A stretch of DNA of 64,000 nucleotides from a virus (taxonomy: Duplodnaviria; Caudoviricetes), in the IMG/VR virus record IMGVR_UViG_2791355159_000004, positions 10,229-74,228 of that record; one strand, written 5' to 3'. Under the pieces are notes generated by a model, which was not told the origin of the DNA, searched no databases, and worked only from the letters and a program-made list of their open reading frames with translations. Position numbers and translations under genes: made by a program. Shown here one piece after another: positions 1-64,000 of the stretch. Within the stretch, counting starts at the first letter, position 1. The number at the start of each line of letters is the position of its first letter.

Positions 1-127
1 TTTAAACACTGTGCTCGAAGCCGTATCAGGGCAACTCGGAACTCTTTAAAAGAGGTGAAAGCCTGACCTATTAAAAATCAGAACAAAAAAAGGAAAAAAT
101 GATTGTCTCGCCACGCTCTGAATCTGC

Positions 128-169
128 GGGTCCTCCCGGAGGGGTACCCTGGCCACGAGGCGGCGGCCC
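128..169 (+). other. lambda-like cos site (cosQ GGGTCCT at 128-134; cosN-like AGGCGGCGGCCC at 158-169)
   Basis: Resembles lambda cosQ and cosN (GGGCGGCGACCT flanked by ACG and CGC), upstream of the terminase small subunit. Confidence 0.7.
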
Positions 170-354
170 CGCAGAAAACGGCTAGTTTTGCGATTTTCAT
201 AGGGACACCACCACGTGTCTTAACTAATTGAATATATAAAATAAATCGGCTTTTGAGGTGTCCATTTCGCCAAAACCAGGGACAGGTGGATAGCGGTTAA
301 TTACATGATATTAAAAAGGAAATACGTAAATGAGCTGGTGTGTTGAGGTGAGGA

Positions 355-867
355 ATGTCAGACATCAGCAGAATCGGGGATGCCTATAACTGGAGTGTTG
401 CGAAAATTGCTGAAGCTTTCGGCATAGATCGTAAGACGGTCAGAAAGAAAATCATGAACGCTCAGGTTGCATCCGCCGGAAACATTCGTGGAAATCCGGT
501 CTATGCCCTCAAGGACATCGGTCCTGTTCTCTTTGCCCCTGACGAAGCAGCCACACCTGAAACACTTCATGATCCCTCCCGTATGGATCCTAAATCCCGT
601 AAGGACTGGTTTCAGTCTGAGAATGAGCGCGTAAAGCTTGAAGCTGCGCTCAGCCAGCTCGTTCCTGCTAATGAAGTGCATCGCGAGATGGCCATGATGG
701 CGAAATCTGTTTTACAGGTACTGGATACATGGCCTGACAGGCTGGAGCGCGATCATGGGTGGTCTCCGCATCAGATTTCAGAAGCACAAAGCATTGTTGA
801 TGAAATTCGAGAAGCGCTGGCTGCAGAGATCCGTAGTGCAGATATCGTCGAAGAGAGTGAGTCATGA
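355..867 (+). CDS. Terminase small subunit (Nu1/DUF1441-like)
   Basis: N-terminal wHTH, coiled coil, position between cos and terL, RBS GAGG. Confidence 0.85.
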   Translation: MSDISRIGDAYNWSVAKIAEAFGIDRKTVRKKIMNAQVASAGNIRGNPVYALKDIGPVLFAPDEAATPETLHDPSRMDPKSRKDWFQSENERVKLEAALSQLVPANEVHREMAMMAKSVLQVLDTWPDRLERDHGWSPHQISEAQSIVDEIREALAAEIRSADIVEESES

Positions 868-2963
868 CATACGCCTCAGCTGCTGAGATACGCCGAGACG
901 TATCTGAACTCTTTAAAGCTCCACATCGAATGCCAGTAGCTGATGCGGTTAGACGCTACATGCGCGTGCCTTTGGGTGGCGGCAGTTCACTCCCATGGGA
1001 CGCGACACTGACGCCCTATATTGTTGAACCCATGAACTGCCTGACGTCGCGCAATTATGACGCTGTGGTTTTTGTCGGCCCCGCGCGGACGGGTAAAACG
1101 CTGGGTCTGATTGATGGCTGGATAACCTATTCTGTGGTCTGCGATCCGGCAGATTTTCTGCTGATACAGATGACGGAAGAAAAGGCGCGCGAACATTCAA
1201 AAAAACGCCTTGAACGCACTTTTCGCTGCAGCCCTGAGCTTCACAGCCGTCTCAGCCCACGCGCCAGCGATAATAATGTGCATGACCGGACTTTTCGCGC
1301 CGGCAACTACCTCAAAATTGGCTGGCCATCCGTCAATATCATGTCCTCATCGGATTATCGATATGTTGCACTCACTGACTATGACCGCTGGCCCGATGAT
1401 ATAGACGGGGAGGGGGATGGTTTTTCCCTGGCGTCCAAACGCACCACCACATTTATGTCAGCCGGGATGACGCTGGTGGAGAGCTCCCCGGGCCGGGATA
1501 TTTGCGATACAAAATGGAAGGCTTCGACGCCACATGAAGCACCGCCAGCAACAGGGATCCTCTCGTTATATAACCGGGGCGATCGCCGCCGGTGGTACTG
1601 GCCGTGCCCGCATTGTGGGGAATATTTTCAGCCGGAAATAGCCAGTATGACAGGCTATCGCGGCTATACCGATCCGGTACTGGCCAGTGAGGCTGCACGT
1701 CTGCAGTGTCCGGCCTGCTCTGAACTGATTGAACCCGATATGAAGCGTGTCCTGAATAGCCGCGGCGTCTGGCTGCGTGACGGGCAGAGCATGGATCGTG
1801 AGGGGCAACTCAGCGGGAAGGCACGCCAGTCCCGGATTGCCTCTTTCTGGATGGAGGGGCCGGCAGCGGCATATCAGACATGGACTCAGCTGATTTATAA
1901 ATATCTCACTGCCGAACAGGAGTATCAGGCAACAGGCAGTGAAGAAACCCTTAAAGCCGTCTTCAATACGGATTTCGGCAGGCCTTATTTTCCCCGGACC
2001 GCCCTTGAACAACGTAAGGGAGAACATCTGGAGAGCCGGGCAGAGGATATTCCCGAGCGAACGGTTGCAGACGGGGTGAGGTTTCTTGTTGCAACCGTGG
2101 ATGTGCAGGGCGGCCGGCATCGTCGTTTCGTGGTGCAGATAACCGGATACGGTGCGATGGGAGAACGCTGGGTCGTTGACCGGTACAACATCCGTCATTC
2201 GTTACGCAGCGATGCCCTTGGCGAAAGCCGCCCACTCGATCCCGGCAGTTACCCTGAGGACTGGGATCTGCTTCTCTCGGACGTGCTGTACAAAACCTGG
2301 GCGCTGGCCAGCGATCCGTCAAAACGAATGTCGCTTATGGCGATGGCTGTGGATTCCGGAGGCGAGGACGGTGTGACCGACAACGCCTATCGCTTCTGGC
2401 GAAAATGCCGTCGGGAGGGGGAAGGAAAGCGTGTTTATCTTTTCAAGGGCGACAGCCATAAGCGTGAAAAGCTGATCACCCGGACATGGCCTGACAATAC
2501 CGGACGCTCAGCGCGCCGGGCAAAGGCTGCAGGGGATGTTCCGCTTTATCTGCTCCAGACCGATGCGCTCAAGGACCGGGTAAATAACGCCCTGTGGCGT
2601 GAAGCCCCAGGTCCCAATTACATTCATTTTCCGGCCTGGATCGGGAGCTGGTTTTATGACGAGCTCACCTATGAAGAGCGCTCACCAGAAGGGCGGTGGC
2701 GTAAACCGGGGCGGGGAGCCAATGAAGGATTTGACCTGCTCGTCTATGCCGATGCGCTGGTCATTCTGCATGGCTACGAAAAAATTAAATGGCCTGATGC
2801 ACCTTCATGGGCTCGCCGGGAAACCTGGCTTGAAGACAGTGATACAGATAACACTCTGACAAGCATGTCTCCGCCACTGAAAGCCCGCACCCGCAAACCC
2901 TCATCAGGCCCGACTCCCGACATGACAAACAATCCCTGGATTACAAACGGAGGCTGGATATGA
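864..2963 (+). CDS. Terminase large subunit (lambda gpA family)
   Basis: Walker A GPARTGKT, PCPHCG zinc motif, VDVQ nuclease motif. Confidence 0.95.
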   Translation: MTYASAAEIRRDVSELFKAPHRMPVADAVRRYMRVPLGGGSSLPWDATLTPYIVEPMNCLTSRNYDAVVFVGPARTGKTLGLIDGWITYSVVCDPADFLLIQMTEEKAREHSKKRLERTFRCSPELHSRLSPRASDNNVHDRTFRAGNYLKIGWPSVNIMSSSDYRYVALTDYDRWPDDIDGEGDGFSLASKRTTTFMSAGMTLVESSPGRDICDTKWKASTPHEAPPATGILSLYNRGDRRRWYWPCPHCGEYFQPEIASMTGYRGYTDPVLASEAARLQCPACSELIEPDMKRVLNSRGVWLRDGQSMDREGQLSGKARQSRIASFWMEGPAAAYQTWTQLIYKYLTAEQEYQATGSEETLKAVFNTDFGRPYFPRTALEQRKGEHLESRAEDIPERTVADGVRFLVATVDVQGGRHRRFVVQITGYGAMGERWVVDRYNIRHSLRSDALGESRPLDPGSYPEDWDLLLSDVLYKTWALASDPSKRMSLMAMAVDSGGEDGVTDNAYRFWRKCRREGEGKRVYLFKGDSHKREKLITRTWPDNTGRSARRAKAAGDVPLYLLQTDALKDRVNNALWREAPGPNYIHFPAWIGSWFYDELTYEERSPEGRWRKPGRGANEGFDLLVYADALVILHGYEKIKWPDAPSWARRETWLEDSDTDNTLTSMSPPLKARTRKPSSGPTPDMTNNPWITNGGWI

Positions 2964-3172
2964 ACCAGACCGAGGTGGAAGCCATGATCCGCTATTACAC
3001 CGAGGCAGAGATTGCCGTACTGAGCGGCAAAACCATCATGCTGAACGGACAGTCCATGACGATGGAGAATCTGGCAGACATTCGAAAGGGGCGGCAGGAG
3101 TGGGAGCGCCGCCTGGCCGTATACCTTAAAAAACGCTGTGGTCAGACGGGTTATCGTTTAGCGAGGTTCTGA
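2960..3172 (+). CDS. Head-tail joining protein (gpW-like)
   Basis: 70 aa between terL and portal, translationally coupled. Confidence 0.75.
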   Translation: MNQTEVEAMIRYYTEAEIAVLSGKTIMLNGQSMTMENLADIRKGRQEWERRLAVYLKKRCGQTGYRLARF

Positions 3173-4677
3173 TGTCATTCCTGGATAATGCAATCGGTGC
3201 TTTTTCGCCGTCGTGGAAGGCTGCCAGGCTGCGTGCCCGCATGCAGATCCGCGCCTACGAAGCCGCGCTCCCCACCCGCACACATAAAGCCAGACGCGAA
3301 ACACGCTCAGCCAACCAGCTCAGTCAGGCCGGGGCAGTTTCCCTTCGCCAGCAGGCCAGAGCGCTTGATGCGAATCATGACCTGGTGATCGGCATACTGG
3401 ATAAGCTGGAAGAGCGCGTTATCGGCGCAAAAGGCATCATCGTTGACCCGCATCCGCTGCTGAAAGACGGCCGTGTGGCTACAGAGCTGGTGAAAACCAT
3501 ACGCAAAAAATGGGGTGAATGGTCACTGCGGCCTGATGTCACTGGCGAGTTTTCCCGGCCAGTACTGGAGCGCCTGATGCTGCGCACCTGGCTCAGAGAC
3601 GGGGAGGTTTTTGCTCAGCTGGTGAGCGGCCATGGCGCCGGGCTCAGGGCAGATGGCGGCGTACCTTTCTGGCTTGAAGCACTTGAGCCAGATTTCGTGA
3701 CCATGAACTCCGATCCTGCCGCTGGACTCATTCAGGGCGTCTGGCTGAACGAGTGGGGTAAGCCGCTTAAGTATCAGGTCTATAAAAATCTCCCCGTCAG
3801 CGGTTTGCTCTCTGATACCAAAGAGGTGTCTTCTGACGCCATGCTGCATCTTAAATTTGCGCGGCGTCTGCACCAGGTGAGGGGCATTACCATCCTGTCT
3901 GGTGTGATGATCCGCCTGAGCGCCCTGAAAGATTATGAAGAAAGCGAAATGGTGGCCGCGCGCATTGCCGCTGCTCTGGGGATGTACATCAAAAAAGGTG
4001 ACGGGCAGGACTATTCAGAAAGCCTGAGTGGCAGCAGTGAGCGTGAACTGACTATTCAGCCGGGCATGTTGTATGACGATCTCCGGCAGGGTGAAGAGAT
4101 TGGCATGATCAAGTCAGACCGGCCCAACACCAACCTTGAATCATTCCGGAACGGGCAGCTACGTGCCGTGGCTGCCGGTACACGTCTGAGCTTTTCGAGC
4201 ACCGCCCGCAATTACAACGGCACATACAGCGCGCAGCGGCAGGAGCTGGTGGAGTCTACGGACGGATATCTCATTCTGCAGGACTGTTTTATTGCTGCTG
4301 TCACCCGGCCGGTTTATCGCGCATGGCTGAAGCAGGCGCTTGCGGCGGGCGTGATTAAGCCACCCGCCGACATCGAGCTTTCCACACTGTATGACGCCAT
4401 TTACTCGGGACCCAGTATGCCCTGGATCGACCCTGTGAAGGAGGCGACAGCCTGGAAAATCCAGATACGGGGTGGGGCGGCAACCGAATCCGACTGGGCG
4501 CGAGCGTGCGGGCGCAACCCTGATGAGGTTAAACGTCGCCGCAAAGCGGAAGTCGATGAAAACCAGAAAGAGGGGCTGGTGTTCGACACTGACCCGGCAA
4601 ACGACAAAGGAGTCAGCAGTGACCGAGAAAATAAAGCAGATAAGCCAGCGTCAGGCGATACAGGCGAAGAAGACTGA
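3172..4677 (+). CDS. Portal protein (lambda gpB family)
   Basis: 501 aa, RDGEVF and PWIDPVKE motifs. Confidence 0.93.
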   Translation: MSFLDNAIGAFSPSWKAARLRARMQIRAYEAALPTRTHKARRETRSANQLSQAGAVSLRQQARALDANHDLVIGILDKLEERVIGAKGIIVDPHPLLKDGRVATELVKTIRKKWGEWSLRPDVTGEFSRPVLERLMLRTWLRDGEVFAQLVSGHGAGLRADGGVPFWLEALEPDFVTMNSDPAAGLIQGVWLNEWGKPLKYQVYKNLPVSGLLSDTKEVSSDAMLHLKFARRLHQVRGITILSGVMIRLSALKDYEESEMVAARIAAALGMYIKKGDGQDYSESLSGSSERELTIQPGMLYDDLRQGEEIGMIKSDRPNTNLESFRNGQLRAVAAGTRLSFSSTARNYNGTYSAQRQELVESTDGYLILQDCFIAAVTRPVYRAWLKQALAAGVIKPPADIELSTLYDAIYSGPSMPWIDPVKEATAWKIQIRGGAATESDWARACGRNPDEVKRRRKAEVDENQKEGLVFDTDPANDKGVSSDRENKADKPASGDTGEED

Positions 4678-6613
4678 ATCCTGGTTCTGGATGGCCATAC
4701 GGGGCGAAGCTGAGGCAGAAATTTATATCTATGACGAAATTGGTTTTCAGGGGGTGCCGGCAAAACAGTTTATCAGCGACCTCCAGGCACTCGGCGAGAT
4801 CAAACACATCAACCTTCACATCAATTCGCCGGGTGGCAGCATTTTTGAAGGGATCGCCATTTTTAACGCACTTAAATATCACCCTGCTGCCATTACGGTT
4901 CATGTCGACGGCGTGGCCGCGTCGATGGCCTCCGTCATCGCCATGGTCGGTAATCCGGTCATCATGCCGGCCAACAGTTTCATGATGATCCATAAACCCT
5001 GGGCGGTCGCAGGCGGTGATGCCGATGACATGCGTGATTTCGCTGAACTGCTGGATAAAACAGAAGCTGTGCTCATCCCGGCTTATGCCGCCAAAACAGG
5101 GCTGGCCCATGAGGTTATCGCCGGGATGCTGAAAGAGGAAACCTGGATGGATGGGACCCAGTGTGTCTCGCTGGGATTCGCTGACCAGCTGGCGCCCGCC
5201 GTTCAGGCAATGGCCCGCATTGATTCAAAACGTATCGAGGAGTACGAAAAAATGCCAGAAAACCTTCGCAATATGCTGACGCCGCCGCAGAACAGCCTGA
5301 CGCATGATCCTGCTCCACCTCAGGCAGGTGTGAACGAAGCGGTTTTACGTGAACAGTTCATTGAAGAACAGCGTGTCCGCGCACGGGCGCTCACTGACCT
5401 GTTTGGGATGTTCGGTGATAAATACAATGCTCTGCAGGCAGCTTGCATCGCGGATCCGACGTGCACACTTGAGCTGGCACGCGAGAAGCTGCTGACGCAA
5501 ATGGGCAAAGACAGCACGCCGTCTAACAAATCAGCCGCACCTCACATCTATGCCGGAAACGGTAATTTTACCGGTGACGGTATCCGGCAGGCCATCATGG
5601 CGCGGGCCGGTTATGAGCCACTCCAGTCAGATAACCCTTACAACGCCATGACGCTTCGCGAGCATGCGCGCCTGTCACTGACCGAACGGGGCTTCGGTGT
5701 GGCCAGTTATAACCCGGTACAGATCGTCGGGCTGGCGTTTACGCACAGCACTTCCGATTTTGGCAATATCATGCTGGATGTGTCCTATAAATCCATTCTT
5801 CAGGGCTGGGAACAGGCCCCTGAGACGTTCGGTGAGTGGACCAAAAAGGGACAGCTGTCCGATTTCAAAATTGCGCACCGTGTGGGGCTGGGTGGTTTTC
5901 CTTCGCTACGTCAGGTCCGCGAGGGGGCGGAATACAAATACGTCACGACGTCAGACAAGCAGGCAACGATTGCCCTGGCCACCTACGGTGAGCTGTTCAG
6001 CATCACCCGCCAGGCCATTATCAATGATGACCTGAGCATGCTGACCGATGTTCCCATGAAACTTGGCCGTGCGGCTAAAGCCACGGTGGCAGATCTGGTC
6101 TATGCCATCCTCGTGAAAAATCCGCAACTGAGCACGGATAACATTGCGTTGTTTGCAGACAGCCATGCAAATGTTCTGACCAAAGCCGCAATGGATGTGG
6201 CGTCCCTGGATAAAGCCCGGCAGATGATGCGCCGTCAGAAAGAAGGCGAACGCCATCTCAATATTCGTCCGGCTTTTGTGCTGGTGCCGACCGCCATGGA
6301 GTCCACTGCCAGTCAGGTCATTCGCTCAACGTCTGTTAAAGGCGCCGACATCAACGCCGGTATCATTAACCCCGTGCAGAACTTCGCAACGGTAATTGCC
6401 GAACCACGTCTGGACGATGCCAGCCAGAACACGTTCTACCTCGCGGCGGCAAAAGGTTCGGACACGATTGAGGTCGCTTACCTTAACGGTGTGGATACGC
6501 CGTTTATCGACCAGATGGAGGGATTTACTTCTGATGGTGTCACGACGAAAGTACGCATCGACGCTGGTGTTGCACCTGTTGACTATCGCGGCCTGGTGAA
6601 GTGCACCGCCTGA
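4619..6613 (+). CDS. ClpP-like prohead protease / major capsid protein fusion
   Basis: INSPGG and AASMAS ClpP motifs followed by a capsid domain; probable GTG start at 4619 after GGAG (ORF track starts at 4472). Confidence 0.9.
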   Translation: MTEKIKQISQRQAIQAKKTESWFWMAIRGEAEAEIYIYDEIGFQGVPAKQFISDLQALGEIKHINLHINSPGGSIFEGIAIFNALKYHPAAITVHVDGVAASMASVIAMVGNPVIMPANSFMMIHKPWAVAGGDADDMRDFAELLDKTEAVLIPAYAAKTGLAHEVIAGMLKEETWMDGTQCVSLGFADQLAPAVQAMARIDSKRIEEYEKMPENLRNMLTPPQNSLTHDPAPPQAGVNEAVLREQFIEEQRVRARALTDLFGMFGDKYNALQAACIADPTCTLELAREKLLTQMGKDSTPSNKSAAPHIYAGNGNFTGDGIRQAIMARAGYEPLQSDNPYNAMTLREHARLSLTERGFGVASYNPVQIVGLAFTHSTSDFGNIMLDVSYKSILQGWEQAPETFGEWTKKGQLSDFKIAHRVGLGGFPSLRQVREGAEYKYVTTSDKQATIALATYGELFSITRQAIINDDLSMLTDVPMKLGRAAKATVADLVYAILVKNPQLSTDNIALFADSHANVLTKAAMDVASLDKARQMMRRQKEGERHLNIRPAFVLVPTAMESTASQVIRSTSVKGADINAGIINPVQNFATVIAEPRLDDASQNTFYLAAAKGSDTIEVAYLNGVDTPFIDQMEGFTSDGVTTKVRIDAGVAPVDYRGLVKCTA

Positions 6614-6697
6614 TGCGCCCTGAATAAACCTGAACGCCCGGAAGGGCTTTTTTTATGCCTGAAATCCGGTCAACACGGATCGGGAAGGAGAATAACC

Positions 6698-7021
6698 ATG
6701 GCAAAAAATTATGTGCAGGATGGCAAGACACTGACGTTCATTGCGGACGAAAACTATAAAAGCGGCGATATGGTGCGTGTGGGAGATCGTATCGTTATTG
6801 CCGTAACAGATACCCCGAAAGATTGCGCCGGAACTGGCCTGGCGGAAGGGGTATTCACTTTAGCGAAAAAATCGGGTGAAACCATTCAGGCCGGAAAGCG
6901 CGTGTATGTGTACGACAATCACGTTGTTGCAAACAATCAGGCGGGGGCGGTACCACTCGGTACCGCCTGGGAAAACGCCGAAGGCAAGGCGCCCTTTGTG
7001 GCCGTTAAGCTTTTTGGCTAG
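6698..7021 (+). CDS. DUF2190-family capsid cement protein
   Basis: MAKNYVQDG start typical of this family, downstream of the capsid gene. Confidence 0.8.
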   Translation: MAKNYVQDGKTLTFIADENYKSGDMVRVGDRIVIAVTDTPKDCAGTGLAEGVFTLAKKSGETIQAGKRVYVYDNHVVANNQAGAVPLGTAWENAEGKAPFVAVKLFG

Positions 7022-7325
7022 CCCGTTTTTCCGCCTGACTGACAGGATGGACGATGTCACTGCACGCCGGTTCGGTCAGGCCGTAGTGATTAATGGGCGG
7101 ACGATGTGCGCAACTGAACATGCCTTTACGGCTGACATGGGACCACTGTCCGGAGAGGGCGTGTCGTTAATTGTCTTCGACAGGGCTTATCAGCCCGAAC
7201 GACATGATCGGGTTGAATGGCAGGAGAAACACTGGAGAGTGACCCGCTGGCAGTTTTACAACGGCAAGCCGCAAATCTGGCTTGAGGAGGATAAAAGTGT
7301 GGGGACTGAACCAGGCACTGAATAA
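7014..7325 (+). CDS. Head-tail joining/closure protein (gpFII-like); start uncertain
   Basis: Position in gene order; C-terminal YNGKPQIWLE motif. Confidence 0.65.
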   Translation: MASPFFRLTDRMDDVTARRFGQAVVINGRTMCATEHAFTADMGPLSGEGVSLIVFDRAYQPERHDRVEWQEKHWRVTRWQFYNGKPQIWLEEDKSVGTEPGTE

Positions 7326-7857
7326 CCTGTATGAGCTCGATCGTCAGCTGGTGCCCCGCGCGCTGGCGCAGGCGGTGAACCGTGTGGCCCGTCGCGTCAT
7401 TACGCGCTGCACACGCGAGGTTGCAAAGCAGACGCGTGTTCCTCAGAAGCTGGTCAGGCAGCGTGTCCGGCTACGCCCGGCCACGCCGGGCCATGCTGAT
7501 CCGACCGCGCGACTGGTCGTTAACCGCGGGGATTTGCCGGCTATCAGTCTGGGCACGGCCCGTCTGCAGCTGTCCCGGCGAAAAACAGTGGCCGGCCGGC
7601 ATGGCAGCGTGCTGAAAATCGGGCGGTTTACTTTCCGAAATGCATTTATACAGCAACTGGCTAACGGCCGCTGGCATGTACTGCAGCGGACCGGCCGCAG
7701 TCGCTATCCGGTTCAGGTTGTAAAAATCCCGCTGTCCGGACCGCTGACGGAGAGCTATCAGAAACAAAGCCGGCAGTTGCTGGAAACGGATATGCAGGCT
7801 GAACTGGCCGCCGCGCTCAGACAGCAACTGAGGCTTTACCTGAGGAAGAGGGTATGA
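7282..7857 (+). CDS. Minor tail protein Z-like
   Basis: Basic protein with AFIQQLANGRWHV and RYPVQVVKIPL, like lambda gpZ. Confidence 0.88.
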   Translation: MRRIKVWGLNQALNNLYELDRQLVPRALAQAVNRVARRVITRCTREVAKQTRVPQKLVRQRVRLRPATPGHADPTARLVVNRGDLPAISLGTARLQLSRRKTVAGRHGSVLKIGRFTFRNAFIQQLANGRWHVLQRTGRSRYPVQVVKIPLSGPLTESYQKQSRQLLETDMQAELAAALRQQLRLYLRKRV

Positions 7858-8252
7858 AAAAACATGCTGAAATCAGGCGCACCCTCACGGATGCGCTTAA
7901 GTCCCACATCAGCGGGGCGGCCTTTCATGATGGCCGCCCCGTTTTTATTGATGAAAAAGAACTGCCCGTCGTAGCCGTTTATCTGTCAGACGCCCGCTAC
8001 AGCGGTAACTATCTGGATGCAGAAGCCTGGCAGGCCACGCTGCATATCGAGGTATTCCTCCGGGCAACCCAACCGGATACGGCACTGGATGAGTGGGTTG
8101 AACGCCATATCCTTCCGGCACTCGTTAATGTGCCGGCACTTTCATCCGTGATCGATACGCTCACGCCGCAGAGTTATGACTGGCAGCGAGACACTGAAAT
8201 GGCGAGCTGGGGTTCAGCCGATCTGACTTATCTCATTACCTATCAGATGTAA
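7854..8252 (+). CDS. Tail terminator U-like
   Basis: DGRP, LPVVAVYL and WGSADLTY motifs of lambda gpU. Confidence 0.9.
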   Translation: MKKHAEIRRTLTDALKSHISGAAFHDGRPVFIDEKELPVVAVYLSDARYSGNYLDAEAWQATLHIEVFLRATQPDTALDEWVERHILPALVNVPALSSVIDTLTPQSYDWQRDTEMASWGSADLTYLITYQM

Positions 8253-8261
8253 GGAGCCACT

Positions 8262-8786
8262 ATGGCGACACCTAATCCTCTTGCATCAGTCAAAGGTGCA
8301 GGAACCACCTTACTGATTTTCACCGGCAGCGGCGATGCCACCGCTAAACCTCTGAACGATGACGGCTGGACACGGCTCGCCCAGATCCGGGAGCTGCAGC
8401 CTGGCGAAATCAGTGCGGAAAGTTACGACGACACCTGGCTGGACGATCCGGACGCCGACTGGAAAGCCACGGCGCAGGGCGAGAAATCGGCGGGAGAAGC
8501 CAGTATTACGCTTGCCTGGAAACCCGGCGAGCAGGGACAGAAAGATTTACTGAGCTGGTTTCACAGTGGGGAGGTTCGCTATTACAAGATTCGCTATCCG
8601 AACGGCACGGTTGATCTGTTCCGGGGCTGGGTCAGCAGCCTGGGCAAGACCATTCCGGCAAAAGAGGTCATCACGCGAACCATCAAGGTAACGAACAGCG
8701 GCCGTCCGGTTCTGGCTGAGGAAATTCCGCAGTCGCCTGCACCTGCGCCACATTCTGACAATAAGAATGATAAAGGAGGTCTCTGA
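8262..8786 (+). CDS. Major tail tube protein V-like (no C-terminal Ig domain)
   Basis: VKGAGTT, QGEKSAG and IRYPNGTVD motifs of lambda gpV N-domain. Confidence 0.9.
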
Positions 8787-9181
8787 TGTTTCTGGAAAAA
8801 ACCGTGTTTCATTACGGGCCTGAGCAAATGGAGTTATCTGAACTGACAGCGCTGCAGCGCGCCGAGTTTTTTGCGTTTATTGCCAGTTCTGACGTGGTTA
8901 AAGATAAGGCTCCCTCGGACGCAGCCCGGAACGCAGCACTGGTCAGGCTGAATACGGAGTCCAGTGCCTGGCTTGTTTCGCGTGCGCTCTGGAATTGTCA
9001 TCGTGAGGCGGACGTTAACGATATTTATCAGGGGATCCTGGCCGACTGGCCCGAAAAGGCGCTGTGTGTGGCTGCGGAAAAGGTGATGGTTCTCAGCGAT
9101 CTCAAGGGGGATGAAAAGCCGGCCGAGCCATCCGGCCCCGGGGAGGATGACCTGAAGGTAAAGCCGACGGACGAGAGCTGA
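8786..9181 (+). CDS. Tail assembly chaperone G
   Basis: MFLEKT...LSELTALQR like lambda gpG; GGTAAAG slippery-like site at 9157-9163. Confidence 0.85.
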   Translation: MFLEKTVFHYGPEQMELSELTALQRAEFFAFIASSDVVKDKAPSDAARNAALVRLNTESSAWLVSRALWNCHREADVNDIYQGILADWPEKALCVAAEKVMVLSDLKGDEKPAEPSGPGEDDLKVKPTDES

Positions 9182-9189
9182 AATTTATC

Positions 9190-9495
9190 ATGTTTCTGGC
9201 CCATGAGTTTCGCCGTCCTGACTGGCGCCGGATGCTGAGCGAGATGACGTCTTCTGAACTCGCAGACTGGCAGCGTTATTTCGCCATTGTGCCGTTCAGC
9301 CATCGCCTGCTGGATGCTGAATTTGCGACGCTCAGCAGCACAATGGTGGCGCTCGCCACAGGCGAATGCGGGCTGACTGCAGAAGACTTCAGCCTGCTCA
9401 GTGGCTCAGGAACCGGTGACCTCATGACTGATGACATGCTGATGGCCGTGGCAGAGTCCATGGGAGGAGAACGCCATGTCCCAGCAGATCGCTGA
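9190..9495 (+). CDS. Tail assembly chaperone T (GT -1 frameshift portion)
   Basis: LAHEFRRPDWRRML motif; in the -1 frame relative to G. Confidence 0.85.
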   Translation: MFLAHEFRRPDWRRMLSEMTSSELADWQRYFAIVPFSHRLLDAEFATLSSTMVALATGECGLTAEDFSLLSGSGTGDLMTDDMLMAVAESMGGERHVPADR

Positions 9496-12052
9496 TCTTG
9501 TCGTAAATCTTGGGGCTGAGACTGCCCGGTTTCACGAGCAGATGGGCCGGGTCGAACGTCAGCTGAAAAACGCGGGGCAGCAGGCCGGGCGCGCTGCGCA
9601 GCAGGTTTCCTCCGTTTCGCGCGCTGAAGTGCAGGCCACGCAGGCAAAAGCCCGTTTTCTCAGCCAGCTCAAGGCACAGCTGGCCACACAACGGCTTTCA
9701 CGTGAAGAGATGCTGAGAACGCGCGCGGCACAGCTGGGGCTGGGCGATGCGGCGGAAATCTATATCCGTAAGCTGGAGTCGGCCCGTCAGAAAACACACT
9801 CTCTGGGACTGGCGAGCGCGTCGGCGCGGCGCGAGCTGGGCGTGTTGTTTGGCGAAATGGCGCGGGGCAATTTTGGCGCACTTCGTGGCTCAGGCATTAC
9901 GCTTGCGAATAATGCCGGATGGATAGAAAAGCTGATGACCCTGCGCGGTCTGAGCATAGCCGGGATGGTGGGCGGTATTGCCGCTGCTGTCTGGGGACTG
10001 GGGAAAGCCTGGTATCAGGGCAGTCAGGAAGCTGAGGCCTTTAACAGGAATCTTATCCTCACCGGCCACTATGCCGCCCGGACAACCTCAGCGCTACAGG
10101 CGATGAGCCGCTCTCTGACGGGCAACGGTATTACGCAGCATGAAGCGGCTTCTGTGCTGGCGGAAGTCACTGGCTCGGGTTTATTTAATGGGCAGCACCT
10201 CCGGCAGGTCGCTGACGTCGCGGCCCGTCTCAAAACTGTAACCGGTCAGGCTACCGAAGAAACTATCCGACAGTTTGCGCGGCTTCAGGACACGCCCGTC
10301 GCTGCCGTCCGGGAGCTGGATAAATCCCTGCACTTTCTGACGGCGACTGAACTGGAAAACATCACCCGCCTGGCAGAACAGGGGCGTGAAGCCGATGCGG
10401 CAGCTCTGGCTATGGATCGTTACGCTGAAACCCTGCGTCATCGCAGCGACGATGTGGCACAGCATCTGGGAACGCTGGAGAAAACCTGGAAATGGCTGGG
10501 GGAGACGGCGGCGGGTGCCTGGGATGCCATGCTGGGCATCGGCCGGGAACGGTCGCTGGAAGAGCAGATTGCTGCCCTGAGAGAGAAGTTAAACGCGGGT
10601 GGAAAGGCCCTGGGCAAAGCCTGGATACCTGTCACGCAGCAGGACAGGGACAGGCTTTCCCGGCTGGAAGAACAGAAGTTTCAACATGACCTGAAGGCCG
10701 CCCGCGATAAAGCAGATCAGGATGCGGAAATCCGTAAAAAGCGCCGTTTCGATGCTGACCAGACCCTGAAAAAACAGTACGAAACGGAAGAGGAAAAGCA
10801 TCAGCGCGCGCTGTCAGTTATCCGCCATTCATGGGCATCCCGTGAGGTTAAAGAGGAGGCGATGCGCCGTGAAAAACAGCGCTATGACACGCTTGTCGCA
10901 GGCCGCCGAAAACGGCGGGACGCACATCAGCCGTCGGCGGCTGCCCTTGCAGGCGAAAAGGCGCAGGCTGACATGCTGGCGCTACAGGCCCGGCTTCACG
11001 CTCTGAAGACGCATCAGGAAGCAGGTATTGTCAGCCAGCAGCGTAAAGAGCTCTGGGCCTCCCAGGCGAAATTTCATGTTCTTGAGGAAGCCGCACAAAA
11101 ACGCCAGCTGACCCATGAGGAAAAATCCCTGCTTGCCGGTAAAGCCAGCGTCCTGCTTCAGCAGGAAAAACTGGCCATGCTGGGGGATGAAGTTGCGCTT
11201 CAGGAACGCATGAATCAGCTTCAGGTGCAGGCTGGAAAATTTACGGAGCAGCAGCGCACGCGGCAGGCGGAAATTGCGGCGCTTGAACACGGCCTGTCGG
11301 CACGGGAGGCGCAGCAGCATGCCAGCGTTACCCGACTCAGCGCCACTTATGCAGAGGCGCCAGATGTACTTGCTGCAGTGTTAAAAGCACAGCAAAAAAC
11401 CTGGCAGGCGGAAGAAAAGCTGCGGGCTGACTGGCTGGCGGGAGCAAAAAGCGCATGGGCTGAGTACCGTGATGCGGCGCTTGATGCCAACAGCCAGATA
11501 AAACAGGCTTCGTCCAGGGCGCTTGACGGGTTAAGCACACAGCTGAGTGCTCTTCTGACGGACGGTAAGGCAGGTTTTCGCGACTTTACCCGAAACGTTC
11601 TGAGCATGCTCACCCAGATCCTGGTGAAAATGACGCTGGTCAGGGGCGTGGATTTTTTCGCCGGACTGCTTAAGCAACATGCGTTGTCATTTCATGCGCA
11701 GGGCGGTGTTTTTCATTCTCAGGATCTTCATGCCTTCAGCGGAAGCGTGATCCGGACGCCTACGCTGTTTGCGTTTGCCCATGGTGCCGGCGTCATGGGA
11801 GAGGCCGGGCCGGAAGGTATCTTTCCACTACGTCGCGGTGCCGACGGTAAGCTGGGTGTGGTGGCCCGGATGACAGGAGCCGGCCTGAAATACGCACCCG
11901 TCTTTAATGTCACCATTCACAATGACGGCCGTAACGGGCAGCTCGGGCCGGAGGCCGCAAGAATGATGTATGAGCTGGGGCGTCAGGGCGCGAAAGATTT
12001 CTTCCTTCAGCAGCAGCGTGACGGCGGCATGATGAGCGGAGGCCGGGTCTGA
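9476..12052 (+). CDS. Tail tape measure protein H
   Basis: 858 aa, Ala/Gln-rich helical protein with GEAGPE motif. Confidence 0.92.
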   Translation: MSQQIADLVVNLGAETARFHEQMGRVERQLKNAGQQAGRAAQQVSSVSRAEVQATQAKARFLSQLKAQLATQRLSREEMLRTRAAQLGLGDAAEIYIRKLESARQKTHSLGLASASARRELGVLFGEMARGNFGALRGSGITLANNAGWIEKLMTLRGLSIAGMVGGIAAAVWGLGKAWYQGSQEAEAFNRNLILTGHYAARTTSALQAMSRSLTGNGITQHEAASVLAEVTGSGLFNGQHLRQVADVAARLKTVTGQATEETIRQFARLQDTPVAAVRELDKSLHFLTATELENITRLAEQGREADAAALAMDRYAETLRHRSDDVAQHLGTLEKTWKWLGETAAGAWDAMLGIGRERSLEEQIAALREKLNAGGKALGKAWIPVTQQDRDRLSRLEEQKFQHDLKAARDKADQDAEIRKKRRFDADQTLKKQYETEEEKHQRALSVIRHSWASREVKEEAMRREKQRYDTLVAGRRKRRDAHQPSAAALAGEKAQADMLALQARLHALKTHQEAGIVSQQRKELWASQAKFHVLEEAAQKRQLTHEEKSLLAGKASVLLQQEKLAMLGDEVALQERMNQLQVQAGKFTEQQRTRQAEIAALEHGLSAREAQQHASVTRLSATYAEAPDVLAAVLKAQQKTWQAEEKLRADWLAGAKSAWAEYRDAALDANSQIKQASSRALDGLSTQLSALLTDGKAGFRDFTRNVLSMLTQILVKMTLVRGVDFFAGLLKQHALSFHAQGGVFHSQDLHAFSGSVIRTPTLFAFAHGAGVMGEAGPEGIFPLRRGADGKLGVVARMTGAGLKYAPVFNVTIHNDGRNGQLGPEAARMMYELGRQGAKDFFLQQQRDGGMMSGGRV

Positions 12053-12381
12053 TGGAATCATTTAACTGGAAGATCCGGCCGGGTATGCGTGCCGAGCGAG
12101 AGCCACGTGTGCAGACAATCCGGTTTGGTGACGGGTATGAGCAGCGGCGCGCAGATGGCCTGAATGTTCTTCAGAGCCGCTACGCCATTATGCTGTCCGG
12201 ACCTCACGCCACGATGCAGGCGGTGGAGAACTTCCTTATCCGGCACAGCGGTGTCAGAGCCTTTCTGTGGCAACCGCCGGGCCAGCCCGATCCTGCCGTC
12301 TTTGTCTGCCGACGCTGGTCGGCGGTGCGTCTGGCGAGGCGCACGGAAATAACCGGCGAATTTGAACAGGTCCCCGCCTGA
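12052..12381 (+). CDS. Minor tail protein M
   Basis: FGDGYEQR motif. Confidence 0.92.
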   Translation: MESFNWKIRPGMRAEREPRVQTIRFGDGYEQRRADGLNVLQSRYAIMLSGPHATMQAVENFLIRHSGVRAFLWQPPGQPDPAVFVCRRWSAVRLARRTEITGEFEQVPA

Positions 12382-12391
12382 GGTAACAGCG

Positions 12392-13093
12392 ATGAACACC
12401 ATTCCTTCTCAAATGCTGAGTGAACTGACCCGGACAGAGCCGTCTGCCCGTATTGACCTGTGGGAAGCGGATCTGACCGCAACAGGCGGTAAACGTTACT
12501 TCTTCTGCAATGAACAGAATGAACTCGGAAAAGCGGTTATCTGGCAGAAACGTCGCTACCGGCCTTATCCCGTCAGGATGGAAGAGTGTGGCATGAGTGG
12601 GCGAGGCCCGGCTGCGCGTCCGTCAGTTGTTGTCTCAAACCTGTATGGTATCGTGACCGGCCTGGCCGAGGCGCACCAGAGCCTGGTGGGTGCCGCTGTG
12701 ATACGGCGAACGGTCTGTGCCCGGTTTCTGGACGCAGAGAATTTCAGGCGTGGTAATCCGGACGCCGATCCGCAGCAGGAAGTGGTCAGCCGTTATGTTA
12801 TTGAACAGCTGGCGGAACTGACGTCACTGACGGCGAGATTTATTCTGGCCGTGCCGACAGAAACCGAAGGGTTACTCTGCCCGGGCCGCATCATGCTGTC
12901 TGACCTTTGCCCATGGGAATACCGCTCAGCAGACTGTGGGTACACCGGGCCGGCAATTGCAGACAGCAACGGACACCCCGTCAAGGATGCCGCTCAGGAT
13001 CACTGTGGCAACTGTGCGGCAGGTTGCCGGCTTCGTCATAACACCAGGCGCTTCGGCGGGTTTCTCTCGCTGAATACGTACTCAGCAGAATGA
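12392..13093 (+). CDS. Minor tail protein L
   Basis: CPWEYRSADCGY and C-terminal Cys cluster, RFGGF. Confidence 0.9.
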   Translation: MNTIPSQMLSELTRTEPSARIDLWEADLTATGGKRYFFCNEQNELGKAVIWQKRRYRPYPVRMEECGMSGRGPAARPSVVVSNLYGIVTGLAEAHQSLVGAAVIRRTVCARFLDAENFRRGNPDADPQQEVVSRYVIEQLAELTSLTARFILAVPTETEGLLCPGRIMLSDLCPWEYRSADCGYTGPAIADSNGHPVKDAAQDHCGNCAAGCRLRHNTRRFGGFLSLNTYSAE

Positions 13094-13449
13094 CGTACGC
13101 CTGTAGCGCAGCGACAATCGGGCGTCTCTCCGAAGATATCTTCGCCCACGCCCGGGCCTGTCATCCGCAGGAGTGCTGCGGTCTGGTCATCCTGACACCG
13201 GACGACTGTCAGTATCGGCCCTGCATTAACACTTCCCCTGAGCCACACCGGCATTTTCTGATCACCCCTGAAGATTACCTGAGTGCCTCTGCCGCCGGCA
13301 CGATTATCGCGCTGGTTCACAGCCATCCTGATGGGCCACCTGAACTGAGCCCTGCGGATAAAGCCGCCATGAGACACAGCGCCTGCAGCTGGTGGCTGGT
13401 GTGCGGTGACAGCATTTATCGCTTTGGAGATGAAAATGAGCTCACCTGA
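13090..13449 (+). CDS. Tail assembly protein K-like, JAB/MPN domain only
   Basis: ECCG and HSHP...SxxD motifs; no NlpC/P60 half. Confidence 0.8.
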   Translation: MTYACSAATIGRLSEDIFAHARACHPQECCGLVILTPDDCQYRPCINTSPEPHRHFLITPEDYLSASAAGTIIALVHSHPDGPPELSPADKAAMRHSACSWWLVCGDSIYRFGDENELT

Positions 13450-14089
13450 ATATTCATCTGAAAGGGCCCGGCCGGTTCGGGTGTGTCTGTACGGCAACCT
13501 CGGCAGGTCTGGCAGGCGCATTGATCTGCATGTGAGGACTGCGGCAGAAGCGCTGCATGCGCTGGTGATGCAGTCCGGTGAGTTCAGGCGTCAGTTCAGC
13601 GAAGGGCTTTATCAGGTGCGTATTGCCGGCAGCGATCTTGATACTGGCAACCTGCATGCCCGCCTGCATGAAAAGCTACCGTCCGGCGCAGTTGTCCATC
13701 TGGTTCCCCGGCTGCAGGGCGCTTCCCGGCGGGGCCTGCTTCAGTTGTTTGCAGGTGCCGCGCTCATCGCGGCGTCATTTATTCCGGGTCTGAATGCTTT
13801 TGCCTGGACGGTGGGCGCGACAACGCTTTCGCTGAGCGGGGCGGCTTTTTCGCTGGGGGCCAGCCTGATGCTGGGCGGAGCCGCTCAGCTGCTGGCTCCA
13901 CGACCTGCGGGTGCAGATACCAGGGATAACAAAAGCACCTGGTTTTCAGGCACAGAAAACATGATGGCTCAGGGCGCGCCGGTACCAGTACTGTATGGAG
14001 AAATGCGGGTGGGGTCACGCGTAATTTCTCAGGAGATTTCCACCCGGGATATGAGCGGGGAAGGAAAGGTGATTATTATCGGATACTGA
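13406..14089 (+). CDS. Tail assembly protein I (start probably ~13430)
   Basis: QGAPVPVLYGEMRVGSRVISQ motif. Confidence 0.9.
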   Translation: MTAFIALEMKMSSPEYSSERARPVRVCLYGNLGRSGRRIDLHVRTAAEALHALVMQSGEFRRQFSEGLYQVRIAGSDLDTGNLHARLHEKLPSGAVVHLVPRLQGASRRGLLQLFAGAALIAASFIPGLNAFAWTVGATTLSLSGAAFSLGASLMLGGAAQLLAPRPAGADTRDNKSTWFSGTENMMAQGAPVPVLYGEMRVGSRVISQEISTRDMSGEGKVIIIGY

Positions 14090-14241
14090 CATTAAGAGAA
14101 TAAATAAGCGTTTTTTTATTACATCATTATTAGTTAATTGACTGTATTTAATTATAAAATTTGAAAAACGAAGCATGATGCTATTGCTGATAACTGACAG
14201 GATTTAAAACTAGTCAAAGCAGGTAGCCCACTAAGGTGGGC

Positions 14242-14790
14242 TCAATGTACACTTTTATTTTCGATAGATTGACTGAAGTCCATTGTGCTTTGTATAGGAG
14301 CCGGTTCTATTGATGACAATGTGAATACAGGAATTTTGAGATGCTTACATCTCTCATGTACACCTTTATCATGAGTCCAGACTTCATCAACACCAATCGC
14401 AATGGCTATGGCAATGATTTGTCTATCAAATTTTATTTTGTTAGCCGTTCCCTCTGTGCTGATTTTTTTTAACTCCTGAAGTGTTGGTAATGACGCACAT
14501 TCAATTGCAGCAAGCTCATCAAAAGGAGCAGTTTCAAAACAAGAAACAGATCTAATAATATTTAATCTTTCTTGTTGATGATTCTTATGTATGCCTACCA
14601 AATATTCAGCTAATACTGGGGTAGGCACAATTATCGTACCGTTTAAGCTTTCGATTCTGTCAAGCAAAGCTTCAGCTCTTCTTTTAACATCTTTAATTTG
14701 AGAACCTAAAACAGGATCGGACATTCTGTAATCATTTTCAATGTCTGACAGCAAAGGAACTAAAATATTGGTATCTAAAATTACTCGCAA
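14242..14790 (-). CDS. PIN-domain protein (putative RNase), copy 1
   Basis: LDTNIL, LAEY, FDRQII and THD acidic tetrad; TTG start overlapping the upstream gene; AT-rich; hairpin at 14225-14242. Confidence 0.85.
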   Translation of the reverse strand: MRVILDTNILVPLLSDIENDYRMSDPVLGSQIKDVKRRAEALLDRIESLNGTIIVPTPVLAEYLVGIHKNHQQERLNIIRSVSCFETAPFDELAAIECASLPTLQELKKISTEGTANKIKFDRQIIAIAIAIGVDEVWTHDKGVHERCKHLKIPVFTLSSIEPAPIQSTMDFSQSIENKSVH

Positions 14791-15497
14791 TTTATTACCC
14801 TCATCGTCTTGAGGAGAGAATCAGCATCTTCTTCTTCTGACCACTGGTCCCCAGGTGCTTGTTTAATAGAGCTGATTGCATCCCTGAGCGATGTCTTCTT
14901 TAGCAACGTAAAGGAAGCAATTTTCATTTTTTTTAACTCCCATTTACCCTCTCTTTTTTCCCAATTACTCTCTCCTTTTACTCTTATATTTTTGAAGAGA
15001 TGTGAGCCTAAAGATGAAGCTAGTTCGGGAGTAGCCTCACACTTGAAGGTTTCCCCATTAGGGCCTTCAATTCGAACAGGAATAGAGTCATCTTTACCAC
15101 CAACGCTATAAAGCCTCCCTTGGATCTCAGCAACTTTAGTTACATATAGGGGCATGTCTTTTTTTATCGTTGGGAAAGAAATGATAACAGTGTCGTTACG
15201 ATCAAGCAGCTTTCCGACAAAACCATCCTGTTCAAGTAAATTTGTTAGCCTTTGGTACGAGGAGCCATTGTTCTGTGCAGCCAGAGTCGCTTTAGTAATT
15301 ACAGCATTGTAAGAAATGTCATTATCAACCCATGCATTTAAATCGGCAGAGCCTTCGCTTACCGAATCAAAATGTACAGCCTCCACGGAACCATAAAAAT
15401 CCGTAAGCGCAGCCATATACTTAACCAGCTTAGCCATAGGCAATTTGCTTGGGCTGGTACCGTCAAGTTTTAAAGTGAGAGCATTGGGTTTTTTCAT
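14781..15497 (-). CDS. Uncharacterised 238-aa partner of the PIN protein, copy 1
   Basis: Clear homologue of 26668-27384; AT-rich moron between I and J; TATACT -10 near 15532-15537. Confidence 0.85.
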   Translation of the reverse strand: MKKPNALTLKLDGTSPSKLPMAKLVKYMAALTDFYGSVEAVHFDSVSEGSADLNAWVDNDISYNAVITKATLAAQNNGSSYQRLTNLLEQDGFVGKLLDRNDTVIISFPTIKKDMPLYVTKVAEIQGRLYSVGGKDDSIPVRIEGPNGETFKCEATPELASSLGSHLFKNIRVKGESNWEKREGKWELKKMKIASFTLLKKTSLRDAISSIKQAPGDQWSEEEDADSLLKTMRVINCE

Positions 15498-15839
15498 TAA
15501 TCTTTACACAACATCATAGGATCCTGTTTTCAGTATAACCCTAAACATCAGCCTTAAAGCTCATCATTCTTTGACATACAACTCTCAACTGAAAGCTGGG
15601 AGGTTAACCGGCCCTTCGACGATTACTCTTTAAGATTCATCCTAGCCTGGCTTTGCTCGCCCGCCCATCCTGATAGATGAACAGTACTTTTTTATCATGG
15701 CGAATAGGACGGTTTATGCTGACAGAAGAAGTGCCTGTCTAAGTGAACAAGCTGCACTATCAACTCTGTCTTGTTCGCAGTGAGCGCAGGCAGAGAGAAT
15801 TGAACAAGAAACACTGACACCTTCTCCCCGAACACCATA

Positions 15840-15862
15840 ACCCGCTTAACTGCGGTTTTTTT
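15840..15862 (+). terminator. Rho-independent terminator upstream of J
   Basis: CCGC-ttaact-GCGG followed by a T run. Confidence 0.6.
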
Positions 15863-15881
15863 ATTTGTACAGAGGAAAGCA

Positions 15882-18800
15882 ATGCACATTTTTCATCACC
15901 ATGCACAAACGCCGCATGACAAACCTGACAACCTTCGCTCCTCTCAGGTACTGAGCGTAATGGATGTTGTCAGCGAAGGCCCCGTTGCCGGTCTTGTTGA
16001 CGGTTTAAAAAGCGTGCTGATTAACGGCACGCCTGTGCTTGGGCCGGACGGACAGGTGAACGTGCAGGGCGTCAGTATGCACTTTCATGCCGGAACGGCG
16101 GATCAGCCACCGCTGAGCGGATTTGAGGCATCAGCCCGGGAAAAGCTGATCAATGCTGACGTGACCGCGCAATATGCCGTCACGCGCACGGTGGATGGAA
16201 AGGAAACAGACCGGCTTCGCCTGACGCTGGGCGTTCGCCAGCTATTCTCGGTCAACAAAAAAGGCGAAACGCAGGATGCGTCAGTCACCCTGCGAATTCT
16301 TATCCGGCATCCTGCAGGCTGGAAAACGGAAAAAGACATTACCGTGAAGGGACGTACGCACGAGCCATTTGCGTTTTCGGTGATCCTTGAAGACCTGCCA
16401 GCTGCGCCGTTTGACGTTCGCGTAACGCGTATTACGCCTGACAGCACCGGTAACCGGCTGTTCAATAAGACCTTCTGGTCATCATATACAGAAATCACCG
16501 ATGTCCGGCAATGCTATCTCCATACGGCCGTGACGGGCCTGAAAATTGACTCAGAGAAATCGGGCAATCAGCGAGCGGAGCGTAATTACCTGATGCGGGG
16601 GCGCCTGGTCAGGGTGCCGGCAAATTATGACCCGGTGACGCGCCGCTATGCCGGAGAACGCTGGAATGGCGAGTTCAAAGAAGCCTGGACGGACAACCCG
16701 GCCTGGTGCCTGTATGACCTGCTGATGCACCCACGCTATGGTCTGGGTCAACGAATGGGTATTGCAGATGCAGACAAGTGGGCACTGTATAACATTGCCC
16801 GCTACTGTGATGAAAAGGTCAGTGATGGCTATGGCGGGCTGGAGCCCCGCATCCGCTGCAACGCGTGGCTGACCCGCCAGCGGAAGGCGTTCGATGTGAT
16901 CGGTGATTTCTGCAGCATGATGCGCTGTATGCCCGTATGGAGCGGCCAGCGTCTGACGTTTATTCAGGATGCGCCTTCAGATGTTGTCTGGACCTACACC
17001 CGTGCCAGCGTGGCCGGCGGCCAGTTCCACTACAGCTTCAGCGCGCTGAAGGATCGCCATAACGCGGTTGAAGTACGTTTCATCGACCCACACAACAACT
17101 GGCAGCCTTCCATAGAGCTGGTGGAAGATCGCGAGGCCATAAAGCGATACGGGCGCAATCTGCTGAAAGTCGATGCGTTTGGCTGTACCAGCCGGGGGCA
17201 GGCACACCGGACCGGCTTATGGATCATCCAGACCGAACTGCTGGAAACCCAGACCGTTGATTTTTGTGTGGGGGCAGAAGGGCTGCGTCATATCCCTGGT
17301 GATGTGTTCGAAATTTGCGACAACGATTATGCCGGGACCGCGACCGGTGGCCGGATCATTGCAGCAGAGCCTGAGAAAAAACTACTCAGGCTTGACCAGC
17401 CTGTGTCTCTTCCAGAAGAGGGACGTGCCACGCTGAATCTGATGAGTGAGACCGGGCAGCCTGTGACCGTCAGCGTGACCGGCCATCCTGAACCTGACTG
17501 TGTCGAAGTGGACAGCATGCCTGAAGGCATAACGTCATTCAGCGTCTGGGGGCTCAAACTGCCGGGTCTGCGGCAGCGCCTGTTTCGCTGCGTGGCCATA
17601 CGTGAAAGCGAAAACGGCGGCTATGCCGTGACCGCACTGCAGCACTGCCCGGAGAAACAGGCGCGAGTGGACGAAGGCAGGCGCTTTTCAGAAAACCCGG
17701 CCAGCGGGCACGCAATGTTACCGCCCGCTGTCCGGCATCTTCATGTCAGCGTCAGCGCTTCATCCGGCCACATTCATGCCATTGCCCGATGGGAAGTTCT
17801 GCGGACCTCCGGCAGCGCACACTTTGATGTACGGGTCACTCGTGGCCATGATGCCACGGGATATCTGGTTTTCAGCCACACAACGGATCGGCCTGAATGT
17901 GCGTTCACTCTGCCAGAAAGGGGAAGCTATACGCTGAGCGTCAGTTCAGTCAATGAGGCCGGGCAGAAAAGCGAACCTGCCTCTGCCGGTATTACGGTTG
18001 CTGCACCTGAGGCTCCCGTATCCATTGACGTCACACCCGGCTATTTCCAGGTCACGCTGGTGCCACATCAGGCCGTTTATGATGCCACTGTACGTTATGA
18101 ATTCTGGTATGCCGGAACCCGGCTCGCTGACGCGCAACAGGCCGAATCTCAGGCGCAGTATCTTGGAGAAGGACGCTGCTGGATAAAAGACGGCCTCATG
18201 CCGGGCAATGTTCACTACTTCTATATCCGCAGCGTAAACGCGCTCGGCAAATCTGCTTTTACCGAACAGGCCGCCAGGCCGAGCGATAAAGCGGAAGACT
18301 ATCTGGCGTTTTATAAGGGGAAAATCAGCGACACACATCTTGGCCAGAGCTTACTGACAAAAATGGAGCAGCTGTCAGAGGGCGCCACAAAAATCGGGAA
18401 AATTGAAAAGAGCTGGAAAGACACGGAAGGGCGGCTGAATTCGCAATGGTCGGTCAGACTTGAGCAGATGAAAAATGGTCAGTACTGCATGGCTGGCTTT
18501 GGCATGGGGATTGAGGAAAAACCGGAGGGGATGCAGAGTCAGATCCTGATGGCAGCCGATCGTGTGGCGTTTGTGAACACGGAGAACGGAAACACCGTAC
18601 CCGCACTGGTTATTGAGCATAATGATATCTACTTTCGTGAAGCACTTATTAAGCATCTGCGTGCGGTCAGTCTCATCAGCAGTGGATCACCTCCATCATT
18701 CAGCCTGACACCAGACGGCAGGCTGTCAGCAAAAAAAGCCGACATCAGCGGTACCTTACGGGCAACGTCGGGTGAGCTTGAGAACGTCACGATTAAAGAC

Positions 18801-19298
18801 AGCTGCACCATTGAAGGTGTACTGGATGCAAAACAGATAACAGGTGACATTTATAATGTTCAGTCAGGTGGAGTGCGGTTACCCGAAGGCGCTTTCAGCT
18901 GGTCCGACAAAGAAGGAGAACATGTTCTGTTCAGAATTGCTGGCGAGTCATTTGACCGTATTCTGGATACAAATCTGACTCTGATGGCTCAGTGCCGTAG
19001 AAAACGGCAGCAGTTTAAGTTAATCATCCGGCATCATCATTATCAAAACGAAATATATAAAGATGTCCAGCTCGCTTACGCGGATACCGGTAATAAGGGA
19101 CATGCCCCAGGCATGAGTTACAAAATAAACGGAATAAACCTGCCGGCGATCGGCCGGTCGCATGTGCACGAGTTGATTGTGTACGTAGGTAACAGTAAAA
19201 GGTTTGGCCGTGTCTGGTGCTATCTTCCCCCTGGCGAGGCACCAAAATTTACGGCCTATCGCGCAGGACGCTCATTTGTTACCAGCGGGGAAGTGTAA
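15882..19298 (+). CDS. Host specificity / central tail tip protein J
   Basis: SEGPV, WTDNPAW and FGCTSRGQAHR motifs of lambda gpJ. Confidence 0.95.
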   Translation: MHIFHHHAQTPHDKPDNLRSSQVLSVMDVVSEGPVAGLVDGLKSVLINGTPVLGPDGQVNVQGVSMHFHAGTADQPPLSGFEASAREKLINADVTAQYAVTRTVDGKETDRLRLTLGVRQLFSVNKKGETQDASVTLRILIRHPAGWKTEKDITVKGRTHEPFAFSVILEDLPAAPFDVRVTRITPDSTGNRLFNKTFWSSYTEITDVRQCYLHTAVTGLKIDSEKSGNQRAERNYLMRGRLVRVPANYDPVTRRYAGERWNGEFKEAWTDNPAWCLYDLLMHPRYGLGQRMGIADADKWALYNIARYCDEKVSDGYGGLEPRIRCNAWLTRQRKAFDVIGDFCSMMRCMPVWSGQRLTFIQDAPSDVVWTYTRASVAGGQFHYSFSALKDRHNAVEVRFIDPHNNWQPSIELVEDREAIKRYGRNLLKVDAFGCTSRGQAHRTGLWIIQTELLETQTVDFCVGAEGLRHIPGDVFEICDNDYAGTATGGRIIAAEPEKKLLRLDQPVSLPEEGRATLNLMSETGQPVTVSVTGHPEPDCVEVDSMPEGITSFSVWGLKLPGLRQRLFRCVAIRESENGGYAVTALQHCPEKQARVDEGRRFSENPASGHAMLPPAVRHLHVSVSASSGHIHAIARWEVLRTSGSAHFDVRVTRGHDATGYLVFSHTTDRPECAFTLPERGSYTLSVSSVNEAGQKSEPASAGITVAAPEAPVSIDVTPGYFQVTLVPHQAVYDATVRYEFWYAGTRLADAQQAESQAQYLGEGRCWIKDGLMPGNVHYFYIRSVNALGKSAFTEQAARPSDKAEDYLAFYKGKISDTHLGQSLLTKMEQLSEGATKIGKIEKSWKDTEGRLNSQWSVRLEQMKNGQYCMAGFGMGIEEKPEGMQSQILMAADRVAFVNTENGNTVPALVIEHNDIYFREALIKHLRAVSLISSGSPPSFSLTPDGRLSAKKADISGTLRATSGELENVTIKDSCTIEGVLDAKQITGDIYNVQSGGVRLPEGAFSWSDKEGEHVLFRIAGESFDRILDTNLTLMAQCRRKRQQFKLIIRHHHYQNEIYKDVQLAYADTGNKGHAPGMSYKINGINLPAIGRSHVHELIVYVGNSKRFGRVWCYLPPGEAPKFTAYRAGRSFVTSGEV

Positions 19299-19505
19299 TA
19301 ACCATGCTGAGTAATAACGTTGAATATCCTGACATAGTGGCAGGTTGTTTATGCGAAGGGCTTCAAATCCAGTTCAGATAAAAGGCTGCCCCGGCAACAA
19401 GCACAACGGATGAAATAATATTGAGCGCAATAACAGTGCGAGGTGATACGTCCATTTCTGAAACTCCTTAGATGAAGATTCTAAGATTAGCACCTGTATG
19501 AAAAT

Positions 19506-27524: not shown

Positions 27525-27683
27525 CTAACCTGCAGTAATCGCAATTACCGCATTCACAACTCCAGCAGCTAACAGAACAACGCCCGGAATCAGGTAGTTT
27601 TTGTCACGCTTTTTGCGAGCCAGGTAGAACATTGCGAATGCAATACAAAACATCGGAAATGCTATCTTCGCATAAACTGACAT
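27525..27683 (-). CDS. Small two-TM membrane protein (52 aa) directly downstream of cI
   Basis: GGAG RBS; MSVYAKIAFPMFCIAFAMFYLARKKRDKNYLIPGVVLLAAGVVNAVIAITAG. Confidence 0.7.
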   Translation of the reverse strand: MSVYAKIAFPMFCIAFAMFYLARKKRDKNYLIPGVVLLAAGVVNAVIAITAG

Positions 27684-27692
27684 GCTATCTCC

Positions 27693-28406
27693 TTAGCAGA
27701 ATGTCTCCTCCGGCCACTGAGCCTTAACTACTTTCCCTATGATGCGGCAGCTGTGGTCACAGTCCAGAATTCTATAGGACGGATTGAGCGGCACAAGATA
27801 GCTTACACCGGCATCCTTCTCATACTTCTTAAAAGTTACCTCAGAGTCAGCGTTTGCTGATGCCACACAGAAATCGCCAGTCTCGACCGGCTCTGCTGGG
27901 TCTATCAAAATCAGCATGCCTTCAGGGAAGCTTGGGCGAACGCCCTGCGGCGCGGTCATTGAGTGACCTTTGACTTCAAGCCAGAATGCTTTATCGCTGG
28001 CCTTCTTGGTTGTCGGCACCCATGCTTTCGCATCTCTAGATGTAAAACTACCCACCTCAGAAAAATCACCAGCCTGGACATAAGTGAACAGGGGGTATTC
28101 ATAATGATTCGGGCGAGAGCTTTCCTCGCCAATCGACTGATACATTTCAGCGATCTCAGCTGCGATTCTCGGACTGAACTCACCAACATTAACTTTCAAA
28201 AACCTTGCTAATGCTGAGGCGTTGCTGGGATTTAGAGCGTTTACGCCATTCAACAATGATGCAACTGCTGACTGACCAACGCCTAAGGCGTCCGCCACCG
28301 ACTCTTGGGAAATGCCCAACTCAGATTTTTTGCGCTCATAGATTGATTTCAGCCTTTGCGCATCTTCGATTTGCTCAGTAGTGAGCGGTTTTTTCTTTGC
28401 ATTCAT
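27693..28406 (-). CDS. cI: CI repressor, lambda-like
   Basis: KKKPLT arm, HTH (SQESVAD...GQSAV), S24 peptidase with AG cleavage site and GHSM. Confidence 0.96.
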
Positions 28407-28416
28407 ACGTGAAATT

Positions 28417-28482
28417 TATCACCGCATGGGATAAAAGACTAACACCGCCAGTGTTGACTATTTTACCTCTAGCGGTGATAAT
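28417..28482. promoter_or_regulatory. OR3/OR2/OR1 with PR and PRM
   Basis: TATCACCGCATGGGATA, TAACACCGCCAGTGTTG, TACCTCTAGCGGTGATA; PR TTGACT-17-GATAAT as in lambda. Confidence 0.93.
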
Positions 28483-28501
28483 TGAGCCTATCCATTAGGA
28501 G

Positions 28502-28729
28502 ATGATTATGAGCCAGAGAATAAAACTCAAAGATTATGTAGAGCAGTTCGGTCAGACAAAGGCAGCTACCGATTTAGGCGTTTACCAAAGCGCGATTTTC
28601 AAAGCGATTTCTCTAAAGCGTGACATCACTGTGATTCTCCATGAAGACGGAACAATTTCAGCGGAAGAAGTAAAGCCGTTCCCTGCAAATCGTAAGTGTG
28701 ATCACAAGTCTATATCGACAGCTTTTTAA
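28502..28729 (+). CDS. cro: Cro repressor, lambda-like
   Basis: [17 protein letters not shown]...AEEVKPFP. Confidence 0.95.
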
Positions 28730-28757
28730 TTTTAACCACAGGAAAGAGGGCTCAACC

Positions 28758-29306
28758 GTGGATCAGCAGCACTGGCAAATAGAAAAGCAACCGGCATGGC
28801 TGGTGGCAGCAATTAAGAAGACTATTTCAAGTCTTCCGGGCGGGTACGCAGAAGCAGCTGAATGGCTGGGTGTAACTGAAGATGCGTTGTTCAACCGCTT
28901 GCGCGCCAATGGCGATCAGATTTTCCCGATGGGCTGGGCGATGGTTCTGCAGCAGGCAAGCGGCACAAAGCACATCGCCGACGCAGTGTCACGTCAGTCA
29001 AACAGCGTCAACGTCCCGCTGGTGGACATTGAGGATGTAGATAACGCAGATATCAATCAGCGCCTGATGGAGTCAGTTGAGTGGATTGGCAAGCATTCTG
29101 CCTACATTCGCAAAGCAACCGCTGATGGCGTGATTGATGAGGCTGAGAGGGAACAGATTGAGGAGAACAGCTATCAGGTAATGGCTAAATGGCAGGAGCA
29201 CCTTACGTTGCTTTATCGCGTTTTTTGCCCCCCAGAAAAGGCGAACGCCCCAGGTTGCAGCCCGGAGCGTTCAGTTGCGACCAAATCACTTGGTGTGGAG
29301 AAATAA
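28758..29306 (+). CDS. YmfL/CII-position regulatory protein
   Basis: WQIEKQPAWLVAAIKKTI motif; located after cro. Confidence 0.8.
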   Translation: MDQQHWQIEKQPAWLVAAIKKTISSLPGGYAEAAEWLGVTEDALFNRLRANGDQIFPMGWAMVLQQASGTKHIADAVSRQSNSVNVPLVDIEDVDNADINQRLMESVEWIGKHSAYIRKATADGVIDEAEREQIEENSYQVMAKWQEHLTLLYRVFCPPEKANAPGCSPERSVATKSLGVEK

Positions 29307-29310
29307 TCGC

Positions 29311-29496
29311 ATGAGTAATTTAACCAGAAAACCGGTTGCACGGCAATTTTACTGCTTCCCGATAAAGGGGGGTAAAGGTCCCGCATCGTTCCGATATGAG
29401 GAAATAGTAAGCGGCCAGCGAATAGTCCGCAACCACAGCGAGACTGAAGAAGCTGTGGGGCAATTCAATTTGGCAGGCTGCAGGGTGGCAGTATGA
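29311..29496 (+). CDS. Small hypothetical protein
   Basis: Fills the operon, overlaps the replication gene start. Confidence 0.5.
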   Translation: MSNLTRKPVARQFYCFPIKGGKGPASFRYEEIVSGQRIVRNHSETEEAVGQFNLAGCRVAV

Positions 29497-30380
29497 GCAA
29501 CTTGATTTCACTTCTGGATCGGCCAATAGCTTATCAGGCGTGTTTTGTTCGCTTTGGTGGGGTTACTGGCGCCGTGCTGCTTTCTCAGCTGGTCTACTGG
29601 CATAACAGGATGGACGGCTCTTGGTTCTATAAAACTCAAAAAGAAATCAAAAGTGAGACTGGTCTGTCTCGTGAAGAGCAGGAAACCGCTCGCCGCCGTC
29701 TAATATCAGCCGGCGTGTTAGAAGAAGCTCGCCGGGGCGTGCCTGCAAAACTTTTCTTTAGGGTTAAAGCTGATCGCTTAGAGGCGCTTCTACTAAAGAG
29801 TGAGGAGAGGCCGCAATCCAGTATGCGTGAATCCCGCAATCAAGAAAGTGGCAATCCCGCAAACAAGAATGCGGACATGCCGCAGGCAAGTTTGCGTGAA
29901 AGCCACTCGCCAGTGTGCGGGAAAGCCGCAATCATTCATACAGTAGATTACCAAGAGACTACTACAGAGATTACAACAGAGACTTCTTGTCAGGTTGCTG
30001 CGCAACCCGACCGCGACGTTGAACTGACTGATCACGCTAAGAAGGTTCTGGCTCACCTCAATATGACCACCGGCGCCAAATTTCAGGTTTGCAAATCATC
30101 CCTGGAGAATATCCGTGCGCGGCTGGCAGAAGGTTATGAGCTCGGTGAGCTGTTGCTGGTGGTCGATTATAAAAACGCACACTGGCAGAACACTGAGCAG
30201 GCCCAGTACCTGCGCCCAGCAACTCTGTTCATACCCAAAAACTTCCCTGGCTATCTCCAGTCTGCGACCAAGTGGGATAAATCAGGGCGCCCACCATGCG
30301 TGAACGGCAAATGGCAGCGCGATGTGATGCAAATGCCCAGCGCTAATTACGCAATTCCCGATGGCTTCCGTAGCGAATAA
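29493..30380 (+). CDS. Replication initiation protein
   Basis: N-terminal wHTH, internal iterons, C-terminal YLRPATLF domain. Confidence 0.88.
   Translation: MSNLISLLDRPIAYQACFVRFGGVTGAVLLSQLVYWHNRMDGSWFYKTQKEIKSETGLSREEQETARRRLISAGVLEEARRGVPAKLFFRVKADRLEALLLKSEERPQSSMRESRNQESGNPANKNADMPQASLRESHSPVCGKAAIIHTVDYQETTTEITTETSCQVAAQPDRDVELTDHAKKVLAHLNMTTGAKFQVCKSSLENIRARLAEGYELGELLLVVDYKNAHWQNTEQAQYLRPATLFIPKNFPGYLQSATKWDKSGRPPCVNGKWQRDVMQMPSANYAIPDGFRSE
29808..29936 (+). repeat. Replication origin iterons
   Basis: Imperfect ~20-bp repeats with CCGCAA/CAAG cores inside the initiator gene. Confidence 0.65.
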
Positions 30381-30394
30381 CAGGAGACGCGACG

Positions 30395-30793
30395 ATGAAT
30401 ACCGAACAAATGATTCTGGCGTATCTGAAAAACTATGCGGGCCTGACTGCTGCTGAGCTGGCGAAAGGGATGAAGGCGAACGTGCGGACTGTACGCGAAG
30501 CAGCGAAAAGGCTGGTGGCGATGGGCGAGGTCTATCTCGACACGAAGTTTCGCTATTTCCTGATTGAGGAAGCTACCTCAATCGACGCCGAATACGCACG
30601 GCTTAGTAAGCTGGCCATGGCGCTGCAGGCGAGAAATTGCTGGAGCCGCGCGGCAACGGTCTGGCTGAACGCCATGGACGCCACGGCTAAACCTCGCTTT
30701 CGTGATCAGGCTGTAGCGCGCCGGCGGATGTGCATGCAGAAGGCTAAAGCCTTAAGGCCGAAGCCGAGCGCCGACGCATGGGGTGGCATCTGA
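30395..30793 (+). CDS. HTH plus PerC-like domain protein
   Basis: WSRAATVWL PerC-type motif. Confidence 0.7.
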   Translation: MNTEQMILAYLKNYAGLTAAELAKGMKANVRTVREAAKRLVAMGEVYLDTKFRYFLIEEATSIDAEYARLSKLAMALQARNCWSRAATVWLNAMDATAKPRFRDQAVARRRMCMQKAKALRPKPSADAWGGI

Positions 30794-30911
30794 TGAAAGC
30801 CCGTGTACTGCGCCATTACGAGCGCAACGTGATTTTTTACCAAAGCATTCGCACTGCGGCCCTGATGATCGCCGCGCTGATCGTTACCCTGGCTTGGGAG
30901 CTGGCAACCAA

Positions 30912-32234
30912 ATGACAAACTTAGCAAGAATCTACGACAACAAAGCAAAGACCGAAACCAACATCACCACTCGCAAAACTTACCTGCTGGGCGTCGATGA
31001 ACTGTACGTCGAAAGTGGTTACAACATCCGAGAGATTGACCAGACCCACGTTGAAGAATTCCGCGATGCCTTCATCGCTGGTGAACACGTGCCTCCGCTC
31101 GCTGTGCAGGTCACTGAGCAGGGCATCAAGATTATCGACGGTCATCACCGCTACCACGGCGCGAAGCTGGCGAAAGAGGCTGGTTACGATATCCGCCTGG
31201 AGTGCAAAGACTTCGTGGGCTCCGAATCAGATCGCATCGCTTTCATGGTCACGAGCAGCCAGGGGCGCGCACTGGAACCGCTGGAGCGCGCCGCAGCCTA
31301 TCAGCGCATGAGTAATCAGGGCATGGAACCGGCAGAAATAGCGAAGAAGGTTAAGCGCTCTATCGCTGACGTGGAACATCATCTGCAGCTGCTGACGTCT
31401 GGTGATGAGCTGATCGCCATGGTGAAAAACAAAGAGGTTGCCGCGACGACCGCCGTGGCGCTGGTGCGCGAGCATGGGGTAAAGGCTGGAACCGTAGCCA
31501 GAACTCAGTTGGATAAGGCGAAGGCAACCGGCAAGAAGAAGCTGACCAAAGCCGATGCGATGCCGCAGTTCAGCGCCGCGCGCGCCCGCCGCCTGATCGA
31601 ATTGCTCTGTGATGCGCAGATCGGTGAGACGGACGAGGGACACGCAGCGCTGTTTATCGATCCGAAATGTGTTGAAGAAGTTATGGCCATCATCTCTGAA
31701 TACCGCTCAGGTATTCCCGCCGGCGCCTCTCAGCCGATTGTTAACGCAGATAGCCAGTATGACGAAAACATGCCGCTTACCCGTGCTGGCATCCTTGAGC
31801 AAAGCGGCGTGGAAGTCTGGGCCTGTGCAGCCGCGATGTTTGGCGACAAAGACATCTACCCGTTTCAGGAATCCCGTTACGCACACATCTGGGCGGCGGA
31901 CTCTTTCGAAAATCCAACGGTAGTGGTAGTGCCGGCGGAGATTCTTGCAAAAGCACAGCGCCTGAAGCAGAAAAAGCTAGAGAACACGGAGCTGAAAGCG
32001 TGGGTGGCTGCTCAGTATCCCGATATGGGCGAAGCAGAGGTAATGGAGAAGTTCAACCGCTTCAGTTCAGTTGAGATTGAAACCCGCATTGATACGGCAA
32101 TGACAATGGCAGAGTTTATCGCACTGGTGGAGCGGACGGACCGATCAAACTGGGAAAACTTCCGCATGCTGCGCGGCGCGGTCGCTGAGCTGGCAAATCA
32201 AATGACTATCCCAGACATGGGCGGTACAGCATGA
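30912..32234 (+). CDS. ParB-like N-terminal domain protein
   Basis: IIDGHHR motif and HTH; ATG at 30912. Confidence 0.8.
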   Translation: MTNLARIYDNKAKTETNITTRKTYLLGVDELYVESGYNIREIDQTHVEEFRDAFIAGEHVPPLAVQVTEQGIKIIDGHHRYHGAKLAKEAGYDIRLECKDFVGSESDRIAFMVTSSQGRALEPLERAAAYQRMSNQGMEPAEIAKKVKRSIADVEHHLQLLTSGDELIAMVKNKEVAATTAVALVREHGVKAGTVARTQLDKAKATGKKKLTKADAMPQFSAARARRLIELLCDAQIGETDEGHAALFIDPKCVEEVMAIISEYRSGIPAGASQPIVNADSQYDENMPLTRAGILEQSGVEVWACAAAMFGDKDIYPFQESRYAHIWAADSFENPTVVVVPAEILAKAQRLKQKKLENTELKAWVAAQYPDMGEAEVMEKFNRFSSVEIETRIDTAMTMAEFIALVERTDRSNWENFRMLRGAVAELANQMTIPDMGGTA

Positions 32235-32449
32235 AAACAACAGAAATCAGCCAAACGCCAAATATGGCGCTTGAGCCTTGCCCGTTCTGTGGGCGAGCAG
32301 ACTTGCTTCACAGTGAAAAGCATCTCAGAAGCCGCTTTTTGCATGTTCACTGTTGGGCATGTGGCGCTAATGGCCCCGCTAAGCGGGCCATGACAGAGAA
32401 AGAAGCCTATGCCAACTGGAATCAGCGCAGCAATCAAGGGGGAGCATGA
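32231..32449 (+). CDS. Lar-family restriction alleviation-like protein
   Basis: LEPCPFCG...CWACGA...WNQR. Confidence 0.7.
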   Translation: MKTTEISQTPNMALEPCPFCGRADLLHSEKHLRSRFLHVHCWACGANGPAKRAMTEKEAYANWNQRSNQGGA

Positions 32450-32796
32450 AGCTAACTCTGCCGTTCCCACCGAGCGTTAACGGTTACTGGCGGTCCACCA
32501 AGCAGGGTATGAAGATTAGCGCCTTCGGGCGCTCTTTTCGCATCAACACCTTCGCAGCTGTCGTGGAGCAGCTCAAGCGCGCGCCTCAGCCGATTACAGT
32601 GGACGTTGAGGTTAATGTGGTTCTATATCCACCTGACAAGCGGCGGCGAGACCTGGACAACTACCAGAAAGCGCTGTTTGACAGCCTTACCCATGCTGGC
32701 ATATGGGGCGACGACAGTCAGATAAAAAGATTCACTGTAGAATGGGGCGAACTTACCAAGGGAGGCAGAGCAGAGCTGACAATTACAAAGTTTTGA
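32446..32796 (+). CDS. rusA: RusA Holliday junction resolvase
   Basis: PFPPSVN, DLDN..K and DDSQI motifs. Confidence 0.93.
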   Translation: MKLTLPFPPSVNGYWRSTKQGMKISAFGRSFRINTFAAVVEQLKRAPQPITVDVEVNVVLYPPDKRRRDLDNYQKALFDSLTHAGIWGDDSQIKRFTVEWGELTKGGRAELTITKF

Positions 32797-32919
32797 TCAG
32801 TGCTTGAGAGCCGGGGGTCATCCTTGACAGTTTCTCCGGCCGGTACACGCTTTCGCGTGACCGATGAGGTCATCTTTCATCGTCGTCTCCCGGCCGGAGC
32901 CGGACTACGTCCACTGGCG

Positions 32920-33180
32920 TTATTTCGTTTCTTCGTTCAGGCCTGCAAGGACTTGCAGGTATGGCATAGGTTGTTTAGCTCTGCCCGGTACGATAAACCC
33001 CTGAAGCCATTTTCTAGCCTCTGTTAGCTGGACTCGCCGTCCGTCGCTTTTAACATCTACAGCCATACGTCTTAGCTCGGCAATCAGAGTTAGAACGGAT
33101 ATCTCCTTCTTGGCCAGTGCAAGATGCAGTGCCGCTTCGCCAATAATGACGTGGCCTTTCTCGTCGTTTTGAAGTAACAC
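32920..33180 (-). CDS. Small YmgA/YcgZ-like helical protein
   Basis: IIGEAALHL...ISVLTLIAEL pattern; GTG start after GGAGG. Confidence 0.6.
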   Translation of the reverse strand: MLLQNDEKGHVIIGEAALHLALAKKEISVLTLIAELRRMAVDVKSDGRRVQLTEARKWLQGFIVPGRAKQPMPYLQVLAGLNEETK

Positions 33181-33541
33181 GGTAAATCCTCCATAAGTAC
33201 GATTAATGACAACCTCACCTCTGACTGTAGTCGTCTTCGGGCAAACAGATCGCATAATAATCCGAGTAATTACTCCCTCATCGCGTGCCAAAAACGATTT
33301 GACCCTTCGAATGGCACTGGCTATTTATCTTTTTCACTTAGCTAAAATGCGACAATAGTCATTTTATTTCTATCGCTACTGTACGAATATTAAACGTTAC
33401 TTCATGAAAAATGGGGTTAATTTACCTCAGTTCGCTGTAAAGAAAAATGCGGGCCAGTCTCATTATTGCCGCATATGGTCTGGGTAAGCATGGATGCCTC
33501 TGAAAGCTTAAAAAAATTTTAGATGGCCTTGAAGGGGCTAA

Positions 33542-33784
33542 ATGTTAAGCTGTATGCATATACATGACAGGGAGGAGTTTTTGGAACTGGAAAAAGATAC
33601 TCCGTCAACAGAATTGCACGCTCTGCTGGGAAAGATCGTGGTGGGAATGTTAAGCCCGGACATCGGTCTCAGTTTGCACGAGCTGATTGAAGCCTTGCAC
33701 CGAATGAGCGTAAATGCAGACAGCGAAAAAACCCGACTCCAGTGCAGTCAACTAATTGATAAGCTCATGAGAAAGATGCATTAA
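33542..33784 (+). CDS. Small YmgA/YcgZ-like helical protein (start possibly 33581)
   Basis: LLGKIVVGML...LSLHELIEAL pattern. Confidence 0.6.
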   Translation: MLSCMHIHDREEFLELEKDTPSTELHALLGKIVVGMLSPDIGLSLHELIEALHRMSVNADSEKTRLQCSQLIDKLMRKMH

Positions 33785-33818
33785 ATCAAGCCGGCAGACA
33801 AGCTTACCGGCTTGATTT
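33785..33818. terminator. Bidirectional terminator
   Basis: AATCAAGCCGG...CCGGCTTGATT inverted repeat between convergent genes. Confidence 0.75.
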
Positions 33819-33824
33819 TCCCGT

Positions 33825-34070
33825 CTATGATTCAGGGTGTAAAAGAAGTTCGAGGCAGTTGCGCAAAGTGTCCAGACGGACCACGTCATTCGTGCTCTCC
33901 ATCTCGTTTATGAGACAGAAAAGGATGTTTTTTAGTGACACGTTTCCGGTGTTGATTAGTGACATTTTGACAGCGTTATCAAGCTCATGCTTCTCATCTT
34001 CAAAATTATCCCCAATGTCCTTTATGAGGGCCATCAGCACGAGGTCAGTTTTAAACAACATCTGTTGCAT
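33825..34070 (-). CDS. ariR: AriR/YmgB-family protein
   Basis: GNVSLKNILFCLINEMESTNDVVRLDTLRNCLELLL matches the YmgB C-terminus. Confidence 0.8.
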   Translation of the reverse strand: MQQMLFKTDLVLMALIKDIGDNFEDEKHELDNAVKMSLINTGNVSLKNILFCLINEMESTNDVVRLDTLRNCLELLLHPES

Positions 34071-34127
34071 AATCAATATTTCTCCCGACCCGTGTCGTTT
34101 CTGATGTTTTTCGTACACGTCCGCAAC

Positions 34128-34406
34128 TTAGTGCCGCGTGCTGTCGTCCTGACTGTTTGCTGCAACGCTTAAAAAGCTGTCAGCAGTGATAGTTTGCTTC
34201 GAGCGCTTCAGGTCCATTTCTGCTTTGACTTCCTGAATGGCAAGCATCGCTAGTCGGGTCCTTTCTGCATCATGCTTGCCATTAAGTATTGCCTGAAGCT
34301 TTGTCAGTACCGCATTCCACGATACCGCGGCTTGCTCATTGAGAATCGCCAGGACAACTTCACCAATGAGCGCGTCGCGCAGTACTTCGTCTTTACTGCT
34401 TTTCAT
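34128..34406 (-). CDS. ymgA: YmgA-like protein
   Basis: MKSSKDE...IGEVVLAIL; synteny between ycgZ and ariR. Confidence 0.7.
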   Translation of the reverse strand: MKSSKDEVLRDALIGEVVLAILNEQAAVSWNAVLTKLQAILNGKHDAERTRLAMLAIQEVKAEMDLKRSKQTITADSFLSVAANSQDDSTRH

Positions 34407-34482
34407 CTATAACCTCTGAACATGTATTGCCTGCCTGGCAGAAATTATCTCCCCTCCGGCTGCAAATCCTGTTCGGGAGATG

Positions 34483-34722
34483 TCAGTCGCGGAAGAGCAA
34501 ACTAATGAGTTCCTGAAGGTGCTGCTCCTCTTCCTGAGAGGTTGCTGCATCAACGCGCGCAAGCAGGCGCATACAGATAGTTTTACGGTTAAGTGAACGG
34601 CCTGAGCGTAAAATTTCTACCGCGATAGCGCCGAGCGTTTCCTGCTGAGAAGGCATGGTAGCGCGGCTGAAGTAGGCGGCAATGTTCCCCTGGGAACCCG
34701 TGTTCTGTGGATTCTGGTGCAT
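34483..34722 (-). CDS. ycgZ: YcgZ-family protein
   Basis: MHQN...YF...QQETLG...EIL..G..L.RK..C..LL...EEEQH. Confidence 0.88.
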   Translation of the reverse strand: MHQNPQNTGSQGNIAAYFSRATMPSQQETLGAIAVEILRSGRSLNRKTICMRLLARVDAATSQEEEQHLQELISLLFRD

Positions 34723-35109
34723 GATTGTCTCCATTGTATATTTGGTGAGCACTGTCTCTGATGTGTAAGTTATACAAAATTAAATAAGTTGTACAGATTT
34801 GCTTTGATGAAATTTTGTCATCGTCTGGTTTTAGTTGTTTTGTGTTGATTTGCTTATCAAATCCGCAATTTTCCAGATTCTCTTAGTACCGGAACAAGGT
34901 ATGAGGACTTTAAAGCAAAGTATTAAACCGCCTTCTTATTTTTTCAGTAAGAAAACCATAAATTTCATCAAAGTCGTGAAAATACTAACGCAGCCGTTAT
35001 GATGGTTAAGCCAGCCAGCGTTTGCAGACGCTGTCGGCAAAGGTTGGTCCTGTTCATTTGCAGATGAGGGGGCGGGACCGGATAAAACAAATGGTGTGGA
35101 GAGCAAAAT

Positions 35110-35991
35110 ATGCCGAATCAGGTACTGGGCGCAGCTGCGTCTGGCGTAAACCCTATAGTTATCTCTTCGAACGCTTCAGTTAGCGTTCCCGTTCTCATGT
35201 ACCGCGATCAGCGTGTAATCACGACAGAGCTATTGGCCAGAGGCTATGGCACTGACGAAGCCAACATCCGCAAAAACCTTTCACGCAACGCTGGTCGTTT
35301 TGAGGAAGGTATTCATATCTTCACCGTGGATGGCGACGAGCTACGCGATTTGCGAGTGACTAATAGTCACGCACAAATTTCATCCAAAGCCAGAAGCCTG
35401 ACGCTATGGACAGAGAAGGGAGCCGCGCGCATGTCCAAAATCGTCGATACGGATGAGGCATGGACATTCTTTGAAGGGCTGGAGGACAGTTATTTTCGTC
35501 TCAGAGAGGTCGGCGGGCTTCTGCTGCCGGACATGAATGATCCGATTAAGCTGGCGCGCGCATGGGCTGATGCTATGGAAGCGAAACAGCAGGCGGAAGT
35601 ACTGACCCATCGTCAGGCGCAATATATCGATCACCTTGAAAACCTGTTTAGCGATGGGCTCTCTCCTGTCCAGTTCTGCAAACGTCTGAACGGCGTGAAC
35701 GTCAGCAGGGTAAGCGCATACCTGCAGGAGTCCAACTGGCTCTATGACGACAACCCTAACGGCAACCATGCTCACTGGCGAGTACGCTCTCAAGCGCGCG
35801 ATAAATACCTCACAGAGAAGAGTAGCCAGATTAACCCGTCATCGGCGGCCAGCTTCATAACTCATCAGCCTGTTCTGCTGCGCGAGGGCGCAGTGTGGCT
35901 TTATCGCCGCTACCTCAAAGGCCAGCTGCCAATGAAGCTGTCGTGGAATGGCGAATACACTCACGATAAAGAACTGGCGGGAGGTAACTAA
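35110..35991 (+). CDS. ORF6N-domain antirepressor-like protein
   Basis: QRVITTELLA, LWTEKGAAR and AWAD motifs. Confidence 0.85.
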   Translation: MPNQVLGAAASGVNPIVISSNASVSVPVLMYRDQRVITTELLARGYGTDEANIRKNLSRNAGRFEEGIHIFTVDGDELRDLRVTNSHAQISSKARSLTLWTEKGAARMSKIVDTDEAWTFFEGLEDSYFRLREVGGLLLPDMNDPIKLARAWADAMEAKQQAEVLTHRQAQYIDHLENLFSDGLSPVQFCKRLNGVNVSRVSAYLQESNWLYDDNPNGNHAHWRVRSQARDKYLTEKSSQINPSSAASFITHQPVLLREGAVWLYRRYLKGQLPMKLSWNGEYTHDKELAGGN

Positions 35992-35993
35992 GC

Positions 35994-36254
35994 ATGGCGG
36001 CACAAAACAAAGTAACAACTTTTGGGTGCTCATCTACGCATCGCATAAAAAAAAGGGCGCACACGATCCTAAGTGCAGAGCAGTTCCTTGCGCTTGATGA
36101 GACTAAAAAATATATAGCGGACAACCCAGGCTCTTACAGTCAGACTAATGATGGCATTTTCATTTCTCCAGAGCTTACTCTGAGATATCTTCATTTAATT
36201 GGAGATAAAAGGGCCAAGAAAGCCCTCCGTAAATCTCTGGAAGGTAATGCATGA
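35994..36254 (+). CDS. Hypothetical protein
   Basis: Operonic, RBS GGAGG. Confidence 0.6.
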   Translation: MAAQNKVTTFGCSSTHRIKKRAHTILSAEQFLALDETKKYIADNPGSYSQTNDGIFISPELTLRYLHLIGDKRAKKALRKSLEGNA

Positions 36255-37267
36255 GGGCGCTTCTCACACCGGAAGTGGCGCCGCGTACCGGGATCGTCCT
36301 ATTCAAGCCTGGCTCAGAGCTGATGAGCCTCTTTCGCGGGCGCGTACTCATCAGCACGCCGCCTGGCGACATGGCAGACCTTCCGTCCGGCAAAATTAAC
36401 GAGGACAATCAGCCATTGCTGGATGAGCCTCTGCTGAATTCCTTCTTCCGCGATGAACGCGTGATTGCCGCCGCTGGTGGATTTCCTGATCTCACTGTCT
36501 GGGTTGGAAAGATAAACGCGTGCCAGTGTGATGATGGTGACGGCTTCCACTTCCACGAAATAACCACGCTGGAAACAGAACAGGGCGTGTTATCGCTCTG
36601 CTATCACCATGACAACAAGCTGCGCAATAACGGCGTGTCTGGCGAAATGGAGGAGGTTGCCGCCGCGAACGTCGCAGCATGGATCATTCACAGCGCCTGT
36701 CTCGACATGGGCCTACATGCTAACCACTCCCTGACGTTGCCTGAGCTTTGCTGGTGGGCATCCATCAAGGACATAATCGACCTGATCCCCGAAGCGCCGG
36801 CGCGCCGCGTTTTGAAGATGAAGGCAGAGCAGGTTGCTACCGGAACGCTGAAGGAGTCACTGATTGCGCCAGAACGGCCGGGGCGCGAAGTATTGCAAGA
36901 GGCCGGAGAGGTGGTGAAGAAGGTTTTCAGCCTTGTGGCAGACCCGGAGTCGCCGGAGTCGTTTATGCTTCGTCCAAAGCGTAAGCGCTGGGAAAGCGAG
37001 AAGTATACGCGCTGGGTAAAGTCGCAAAAGTGCGCATGCTGCGGAAAGCAGGCAGACGATCCGCACCACATCATCGGACACGGACAGGGAGGAATGGGAA
37101 CGAAGGCGCATGACTTATTTGTGATACCGCTTTGCAGGGCGCATCACGACGAGCTGCACCGGGACATGAGGGCGTTTGAAAGCAAATATGGCAGCCAGAT
37201 TGAGCTGCTGTTCAGGTTCCTCGATCACGCTATTGCAGTTGGCGTTATCGGGTCAGATAAAAAATAA
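36251..37267 (+). CDS. DUF968/YdfU-family protein
   Basis: MRALLTP start; CxCC...DDPHH...LCRAHH. Confidence 0.9.
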   Translation: MRALLTPEVAPRTGIVLFKPGSELMSLFRGRVLISTPPGDMADLPSGKINEDNQPLLDEPLLNSFFRDERVIAAAGGFPDLTVWVGKINACQCDDGDGFHFHEITTLETEQGVLSLCYHHDNKLRNNGVSGEMEEVAAANVAAWIIHSACLDMGLHANHSLTLPELCWWASIKDIIDLIPEAPARRVLKMKAEQVATGTLKESLIAPERPGREVLQEAGEVVKKVFSLVADPESPESFMLRPKRKRWESEKYTRWVKSQKCACCGKQADDPHHIIGHGQGGMGTKAHDLFVIPLCRAHHDELHRDMRAFESKYGSQIELLFRFLDHAIAVGVIGSDKK

Positions 37268-37289
37268 AAGGTGTGGAGAGGGATTTAAT

Positions 37290-37691
37290 ATGCGCGACAT
37301 TCAACTGGTTTTAGAGCGTTGGGGCGGCTGGGCCGCAAATGAAGGTACTCAGGTTAGCTGGAATCCAACCAGCCCGATGTTTATTACACTGCTGCCTAAA
37401 AGCACCAGTAGCCGTCTTTCGTGCTGCGATAATGACGGCATGATTATTGATACTGCGGTCGGCATGCTCAATAAGGTAGGTCGGCTGGATGAACTGGATT
37501 TAATCATGGCGCATTATCGCTATGACGTGTCTAAGTCCTCTATTGCTCGCTGGCTTAAATGTTCCGAAGGTAAAGTCAGGCAAAAGCTGATGATCGCAGA
37601 AACGTTTATTGACGCCTGCATACTGATGACCGATTGCTGCCTTGAAATGGATGAAGCCACGAAGAAAACTATTTTCAAAGAAATCGCTTAA
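37290..37691 (+). CDS. Antitermination protein Q
   Basis: MRDIQLVLERWGGWA motif; precedes lysis. Confidence 0.9.
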   Translation: MRDIQLVLERWGGWAANEGTQVSWNPTSPMFITLLPKSTSSRLSCCDNDGMIIDTAVGMLNKVGRLDELDLIMAHYRYDVSKSSIARWLKCSEGKVRQKLMIAETFIDACILMTDCCLEMDEATKKTIFKEIA

Positions 37692-37762
37692 TCTGCTTTT
37701 CGTTACGAATTTCTATATGTAATCTGTTAAGAGTGGTAACAACGCATAGCTTCTTAAATTAG

Positions 37763-37791
37763 AAACCTCGCCAAAGGGCGGGGTTTTTTTT
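37763..37791 (+). terminator. tR'-like terminator
   Basis: Hairpin plus T run just downstream of Q. Confidence 0.75.
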
Positions 37792-37976
37792 ATTTCCACA
37801 CAATACCAAAGGCATTGAGCGCAGACGCTTATAAGGTCTGTCCAGGACTGCAAACCTGTAGCGCCTTTCATATTGTGATAAATACCTAAATTTACCCTGT
37901 TGCCGACGGGCAAGGCTGTTACCGCGATTTGCGTCAGGGTATCTTATTGTTACTCTTTGATTTAGATTGGAGCTAA

Positions 37977-38080
37977 TGCGGTGAATCCCCCTCAGCGGCG
38001 GGGCTAGGTCAGTAGAAGTGATTGTTTAGCGACTCAGGATTCTCGCCTTACTGAGTCACCGGGAGGCACCCGGCACCGCA
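37977..38080 (+). ncRNA. Structured RNA element in the late leader (second copy of the motif)
   Basis: TGCGGTGAAT...CACCGGGAGGCACCCGGCACCGCA. Confidence 0.6.
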
Positions 38081-38129
38081 GGCTTATCACAACAATTTCA
38101 AAACCATCAGATGTTACGATCACATAGAT

Positions 38130-38215
38130 AAAAAAATCCCGCAATGCCCAGGAGCATAAATTTGCGGGATTAAAAGAGATTCAAGGTTCCTCTGACGGAT
38201 CATCCGTCGGGCTGC
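38130..38215 (-). ncRNA. Putative sRNA antisense to the late transcript
   Basis: CTACTAT -10-like element, 5' hairpin, AATCCCGCAA...TTGCGGGATT terminator with U run. Confidence 0.5.
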
Positions 38216-38428
38216 ATAGTAGGCTATTCGTTTAGCTTTACCAGTAGGACCAGTCTTAAGTATATTTTATTTTCAATATCTTAACTATTCAGAATCATAA
38301 GGCTCGCTTCGGCGGGCCTTTTCGTTTTTGCGCCCGGCCAATCAACTCAAGCTGAACCTTAACCGATGTGGCTGAGGCGGATTTCTCTTTAACTACAGAC
38401 AGCACCGACCGTAACCACGGAGGTGACC

Positions 38429-38680
38429 ATGAGTATCAACCATATGAGCAAACTAGCATCAGGAGCGGCATACGGTGCGGCTGGTTCGGCTGTAGCCAAT
38501 GGCGTACTAACGCGACTCAGCCCGGATGAATGGAGTGCGGTAGGCGTTATCGCCGGTATTGTTCTGGCTCTGATGACGTTTGCTATCAACGCGTATTTTA
38601 AGCGCAAAGTTTCTCTCGCTCAGATAAGGGCGCTGGAGCAGCGCGGCTATATCCCGTCCGATAAGCTGGGAGAGGAATAA
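38429..38680 (+). CDS. Pinholin (phage 21 S-like)
   Basis: Two TM segments, SPDEWSAVGV, possible dual start. Confidence 0.85.
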   Translation: MSINHMSKLASGAAYGAAGSAVANGVLTRLSPDEWSAVGVIAGIVLALMTFAINAYFKRKVSLAQIRALEQRGYIPSDKLGEE

Positions 38681-38682
38681 TT

Positions 38683-39186
38683 ATGGCTATGTCAGCCAGT
38701 CTGCGAAACAAACTGATTGCCGCAGCGGGCGGCGGCTCGATGCTTATCGCCTCACTCTTCATCGGTGGTAAAGACGGTGTAGAAGGCCGCGTTTATGAGC
38801 CTTATAAAGATGTGGCTGGCGTCTGGACGGTCTGTGATGGGCATACCGGTAACGACATCATCAAAGGTAAGAAGTACACCGACCGCGAGTGTGATCGCCT
38901 GCTGTGGAATGACCTGCAGCCTGTAAAGAAAACGGTCGATAGCCTGGTTACGGTGCCGCTGAATGAATATCAGCGCGCCTCGCTTTACAGCTTTACCTAC
39001 AACGTAGGCTCTGGTGCATTCTCCAAATCATCTCTTCTGAGAAAACTGAATGCTGGCGACCAGGCTGGTGCATGTGAAGAGCTTCGCCGCTGGGTCTATG
39101 CCGGTGGTATGAAGTGGCACGGTCTGATGAACCGCCGTGAAATGGAGCGCTCCATGTGTCTCGCGGAAGGTCCAAATGACATTTAG
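38683..39186 (+). CDS. SAR endolysin (phage 21 R-like lysozyme)
   Basis: Gly/Ala-rich SAR segment, EG...YKDVAGVWTVCDGHT. Confidence 0.93.
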   Translation: MAMSASLRNKLIAAAGGGSMLIASLFIGGKDGVEGRVYEPYKDVAGVWTVCDGHTGNDIIKGKKYTDRECDRLLWNDLQPVKKTVDSLVTVPLNEYQRASLYSFTYNVGSGAFSKSSLLRKLNAGDQAGACEELRRWVYAGGMKWHGLMNRREMERSMCLAEGPNDI

Positions 39187-39559
39187 CTGGCGCATATACC
39201 TGCTAACCATCGCAGTGATGATTGTAATTTCAACGGGGTACGGGGAAATTCGATACCTCAATGGCTGGTATGCTCATAGCGCTAAGGTAAATGCTGACTA
39301 TGCGCAGAAGAAACAGAAGGCAGAAGCCAGACTGGTTCCAGCAGAGCAGAAAGCGGCTGCGGCCAATACAGCAGGCAAAGTCATATATAAAACCATAACC
39401 CGCGATGTGGTGAAATATGTTCAGTATCCGAATCGTATTGTGTGCCGCTTTGATGATGATGCTGTCAGCATGCGCCAGCGAGCAATCGACGCTGCCAACA
39501 ATATCTCAGGATTTGATGAGCCCACCGTGCAAACTCAGTCAGGCGGGAAGCGACACTGA
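39176..39559 (+). CDS. i-spanin (Rz-like)
   Basis: N-terminal TM segment and coiled coil after the endolysin. Confidence 0.75.
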   Translation: MTFSWRIYLLTIAVMIVISTGYGEIRYLNGWYAHSAKVNADYAQKKQKAEARLVPAEQKAAAANTAGKVIYKTITRDVVKYVQYPNRIVCRFDDDAVSMRQRAIDAANNISGFDEPTVQTQSGGKRH

Positions 39560-39656
39560 TGCAGACCTGCAATCCGATGTGGAAAACGCAGAGTGCGTGA
39601 GAGCGCTCCGGCTAAACATCTATCGCTGGCAGGCATGGTACGGCGTGACGCATTAA
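39417..39656 (+). CDS. o-spanin (Rz1-like lipoprotein)
   Basis: LSAC lipobox; overlaps Rz in another frame. Confidence 0.78.
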   Translation: MFSIRIVLCAALMMMLSACASEQSTLPTISQDLMSPPCKLSQAGSDTDADLQSDVENAECVRALRLNIYRWQAWYGVTH

Positions 39657-39725
39657 TTGCGCTGGATATTGCAAAATTTGAGTTAAAAACTGGTCTGATG
39701 AGATTGCATGGGCTAGGGTTCAGAT

Positions 39726-40070
39726 ATGGACCAGATGATAATAGAGGTCGTTTTGCTTAGGAACGATTTTGACACTGAGTTTTATGCTCTTCAGATTCGA
39801 CAGCTGGCTGCACAGTATCAGTCTGGCGCCGAGTTGTCAGAAATCAAGGCTTTGGTGGACAAGTCCATAAAATCTATGGAATCTATTCTTCAGTATGACT
39901 GTGATTACCAGCTACAGAAATGGTCGGAGCTTTTCGAAAGCCTTCATGCTTACGCTAACAAATTTTCAGATCCAGACTGGATGACAGTTATGTCCTATGC
40001 CCGAAAGCAAGTAAGCCGTAAGAAAGGCGCAGCGAATGCAAGGCATAAATATCTTCATCAAATCACATGA
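39726..40070 (+). CDS. Hypothetical moron protein (paralogue A)
   Basis: AT-rich; similar to 40149-40457. Confidence 0.7.
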   Translation: MDQMIIEVVLLRNDFDTEFYALQIRQLAAQYQSGAELSEIKALVDKSIKSMESILQYDCDYQLQKWSELFESLHAYANKFSDPDWMTVMSYARKQVSRKKGAANARHKYLHQIT

Positions 40071-40148
40071 AAATTAGGTTAATTAATAACAGCATTATTG
40101 TGATTTGAATGAAAATGCATAGTTTACGCTAACTCAGCGGAGGAAAAT

Positions 40149-40457
40149 TTGGAAGGAACTGAGGTAGATATTGAGTACTTTGCCATGGAGCTAAGAAAAC
40201 TGGCCGGATCATTCCAGTCGGGCAAAAGCCTCAAGGAAACCAAGCATGAGGTCGATCGCCTTATTGTCTCAATCAGGAATAAGCTTGGGCCTGACAAAAA
40301 GGTTCAGATAAGCTTCTGGACCGCGCTCTTACATCGTCTCGAATTTTGCAATACCCCTAAAGCAGATCCCAGATGGCTCGTCATCATACGTCATGCAAAT
40401 TACAGGATAAAATCCAGACTTTATACAGCGATCCATTATCGCCGCCGCTTTAAATAG
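40149..40457 (+). CDS. Hypothetical moron protein (paralogue B)
   Basis: GAGG RBS, TTG start, terminator at ~40480-40501. Confidence 0.72.
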   Translation: MEGTEVDIEYFAMELRKLAGSFQSGKSLKETKHEVDRLIVSIRNKLGPDKKVQISFWTALLHRLEFCNTPKADPRWLVIIRHANYRIKSRLYTAIHYRRRFK

Positions 40458-40513
40458 TGAAGTAAAAAAAGAATGAATAGGCCGCCTCTGGGCGGTTTTT
40501 TATTGGGGCGCTC

Positions 40514-40864
40514 ATGCCATCAGCTATCGCTCGCGCATGCCGAAAACTTGGCTGCGGGAAGACTACAACAGACCGATCAGGCTACTGTGATGACCATCGC
40601 AATGAAGGCTGGCAGCAGCATCAGCGTGGACAGAGCCGACACCAGCGTGGCTATGGCAGTAAGTGGGATGTTATTCGTGTACGCATCCTGAAGCGTGACC
40701 GGTATGTATGCCAGCAGTGCCTGGCGAACGGCAGGCCGGTACCAGCATCGACTGTAGACCACATCAAACCTAAGGCACATGGTGGCACCGATGAAGATAG
40801 TAATCTTCAGGCTTTATGTTGGTCATGCCACAGAGCCAAGACGGCAACGGAGAGAAACAAATGA
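40514..40864 (+). CDS. HNH endonuclease (packaging-associated)
   Basis: CQQC...VDHI...NLQALCWSCH. Confidence 0.92.
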   Translation: MPSAIARACRKLGCGKTTTDRSGYCDDHRNEGWQQHQRGQSRHQRGYGSKWDVIRVRILKRDRYVCQQCLANGRPVPASTVDHIKPKAHGGTDEDSNLQALCWSCHRAKTATERNK

Positions 40865-41046
40865 ATGCTGACCAACAAACACTGCTGATGTTCAAAGGCT
40901 TGATTGCATCTATGCCTGAAGAATCCCAGGTAAAAGTGAAGCAAGCAGAAGATAAGCTGCGCGTTGTATTGAGCGAATATCCTGAAGGAGAAGCTTTGGT
41001 AGCTTTTGGACTGATTGGGGCGCAATTACAGACCGAATCGCCATAA
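40861..41046 (+). CDS. Hypothetical protein
   Basis: Coupled to the HNH stop codon. Confidence 0.6.
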   Translation: MNADQQTLLMFKGLIASMPEESQVKVKQAEDKLRVVLSEYPEGEALVAFGLIGAQLQTESP

Positions 41047-41121
41047 GTGAGAATAAATATCATTTAAGGAAATTCAGGGGATAGGGCGGGTAAAAACTTC
41101 AGGGCTTTGGGTCTAAAGGAC

Positions 41122-41131
41122 CGCCGCCTAA
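41122..41131 (+). other. HK97-like cos candidate (CGCCGCCTAA)
   Basis: Lies between HNH and terS; similar to the HK97 3' overhang CGCCGCCAAA. Confidence 0.55.
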
Positions 41132-41207
41132 CCTTTTTTCACACCGCCGCAGGTTAGAAAACTTTTTTTGGGGTCCCCCAACCAGTAATTAATAGGAGTT
41201 TTCGATT

Positions 41208-41681
41208 ATGCCAGGACCACCGAAAACCCCGACACATCTGGCTTTGGTGAAGGGGAACCCATCAAAACGGGCAGTAAATAAAAAAGAGCCAAAACCGCCT
41301 TCTGGGGTACCCCCAATTCCGAAGCATTTCGACAAGATGGGGAAGTACTGGTTTAAGCGAATTGGCGAAGAGCTTGATGCGGTCGGCGTGATGACCACCC
41401 TCGACGGCAAAGCGCTTGAATTGCTGATCGAGGCTTACACCGAGTACCGGCAACACTGCGACGTTCTGGCCGAGGAGGGATACACCTATAAAACGGTGTC
41501 AGCTACTGGCGAGGAGATCGTGAAGGCACACCCTGCAGCAGTAATGAAGTCCGATGCCTGGAAGCGCATCAGGGCAATGCTCGCTGAATTCGGTATGACC
41601 CCGTCCAGCCGATCAAAGGTTGGCGCAAAAGGTCCGGCTGAGGCCGATCCCCTGGAAGAATTTCTGAAAAAGCGCAAATGA
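41208..41681 (+). CDS. Terminase small subunit (P27 family)
   Basis: KGNP...HPA...EFGMTPSSR. Confidence 0.92.
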   Translation: MPGPPKTPTHLALVKGNPSKRAVNKKEPKPPSGVPPIPKHFDKMGKYWFKRIGEELDAVGVMTTLDGKALELLIEAYTEYRQHCDVLAEEGYTYKTVSATGEEIVKAHPAAVMKSDAWKRIRAMLAEFGMTPSSRSKVGAKGPAEADPLEEFLKKRK

Positions 41682-41684
41682 TGA

Positions 41685-43415
41685 ATGGCAACCGTCCAAG
41701 CTGGTATCCAGTACGCCGAGCGCGTGCTGTCTGGCGAGATTGTTGCTGGCGAACTGGTGCGCCTGGCGTGTCAGCGATTCCTTAATGATTTAGAGCATGG
41801 GCCGGAACGCGGTATCTACTTCAGTGAGGACCGCGCTCAGCACATTCTCGACTTTTATAATTTTGTTCCGCACGTTAAAGGCGCGCTGGCGGGTAAGCCG
41901 ATTGAGCTTATGCCGTGGCACATCTTCATCCTGATAAACCTGTTTGGCTTCATCATCCCTCTGATTGATGAAACAACGGGCGAGCAGGTAATGGACGATG
42001 ACGGCGATCCGGTTATGGTTCGCCGGTTTCGCACTGCCTATAACGAAGTGGCGCGTAAAAACGCTAAGTCTACCGTCTCGTCTGGTATTGGCCTTTATAT
42101 GACCGGCGCGGACGGCGAGGGCGGCGCTGAGGTTTATTCAGCTGCAACGACTCGCGATCAAGCACGCATCGTCTTTGATGACGCCAAAAACATGATTAAG
42201 AAAGCGCCCCGCACGCTGGGGCGGCTTTTTGGTCACGTCAAACTGAACATTCACCAGGAGAGAACGGCTTCGAAGTTTGAGCCGCTTTCCAGTGACGCCA
42301 ATAACCTCGACGGCCTGAATATTCACTGCGGCATAGTCGATGAGCTGCACGCTCACCGCACCCGTGATGTTTGGGACGTGCTGGAAACAGCAACGGGTGC
42401 GCGTCTTCAGTCGCTGCTGTTCGCCATCACCACAGCGGGAACCAACAAAGAGGGTATCTGTTTCGAGCAGCGCGATTACGCCATTAAGGTGCTGCGCGGC
42501 GTGGTGGACGATGACACGTATTTTGCTGTCATTTACACGCTGGACGAAGACGACGATCCCTTTGATGAAGCGAACTGGCCGAAAGCCAACCCCGGACTCG
42601 GTGTCTGTAAGCGCTGGGATGACATGCGCCGCCTGGCGAAAAAGGCGAAAGAGCAGGTCGCCGCGCGCCCGAACTTTTTCACCAAGCATCTGAACATCTG
42701 GGTCACAGCTGAAAGCGCATGGATGGACATGGATCGCTGGGCGAAGATGACGGCCACTGCCGAAGAGGCTCAGCGTAAAGGCTGGCCACTTTGGGTCGGT
42801 GTGGACCTCGCAAACAAAATTGATATTTGCGCTGCTGTAAAAACCTGGCGTGACCCTACAGGGGAAACGCATATGCAGCCCCGCTTCTGGCTGCCAGAGG
42901 GGCGTATAGAAACGGCACCTAACCATATTGCTGAGCTTTACCGCAAGTGGGCCGATGCCGGTTACCTTGAGCTGACAGACGGGGATGTTATCGACCATGG
43001 GGTGATCAAAGCCGAAATAGTGGAGTGGGTTAAAGGCGAGAACATCAAAGAGATCGCATTCGACCCTTGGAGCGCATTGCAATTTAGCCTGGCGTTAGCC
43101 GAAGAAGGCTTACCGCTGGTTGAAGTGCCGCAGACGGTCAAAAACCTGTCTGAGTCCATGAAGTCAGTTCAGGCAGAGATATACGGCAATAAATTTCATC
43201 ATGACGGGAATCCCGTCATGACCTGGATGATGTCGAATATCACAGTCAAGCCTGACAAAAATGACAACATCTTCCCGAACAAATCCACGCCGGAAAACAA
43301 AATTGACGGTCCCGTTGCATTATTCACTGCCAAGAGCCGACTTCTGGTGAATGGCGGCGGTGATGCGCAGGACCTGAGCGGCTTCTTTGAAAATCCGATA
43401 ATGATAGGTTTCTGA
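41685..43415 (+). CDS. Terminase large subunit
   Basis: ARKNAKS Walker A, VDELH Walker B, KIDG. Confidence 0.95.
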   Translation: MATVQAGIQYAERVLSGEIVAGELVRLACQRFLNDLEHGPERGIYFSEDRAQHILDFYNFVPHVKGALAGKPIELMPWHIFILINLFGFIIPLIDETTGEQVMDDDGDPVMVRRFRTAYNEVARKNAKSTVSSGIGLYMTGADGEGGAEVYSAATTRDQARIVFDDAKNMIKKAPRTLGRLFGHVKLNIHQERTASKFEPLSSDANNLDGLNIHCGIVDELHAHRTRDVWDVLETATGARLQSLLFAITTAGTNKEGICFEQRDYAIKVLRGVVDDDTYFAVIYTLDEDDDPFDEANWPKANPGLGVCKRWDDMRRLAKKAKEQVAARPNFFTKHLNIWVTAESAWMDMDRWAKMTATAEEAQRKGWPLWVGVDLANKIDICAAVKTWRDPTGETHMQPRFWLPEGRIETAPNHIAELYRKWADAGYLELTDGDVIDHGVIKAEIVEWVKGENIKEIAFDPWSALQFSLALAEEGLPLVEVPQTVKNLSESMKSVQAEIYGNKFHHDGNPVMTWMMSNITVKPDKNDNIFPNKSTPENKIDGPVALFTAKSRLLVNGGGDAQDLSGFFENPIMIGF

Positions 43416-44719
43416 TGAAAAAGAATAAGCAGCCTGGCAAGGTAAAAAGCGCCTTGCTTAACTGGCTCGGTGTCCCTATCAGTCTGACGACCGGGACATT
43501 CTGGGAGGAATGGTTAGGCATGAGCAGCAGCGGAAAGGTGGTGTCGGCTGATAAAGCGATCCACCTTTCTGCCGTCTGGGCCTGCGTCAGACTTCTGAGC
43601 GAGTCGGTTTCAACCCTGCCACTTAAAATTTACGCGCGGCAGGCAGACGGTTCACGAAAGCCAGCAACGGATCATCCGGTCTATCAGGTGCTATGCCGGC
43701 GCCCAAATATGGAAATGACGCCTTCGCGATTCATGCTGATGCTGGTGGCCAGTATCTGCCTGCGCGGCAACGCCTTCATTGAAAAAAAGATGATAGGCAG
43801 CAAGCTCGTTTCGCTCGTTCCGCTGTTACCACAGAATATGGTGGTGAAGCGCCTCGAAAACGGCCGGCTGGAATACACCTATACCGAAAACGGACAGAAG
43901 CGAGTTATTCCAGAAAAAAACCTGATGCATATTCGCGGGTTTGGTCTTGATGGTGTCTGCGGAATGATGCCAATGAGGGAAGGGCGCGACGTTATCGGGG
44001 CGGCAATGGCCGTTGAGGAGTCAGCAGCAAAAATATTCGAAAACGGGCTGCAAAGTTCAGGTTTTTTGTCCGCTGAACAGGCCTTGGACGCAGAGCAGCG
44101 CGAACGGCTGCGGGGCTACATGCAGGCGTTTACCGGTTCCAAAAATGCCGGAAAGATTATGGTTCTGGAAGGCGGGCTGAAGTATCAGAACGTCACGATG
44201 AACCCTGAAGCGGCGCAGATGCTGGAATCGCGGGCGTTCAGCATTGAAGAAATCTGCCGCTGGTTTCGCGTGCCAGCATTTATGGTGGGGCATGCGGATA
44301 AGCAAAGCAGCTGGGCTTCCAGTGTTGAGGGGATGAACCTGCAGTTCCTGACCAACACGCTGCGCCCGCTGCTGGTAAATATAGAACAAGAGATTTCCCG
44401 CTGTCTGCTTGATGGCGATGATGATTTGTTTGCTGAATTCTCTGTTGAGGGGCTACTGCGCGCTGACAGCGCCGGGCGCTCTGCGTATTACACGACCGCG
44501 CTGCAAAATGGCTGGATGTCACGTAATGACGTTCGCCGCCTGGAGAACATGCCTCCGATTGAAGGTGGTGATCTCTACACCGTGCAGCTCAACCTGACGC
44601 CGCTGGAAGACCTGAAACAAAACAGCAAGGCAGCGCAGGCGGCAAACCTTCTCAAGGTCCATAACTTCGTTTTTCCTGATATTCCGTTCGAACAATCCCC
44701 GCTGAAACAGGCGGCTTAG
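43415..44719 (+). CDS. Portal protein (HK97 family)
   Basis: LRGNA, EICRWFRVP and NDVRRLEN motifs. Confidence 0.95.
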   Translation: MKKNKQPGKVKSALLNWLGVPISLTTGTFWEEWLGMSSSGKVVSADKAIHLSAVWACVRLLSESVSTLPLKIYARQADGSRKPATDHPVYQVLCRRPNMEMTPSRFMLMLVASICLRGNAFIEKKMIGSKLVSLVPLLPQNMVVKRLENGRLEYTYTENGQKRVIPEKNLMHIRGFGLDGVCGMMPMREGRDVIGAAMAVEESAAKIFENGLQSSGFLSAEQALDAEQRERLRGYMQAFTGSKNAGKIMVLEGGLKYQNVTMNPEAAQMLESRAFSIEEICRWFRVPAFMVGHADKQSSWASSVEGMNLQFLTNTLRPLLVNIEQEISRCLLDGDDDLFAEFSVEGLLRADSAGRSAYYTTALQNGWMSRNDVRRLENMPPIEGGDLYTVQLNLTPLEDLKQNSKAAQAANLLKVHNFVFPDIPFEQSPLKQAA

Positions 44720-44730
44720 GAGCTATTCCC

Positions 44731-45579
44731 ATGACACTGAAAAGCCTTCCGGCAGCGCCGGCGGGGCGGCCTTCTGCGCTCTCAAAACGGGACCTGCCGT
44801 CTGCCGCTATGGAACGCTGGAACGGCGGCATCAAAGCTGCCAAGTCCGATGACAACAGCATTTCTATTTTTGACGTAATCGGCGCGGATTACTGGGGAGA
44901 AGGCGTAACGGCCAGCCGCATAGCTGGTGCGCTGCGTTCGCTCAACGGGGCTGACGTAACGGTCAATGTCAACTCGCCGGGTGGCGACATGTTCGAAGGC
45001 CTGGCGATTTATAACCTGCTGCGCGAGTACGAAGGAAAAGTAACGGTGAAGGTGCTGGGTCTTGCGGCTTCAGCGGCCTCCATCATTGCGATGGCCGGGG
45101 ACGATATTCAGATCGGGCGCGGCGCGTTCCTGATGATCCACAACTGCTGGGTTTATGCGATGGGTAATCGCCATGACCTGGCGCAAATCGCGTCGGACAT
45201 GGAGCCTTTCGACAAGGCTATGGGCGATATCTATTCGGTGCGAACCGGCCTCAGCAAAGAGGAGGTCGCCTCGATGATGGACGGAGAAACCTATATCGGC
45301 GGCAGTGACGCAGTTGATAAAGGTTTTGCCGATCGCCTCCTTTCCGCTGACGAAATTTCCGACGACGACGACAGCCCTGAGGCGGCGCTGCGCAAGCTCG
45401 ATGCGCTGCTGGCTAAGACTGATACCCCGCGTTCTGAGCGGCGCAAACTGTTAAAAGCTTTATCCGGCAGCAAGCCAGGCGCTGCTGCCACTCCTGAAGG
45501 TATGCCGGGCGCTACCGACGAAATCAACCCTGAAAATATCAAAACTCTTGAAGCCGCTCTGTCGGCGTTCGGCAAATAA
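44731..45579 (+). CDS. ClpP-like head maturation protease
   Basis: NSPGG, AASAAS and MIHN motifs. Confidence 0.93.
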   Translation: MTLKSLPAAPAGRPSALSKRDLPSAAMERWNGGIKAAKSDDNSISIFDVIGADYWGEGVTASRIAGALRSLNGADVTVNVNSPGGDMFEGLAIYNLLREYEGKVTVKVLGLAASAASIIAMAGDDIQIGRGAFLMIHNCWVYAMGNRHDLAQIASDMEPFDKAMGDIYSVRTGLSKEEVASMMDGETYIGGSDAVDKGFADRLLSADEISDDDDSPEAALRKLDALLAKTDTPRSERRKLLKALSGSKPGAAATPEGMPGATDEINPENIKTLEAALSAFGK

Positions 45580-45588
45580 GGAAACTCC

Positions 45589-46806
45589 ATGTCTGAAGTA
45601 AACGAAATTCTGAAAAAAGTTACCGCCAGTATTGAAGAGGCAAACGGTAAGTTCAGTGCAAAAGCCGAAGAGGCGCTGAAAGAGGCTAAAAAATCCGGCT
45701 CACTTTCCGAAGAAACTAAGGCTGCTGTAGATAAAATGGCATCTGAGTTTAACGCGCTGCGCGAAGCGGAAAAGACGCTGAAGGCTGCTCTGGGCGATCT
45801 GGAGCAGCATGTTGCCAATATGCCGCTGAACGCTGCTAAAAAAGTGGCAGAGACGGTTGGTCAGGTGGTTATCAGCAATGAAGCACTGAAAGCCTTTGCG
45901 GCCAGCGTGGAGGGCGGCAAGCGTGTCAGCGTGCCGGTTAACGCTGCGCTCCTGTCCACTGATGTTGCTGATGGGGTGGTTGAACCCCAACGGCTGCCGG
46001 GCATTGACGCCGCGCCTAAGCAGCGCCTGTTTATCCGCGATTTGATCGCACCAGGCCGGACTGCCTCACCTGCTATCTTTTGGGTGCAGCAGACCGGATT
46101 TACTAACGCGGCAAAAGTCGTACCAGAAGGTACTACGAAGCCTTACAGCGACATTCAGTTCGCAACCAAAATCACCGCAGTATCTACCGTCGCGCACTTG
46201 TTTAAAGCATCTAAGCAGATTCTGGATGATTTCTCGCAACTTCAGTCAACGGTCGATACAGAGCTTCGTTTTGGCCTGAAATATGCCGAAGAGCAGGAAA
46301 TCCTTTTCGGCGACGGTACCGGTGTGCATCTACACGGCATTGTCCCCCAGGCCTCTGCATTTGATCCTGCCTTTAGCGTTGAGCAGCAGAATGGTATCGA
46401 CGATCTGCGTCTGGCAATGCTGCAGGCTCAGCTGGCGCGTTTTCCGGCATCCGGTCACGTTCTGCACTTCATCGACTGGGCGAAGATCGAGCTGACCAAA
46501 GACACGCTGGGACGCTATATCCTGGCGAACCCGTCAGCGCTCACCGGCCCGACACTGTGGGGCCTGCCTGTTGTGGCCACCGAGGCCGCCGCGTTCCAGG
46601 GCAAGTTCCTGACCGGCGCCTTCAATGCCGCGGCGCAGCTTTTCGACCGTGAAGACGCCAACGTGGTTATCTCCACCGAGAACGCTGACGACTTCGAGAA
46701 GAACATGATCTCTATCCGCTGTGAAGAGCGCCTGGCGCTGGCCGTTAAGCGTCCTGAAGCTTTTATCTACGGCTCATTTACCGCACCGGCAGCCGCTGGC
46801 GCATAA
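45589..46806 (+). CDS. Major capsid protein (HK97 fold)
   Basis: Delta-domain coiled coil, EERLALAVKRPEAF. Confidence 0.95.
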   Translation: MSEVNEILKKVTASIEEANGKFSAKAEEALKEAKKSGSLSEETKAAVDKMASEFNALREAEKTLKAALGDLEQHVANMPLNAAKKVAETVGQVVISNEALKAFAASVEGGKRVSVPVNAALLSTDVADGVVEPQRLPGIDAAPKQRLFIRDLIAPGRTASPAIFWVQQTGFTNAAKVVPEGTTKPYSDIQFATKITAVSTVAHLFKASKQILDDFSQLQSTVDTELRFGLKYAEEQEILFGDGTGVHLHGIVPQASAFDPAFSVEQQNGIDDLRLAMLQAQLARFPASGHVLHFIDWAKIELTKDTLGRYILANPSALTGPTLWGLPVVATEAAAFQGKFLTGAFNAAAQLFDREDANVVISTENADDFEKNMISIRCEERLALAVKRPEAFIYGSFTAPAAAGA

Positions 46807-46852
46807 CTCCTGACGGCGGCCTGAGGGCCGCCAGTGCAATGAGGAAACAGCC

Positions 46853-47035
46853 ATGAAACTGCGATCCATCAAGCCCATCTACCACCAGGGCGAGGTACTG
46901 ACCGAGGGCACCACGTTTGAAACGCTGGAGCAGCACGGCCGCGAGCTTATCCAGCGGGGCTATGCCGAGGAACCGGGCGCGAAAAAAGAGTCCGGCGACG
47001 ATGGCAGCACCAAAGGCAAGGCGAAAACAAAGTAA
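46853..47035 (+). CDS. Small head-associated hypothetical protein
   Basis: GAGG RBS; position after the capsid gene. Confidence 0.65.
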   Translation: MKLRSIKPIYHQGEVLTEGTTFETLEQHGRELIQRGYAEEPGAKKESGDDGSTKGKAKTK

Positions 47036-47044
47036 GGGGTAATT

Positions 47045-47371
47045 ATGCTGACCGTTGATCAGGTAAAGCATCACTGCAATATCGAGCAGGATTTTACCGA
47101 GGATGATGCCTGGCTGGCGGCCCGCATAAAGGCGGCGGTGCGGTACGTGGAAAACTCTACCCGCCGCACGCTTTATGAAAATGCCGCCGATCCTCTTTAT
47201 CTGGCCGACCCGGACGCGCTGCTGTACGGCGAAGATATTGAAACCGCCATGCTGATGCTAATTGCGCACTGGTATGCAAATCGCGAGGCGGTGGTGACCG
47301 GTGTCAGTGTAGCCACGCCGGATTTTGCCGTTGAAGCTTTTCTTCAGCCCTACAGGATTTATGGCGTATGA
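47045..47371 (+). CDS. Head-tail connector (HK97 gp6-like)
   Basis: LIAHWYANRE motif. Confidence 0.9.
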   Translation: MLTVDQVKHHCNIEQDFTEDDAWLAARIKAAVRYVENSTRRTLYENAADPLYLADPDALLYGEDIETAMLMLIAHWYANREAVVTGVSVATPDFAVEAFLQPYRIYGV

Positions 47372-47709
47372 GAGCAGGACCCATGCGTTACCGCGTGACG
47401 TTGCAGAAACCCGCATCCGGGCGCCTTCCATCTGGTCAGCCGGCAATCGGCTGGACGGATGTGAAAAGCATTCGCGCAGCCATCTCTGATGTCTCAGGCC
47501 GTGAGTTGCTTAATTCAGGCGCTGAGTTATCCGGGACCACGTCCCGCATATGGTTGCGTCGTATTGCGGGCATCACGATCACATCGGGTTGGCGGCTTGT
47601 GCATAATCCGCCAACGGGAGAAGGTGAGGTTTACGACATTAAATCAGTCACGCGTGCCGAGAACGGCGCCCGGCTTGAGCTGATGTGCGAAAGGGGGGTT
47701 AAGCAGTGA
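47368..47709 (+). CDS. Head closure protein
   Basis: MRAG.MR.RVTLQ start. Confidence 0.85.
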   Translation: MRAGPMRYRVTLQKPASGRLPSGQPAIGWTDVKSIRAAISDVSGRELLNSGAELSGTTSRIWLRRIAGITITSGWRLVHNPPTGEGEVYDIKSVTRAENGARLELMCERGVKQ

Positions 47710-48155
47710 TTTCGACAAATCTGGATTTTTCCGGGCTAAACGATATTGCAAAGGACCTTGAAGCGCTCAGTAAGGCGGAAAACAACAAGGTATTGCGGGA
47801 CGCCACGCGGGCAGGGGCTGAGGTATTGAAAGAGGAAGTTATTGCCAAAGCGCCAGTCAGAACCGGGAAGCTCAAGCGAAACGTAGTCGTTATGACGCAG
47901 AAGGCGCGCAGGCGCGGTGATATCTCTTCCGGCGTCCATATCCGAGGCGTTAATCCCGCAACGGGGAACAGCGATAAATCAATGAAAGCAGGCGATCCTA
48001 AAAATGCTTTCTACTGGCGATTTGTTGAAATGGGGACGTCAAAAATGCCCGCGCACCCCTTTGTCCGCCCCGCTTTTGACGTCCGGCAGGAAGAGGCGAC
48101 GCAGGCTGCGCTGGCGCGAATGAATCAGGCGATAGATGAGGTTTTGTCAAAATGA
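47706..48155 (+). CDS. HK97 gp10-like tail component
   Basis: APVRTGKL, FVEMGT and HPFVRPA motifs. Confidence 0.9.
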   Translation: MISTNLDFSGLNDIAKDLEALSKAENNKVLRDATRAGAEVLKEEVIAKAPVRTGKLKRNVVVMTQKARRRGDISSGVHIRGVNPATGNSDKSMKAGDPKNAFYWRFVEMGTSKMPAHPFVRPAFDVRQEEATQAALARMNQAIDEVLSK

Positions 48156-48481
48156 CAGAAGCCGATGTTTACCCATTGATTAGCGATGTTGCTGGCGGGA
48201 ACGTGTTTCCGTATGTCGCACCATCGGGAACGGCCGCGCCCTGGGTTGTATTCCTCTTTCCATCAGGAGTGGCCAGTGACGTGTTCTGTGGGCAGGCCGA
48301 AACAGCCAGCACGTTACAGATAGATGCCTGGGCGCAGTCCATTGATGAAGCGCGAACCCTGCGATCCCAAATACGCGCAGCGCTCGCGCCGCTTAACTCC
48401 GTCTCTCTCAATGAAATGAATGATTTCGAGCCTGATACGGCCCTTTACCGGGCAACGCTTGAAGTTCAGCTCTGGGATTAA
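48152..48481 (+). CDS. Tail terminator (DUF3168-like)
   Basis: QIDAWA motif; position. Confidence 0.8.
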   Translation: MTEADVYPLISDVAGGNVFPYVAPSGTAAPWVVFLFPSGVASDVFCGQAETASTLQIDAWAQSIDEARTLRSQIRAALAPLNSVSLNEMNDFEPDTALYRATLEVQLWD

Positions 48482-48527
48482 CCCCTGATGCCGCCTCCGG
48501 GCGGTTTTTTATTATCTGGAGATCACC

Positions 48528-48983
48528 ATGTCCTCAAAGTACGAAAAGACGCAGGGAACGAAGATTAACGTCTCTGCTGATGCAGCGACCGAAGCAAACC
48601 CGACCGGCGCAACCTGGCAAAGTATCAACTGCTCAACGAAAGAGCTGGGCTATACGGGCGGGCAAAAATCTGACATCGAAACGACCACGCTTTGCTCTAC
48701 CGAGCAGGAGATGACGAACGGTCTGGCTGCGCCGGGCGAGGTCACCATTTCCGGTAACTGGTCGGCAGATGAAGAGGGACAAAACACCCTCCGAACCGCT
48801 TATGACACGGATGCGTTACACGCCTTTCAGGTCATCTTCCCGTCTGGTAACGGCTATGCCTTCCTGGCTGAAGTGCGCCAGAACAGCTGGAGTATCTCAA
48901 CGGCTGGAGTGGTAACGGCATCCTTTACGCTTCGCGTCAAAGGCAAGCCCGTCCCGATCATACCGGCACCGGCTGCAGGCTAA
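48528..48983 (+). CDS. Major tail tube protein
   Basis: DIETTTLCS motif; position. Confidence 0.88.
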   Translation: MSSKYEKTQGTKINVSADAATEANPTGATWQSINCSTKELGYTGGQKSDIETTTLCSTEQEMTNGLAAPGEVTISGNWSADEEGQNTLRTAYDTDALHAFQVIFPSGNGYAFLAEVRQNSWSISTAGVVTASFTLRVKGKPVPIIPAPAAG

Positions 48984-49030
48984 TAACAGCGGCGAAAGCC
49001 GCTTTTCCTGAATGAAACAGAGAAAATGAA

Positions 49031-49423
49031 ATGGCAAAAACGGCATCACAGAATAACTTACGCGCGCTGGCGCTGGCCCCGATGGCAGGGTTTCGAAGCA
49101 AGGTTATTTCCGTCCCGGAATGGGAGAATGCAAAAGTAAAACTGCGAGAGCCTTCAGGTCAGGCCTGGCTTGAATGGCAGCAGATTATTAATCCTAATCC
49201 TGAAGGCGAGCCAGAAAAACTGACCGCTGCAGAGCGCGCGCTGCGAAATAAAAACGCAGATGTAGTGCTGTTTATCGACGTGCTGCTGAATGAAAACGAT
49301 ACACCCGTTTTCAAAGCCGAAGACAAGCCGCTTGTCGAAAACATTTATGGGCCGGTCCATGCCCGACTGCTCAAGCAAGCGCTCGATCTGAGCACGTCAC
49401 AGGCTGACGCAGAGGCAAAGTAA
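49031..49423 (+). CDS. Tail assembly chaperone (G-like)
   Basis: VPEW and YGPVH motifs; ends at the GGCAAAG slippery-like site. Confidence 0.85.
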   Translation: MAKTASQNNLRALALAPMAGFRSKVISVPEWENAKVKLREPSGQAWLEWQQIINPNPEGEPEKLTAAERALRNKNADVVLFIDVLLNENDTPVFKAEDKPLVENIYGPVHARLLKQALDLSTSQADAEAK

Positions 49424-49446
49424 GACAGCCCGGCACATTTTTCCTG

Positions 49447-49716
49447 ATGACTCTGGCGCTTCGTCTTGGGCGCACTTTGCATGAGCTTAAATCATCACTC
49501 ACAGCCAGCGAACTGCGCATGTGGATCGAGTATGACCGCCTTAATCCTGTCAGCGATCGGCGTGGGGACATACAGGCGGCTCAGATTGCTACAGCCGTTC
49601 TGAATTCACAGGGCGCAAAAGTGAAAATGGAAGATGTGCTGCTTCAGTGGCAGGAACCTGATCCGGTTGAGGAATCCAGCGGGCTGGAAGATTTCTTTGC
49701 TGCGCTTGCCGGATAG
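49447..49716 (+). CDS. Tail assembly chaperone T-like (DUF4035; -1 frameshift portion)
   Basis: LALRLGRTLHEL; open -1 frame from 49414. Confidence 0.8.
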   Translation: MTLALRLGRTLHELKSSLTASELRMWIEYDRLNPVSDRRGDIQAAQIATAVLNSQGAKVKMEDVLLQWQEPDPVEESSGLEDFFAALAG

Positions 49717-49738
49717 CGCAGCCCTTAAAGGGTGACTT

Positions 49739-52700
49739 ATGGCTACGCTGCGTGAACTTATCATTAAAATTTCGGCGAACTCCACTTCATTCCAGTCCGA
49801 AATTGCGCGAGCGTCGCGCATGGGGTCTGATTATTACAAAACCATGGAGCAGGGCGGGCGAAAAGCCTCAGCTGCCACGCGAGAAACTCAGCGTGCTTTG
49901 GCTGATCTCAATTCTCAGCTGTCGTCAGTTCGTGAGCGTGCCGCAGGTATGGCTGGGGCATTTGCCGGCGCTTTTGCGACCAGCCAGCTGGTCCACTATG
50001 CCGATACATGGAACCAGCTAAGCGGTCGCCTGCGACTTGCCTCTACCTCCGCAGAGGATTTCACCCGATCGCAGCAGACTCTGATGTCTATCAGCCAGCG
50101 CACCGGAACGTCATTCGAGGCGAACGCGAATCTGTACAGCCGCATTGCCTCATCTCTGCGGGACGCCGGCTATGCATCGGCTGACGTCGCCAAAGTTACA
50201 GAGACCGTGGCCACCTCGCTTAAGCTGTCAGGCGCGAGCACCGAGGAGGCCAGTTCCGTTATTACCCAGCTGAGCCAGGCGCTGGGTTCAGGCGTGCTGC
50301 GCGGTGAGGAATTCAACGCCATTATGGAAAGTGGTGGCAGGCTGGCTAAGTTCCTTGCGGATGGTCTGGGAACCACCATTGGCGGCCTGCGTAACATGGC
50401 AAACAACGGCGAGCTGACCACAGATAAGATCGTGCCGCTCCTGACCAATGTCGACCAGTTGCGGAAAGAGTTCGATACGCTGCCAGCTTCAATCAGCGGC
50501 TCTGCGCAGAAAGTAGAAAACGCATTCATGGCATGGGTGGGTGGCGCTAACAACGCCGTCGGAGCCTCGTCATCCCTTTCAGGCGTGCTCGATGGCCTGG
50601 CAAAGAACATCGACACGGTGGCGAACGCTGCTGGCGTGCTGGTCGGGCTGGGTGTCGCCCGCTATTTCGGCAACATGGTCACTGGTGTTGCCAGCGCCAC
50701 GGCCTCTGTCATTTCCAATACTGCTGCGGAGGTAGCTCTTGCAGAAGCCCAGTTGCGCGGTACTCAGGTAAGCGTCGCAACAGCCAGGCAGGCCGTATAT
50801 CGTGCTCAGCAGGCACGTTCAGCAGCCGCTGGCATTGAGGCGCAGATTGCAGCTGAGCGTCAGCTTGCTGTCGCTCAGGCACAGTTGAACACCTCAATTA
50901 CGGCCCGCTCATCTGCAGCCGGACGACTTACCGAAACAGCCTCCGTAATGTCCCGCCTTGGCAGTGGGGTTCTGGGTCTGCTCGGTGGATGGCCAGGCGT
51001 GATTATTGCCGCTGGCACGGCTATGTACGGGGTATATCAGCATACGCAGCAGGTACACCAGGAGGCAGTCGCATTCTCTGACAATCTGGACGCTATCAAC
51101 AGCAAGCTCAACCAGATGTCAGTCGCCGGATTACGTTCTACGTCAGCAGATGCGCGCGGTTCGCTGACAGCGCAGAAAAAAGACCTTGCCGATATTGATG
51201 AGCAAATCCGACAAACACGCGACAGTCTCGCAGCCATGCAGAGCATGGAAAAGCAGTATGACGAGCATCCCTGGCTGGCTCGAATTAACAACCTCATGTC
51301 AGTCGAGGAGCTTACCAAAAGGCAGCAGGATGCTACCGATCAGCTTAATAAGCTGGAATATCAGCGAGAGCAGGCTGCGTCAAAGGTCGAAGCAACTCAG
51401 AAGCTGGTGAATGATGCCAGCGATCTTGCTACTAAAAAGGCCATTGAGCAGGCCGGCGCCGTAGCGATTCTGAAAGGTGCTTATGATCTGCTGAATCGCT
51501 CAATGAGTGCCATGGGTGGCGCCACGCCTCCGCAGTATGCAGGCCCGGTTGTATCACTGGCTAAAGCCACGCCTCAGCAGTCTACGGCGCTGGAAAAAGC
51601 CCGGCGCGATAACGAGCTGGCAAGCCTGTCCGGTTTGCAGAAACTGCATCGGCAGTATGAATATGAAGCCGACGATTTAAAGCTTACTGGCGCGCTCTAT
51701 ACGCAGTACGTTTACAACAAGGACCAGGCTGCTAAAAAGGATGCTGAAGCAGCGCAGGCAAAAAAAGATGGCACTGCGGCCACCAATGCGCAGAACAAGG
51801 CTGAGCGAGAGGCGGCTTCTGTTGCTGAACAGTACGCGCGGAAAATGGCCGATCTCAGCGTGGCGGTGGAAGTGCAAAAGGTTCGCGCTACCGAGGGAGA
51901 AAAGGCGTCTGAGCTTTATGCCGCCTCACATCAGGCCGGAACCAAATGGACTGATGAGCAGCGCCAGGCAATCAGGGCATCATCAACTGAACTGGAGAAG
52001 TGGACCCAGAAAGCTGATGAAAATGTTCGAAAGCAGCGCGAGCAAATTGAGGCGCTGAAAGACCTGCGTGACGCGGCTCGTAAGTATCAGGATGATGCAG
52101 CCATGATCTCATCCACTGCAGGGATGGGGGACCGCCAGAGGGAGCGCTTCACCGAGCAGCAGCAGGTAGATCGTGTGTTTGATAAAACTGATAAGGGCGC
52201 AGATGCCGTGGCGGCCAGAACAGCAGCACTCGATGCTCTGGACAGGAAATATCAGGAAACAGCCGCTACCGAAGCCAACTGGCTTAACGGCGTCTCTCGT
52301 GGTTATGAAAACTGGCTTGCCAATACCAGTAACGTTGCTGGCACGGTTTCGCAGGGCATTACTTCTACCATGGATAGCGCGCTAGATAACATGTCTGCAA
52401 TGCTGGTGGGTAGCAAAGCCGACTGGAAGAGCTGGGGGCTGTCTGTTCTCCAGATGATTTCGAAAGTTGCGCTGCAAATGGCAATCGTAAATGCCATGGG
52501 CAGCAGTGGCTCATCTTTCGGGAGCATTCTCGGGTCGGTTTTCAGCAGTTTCGGTGGCGCAGCTGCGGGGGCTGCGGGCGGAACGACCGGTGCTATGGGT
52601 ATGTCAACGAGCTATGCCGCTTATGATGATGGCGGATATACGGGGCCGGGTGGTAAACACGATCCTGCCGGCATCGTCCACAAAGGTGAGTTTGTTTTCA

Positions 52701-53011
52701 CCAAAGAGGCAACGCAGCGGATTGGCGTATCGAACCTATATGACATGATGCGGGGGTACGCTACTGGCGGCTACGTGGGTAATCCCGCCCAGCCCATCTA
52801 TTCATCTGGCGTTAACCGCGCTACAGGAAGCGGTAACACGGTCATTCAGGTTAATGCTCCCGTCAGCATAGTTCAGGATGGCGGGTCTGGTGATGCGTCT
52901 TCTGCCGGCACCGCTAACGCGGCCAATCAGCTTAAATCCATCGTTCAGACCACAATCACAGAGCGCCTGAGGAAAGAGATGTCTCCCGGTGGCGTCCTGT
53001 ATCGCGCATAA
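49739..53011 (+). CDS. Tape measure protein
   Basis: 1090 aa; QLSQALGSGVLRGEEFN and AGIVHKGEFV motifs. Confidence 0.95.
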   Translation: MATLRELIIKISANSTSFQSEIARASRMGSDYYKTMEQGGRKASAATRETQRALADLNSQLSSVRERAAGMAGAFAGAFATSQLVHYADTWNQLSGRLRLASTSAEDFTRSQQTLMSISQRTGTSFEANANLYSRIASSLRDAGYASADVAKVTETVATSLKLSGASTEEASSVITQLSQALGSGVLRGEEFNAIMESGGRLAKFLADGLGTTIGGLRNMANNGELTTDKIVPLLTNVDQLRKEFDTLPASISGSAQKVENAFMAWVGGANNAVGASSSLSGVLDGLAKNIDTVANAAGVLVGLGVARYFGNMVTGVASATASVISNTAAEVALAEAQLRGTQVSVATARQAVYRAQQARSAAAGIEAQIAAERQLAVAQAQLNTSITARSSAAGRLTETASVMSRLGSGVLGLLGGWPGVIIAAGTAMYGVYQHTQQVHQEAVAFSDNLDAINSKLNQMSVAGLRSTSADARGSLTAQKKDLADIDEQIRQTRDSLAAMQSMEKQYDEHPWLARINNLMSVEELTKRQQDATDQLNKLEYQREQAASKVEATQKLVNDASDLATKKAIEQAGAVAILKGAYDLLNRSMSAMGGATPPQYAGPVVSLAKATPQQSTALEKARRDNELASLSGLQKLHRQYEYEADDLKLTGALYTQYVYNKDQAAKKDAEAAQAKKDGTAATNAQNKAEREAASVAEQYARKMADLSVAVEVQKVRATEGEKASELYAASHQAGTKWTDEQRQAIRASSTELEKWTQKADENVRKQREQIEALKDLRDAARKYQDDAAMISSTAGMGDRQRERFTEQQQVDRVFDKTDKGADAVAARTAALDALDRKYQETAATEANWLNGVSRGYENWLANTSNVAGTVSQGITSTMDSALDNMSAMLVGSKADWKSWGLSVLQMISKVALQMAIVNAMGSSGSSFGSILGSVFSSFGGAAAGAAGGTTGAMGMSTSYAAYDDGGYTGPGGKHDPAGIVHKGEFVFTKEATQRIGVSNLYDMMRGYATGGYVGNPAQPIYSSGVNRATGSGNTVIQVNAPVSIVQDGGSGDASSAGTANAANQLKSIVQTTITERLRKEMSPGGVLYRA

Positions 53012-53023
53012 GGTGACGGAAAC

Positions 53024-53365
53024 ATGGCTATTGATACATTCACCTGGTGTGCCAGAACTGAAGCAAGTGAGCAGCTGAACGTTTCCACGATTCAGGCGCA
53101 ATTCGGTGACGGCTACAAACAAATCGCCGGTAAGGGAATCAACGAGGCATCAGAGAGCTGGTCCCTTGCCTGCAACGGAAGACTGGCCGCCATGGCCTCT
53201 GTGAGAGCTTTTCTCAAAAGCCATGTGACCACCTCTTTCTGGTGGACTAACCCATGGGGTGAAAAAAAGCTGTATCGGGTGAAATCAGACTCGATCAATC
53301 CCAAGTTCGTCAATGGGGACTTCGCGGAAATTTCTTTCACGTTTGAACAGGCATTTGCACCGTGA
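53024..53365 (+). CDS. Minor tail protein M-like
   Basis: QFGDGYKQ motif. Confidence 0.9.
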   Translation: MAIDTFTWCARTEASEQLNVSTIQAQFGDGYKQIAGKGINEASESWSLACNGRLAAMASVRAFLKSHVTTSFWWTNPWGEKKLYRVKSDSINPKFVNGDFAEISFTFEQAFAP

Positions 53366-53414
53366 CAGGTCACGAACCAACAGGCGCTCCGGCGCCTTTT
53401 TTTATGGGTGAAAT

Positions 53415-54152
53415 ATGAGCTTTACTCAGGATGTTCAGGCGCTGGAGCCGGGCCAGCTGGTGCAGATGATTGAGATCGACGGGACAGAATTCGGCCTTGA
53501 CACCATTCTGCGATTCCATGCTTACAACCTTCCCACAGAAGGCTGGGCATCATTTGCCGCGGATAATTTGCCGTCCATCATTTGGCAGGGAAATGAGTTC
53601 GACCCGCACCCCTACGAGCTGACAGGACTGGAAATGAGCAGCTCAGGCTCACAGCCCACGCCTAAGCTTTCAGTCGGTAACGTTGGCAATTACGTTACGG
53701 CGCTTTGCCTGCAGTACCAAGACATGGTGAAGGCGAAGGTAAGGATTCATACCACGCTTGCAAAATACCTCGATGCGGCCAACTGGACGGCCGGCAACCC
53801 TAACGCAAACCCTCAGGAAAGCCGGGTGCAGCTGTTTTATGTGAATGCAAAAACAGCAGAGACGCGCGTGCAGGTAGATTTTGAACTCTGCTCGCCATTC
53901 GACATTCAGGGGCTGCAGCTTCCTTCTCGGCAGATCACTCCGGTTTGCACCTGGTGCATGCGCGGCTGGTATCGGACCGGCACAGGATGCGACTACAACG
54001 GAACGCGCTACTTCCTCAAAGACGGTACGCCTACGGACAACCCGTCTCTGGATGTGTGCGGCGGACGGCTTGGGGACTGCAAGCTGCGTTTCGGCGAGGA
54101 TCAGCCTCTGTCATTCGGCGGTTTCCCTGCAGCCAACCTTCAGGGAAAGTAA
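53415..54152 (+). CDS. Minor tail protein L-like
   Basis: CTW...C...DVCG..L.DC..RFG...FGGFP. Confidence 0.92.
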   Translation: MSFTQDVQALEPGQLVQMIEIDGTEFGLDTILRFHAYNLPTEGWASFAADNLPSIIWQGNEFDPHPYELTGLEMSSSGSQPTPKLSVGNVGNYVTALCLQYQDMVKAKVRIHTTLAKYLDAANWTAGNPNANPQESRVQLFYVNAKTAETRVQVDFELCSPFDIQGLQLPSRQITPVCTWCMRGWYRTGTGCDYNGTRYFLKDGTPTDNPSLDVCGGRLGDCKLRFGEDQPLSFGGFPAANLQGK

Positions 54153-54154
54153 TC

Positions 54155-54874
54155 ATGCGCAAACAAATTCTGGAAGCCATACGCGAGCATGTTGCTGCGG
54201 AGTATCCAAAAGAGGCTTGTGGGCTGGTCATTCAGTCTGGCCGGAAGCAGGTGTATGTGCCATGTAGCAACATTCATGAGGAGCCGACTGAACACTTCAC
54301 GATTTCATCTGAAGAGAGGCGGGCGGCCGAAAAGCTCGGGGCCATCCTGATGGTTATTCATTCTCACCCTAACGTTCCGCAGCTAATTCCGTCTGAGCGG
54401 GATCGCGTTCAGTGCGATTACTGGGGCATTGAGTGGGGGATCATGTCGTGGCCAGATGGCGACTTCTGTACCTTTTCCCCGCGCGTTGACCGTGAGCTGG
54501 TCGGCCGTAGCTGGGTGCTGGGATTTGCCGATTGCTGGACGCTCATTATGGACTATTACCGGCAAGAGCACGGCATAAACCTCAATAACTGGTCTGTCGA
54601 TTATGAGTGGTGGGCAGACGGGAAAGAAAACCGCTACGACGATAACTGGCAGAGCGAGGGCTTCGTTGAAGTGCCTGCAGCTGAAATGCGTGAGGGCGAC
54701 ATGATCATGATGCAGATTCAGGCGCCGGTAACGAATCACGCGGCTATTTACCTCGGCAACAACATCATTCTTCACCACAACTCCGGGAACCTTTCAACGC
54801 GCGTTCCGTATGGCGAGTACTGGCGTAACCGAACTGTGCGCGTGGTTCGCAGAAAGGAGCTGATGGATGCTTAA
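54155..54874 (+). CDS. Tail assembly protein K (JAB plus NlpC/P60)
   Basis: EACG, HSHP, DCW and NHAAIY motifs. Confidence 0.92.
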   Translation: MRKQILEAIREHVAAEYPKEACGLVIQSGRKQVYVPCSNIHEEPTEHFTISSEERRAAEKLGAILMVIHSHPNVPQLIPSERDRVQCDYWGIEWGIMSWPDGDFCTFSPRVDRELVGRSWVLGFADCWTLIMDYYRQEHGINLNNWSVDYEWWADGKENRYDDNWQSEGFVEVPAAEMREGDMIMMQIQAPVTNHAAIYLGNNIILHHNSGNLSTRVPYGEYWRNRTVRVVRRKELMDA

Positions 54875-55490
54875 GACAATGACCCTGAAAGGGCCCATGG
54901 CAAAGAAATTTGGAAAGGTTCACCGCTATCATGTTGCCGATCTGCGTGAACTCCTGCGAGCCATGTGCTCACAGGTGCCAGGCTTTAAAAAGTACGTTTC
55001 CAACGCTCACTTAAACGGGATCAGGTTCGCGTTCTTCAGCGGCAAAAATAATATCAGCCTGCAAGAGTTTGATATGTCGTCTGGTTCCACTGAGTTTGAG
55101 ATGGAGCCTGTCATCGAAGGTTCCAAGCGGGGCGGAGCTTTGCAGATAATCATCGGCGCGGTAGCAATCGTAGCCGCCTTCTTTACTGCAGGTGCCAGCT
55201 TAGCAGCTTACGGCGCAGCACTGGGAACCACTACCGCCGTGGGGCTGGCAACTACCGCGCTGACCAGCCTGGGTATCAGCATGCTCCTTGGCGGAGTGGT
55301 TCAGATGCTGACTCCCCAGCCCAAATATAATATCGGTGCTTCATCCAGTACGGATAACAAGCCTAACTATGCCTTTGGCGCGCCGATCAACACGGTAGCG
55401 ATGGGGTACCCGGTCCCGGTCCTTTATGGAGAACGGGAAATTGGCGGGGCGATCATCAGCGCCGGAAGCTTTACCAGCGATCAGCAATAA
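54867..55490 (+). CDS. Tail assembly protein I
   Basis: GYPVPVLYGEREIGG motif. Confidence 0.92.
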   Translation: MLKTMTLKGPMAKKFGKVHRYHVADLRELLRAMCSQVPGFKKYVSNAHLNGIRFAFFSGKNNISLQEFDMSSGSTEFEMEPVIEGSKRGGALQIIIGAVAIVAAFFTAGASLAAYGAALGTTTAVGLATTALTSLGISMLLGGVVQMLTPQPKYNIGASSSTDNKPNYAFGAPINTVAMGYPVPVLYGEREIGGAIISAGSFTSDQQ

Positions 55491-55545
55491 AACTCTCTGA
55501 CTTGATTTCAGGCCACCTTCGGGTGGCTTTTTTTATGGGTGAAAT

Positions 55546-58500
55546 ATGCGATTACTCGAAGGGGCAACCGTCCTTGGCGGCAGCAAGGGCGGCGGTGGCA
55601 GCGCACATACGCCTGTAGAGCAGGAAGACGATCTGCTTTCTATCGCCAAGCTGAAAATGCTGCTGGCGCTCTCTGAGGGAGAAATTCAGGGTGACTTAAC
55701 AGCACAGCAGATTTACCTGAATGACACCCAGCTTGCGAATGATGACGGCACTTATAATTTTACCGGCGTCGTCTGGGACTGGCGAAAAGGCACTCAGGAT
55801 CAGGGTTACATTCAGGGCATGCCAGAGGTTGATAACGAGCTTTCTGTGGGTGTGGTGGTAACACAATCCGTACCCTGGACACGCCAGTACACTAACCTTA
55901 CGCTCGATGCCGTGCGTATCAAGCTCAGCCTGCCGGTTCAGTATGCCTATAAAGATAACGGCGATATGGTCGGCACGGTCACTCAGTATGCGATTGACCT
56001 TTCTACAGATGGCGGCTCATGGGTTCAGGTTGTTGACGGCAGTTTCAACGGCAAAACCACCTCAGAATATCAGCGCGATCATCGCATCGACTTGCCAAAG
56101 GCATCAAGCGGCTGGGCAATCAGGGTGCGACGCATCACTGCAGACTCTTCCTCATCGAAGCTAATCAATGCGTTCAGTGTATTTTCATTTGCCGAGGTCA
56201 TCGACAGCAAACTGCGTTACCCCAACACCGCGCTGTTGTATATCGAAGTTGATGCCAGCCAGTTCAATGGCAGCGCGCCGAAAGTAACGTGCAAACCCAA
56301 AGGCAGGCTGGTTCGTGTTCCAACAACCTACGATCCGAATTCACGCACGTATACCGGTAACTGGCTGGGTGATTTCAAATACGCCTACACGAATAACCCG
56401 GCGTGGATATTTTACGATCTGGTGCTGGATAAAATCTTCGGCATGGGTAACCGCGTCGATGCATCGATGATTGATAAATGGGAATTGTACGACATTGCCC
56501 AGTACTGCGATCAGATGGTTAGCAATGGCGCCGGCGGCACAGAACCGCGCTTTACCTGTAACGTTTTCATTCAGAACCAGCAGGACGCTTATACCGTACT
56601 CAAAGACATCGCGGCCATATTTCGTGGCATCACGTTCTGGGGCAATAACCAGATTTTCGTCAATGCTGATGTGCCACAGGTTGATGCTAACGGCAACATG
56701 GACGTTGACTACATTTATCACTCTTCCAACATCATTGACGGTTTTCCGACTTATGCCGGCGGCAGCTATAAAAACCGTTACACCTCTTGCCAGGTGTCAT
56801 GGTCCGATCCCGTAAACCACTATTCAGATACTGTAGAAGGCGTTTACGACACAGACCTTGTCGAGCGTTACGGCGTCAATGAAATGTCGCTCACGGCTAT
56901 CGGCTGCACCTCCCAGAGTGAAGCACACCGCCGCGGGCGTTGGGCTATCCTGTCGAATGCTAAAGACGGCACTATTTCCTTTGGCACTGGCCTGGATGGT
57001 TATCTTCCTGTTCCGGCAGAAGTCATCGGTGTTGCCGATCCTTTCAGGGCGGGAAAAGACAACGGCGGACGCATCAGCGCAGTGAATGGCCCAAAGCTAA
57101 CACTTGACCGGGCCATTGATTATTCGGCAGGTGATCGGCTTGTTGTAAACCTCCCTGATGGAACCGCGCAGACCCGAACGATTCGCAGCATCAGCAGCGA
57201 AAAAAAAACGGTCACCGTTAATACGGCTTTCAGAATGACACCGGTTGCCGGCGCCGTATGGGCCATCGACAGCGATAATCTCGCCATTCAGTATTACCGC
57301 GTGACCTCTGTTGCCCGTAATGATGACGGAACGTTTACCATCACAGGCGTTGAGCACGATCCAAACAAATACCGCTATATCGACGATGGCGTGCGTATTG
57401 AGCCGGCGCCAATTACTGTCACGCCGATAAGCGTGCTGAAAGCGCCGACGAATATCGCCGTCTCCGAAGTGAGCTATGTCGAACAGGGATTGTCGGTTTC
57501 GATAATGCAGGTGACATGGGACAGAGTTGAGGGCGCAATTAGCTACGTAGCGCAGTGGCGTAAGGATAAAGGAGACTGGGTTAACGTCAGCCAGACCAGC
57601 GCGCATGGATTCAGCATCAGCGGTATTTACACGGGCGTTTATGATGTCCGCGTGCGCGCCGTGAACGCAGCAGAAGTTTCTTCGCCATGGGGATACGCTG
57701 ATTCTACTTCTCTGATTGGCAAAGCCGGTAAGCCCGGTACACCTGTAAATCTTCGAGCCACAGATAATGTCGTGTGGGCTATCGATGTCACCTGGGCTTT
57801 TCCTGCCGGATCGGGCGATACGGCGTATACCGAAATTCAGGCGGCAACAACAGCTGATGGACAAAACCCGCAGTTCCTTGCCTATGTTCCTTATCCTGGC
57901 TTGAGTTATCAGCATGGGCCAATGCCGGCTGGTGTTCGCCGCTGGTATCGCGCTAGGCTGGTGGACAAAATCGGCAATGTGGGCGACTGGACGGCTTTCG
58001 CTGCAGGCATGTCCAATGTGAATGCTAATGATCTTATCGGGAATGTAGTGGAAGAGTTCCTGACGTCTCCAGATGGAAAGCAGCTGCTTAAGCCGTTAGT
58101 CACTGATCCGCAGGCTTTATTACAGAACATGCTGGCTGATTATGACTCTGTTAACCAGCAATGGGCGCAATATGGTGATAACCGCGCTGGCATTTTACAG
58201 GCGCAGAAGGTATCAGCTGATGCGCAAAAATCTGTTGCACAGCTGGAAACAAATGTTGTTGCAAGCTTTACAGCGACAAACCAGAAAGTTGATGCACAGG
58301 GACAGGCTATTAGCGTCAATGAAGCAGCCATTCAGCAAAAATTTACCGCATACGCCGATGCTACCAGTCCGTCAGCAATTTACACCCTGAAAACCGGTAT
58401 TCGCTATAACGGCGTCAATTACGATGCAGGTTTGTCAGTGGCTGCAACTGTCAATGGCAGCGGCGGAGTTGATACGCGTGTTGCGGTAAACGCTAATCAG

Positions 58501-59178
58501 TTTGTTGTCATGAGCGGTATTGGTAATAGCCTTTACTCTCCTTTTGTCATCAAAGACGGCCAGGTACTTATCAGCCAGGCATTCATCGGCCAGAGCTGGA
58601 TTAACAATGCCATGATCGGCGACTACATCCAGTCCAATACTTGGGACGGTACAGGTAACACTGGATGGCATATTAACAAATCAGGATTTGCTACATTCAA
58701 TGGCGTTACGGTCAGGGGAACAATATATGCATCAGCAGGTGATTTAAATAATGTCACCATTCGAGAAAACTGCACCATTTTAGGCACGCTCAATGCCTCG
58801 AAGATAAATGGCCCGCTGATGCAGAGCAAGAGCTTTTCATTTGGCCAGACAACAACCAATGCGTCTAACACGGTTTACTGGGACGGCACCGCTGGAAAAG
58901 GCGACGTGCCGATGACTCTCACGGGAACCGTATTCCGTGTCAGGAATAACAATCAGGGGGCATCAAAACTTGTTATTGCCGGAAGCGAGGTAGCACCTGC
59001 AACATCAATAACTTCTAACGGCGTGACTTTGTCGATCTACACCTATAGTGTTGATATAGGTACAGCCGCTGCAACGATGATGTTTGCGGCAGGGGCTTTG
59101 AATCAGAGCGCGTCAGAATACTGCACATGGAGTGCGCAGTTATTTGCGGCACCTACTGCTAACCAGTTCCACACATGA
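55546..59178 (+). CDS. Host specificity / tail tip protein J
   Basis: LSEGEI, YTNNPAW and GCTSQSEAHRRG motifs; FN3 repeats. Confidence 0.95.
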   Translation: MRLLEGATVLGGSKGGGGSAHTPVEQEDDLLSIAKLKMLLALSEGEIQGDLTAQQIYLNDTQLANDDGTYNFTGVVWDWRKGTQDQGYIQGMPEVDNELSVGVVVTQSVPWTRQYTNLTLDAVRIKLSLPVQYAYKDNGDMVGTVTQYAIDLSTDGGSWVQVVDGSFNGKTTSEYQRDHRIDLPKASSGWAIRVRRITADSSSSKLINAFSVFSFAEVIDSKLRYPNTALLYIEVDASQFNGSAPKVTCKPKGRLVRVPTTYDPNSRTYTGNWLGDFKYAYTNNPAWIFYDLVLDKIFGMGNRVDASMIDKWELYDIAQYCDQMVSNGAGGTEPRFTCNVFIQNQQDAYTVLKDIAAIFRGITFWGNNQIFVNADVPQVDANGNMDVDYIYHSSNIIDGFPTYAGGSYKNRYTSCQVSWSDPVNHYSDTVEGVYDTDLVERYGVNEMSLTAIGCTSQSEAHRRGRWAILSNAKDGTISFGTGLDGYLPVPAEVIGVADPFRAGKDNGGRISAVNGPKLTLDRAIDYSAGDRLVVNLPDGTAQTRTIRSISSEKKTVTVNTAFRMTPVAGAVWAIDSDNLAIQYYRVTSVARNDDGTFTITGVEHDPNKYRYIDDGVRIEPAPITVTPISVLKAPTNIAVSEVSYVEQGLSVSIMQVTWDRVEGAISYVAQWRKDKGDWVNVSQTSAHGFSISGIYTGVYDVRVRAVNAAEVSSPWGYADSTSLIGKAGKPGTPVNLRATDNVVWAIDVTWAFPAGSGDTAYTEIQAATTADGQNPQFLAYVPYPGLSYQHGPMPAGVRRWYRARLVDKIGNVGDWTAFAAGMSNVNANDLIGNVVEEFLTSPDGKQLLKPLVTDPQALLQNMLADYDSVNQQWAQYGDNRAGILQAQKVSADAQKSVAQLETNVVASFTATNQKVDAQGQAISVNEAAIQQKFTAYADATSPSAIYTLKTGIRYNGVNYDAGLSVAATVNGSGGVDTRVAVNANQFVVMSGIGNSLYSPFVIKDGQVLISQAFIGQSWINNAMIGDYIQSNTWDGTGNTGWHINKSGFATFNGVTVRGTIYASAGDLNNVTIRENCTILGTLNASKINGPLMQSKSFSFGQTTTNASNTVYWDGTAGKGDVPMTLTGTVFRVRNNNQGASKLVIAGSEVAPATSITSNGVTLSIYTYSVDIGTAAATMMFAAGALNQSASEYCTWSAQLFAAPTANQFHT

Positions 59179-59239
59179 TATTCAACAAACATTTATAACC
59201 CGGCCACAGCGCCGGGTTTTTTATTGTTCGGAGATAAGT

Positions 59240-60070
59240 ATGTCAGCAGGTACGATTACTGTTACCAACGGCTCAGCAACCGTAAATGGAAGCGGAACTA
59301 GCTTCACTACAGAGTTCAAAGCTGGTGATTTCATCGGAGTGATTGCGGGAGGAACGCCTTACACGCTGGTCGTCGCGGCCATTGCATCTAATACTCAGCT
59401 CACCATTGGTGCCGCTTATACTGGACCGACAGCTAGCGGCCTTGCATGGAATGCCGTTCCCGCCAGTTTGATGTATGCCATCACCCAGCAAGCCATGAAT
59501 GATATGGGAACTGTTTTGCGTGGCATGAACCTGCAAATGAAGAACTGGCAACAGGTATACAGCGGTGCGGGGAATGTTACCGTTACACTGCCGGATTTAA
59601 CTCAGTTCACTGGGCCTTCATGGTCGAGCTTAGCTACAGGGCTAAGCAATGCACAAACCACGGCTAATGCAGCATTACCAAAATCTGGTGGATCAATATC
59701 AGGGCCGATTGCATTTGATAACGTAACTGTGCAGAGCGCCACTCTTTCGAATTTAGGTCTCAACTATATAGCAAATGATCGCTTCTCAATTTTGACGGAC
59801 GGTAACAGAAAATTCCAGATCATTAACGCCACTGTTGTGGTGACTACCAACGCCAGCGGGGACGCTACCGTAACGTATCCTACGGCATTCACCGTAGCGC
59901 CCCGGCCTGTGGCGTGTTCCGCAGACTGGGCGGCTATGAACGGTAATATTTCAACAAACAATCAAAATACCACTTACTTTCAGGTTCGTTGCTACAAGGC
60001 GGACGGATCAATAGCCGCTAACCAGTCCGTGCGCGTGGATTATACCGCCGTGGGAAGGATTTCATCATGA
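59240..60070 (+). CDS. Short side tail fibre
   Basis: MSAGTITVTNGS.TV.GSGT.F N-terminus; H-lectin/gp53-like C-terminus (YPTAF). Confidence 0.85.
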   Translation: MSAGTITVTNGSATVNGSGTSFTTEFKAGDFIGVIAGGTPYTLVVAAIASNTQLTIGAAYTGPTASGLAWNAVPASLMYAITQQAMNDMGTVLRGMNLQMKNWQQVYSGAGNVTVTLPDLTQFTGPSWSSLATGLSNAQTTANAALPKSGGSISGPIAFDNVTVQSATLSNLGLNYIANDRFSILTDGNRKFQIINATVVVTTNASGDATVTYPTAFTVAPRPVACSADWAAMNGNISTNNQNTTYFQVRCYKADGSIAANQSVRVDYTAVGRISS

Positions 60071-60516
60071 GTGAAGAGATTAATAATGCAATGGAACCAT
60101 TGCCTGATGCTAATTATTACATGCCAGGCAAGATTGGATTTTTCAATTCAATGTATCCGGATGCAGCTGCCGCTAACGGCGTGGATTTCGATAAGATGAC
60201 CAGAATACCCGACGAGGAATACCAGTCATTTATCAGTCCGCCTGAAGGGAAATATTTGGTTTTTGATGAAAGTGGGCCGCGTCTCGAAAGCATTCCAGAA
60301 CCTGACTATTTAGCTATTGCGGAAGATCAAAAGGATTCGCTGTTGTCAGCAGCCACTACGGCTATCACAGTTTGGCAAACCAAATTGCTCATGGGCCGTA
60401 CACTGACAGCCGCTGAGATGGAAAAGCTTAATGCCTGGATGGATTACATTGACGTCCTGAACGATACCGAACTGAGCGATGCTCCAGATGTTCGATGGCC
60501 GACAAAGCCAGCATAA
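60067..60516 (+). CDS. Tail fibre assembly protein
   Basis: WQTKLLMG...WMDYI...WPTKP. Confidence 0.88.
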   Translation: MSEEINNAMEPLPDANYYMPGKIGFFNSMYPDAAAANGVDFDKMTRIPDEEYQSFISPPEGKYLVFDESGPRLESIPEPDYLAIAEDQKDSLLSAATTAITVWQTKLLMGRTLTAAEMEKLNAWMDYIDVLNDTELSDAPDVRWPTKPA

Positions 60517-62810
60517 AAAAGCCCACCACTCGAGGAGAGATGGCGGGCAATGTGGTAGATAGCGAGTCATTACTGAGTCCTTTTTTCACCATACCATTTA
60601 GACAGTAGATTTACAGGCTCGACAAAGCCTGGCAGCCAACCCAGATGATGCAAGCGTAAGCGGATGAAAAAAGCCCCGGCGACGGGGCAGAGGTAGACCG
60701 CGCCCATCTTCAGTGAACTACGAGATGGGGTTTTCTCACTGTACATATTGCGGGCACAAGATGTAAATATTGACAAAAAAGCCCGCATAAAGCGGGCAAC
60801 AGAGATTGTCTTTAGATAACTGATTTCATAGGCAACACGTTGCTGTGTGTTACTTTTTAAAGATAACTCACAGGTACTGAAAAACTGTTAGGATTGCGTA
60901 AATCCTTACCATTTGTTATGCAAATTTGATACAGGAAACACGTATTAATGGGTGAACTAAACCATTATCGTGTTTAAGGGCAAATTTCAGAAGTCGTATT
61001 GGATTTGTGCCAATGATAAGTAAAAACCCGGACGGACATCCGGGGCGGCATAAGTACCAAGCCAAAATCCTTGATGAGGCATTGGCTCGGCTTGCGGCTA
61101 TGACCCTGTAAACAGAGTCGAAGTTGGAACAAATCTCTGCACACACATCAGAAAGGCAATCCTACTAAATGATTGTAACTTATGCTTAAAATCTGACTAT
61201 TAAGTTTCAGTAAAGATGCTGAAATTTTCTTGCAAGATGCAAGTATCAGCTAGGAATTATACAAAAACGGCCTGAATGCCGGGCTTGAATAGAAAAGCCC
61301 CGGCGACGGGGCAGAGGTAGACCGCGCCGATCTCAGCAGGCGGAGATGTGGGGACCACCGTACATAATTGATACATCTGATACGAATATTGAGCACAAAA
61401 AAGCCCGCACAAGGCGGGCAACAGAGAGTGTCTTTAGATTTCTAATTTCGTAGGCAACACGATGCTGTGTGTTACCTGCCAATGATAACTTACTGGTGCT
61501 AAATAGATGTTAGGATTGTGTAAATTCCTACCATAGGTGATACCAATTAAAGCGAAAGGTAAGCGGGAGAGCTACCCCTATTGAACTTTTGGTTGCTGCG
61601 GAATTTAGGCTTGCTTATATAGCACTGGGGAAATGAAAAACCCGGACGGATATCCGGGCGGCATCAGATATGAGCCTAACATTTCCAAGGAAGTTTATGC
61701 TATCTCAGTGAGAGACCCTATTGACCATAACTTATATCAAATCGGATTGCAAAATAAGTGTAGTGAAAATTTAGCTCGATTAGAGGGCAGATTTTGAAAT
61801 CATCGACGAAAGGAAAGAACCTAATAATAACATCATGTTATCATTAGATATAAAGGGATATTAAAATCCTTAAGAGAATATTTTCTACAAGATACTTTTT
61901 TTACGAGAAAATATTTACAGTATGCTAAGTGTGATATTTTATTTGAATATTAGTCAGTTTCATGGCTGTTAAAAAATCCTGCCTAAGCGAGCAAAAAAGA
62001 TTGTCTTTAAAGGCCTACTATCGTAGGCAACACGCTGCTGTGTTACCTGTGCATCCTAAGTATTGGTACTAAATTGCTATAAGGATTTTGTGAACCACGG
62101 TGCGTTTAATGGCAATCATTATTAGGCATATTTAAGAGGCTGGTTTGAAAGTCAGGAAATCCTGTAAGGGAATTGCGCTAGAAGATTTCTGTGGCGAGAG
62201 TTACCGCCAATTCAGAAACCTGCTTAACGGGGCTGTAGCCCACAGGAAGCTCTCAGGGACTCGCCTCATTGAACATAACGGTAGCGATCAAAAAACTTAA
62301 CTTCACCGCACCGGGCAAAGGTAGTGGACTCACAGTTAGCCTGATTTGTATACAGTACAGGTAATTCATGCTACAAGCCGCGAGTGGCCGTAGGGTGAGT
62401 AATGCGAATAGAAAAATAGTGGCAAGTCTGAGGCATACCGCACTTATCTAAACAGGCTACAGGACGGGTTTGATAACCCCTAAGATTCTTTAAGACGGGA
62501 GGGTAATAGCATTGCCCGGAAAAAGGCGCGGGCACCCTATGCTATGTACCCGCGCAAATGAGGTAAAACCTACTGGATTGCACTTCATGAAACAATAATC
62601 CAACCCACAGCTCCTGGTATAAAGGTCCGCACGCCATCAAGGCGGTGCGTGCAGTTTGACGCTGTGAGGTTGTCTTGTTTAGGGTTGATTTTTGATCGGG
62701 CGAGAACTAGAGACAAGAGGCCTAGGTCACAAAAAAAGCCCCGGCGACGGGGCAGAGGTAGACCGCGCCCATCTTCAGTGAACTACGGGGTGGGTGACTA
62801 AAGCTTAGCC
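60515..62810 (-). ncRNA. Array 2: about ten putative sRNA genes in five families (D,A,B,C,A,B,C,B',E,A)
   Basis: Repeated terminator-plus-seed units at 60515, 60667, 60775, 61022, 61293, 61397, 61636, 61970, 62520 and 62731; 2.3 kb with no credible ORF. Confidence 0.75.
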
Positions 62811-62901
62811 GCTCACGCCAGAACTCTCCAAAATCCCTATCACGCGACTCCTTAGCCAAAACCAAACCGCACTATCTTGATAAAAATCCTCATAAATATT
62901 A

Positions 62902-62917
62902 CTGTATATATATACAG
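62902..62917 (+). promoter_or_regulatory. LexA (SOS) box overlapping promoter -10
   Basis: CTGTATATATATACAG consensus; TTGATA-17-TACTGT. Confidence 0.92.
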
Positions 62918-62940
62918 TTATTTTTTGGAGGGAATCTGTC

Positions 62941-63177
62941 ATGCCACGCGAATACGAAAAAGAAATAGCTTTCAAAAATGCCATCAAAAGAGACCCGCAG
63001 GGGCGCTATACCGTAACAACTGTCGATTTTGTTGAAGAACTCGCAAAGCTGAACTGGCAGCTAACGCTGAAAGAAGCCAACCGCTGGGTAGAGATTTACA
63101 CGTCTACATTCCGTGACGTATCCACGAAAGAAGGTGAAGAGCGGACTTTCCAAGTTTTCAACCCTAACGGCGGATGA
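62941..63177 (+). CDS. SOS-inducible small protein upstream of the umuD-like gene
   Basis: GGAGG RBS; directly downstream of the LexA box. Confidence 0.8.
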   Translation: MPREYEKEIAFKNAIKRDPQGRYTVTTVDFVEELAKLNWQLTLKEANRWVEIYTSTFRDVSTKEGEERTFQVFNPNGG

Positions 63178-63181
63178 TGAC

Positions 63182-63502
63182 ATGGGGTTTCAATCGCCAG
63201 CACAGGACTATATCCAGCGTCGCCTGACCGTTACAGATTTTGTCGTGCATAACCCTGCAGCTACGCTGTTCATCGAAATGGATGAAGGCATGCTGGTTGT
63301 TGACCGTTCTGTACCGGTTAAAAGAGGAGACAGAGTTGCTCTTGTTCATGAAGGCATGTCGATTCTGGCGCGAACCGGCGATCGCTGCATCATCACCGAT
63401 GATGGACAGAGGATCGCAGGAGAGGCACTCGATGATGTCATCGTATTGGGCAAAGTGACTTACGAAATCATGAGCGTCTGGCGTGACAATGGGCCGGTAT
63501 AG
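63182..63502 (+). CDS. UmuD'/HumD-like protein
   Basis: MGFQSPAQDY start, LVVDRS and GKVT motifs; lacks the GxSM segment. Confidence 0.8.
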   Translation: MGFQSPAQDYIQRRLTVTDFVVHNPAATLFIEMDEGMLVVDRSVPVKRGDRVALVHEGMSILARTGDRCIITDDGQRIAGEALDDVIVLGKVTYEIMSVWRDNGPV

Positions 63503-63619
63503 CCCTCAACAGGCTGTGCGCTCACTGGCTAGTTTTGCCACTGTTTCGCCATGGTTTTACCATTCCAGATTGCAGGCATAAAAAAAGCAGCCTTAACAGG
63601 CTGCTTTAGTTGGGAATTT

Positions 63620-63664
63620 TGGTCGGCACGAGAGGATTTGAACCTCCGACCCCTGACACCCCAT
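63620..63664 (-). other. 3' half of tRNA-Pro(GGG) (proL-type att core), followed by a terminator at 63580-63607
   Basis: Reverse complement ATGGGGTGTCAGGGGTCGGAGGTTCAAATCCTCTCGTGCCGACCA; the 5' half is absent. Confidence 0.88.
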
Positions 63665-63676
63665 AACAGGAAGCTA

Positions 63677-64000
63677 TCAGTGCTTAGGCATGTAACGGCA
63701 TAAGCTGTCGTAAAGGCCGATAATTTTACCAACAACACTGCTTCTTTCTAATTCATCCATAGCATTCACGGCCGCATTCACACGACCTTCAGCTGCATTT
63801 GAAGCAGTCATCAATGCAACGATCTCTTCAAAGTCATCATGTAATTCCTCTGGAATATCGTTGTCCCGCCGCAAATGAATAATGCTAAAGACGTAAGCAT
63901 TTTCAAGCCTTTCTTGAATGCTTCCCTCGCCTGCGAGAGAAAGCACGGCTGAATGGAACTTCTCCCATGCATATCGGTATTTAAAAAAATCATCGACCAT
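63677..64000 (-). CDS. Hypothetical helical protein (may extend beyond the window)
   Basis: 107-aa ORF reaching the window edge. Confidence 0.6.
   Translation of the reverse strand: MVDDFFKYRYAWEKFHSAVLSLAGEGSIQERLENAYVFSIIHLRRDNDIPEELHDDFEEIVALMTASNAAEGRVNAAVNAMDELERSSVVGKIIGLYDSLCRYMPKH

What the first reader, a model, noticed from the sequence alone, without database searches (positions are those of the whole stretch)
60515..62810. A 2.3-kb protein-free array of about ten small RNA genes at the tail end of prophage 2
Seen: minus-strand units, each with a -10-like hexamer, a 60-160-nt body, a GC hairpin and a U run. The order is D(60515) A(60667) B(60775) C(61022) A(61293) B(61397) C(61636) B'(61970) E(62520) A(62731). 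The A-B-C block repeats with a ~620-bp period. Within copies, terminators and short single-stranded motifs are conserved while spacers have diverged, as expected for selection on RNA function. Established: EHEC lambdoid prophages encode single Hfq-binding anti-sRNAs (AgvB, AsxR). Inference: this is a multiplexed, duplicated cassette array of sRNAs or sponges that rewires host post-transcriptional regulation. I do not know of a described array of this size.
Basis: partly seen in the sequence, partly recalled or inferred. Interest (0 to 1): 0.9.

Follow-up and report, generated by a model that had tools for sequence, protein, structure and literature searches.

The report
Small-RNA cassette array in Pantoea prophage
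A 2.4-kb gene-free stretch behind the tail-fibre genes of a Pantoea prophage holds about nine short promoter-to-terminator units, two kinds of which recur as conserved, unannotated RNA genes in many other Pantoea phages, so it is probably a bank of phage small RNAs, although no expression data exist yet.

Summary
Window 60517-62940 has no ORF above 76 aa. It carries nine strong intrinsic terminators, all on the minus strand, and none as strong on the plus strand. The ~622-bp A-B-C repeat is real.

The host is Pantoea, not EHEC.

- **Unit A** (~65 nt, 3 copies plus a decayed fourth) matches 79 IMG/VR contigs and 37 of 75 Pantoea species genomes. It is nearly absent outside the genus and is not in Rfam. 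A -10-like hexamer sits at a fixed distance despite 39 different upstream sequences.
- **Unit B** (~80 nt) is a phage copy of an RNA gene that is chromosomal and syntenic in a Pantoea subclade. The phage copies use a different promoter.
- **C and D** recur in a few phages. **E** plus about 650 nt are orphans. B3 and the fourth A copy are decayed.

Units are shuffled between phages and between this prophage's two arrays.

Best reading (0.6): a modular array of lysogen-expressed sRNA genes. Hfq binding, sponging and host targets are untested or unsupported, and no RNA run was listed.

The scan had already noted this stretch (e1-6227338, e1-6227339) and the second array (e1-6225927).

The parts
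60510..60592 (-). Unit D. The terminator hairpin is at 60521-60548 and its U-run (60515-60520) overlaps the stop codon of the tail-fibre assembly gene. The conserved core is 60512-60567. The 5' end is not defined.
   Evidence: Hairpin dG -17.9. Fold z -2.99. Copies at 91% identity at window 25372-25427 and G000:C6:9771-9827, and in L067. By my reading of the sequences printed, the stem shows a change on both sides between the copies (C-G versus U-A).
60667..60733 (-). Unit A1, an A-family RNA. Terminator at 60673-60688. The 5' part is altered relative to A3. A promoter-like site lies at 60767-60738.
   Evidence: Model R1 70.2 bits. Terminator. Promoter-like TTTACA-18-TACAGT. Fold z -1.47.
60776..60856 (-). 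Unit B1, a B-family RNA: a 5' stem-loop with an 8-nt loop (7 pairs in the fold of B1, 9 in B2), about 30 nt single-stranded, then a terminator at 60781-60797.
   Evidence: Model R2 105.8 bits. Fold z -3.11. Alignment with the chromosomal and phage copies.
61022..61165 (-). Unit C1. Terminator at 61027-61044. A promoter-like site at 61199-61172 would give an RNA of about 143 nt. The 3' 90 nt (61022-61110) is the conserved part.
   Evidence: Terminator and TAGTCA-16-TACAAT. Four other loci cover 61020-61110. L068 aligns over 60773-61243 at 80.5%. Fold z -2.78.
61291..61352 (-). Unit A2, an A-family RNA with a distinct 5' end. Terminator at 61297-61312.
   Evidence: Model R1 71.1 bits. A near-identical copy lies in IMG/VR contig L053. 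Fold z -1.68.
61398..61478 (-). Unit B2, a B-family RNA. Terminator at 61403-61419.
   Evidence: Model R2 111.4 bits. Fold z -3.43, with 0 of 200 shuffles as stable.
61636..61722 (-). Unit C2. Terminator at 61640-61659. The conserved part is about 61625-61695. The 5' end is uncertain; the nearest scan promoter (61963-61936) would give about 290 nt.
   Evidence: Terminator. Five other loci cover 61620-61695. Fold z -1.88.
61971..62050 (-). Unit B3, a B copy with an intact 5' stem-loop but a decayed terminator. It is probably a pseudo-unit or a read-through form.
   Evidence: Model R2 74.9 bits. No terminator hairpin in the fold. Kept at about 95% in L053.
62409..62475 (-). Decayed fourth A copy with no terminator.
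   Evidence: Model R1 26.3 bits, E 5.1e-5. Fold z +0.84.
62518..62640 (-). Unit E, an orphan. It has a 10-bp hairpin at 62526-62555 followed by a U5 run. The body and promoter are undefined.
   Evidence: Hairpin dG -18.8. No homologue in 74 other Pantoea genomes or in the fetched loci. Fold z -0.44. Present in near-identical DNA contigs of runs X1, X4 and X5.
62732..62801 (-). Unit A3, the canonical A-family RNA. Terminator at 62738-62753. It is transcribed divergently from the LexA-box operon.
   Evidence: Model R1 77.4 bits. The LexA box lies 149 nt from its GCGCGG motif, inside the 147-157 nt class seen in 41 of 71 viral loci.
62902..62917 (.). LexA (SOS) box of the form CTGT-N8-ACAG, inside a 22-nt palindrome. 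It marks the edge of the array.
   Evidence: Inverted repeat I1 and the sequence itself. That this motif is the LexA box consensus is recalled knowledge.
62941..63502 (+). Two-gene operon behind the LexA box: a 78-aa protein (phrog_3893, unknown function) and a 106-aa UmuD-like protein (63182-63502). It flanks the array and is not part of it.
   Evidence: PHROGs E 6.3e-30 and 4e-25. Pantoea phage AH07 has the same layout: tail-fibre assembly gene, moron, A unit, LexA box, this pair, integrase.
60067..60516 (+). Tail-fibre assembly gene, the last late gene. It is convergent with the array.
   Evidence: Pfam Caudo_TAP E 2.6e-22. phrog_188 E 1.7e-29.

Best explanation
The stretch is a moron-like bank of stand-alone small-RNA genes. 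It sits in the non-essential slot between the tail-fibre assembly gene and the SOS-controlled operon next to the attachment site of a lambdoid Pantoea prophage.

Each intact unit (D, A1, B1, C1, A2, B2, C2, E, A3) has its own intrinsic terminator. For A and B at least, each also has its own sigma-70-type promoter. All units point against the late operon, so they can be made in the lysogen while the late genes are silent (inferred).

- **A** is a phage-specific RNA of about 65 nt. It has a short C-rich 5' end, one stem-loop, a linker and a nearly invariant terminator. The three copies share the 3' scaffold and differ at the 5' end.
- **B** is a phage-borne copy of an ~80-nt RNA gene that is chromosomal in a Pantoea subclade. 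The phage copies sit behind a different promoter with a GGATT-N5-AATCC palindrome. The phage would therefore supply that host RNA under its own control (inferred).

The array grew by recombination at shared units between phages carrying different cassette sets. It also decays: B3, the fourth A copy and perhaps E.

**Shown:** the anatomy, unit-wise conservation, promoter geometry for A, and the shuffling.
**Inferred:** transcription in the lysogen, base-pairing with or without Hfq, and effects on the host.
For: 1. **Terminators.** Nine strong terminators sit on one strand in an ORF-free 2.4 kb. The scan found 11 against 3.7 +/- 2.2 expected.
2. **A is conserved as a unit.**
   - 79 IMG/VR contigs match, 77 of them unique over -80 to +40.
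   - 37 of 75 Pantoea species genomes match, with 1-5 copies each. Among one genome per other genus of the family, 1 of 150 matches. In the rest of the order, 0 of 150 match.
3. **A has a positioned promoter.** Among 71 unique upstream sequences, which fall into 39 classes below 70% identity, 63 TAnnnT hexamers start 36-40 nt before the GCGCGG motif. Upstream positions outside this peak have at most 7.
4. **A stem 1 is structurally constrained.** It is paired in 97.2% of cells, against 37-48% when the partner is slid. All variation is C<->U opposite G, which keeps pairing only on the terminator-bearing strand. On matches found without the fixed pattern, 3 pairs change on both sides (5 cells; 1 of 500 shuffles reaches this). 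The stem-plus-terminator fold beats the alternative in 72 of 72 sequences.
5. **B is an independent RNA gene.** Chromosomal copies in G000 C26 and 6 other species keep 88-93% identity over the RNA while the flanks diverge. They have their own -10 element. Phage copies share a different 60-nt upstream block. Fold z is -3.1 and -3.4.
6. **Cassettes move as units.**
   - L067 has D, then a unit of this prophage's other array (25733-25904), then A3.
   - L074 and L041 have the tail-fibre assembly gene, A, then unit 25546-25722.
   - L024 has A, a C2-like unit, then unit 25218-25328.
   - L053 and L068 each carry one of the two blocks.
7. **Homology peaks on the units.** Homology to other loci peaks on the units and falls to 0-2 loci in the spacers. 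That set of loci was fetched through A or B, so the map is biased towards them.
8. **Base composition.** GC is 0.41-0.47, against 0.51-0.60 in the structural genes upstream.
Against: - There is no expression evidence of any kind.
- Covariation is thin. In the large A set, the 3' arm and the terminator were fixed by the search pattern. The second alignment was fitted to the model.
- A fold z-scores are only -1.3 to -1.7. For A3, the minimum-energy fold is not the terminator form.
- E and 62060-62725 are orphans, and E is no more structured than shuffles (z -0.44).
- C1 and C2 share little beyond the terminator.
- Two units are decayed, and the 622-bp block is missing or replaced in near-identical DNA. 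Not every unit is therefore under selection.
- No target was found: B against GcvB, and A against the neighbouring operon's leader, were no better than shuffles.
- Strong DNA conservation of A at module junctions could partly reflect recombination rather than RNA function.
Confidence: 0.6

Rival explanations
1. Terminator stack plus debris. The functional parts are only the minus-strand terminators. They insulate the late operon from antisense transcription that enters from the attachment-site side or from the divergent SOS promoter region. The bodies are remnants of lost morons.
For: All terminators point the same way, against the late genes. C1 and C2 share mainly the hairpin. E, B3 and the fourth A copy look decayed or orphan. 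In phage AH07 the same slot holds a protein moron, an acyltransferase.
Against: One or two terminators would be enough for insulation. The bodies of A and B, and the position of A's -10 element, are conserved far beyond the hairpin across dozens of unrelated flanks. B also exists as a stand-alone chromosomal gene far from any phage.
Confidence: 0.15
2. Phage-directed RNAs. The units act on phage transcripts. They could be antisense or trans regulators of the convergent tail-fibre or late mRNA, or of incoming related phages. The second case would be superinfection exclusion like STnc6030 of Salmonella phage BTP1. They would not rewire the host.
For: The units are convergent with the late operon and abut the tail-fibre assembly gene, and D's U-run overlaps its stop codon. 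A is confined to Pantoea phages and prophages. It usually sits at a fixed distance from an SOS-controlled operon (41 of 71). An antisense, tailspike-directed exclusion RNA is described in passages of the review PMC12197685.
Against: The units terminate before entering the tail-fibre assembly gene. No extended complementarity to the neighbouring operon's leader was found (mean z -0.18 over 40 pairs). B has a chromosomal counterpart, which argues for a host-side role for that family.
Confidence: 0.15
3. Recombination linkers. The conserved 40-90-nt blocks persist because they are crossover points that shuffle phage modules, not because of what their RNA does.
For: A lies at junctions between unrelated flanks. 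Run X6 has a contig that joins 60772 to 61395 with 15 shared letters, which is a crossover between B1 and B2. The two blocks resemble different phages.
Against: This does not explain the fixed -10 position in 39 unrelated upstream classes. It does not explain strand-specific wobble-only variation in stem 1. It does not explain a syntenic chromosomal B gene. Linker and RNA roles are not exclusive.
Confidence: 0.08

Closest known systems
EHEC prophage anti-sRNAs AgvB and AsxR (EcOnc01-03; Tree et al. 2014, PMC4104026; passages read)
   Same: Both are short prophage-encoded RNAs with several related copies per genome. Both have a highly conserved 3' region and variable 5' ends. Both are convergent with a phage operon at a site that tolerates moron insertions.
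   Different: The Rfam models RF02702 and RF02703 gave no match here at E <= 10. The EHEC RNAs are 51-60 nt and lie as convergent pairs just after PR'. A is about 65 nt and lies behind the tail-fibre genes, next to an SOS operon, in Pantoea. Sponging is shown for AgvB and AsxR and is untested here. The EHEC loci hold pairs, not 9-11 units.
Pas sRNAs and STnc100 of E. coli prophages (Zhu, Shabalina, Storz 2026 preprint, 10.64898/2026.05.13.724894; abstract and sections 15 and 17 read)
   Same: Both are prophage-borne sRNA families with variable copy number, sequence variants and linkage created by recombination. This window also has an STnc100 match, at 37946-38121.
   Different: The Pas genes sit near Q, the lysis genes and an esterase gene, and are largely restricted to Escherichia and Shigella. 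They are single genes or linked pairs, not a gene-free multi-unit array.
STnc6030 of Salmonella prophage BTP1 (as described in the review PMC12197685; passage read)
   Same: Both are prophage sRNAs at the tail end of the late region, on the strand opposite to the tail genes.
   Different: STnc6030 is antisense to the tailspike gene and acts by that overlap. The units here stop at the gene's end, and no overlap or target was found.
Morons of lambdoid phages (Juhala et al. 2000, as cited in PMC4104026)
   Same: Both are autonomous promoter-to-terminator cassettes of lower GC, inserted between essential modules and exchanged between phages.
   Different: Classical morons encode proteins. Here the cassettes appear to encode only RNA, and many are stacked.

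Membership tests
Stand-alone trans-acting sRNA gene (enterobacterial type) | Own promoter at a fixed distance from a conserved 5' end | tested here: met
   Met for A: 63 TAnnnT hexamers at -40 to -36 in 71 unique upstream sequences of 39 classes. For B it rests on inspection only: a -10-like hexamer is aligned in chromosomal and phage copies. It was not established for C2, D or E.
Stand-alone trans-acting sRNA gene (enterobacterial type) | Intrinsic terminator with a 3' U-run | tested here: met
   Nine units meet it. B3 and the fourth A copy do not.
Stand-alone trans-acting sRNA gene (enterobacterial type) | Discrete transcript of the predicted size | not testable with these tools
   No RNA run could be examined for this stretch.
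Stand-alone trans-acting sRNA gene (enterobacterial type) | Binding to Hfq or ProQ | not testable with these tools
   Only sequence is available. U/C-rich stretches precede the terminators of A and B, which is suggestive and nothing more.
Stand-alone trans-acting sRNA gene (enterobacterial type) | Conserved structure supported by covariation | tested here: inconclusive
   A stem 1 is 97% paired with wobble-only changes. Three pairs change on both sides in a model-fitted alignment. The B stems are invariant in 12 sequences.
Stand-alone trans-acting sRNA gene (enterobacterial type) | Identified base-pairing target | tested here: inconclusive
   Two crude duplex tests were no better than shuffles. 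No genome-wide target prediction was run.
AgvB / AsxR anti-sRNA families (RF02702, RF02703) | Match to the Rfam covariance model | tested here: not met
   Neither family appears among the 18 matches at E <= 10 in 60300-63700. Nothing in the region reaches a gathering score.
AgvB / AsxR anti-sRNA families (RF02702, RF02703) | Position in the moron site 3' of PR', as convergent pairs | tested here: not met
   The array follows the tail-fibre assembly gene, about 22 kb downstream of the STnc100-type site at 37946.
AgvB / AsxR anti-sRNA families (RF02702, RF02703) | Mimics the target site of a core sRNA such as GcvB | tested here: inconclusive
   Duplex energies of all 11 units against this genome's GcvB (C20:32551-32748) were within the shuffled range, apart from C1 (z -1.88). 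This is a crude test of full-length duplexes.
IsrK (RF01394), RseX (RF01401), Trp leader (RF00513), considered for unit B | Score at or above the family's gathering score | tested here: not met
   Scores against gathering scores were 19.0 and 17.4 against 50, 24.1 against 50, and 25.6 against 41.
Type I toxin-antitoxin or small-protein repeats | A small ORF kept in the repeat copies and in relatives | tested here: not met
   No ORF is shared by the copies. The 76-aa ORF 60916-61146 is broken in the L068 homologue. There were 0 of 10 PHROGs hits.

The most novel reading that the evidence does not exclude
Temperate Pantoea phages keep a shared, shuffled library of RNA-only morons at two hot spots: behind the tail-fibre genes and in the early-left operon. 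The library includes a phage-specific scaffold RNA (A) with exchangeable 5' ends. It also includes a hijacked copy of a host sRNA (B) re-wired to a phage-chosen regulator. A single prophage can stack about 15 such genes into post-transcriptional 'conversion islands' that reprogram the lysogen.
Probability: 0.3. Interest if true: 0.8.

Novelty: new variant of a known kind. Interest (0 to 1): 0.62.

Why it matters
Prophage sRNAs are known mostly as single genes or pairs in E. coli and Salmonella. If these units are expressed, three things follow.

- RNA-only cassettes can be stacked and traded like protein morons.
- Two new, easily testable RNA families become available. A occurs in about half of the sampled Pantoea species. 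B has host and phage versions of the same RNA under different promoters.
- Pantoea, a genus of plant-associated and opportunistic bacteria, gains a tractable case of phage control over host post-transcriptional regulation.

The fixed pairing of A with a LexA-box operon also suggests a link to prophage induction that can be tested directly.

Tried and rejected
**Searches that found nothing**
- megablast of the region against E. coli genomes gave no match.
- Rfam gave nothing at gathering score in the region or in 7 related loci. There were only sub-threshold hits.
- no RNA holder was listed for this stretch, so expression could not be examined.
- earlier findings searched by sequence gave nothing.

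**Tests with no support**
- B as a GcvB sponge gave z +0.57 (B1), -0.65 (B2) and +0.48 (chromosomal copy). This is no support. duplexfold on full-length RNAs is crude.
- A against the leader of the neighbouring LexA-box operon, over 40 unique pairs, gave mean z -0.18. This is no support.
- RNAalifold proposed an alternative A fold in which GGCGCGG pairs with the terminator's 5' half. That suggested an attenuator-like switch. It was less stable than the stem-plus-terminator fold in 72 of 72 sequences and was dropped as the main model. It is nevertheless the minimum-energy fold of A3 itself.

**Chance hit**
- ORF 60916-61146 hit Pfam Gallidermin at 21.7 bits against a cut-off of 21. I judged it chance. 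The matching 'PGC' stretch is the translated terminator hairpin. The ORF is broken in the L068 homologue. No ORF of 90 aa or more lies in 60517-62940. The wider flanks were not searched for lanthipeptide modification genes.

**Run contigs**
- run X4 gave no contig over 60770-61240. No contig joins across that gap, so it is not used as evidence. Only the X6 and X5 joints are used.

**Literature**
- three searches found no paper that describes a multi-unit sRNA array in an enterobacterial prophage, or these two families. That is the limit of my 'not in print' claim.
- PMC6749038 lists 615 putative P. ananatis sRNAs with sequences in its Supplementary Table S2.

**Not attempted**
- Genome-wide target prediction.
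- Searches for C1, C2 and D in the genus with their own models.
- Protein searches of the large databases.
Full report
**What is there.** The window holds two prophages. The second runs from about 21000 to about 63650. Its late genes are on the plus strand and end with a tail-fibre gene and a tail-fibre assembly gene (60067-60516; Caudo_TAP; phrog_188).

From 60517 to 62940 no ORF exceeds 76 aa. GC falls to 0.41-0.47, against 0.51-0.60 in the structural genes. The next genes are a 78-aa protein of unknown function and a UmuD-like protein (62941-63502). They lie behind a perfect CTGT-N8-ACAG palindrome at 62902-62917. That this motif is a LexA box is recalled knowledge.

**Check of the observation.** The consensus scan of 60000-63700 found 11 terminator-like sites, against 3.7 +/- 2.2 in shuffles. 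All are on the minus strand. A ViennaRNA-based finder of my own gave nine minus-strand hairpin + U-run sites with dG <= -10.8 inside the region, and none that strong on the plus strand.

The repeat families and the ~622-nt period are confirmed. There are three corrections:
- B' (61971-62050) keeps the B body but has lost its terminator.
- A covariance model found a fourth, decayed A copy at 62409-62475.
- C1 and C2 align well only around the terminator.

**Organism.** Nothing matched in 5,426 E. coli genomes. The only phage record hit was Pantoea phage AH07. Record titles of genomes carrying the B core are Pantoea species.

**Unit A.** A pattern built from the A core matched 79 IMG/VR contigs, once each, with 77 distinct sequences over -80 to +40.

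A covariance model (R1) gave these counts:

| Sample | Genomes with a match |
|---|---|
| Pantoea species genomes (incl. own; 1-5 copies each) | 37 of 75 |
| One genome per other genus of the family | 1 of 150 |
| Rest of the order | 0 of 150 |

A is therefore a patchy, mobile, Pantoea-phage element. It is not in Rfam 15.

The upstream sequences fall into 39 classes below 70% identity. Even so, 63 TAnnnT hexamers among 71 unique upstream sequences start 36-40 nt before the GCGCGG motif, while upstream positions outside this peak have at most 7. That places a -10 element about 7 nt before a conserved C-rich 5' end, and it is the strongest sign of a real transcription unit.

The predicted RNA has a 7-nt single-stranded 5' end, a 7-bp stem with one bulge, a 9-nt linker, a terminator and a U-run.
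- Stem 1 is paired in 97.2% of cells, against 37-48% when partners are slid. It varies only by C<->U opposite G.
- The 3' arm was fixed by my search pattern, so changes on both sides could not appear in that set.
- On 40 distinct matches found with the model instead, 3 pairs change on both sides. That alignment is fitted to the model.
- An alternative fold proposed by RNAalifold is less stable in 72 of 72 sequences.

In 41 of 71 viral loci a LexA-like box lies 147-157 nt upstream of A. The same is true of A3 here and of phage AH07. The canonical home of A is therefore divergent from this SOS-controlled operon. In AH07 the order is tail-fibre assembly gene, acyltransferase moron, A, LexA box, the same two genes, integrase. 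The array thus occupies a known moron slot.

The three copies here share the 3' 45 nt and differ in the first 12-20 nt.

**Unit B.** B1 and B2 (and B3 with a decayed end) are 87-89% identical to a sequence on another contig of the same genome (C26:293996-294080). There it lies between a 497-aa hydrolase-like ORF and a membrane-protein ORF. Orthologous copies with conserved downstream flanks exist in other Pantoea species.

Model R2 found B in 8 of 75 Pantoea species genomes including this one. It is clade-restricted, not genus-wide.

Chromosomal copies share one upstream block with a -10-like hexamer. Phage copies (this window, L053, L068) share another. That block includes a GGATT-N5-AATCC palindrome about 45-60 nt before the RNA start and has a poor -35 (my reading). 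B folds into a 5' stem-loop, about 30 single-stranded nt and a terminator, with z -3.1 and -3.4. Which way the gene moved, from host to phage or the reverse, is unknown.

**Other units.**
- **D** recurs at 91% identity in the prophage's other array (25372-25427) and on contig C6, and also in L067.
- **C1:** its 3' 90 nt recur in 4 loci. **C2:** its 3' 70 nt recur in 5 loci. L068 aligns with B1+C1 over 472 nt at 80.5%.
- **E** and 62060-62725 have no homologue in 74 other Pantoea genomes. E is no more structured than shuffles. It is carried unchanged in near-identical DNA of three runs.

**Modularity.** Comparison with the fetched phage contigs shows the units moving independently:
- L053 has the tail-fibre genes followed directly by A2-B2-C2-B3 (95.4% over 915 nt) and lacks block 1.
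- L067 has D, a unit from this prophage's early-left array, then A3.
- L074 and L041 have the tail-fibre assembly gene, A, and another early-left unit.
- L024 has A, a C2-like unit and a third early-left unit.

That early-left array (25218-26117; six further minus-strand terminators, seen and noted earlier as e1-6225927) therefore draws on the same cassette pool.

Among 79 viral loci, 19 have two or more, and 8 have three or four, same-strand terminators in the ORF-free stretch around A. Other Pantoea genomes show clusters of 2-5. This array is the largest I saw.

The 622-bp block is unstable. A contig of run X6 joins 60772 to 61395 with 15 shared letters. A contig of X5 replaces 60558-61293 with 236 other letters. 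The two blocks are too diverged in their spacers to be a recent duplication. They match different phages, so stacking by recombination at shared units is the simplest account (inference).

**How it probably works.** Each intact unit is an autonomous RNA gene that points against the late operon. In a lysogen the late operon is off, so the RNAs could accumulate. During lytic growth, late read-through would be antisense to them (inference from layout). A's constant 3' scaffold with variable 5' ends mirrors what Tree et al. describe for the EHEC anti-sRNAs (passages of PMC4104026), but A does not match their models. B would add copies of a host RNA under phage control. I could not show targets, chaperone binding or expression.

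**Rivals.**
- A terminator or insulator stack with debris explains E and the decayed copies. It does not explain A's promoter geometry or B's chromosomal gene.
- A phage-directed role, such as exclusion or late-gene control, fits the position and the Pantoea-phage restriction of A and remains open.
- Recombination linkers may add to the DNA conservation of A, but they do not explain the strand-specific constraints.

**Novelty.** Prophage sRNAs and RNA-bearing moron sites are known. Three literature searches and Rfam turned up neither these families nor an array of this size. I could not see the supplementary sRNA list of the P. ananatis study (PMC6749038). I rate it a new variant of a known kind, of moderate to high interest, resting on comparative evidence only.

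Noticed in passing
window 62902-62917 and 62941-63502: A perfect LexA-type box precedes a 78-aa protein (phrog_3893, unknown function) and a UmuD-like protein at the prophage end. The same module sits next to the integrase in Pantoea phage AH07. It is a candidate SOS-triggered induction (antirepressor-type) module, and in the circular phage it may read on into the integrase gene.
   Followed up: partly
window 25218-26117 (minus strand): A second ORF-free array of six GCCCGC-type terminators lies in the early-left region of the same prophage. It shares unit D with the tail-end array, and three of its units sit next to A in other phage contigs (L067, L024, L074, L041).
   Followed up: partly
window 60880-60900, 61505-61525, 62085-62105 (upstream of B1, B2, B3): A GGATT-N5-AATCC palindrome is conserved about 45-60 nt before each phage-borne B copy, here and in L053 and L068. 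It is absent from the chromosomal B promoters. It is a likely binding site for an unknown regulator.
   Followed up: partly
G000:C26:293996-294080: A chromosomal, syntenic B-family RNA gene lies between a hydrolase-like ORF and a membrane-protein ORF. It is found in 8 of 75 Pantoea species genomes and is not in Rfam.
   Followed up: partly
window 60916-61146 (minus strand): A 76-aa ORF across the C1 terminator scores just above the Pfam Gallidermin cut-off (21.7 against 21 bits). The ORF is not kept in the L068 homologue, so this is probably chance.
   Followed up: yes
window 63620-63668 (minus strand): A fragment that looks like the 3' end of a tRNA (T-arm and acceptor end) lies just past the UmuD-like gene. 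ARAGORN does not call it. It is probably the attachment-site duplicate that marks the prophage end. It differs from the tRNA-Arg at 20826-20900.
   Followed up: partly
window 37946-38121 (plus strand): An STnc100 match (59.3 bits, above the gathering score) lies in the region between the early and late genes of prophage 2. This is the class of prophage sRNA site known from E. coli and Salmonella.
   Followed up: no
L154 = G079:C12:703000-707500: Another Pantoea genome has an ORF-free stretch of about 3.2 kb that holds an A copy, a B-like copy (52 bits) and further same-strand terminators. It is a second multi-unit array worth comparing.
   Followed up: partly
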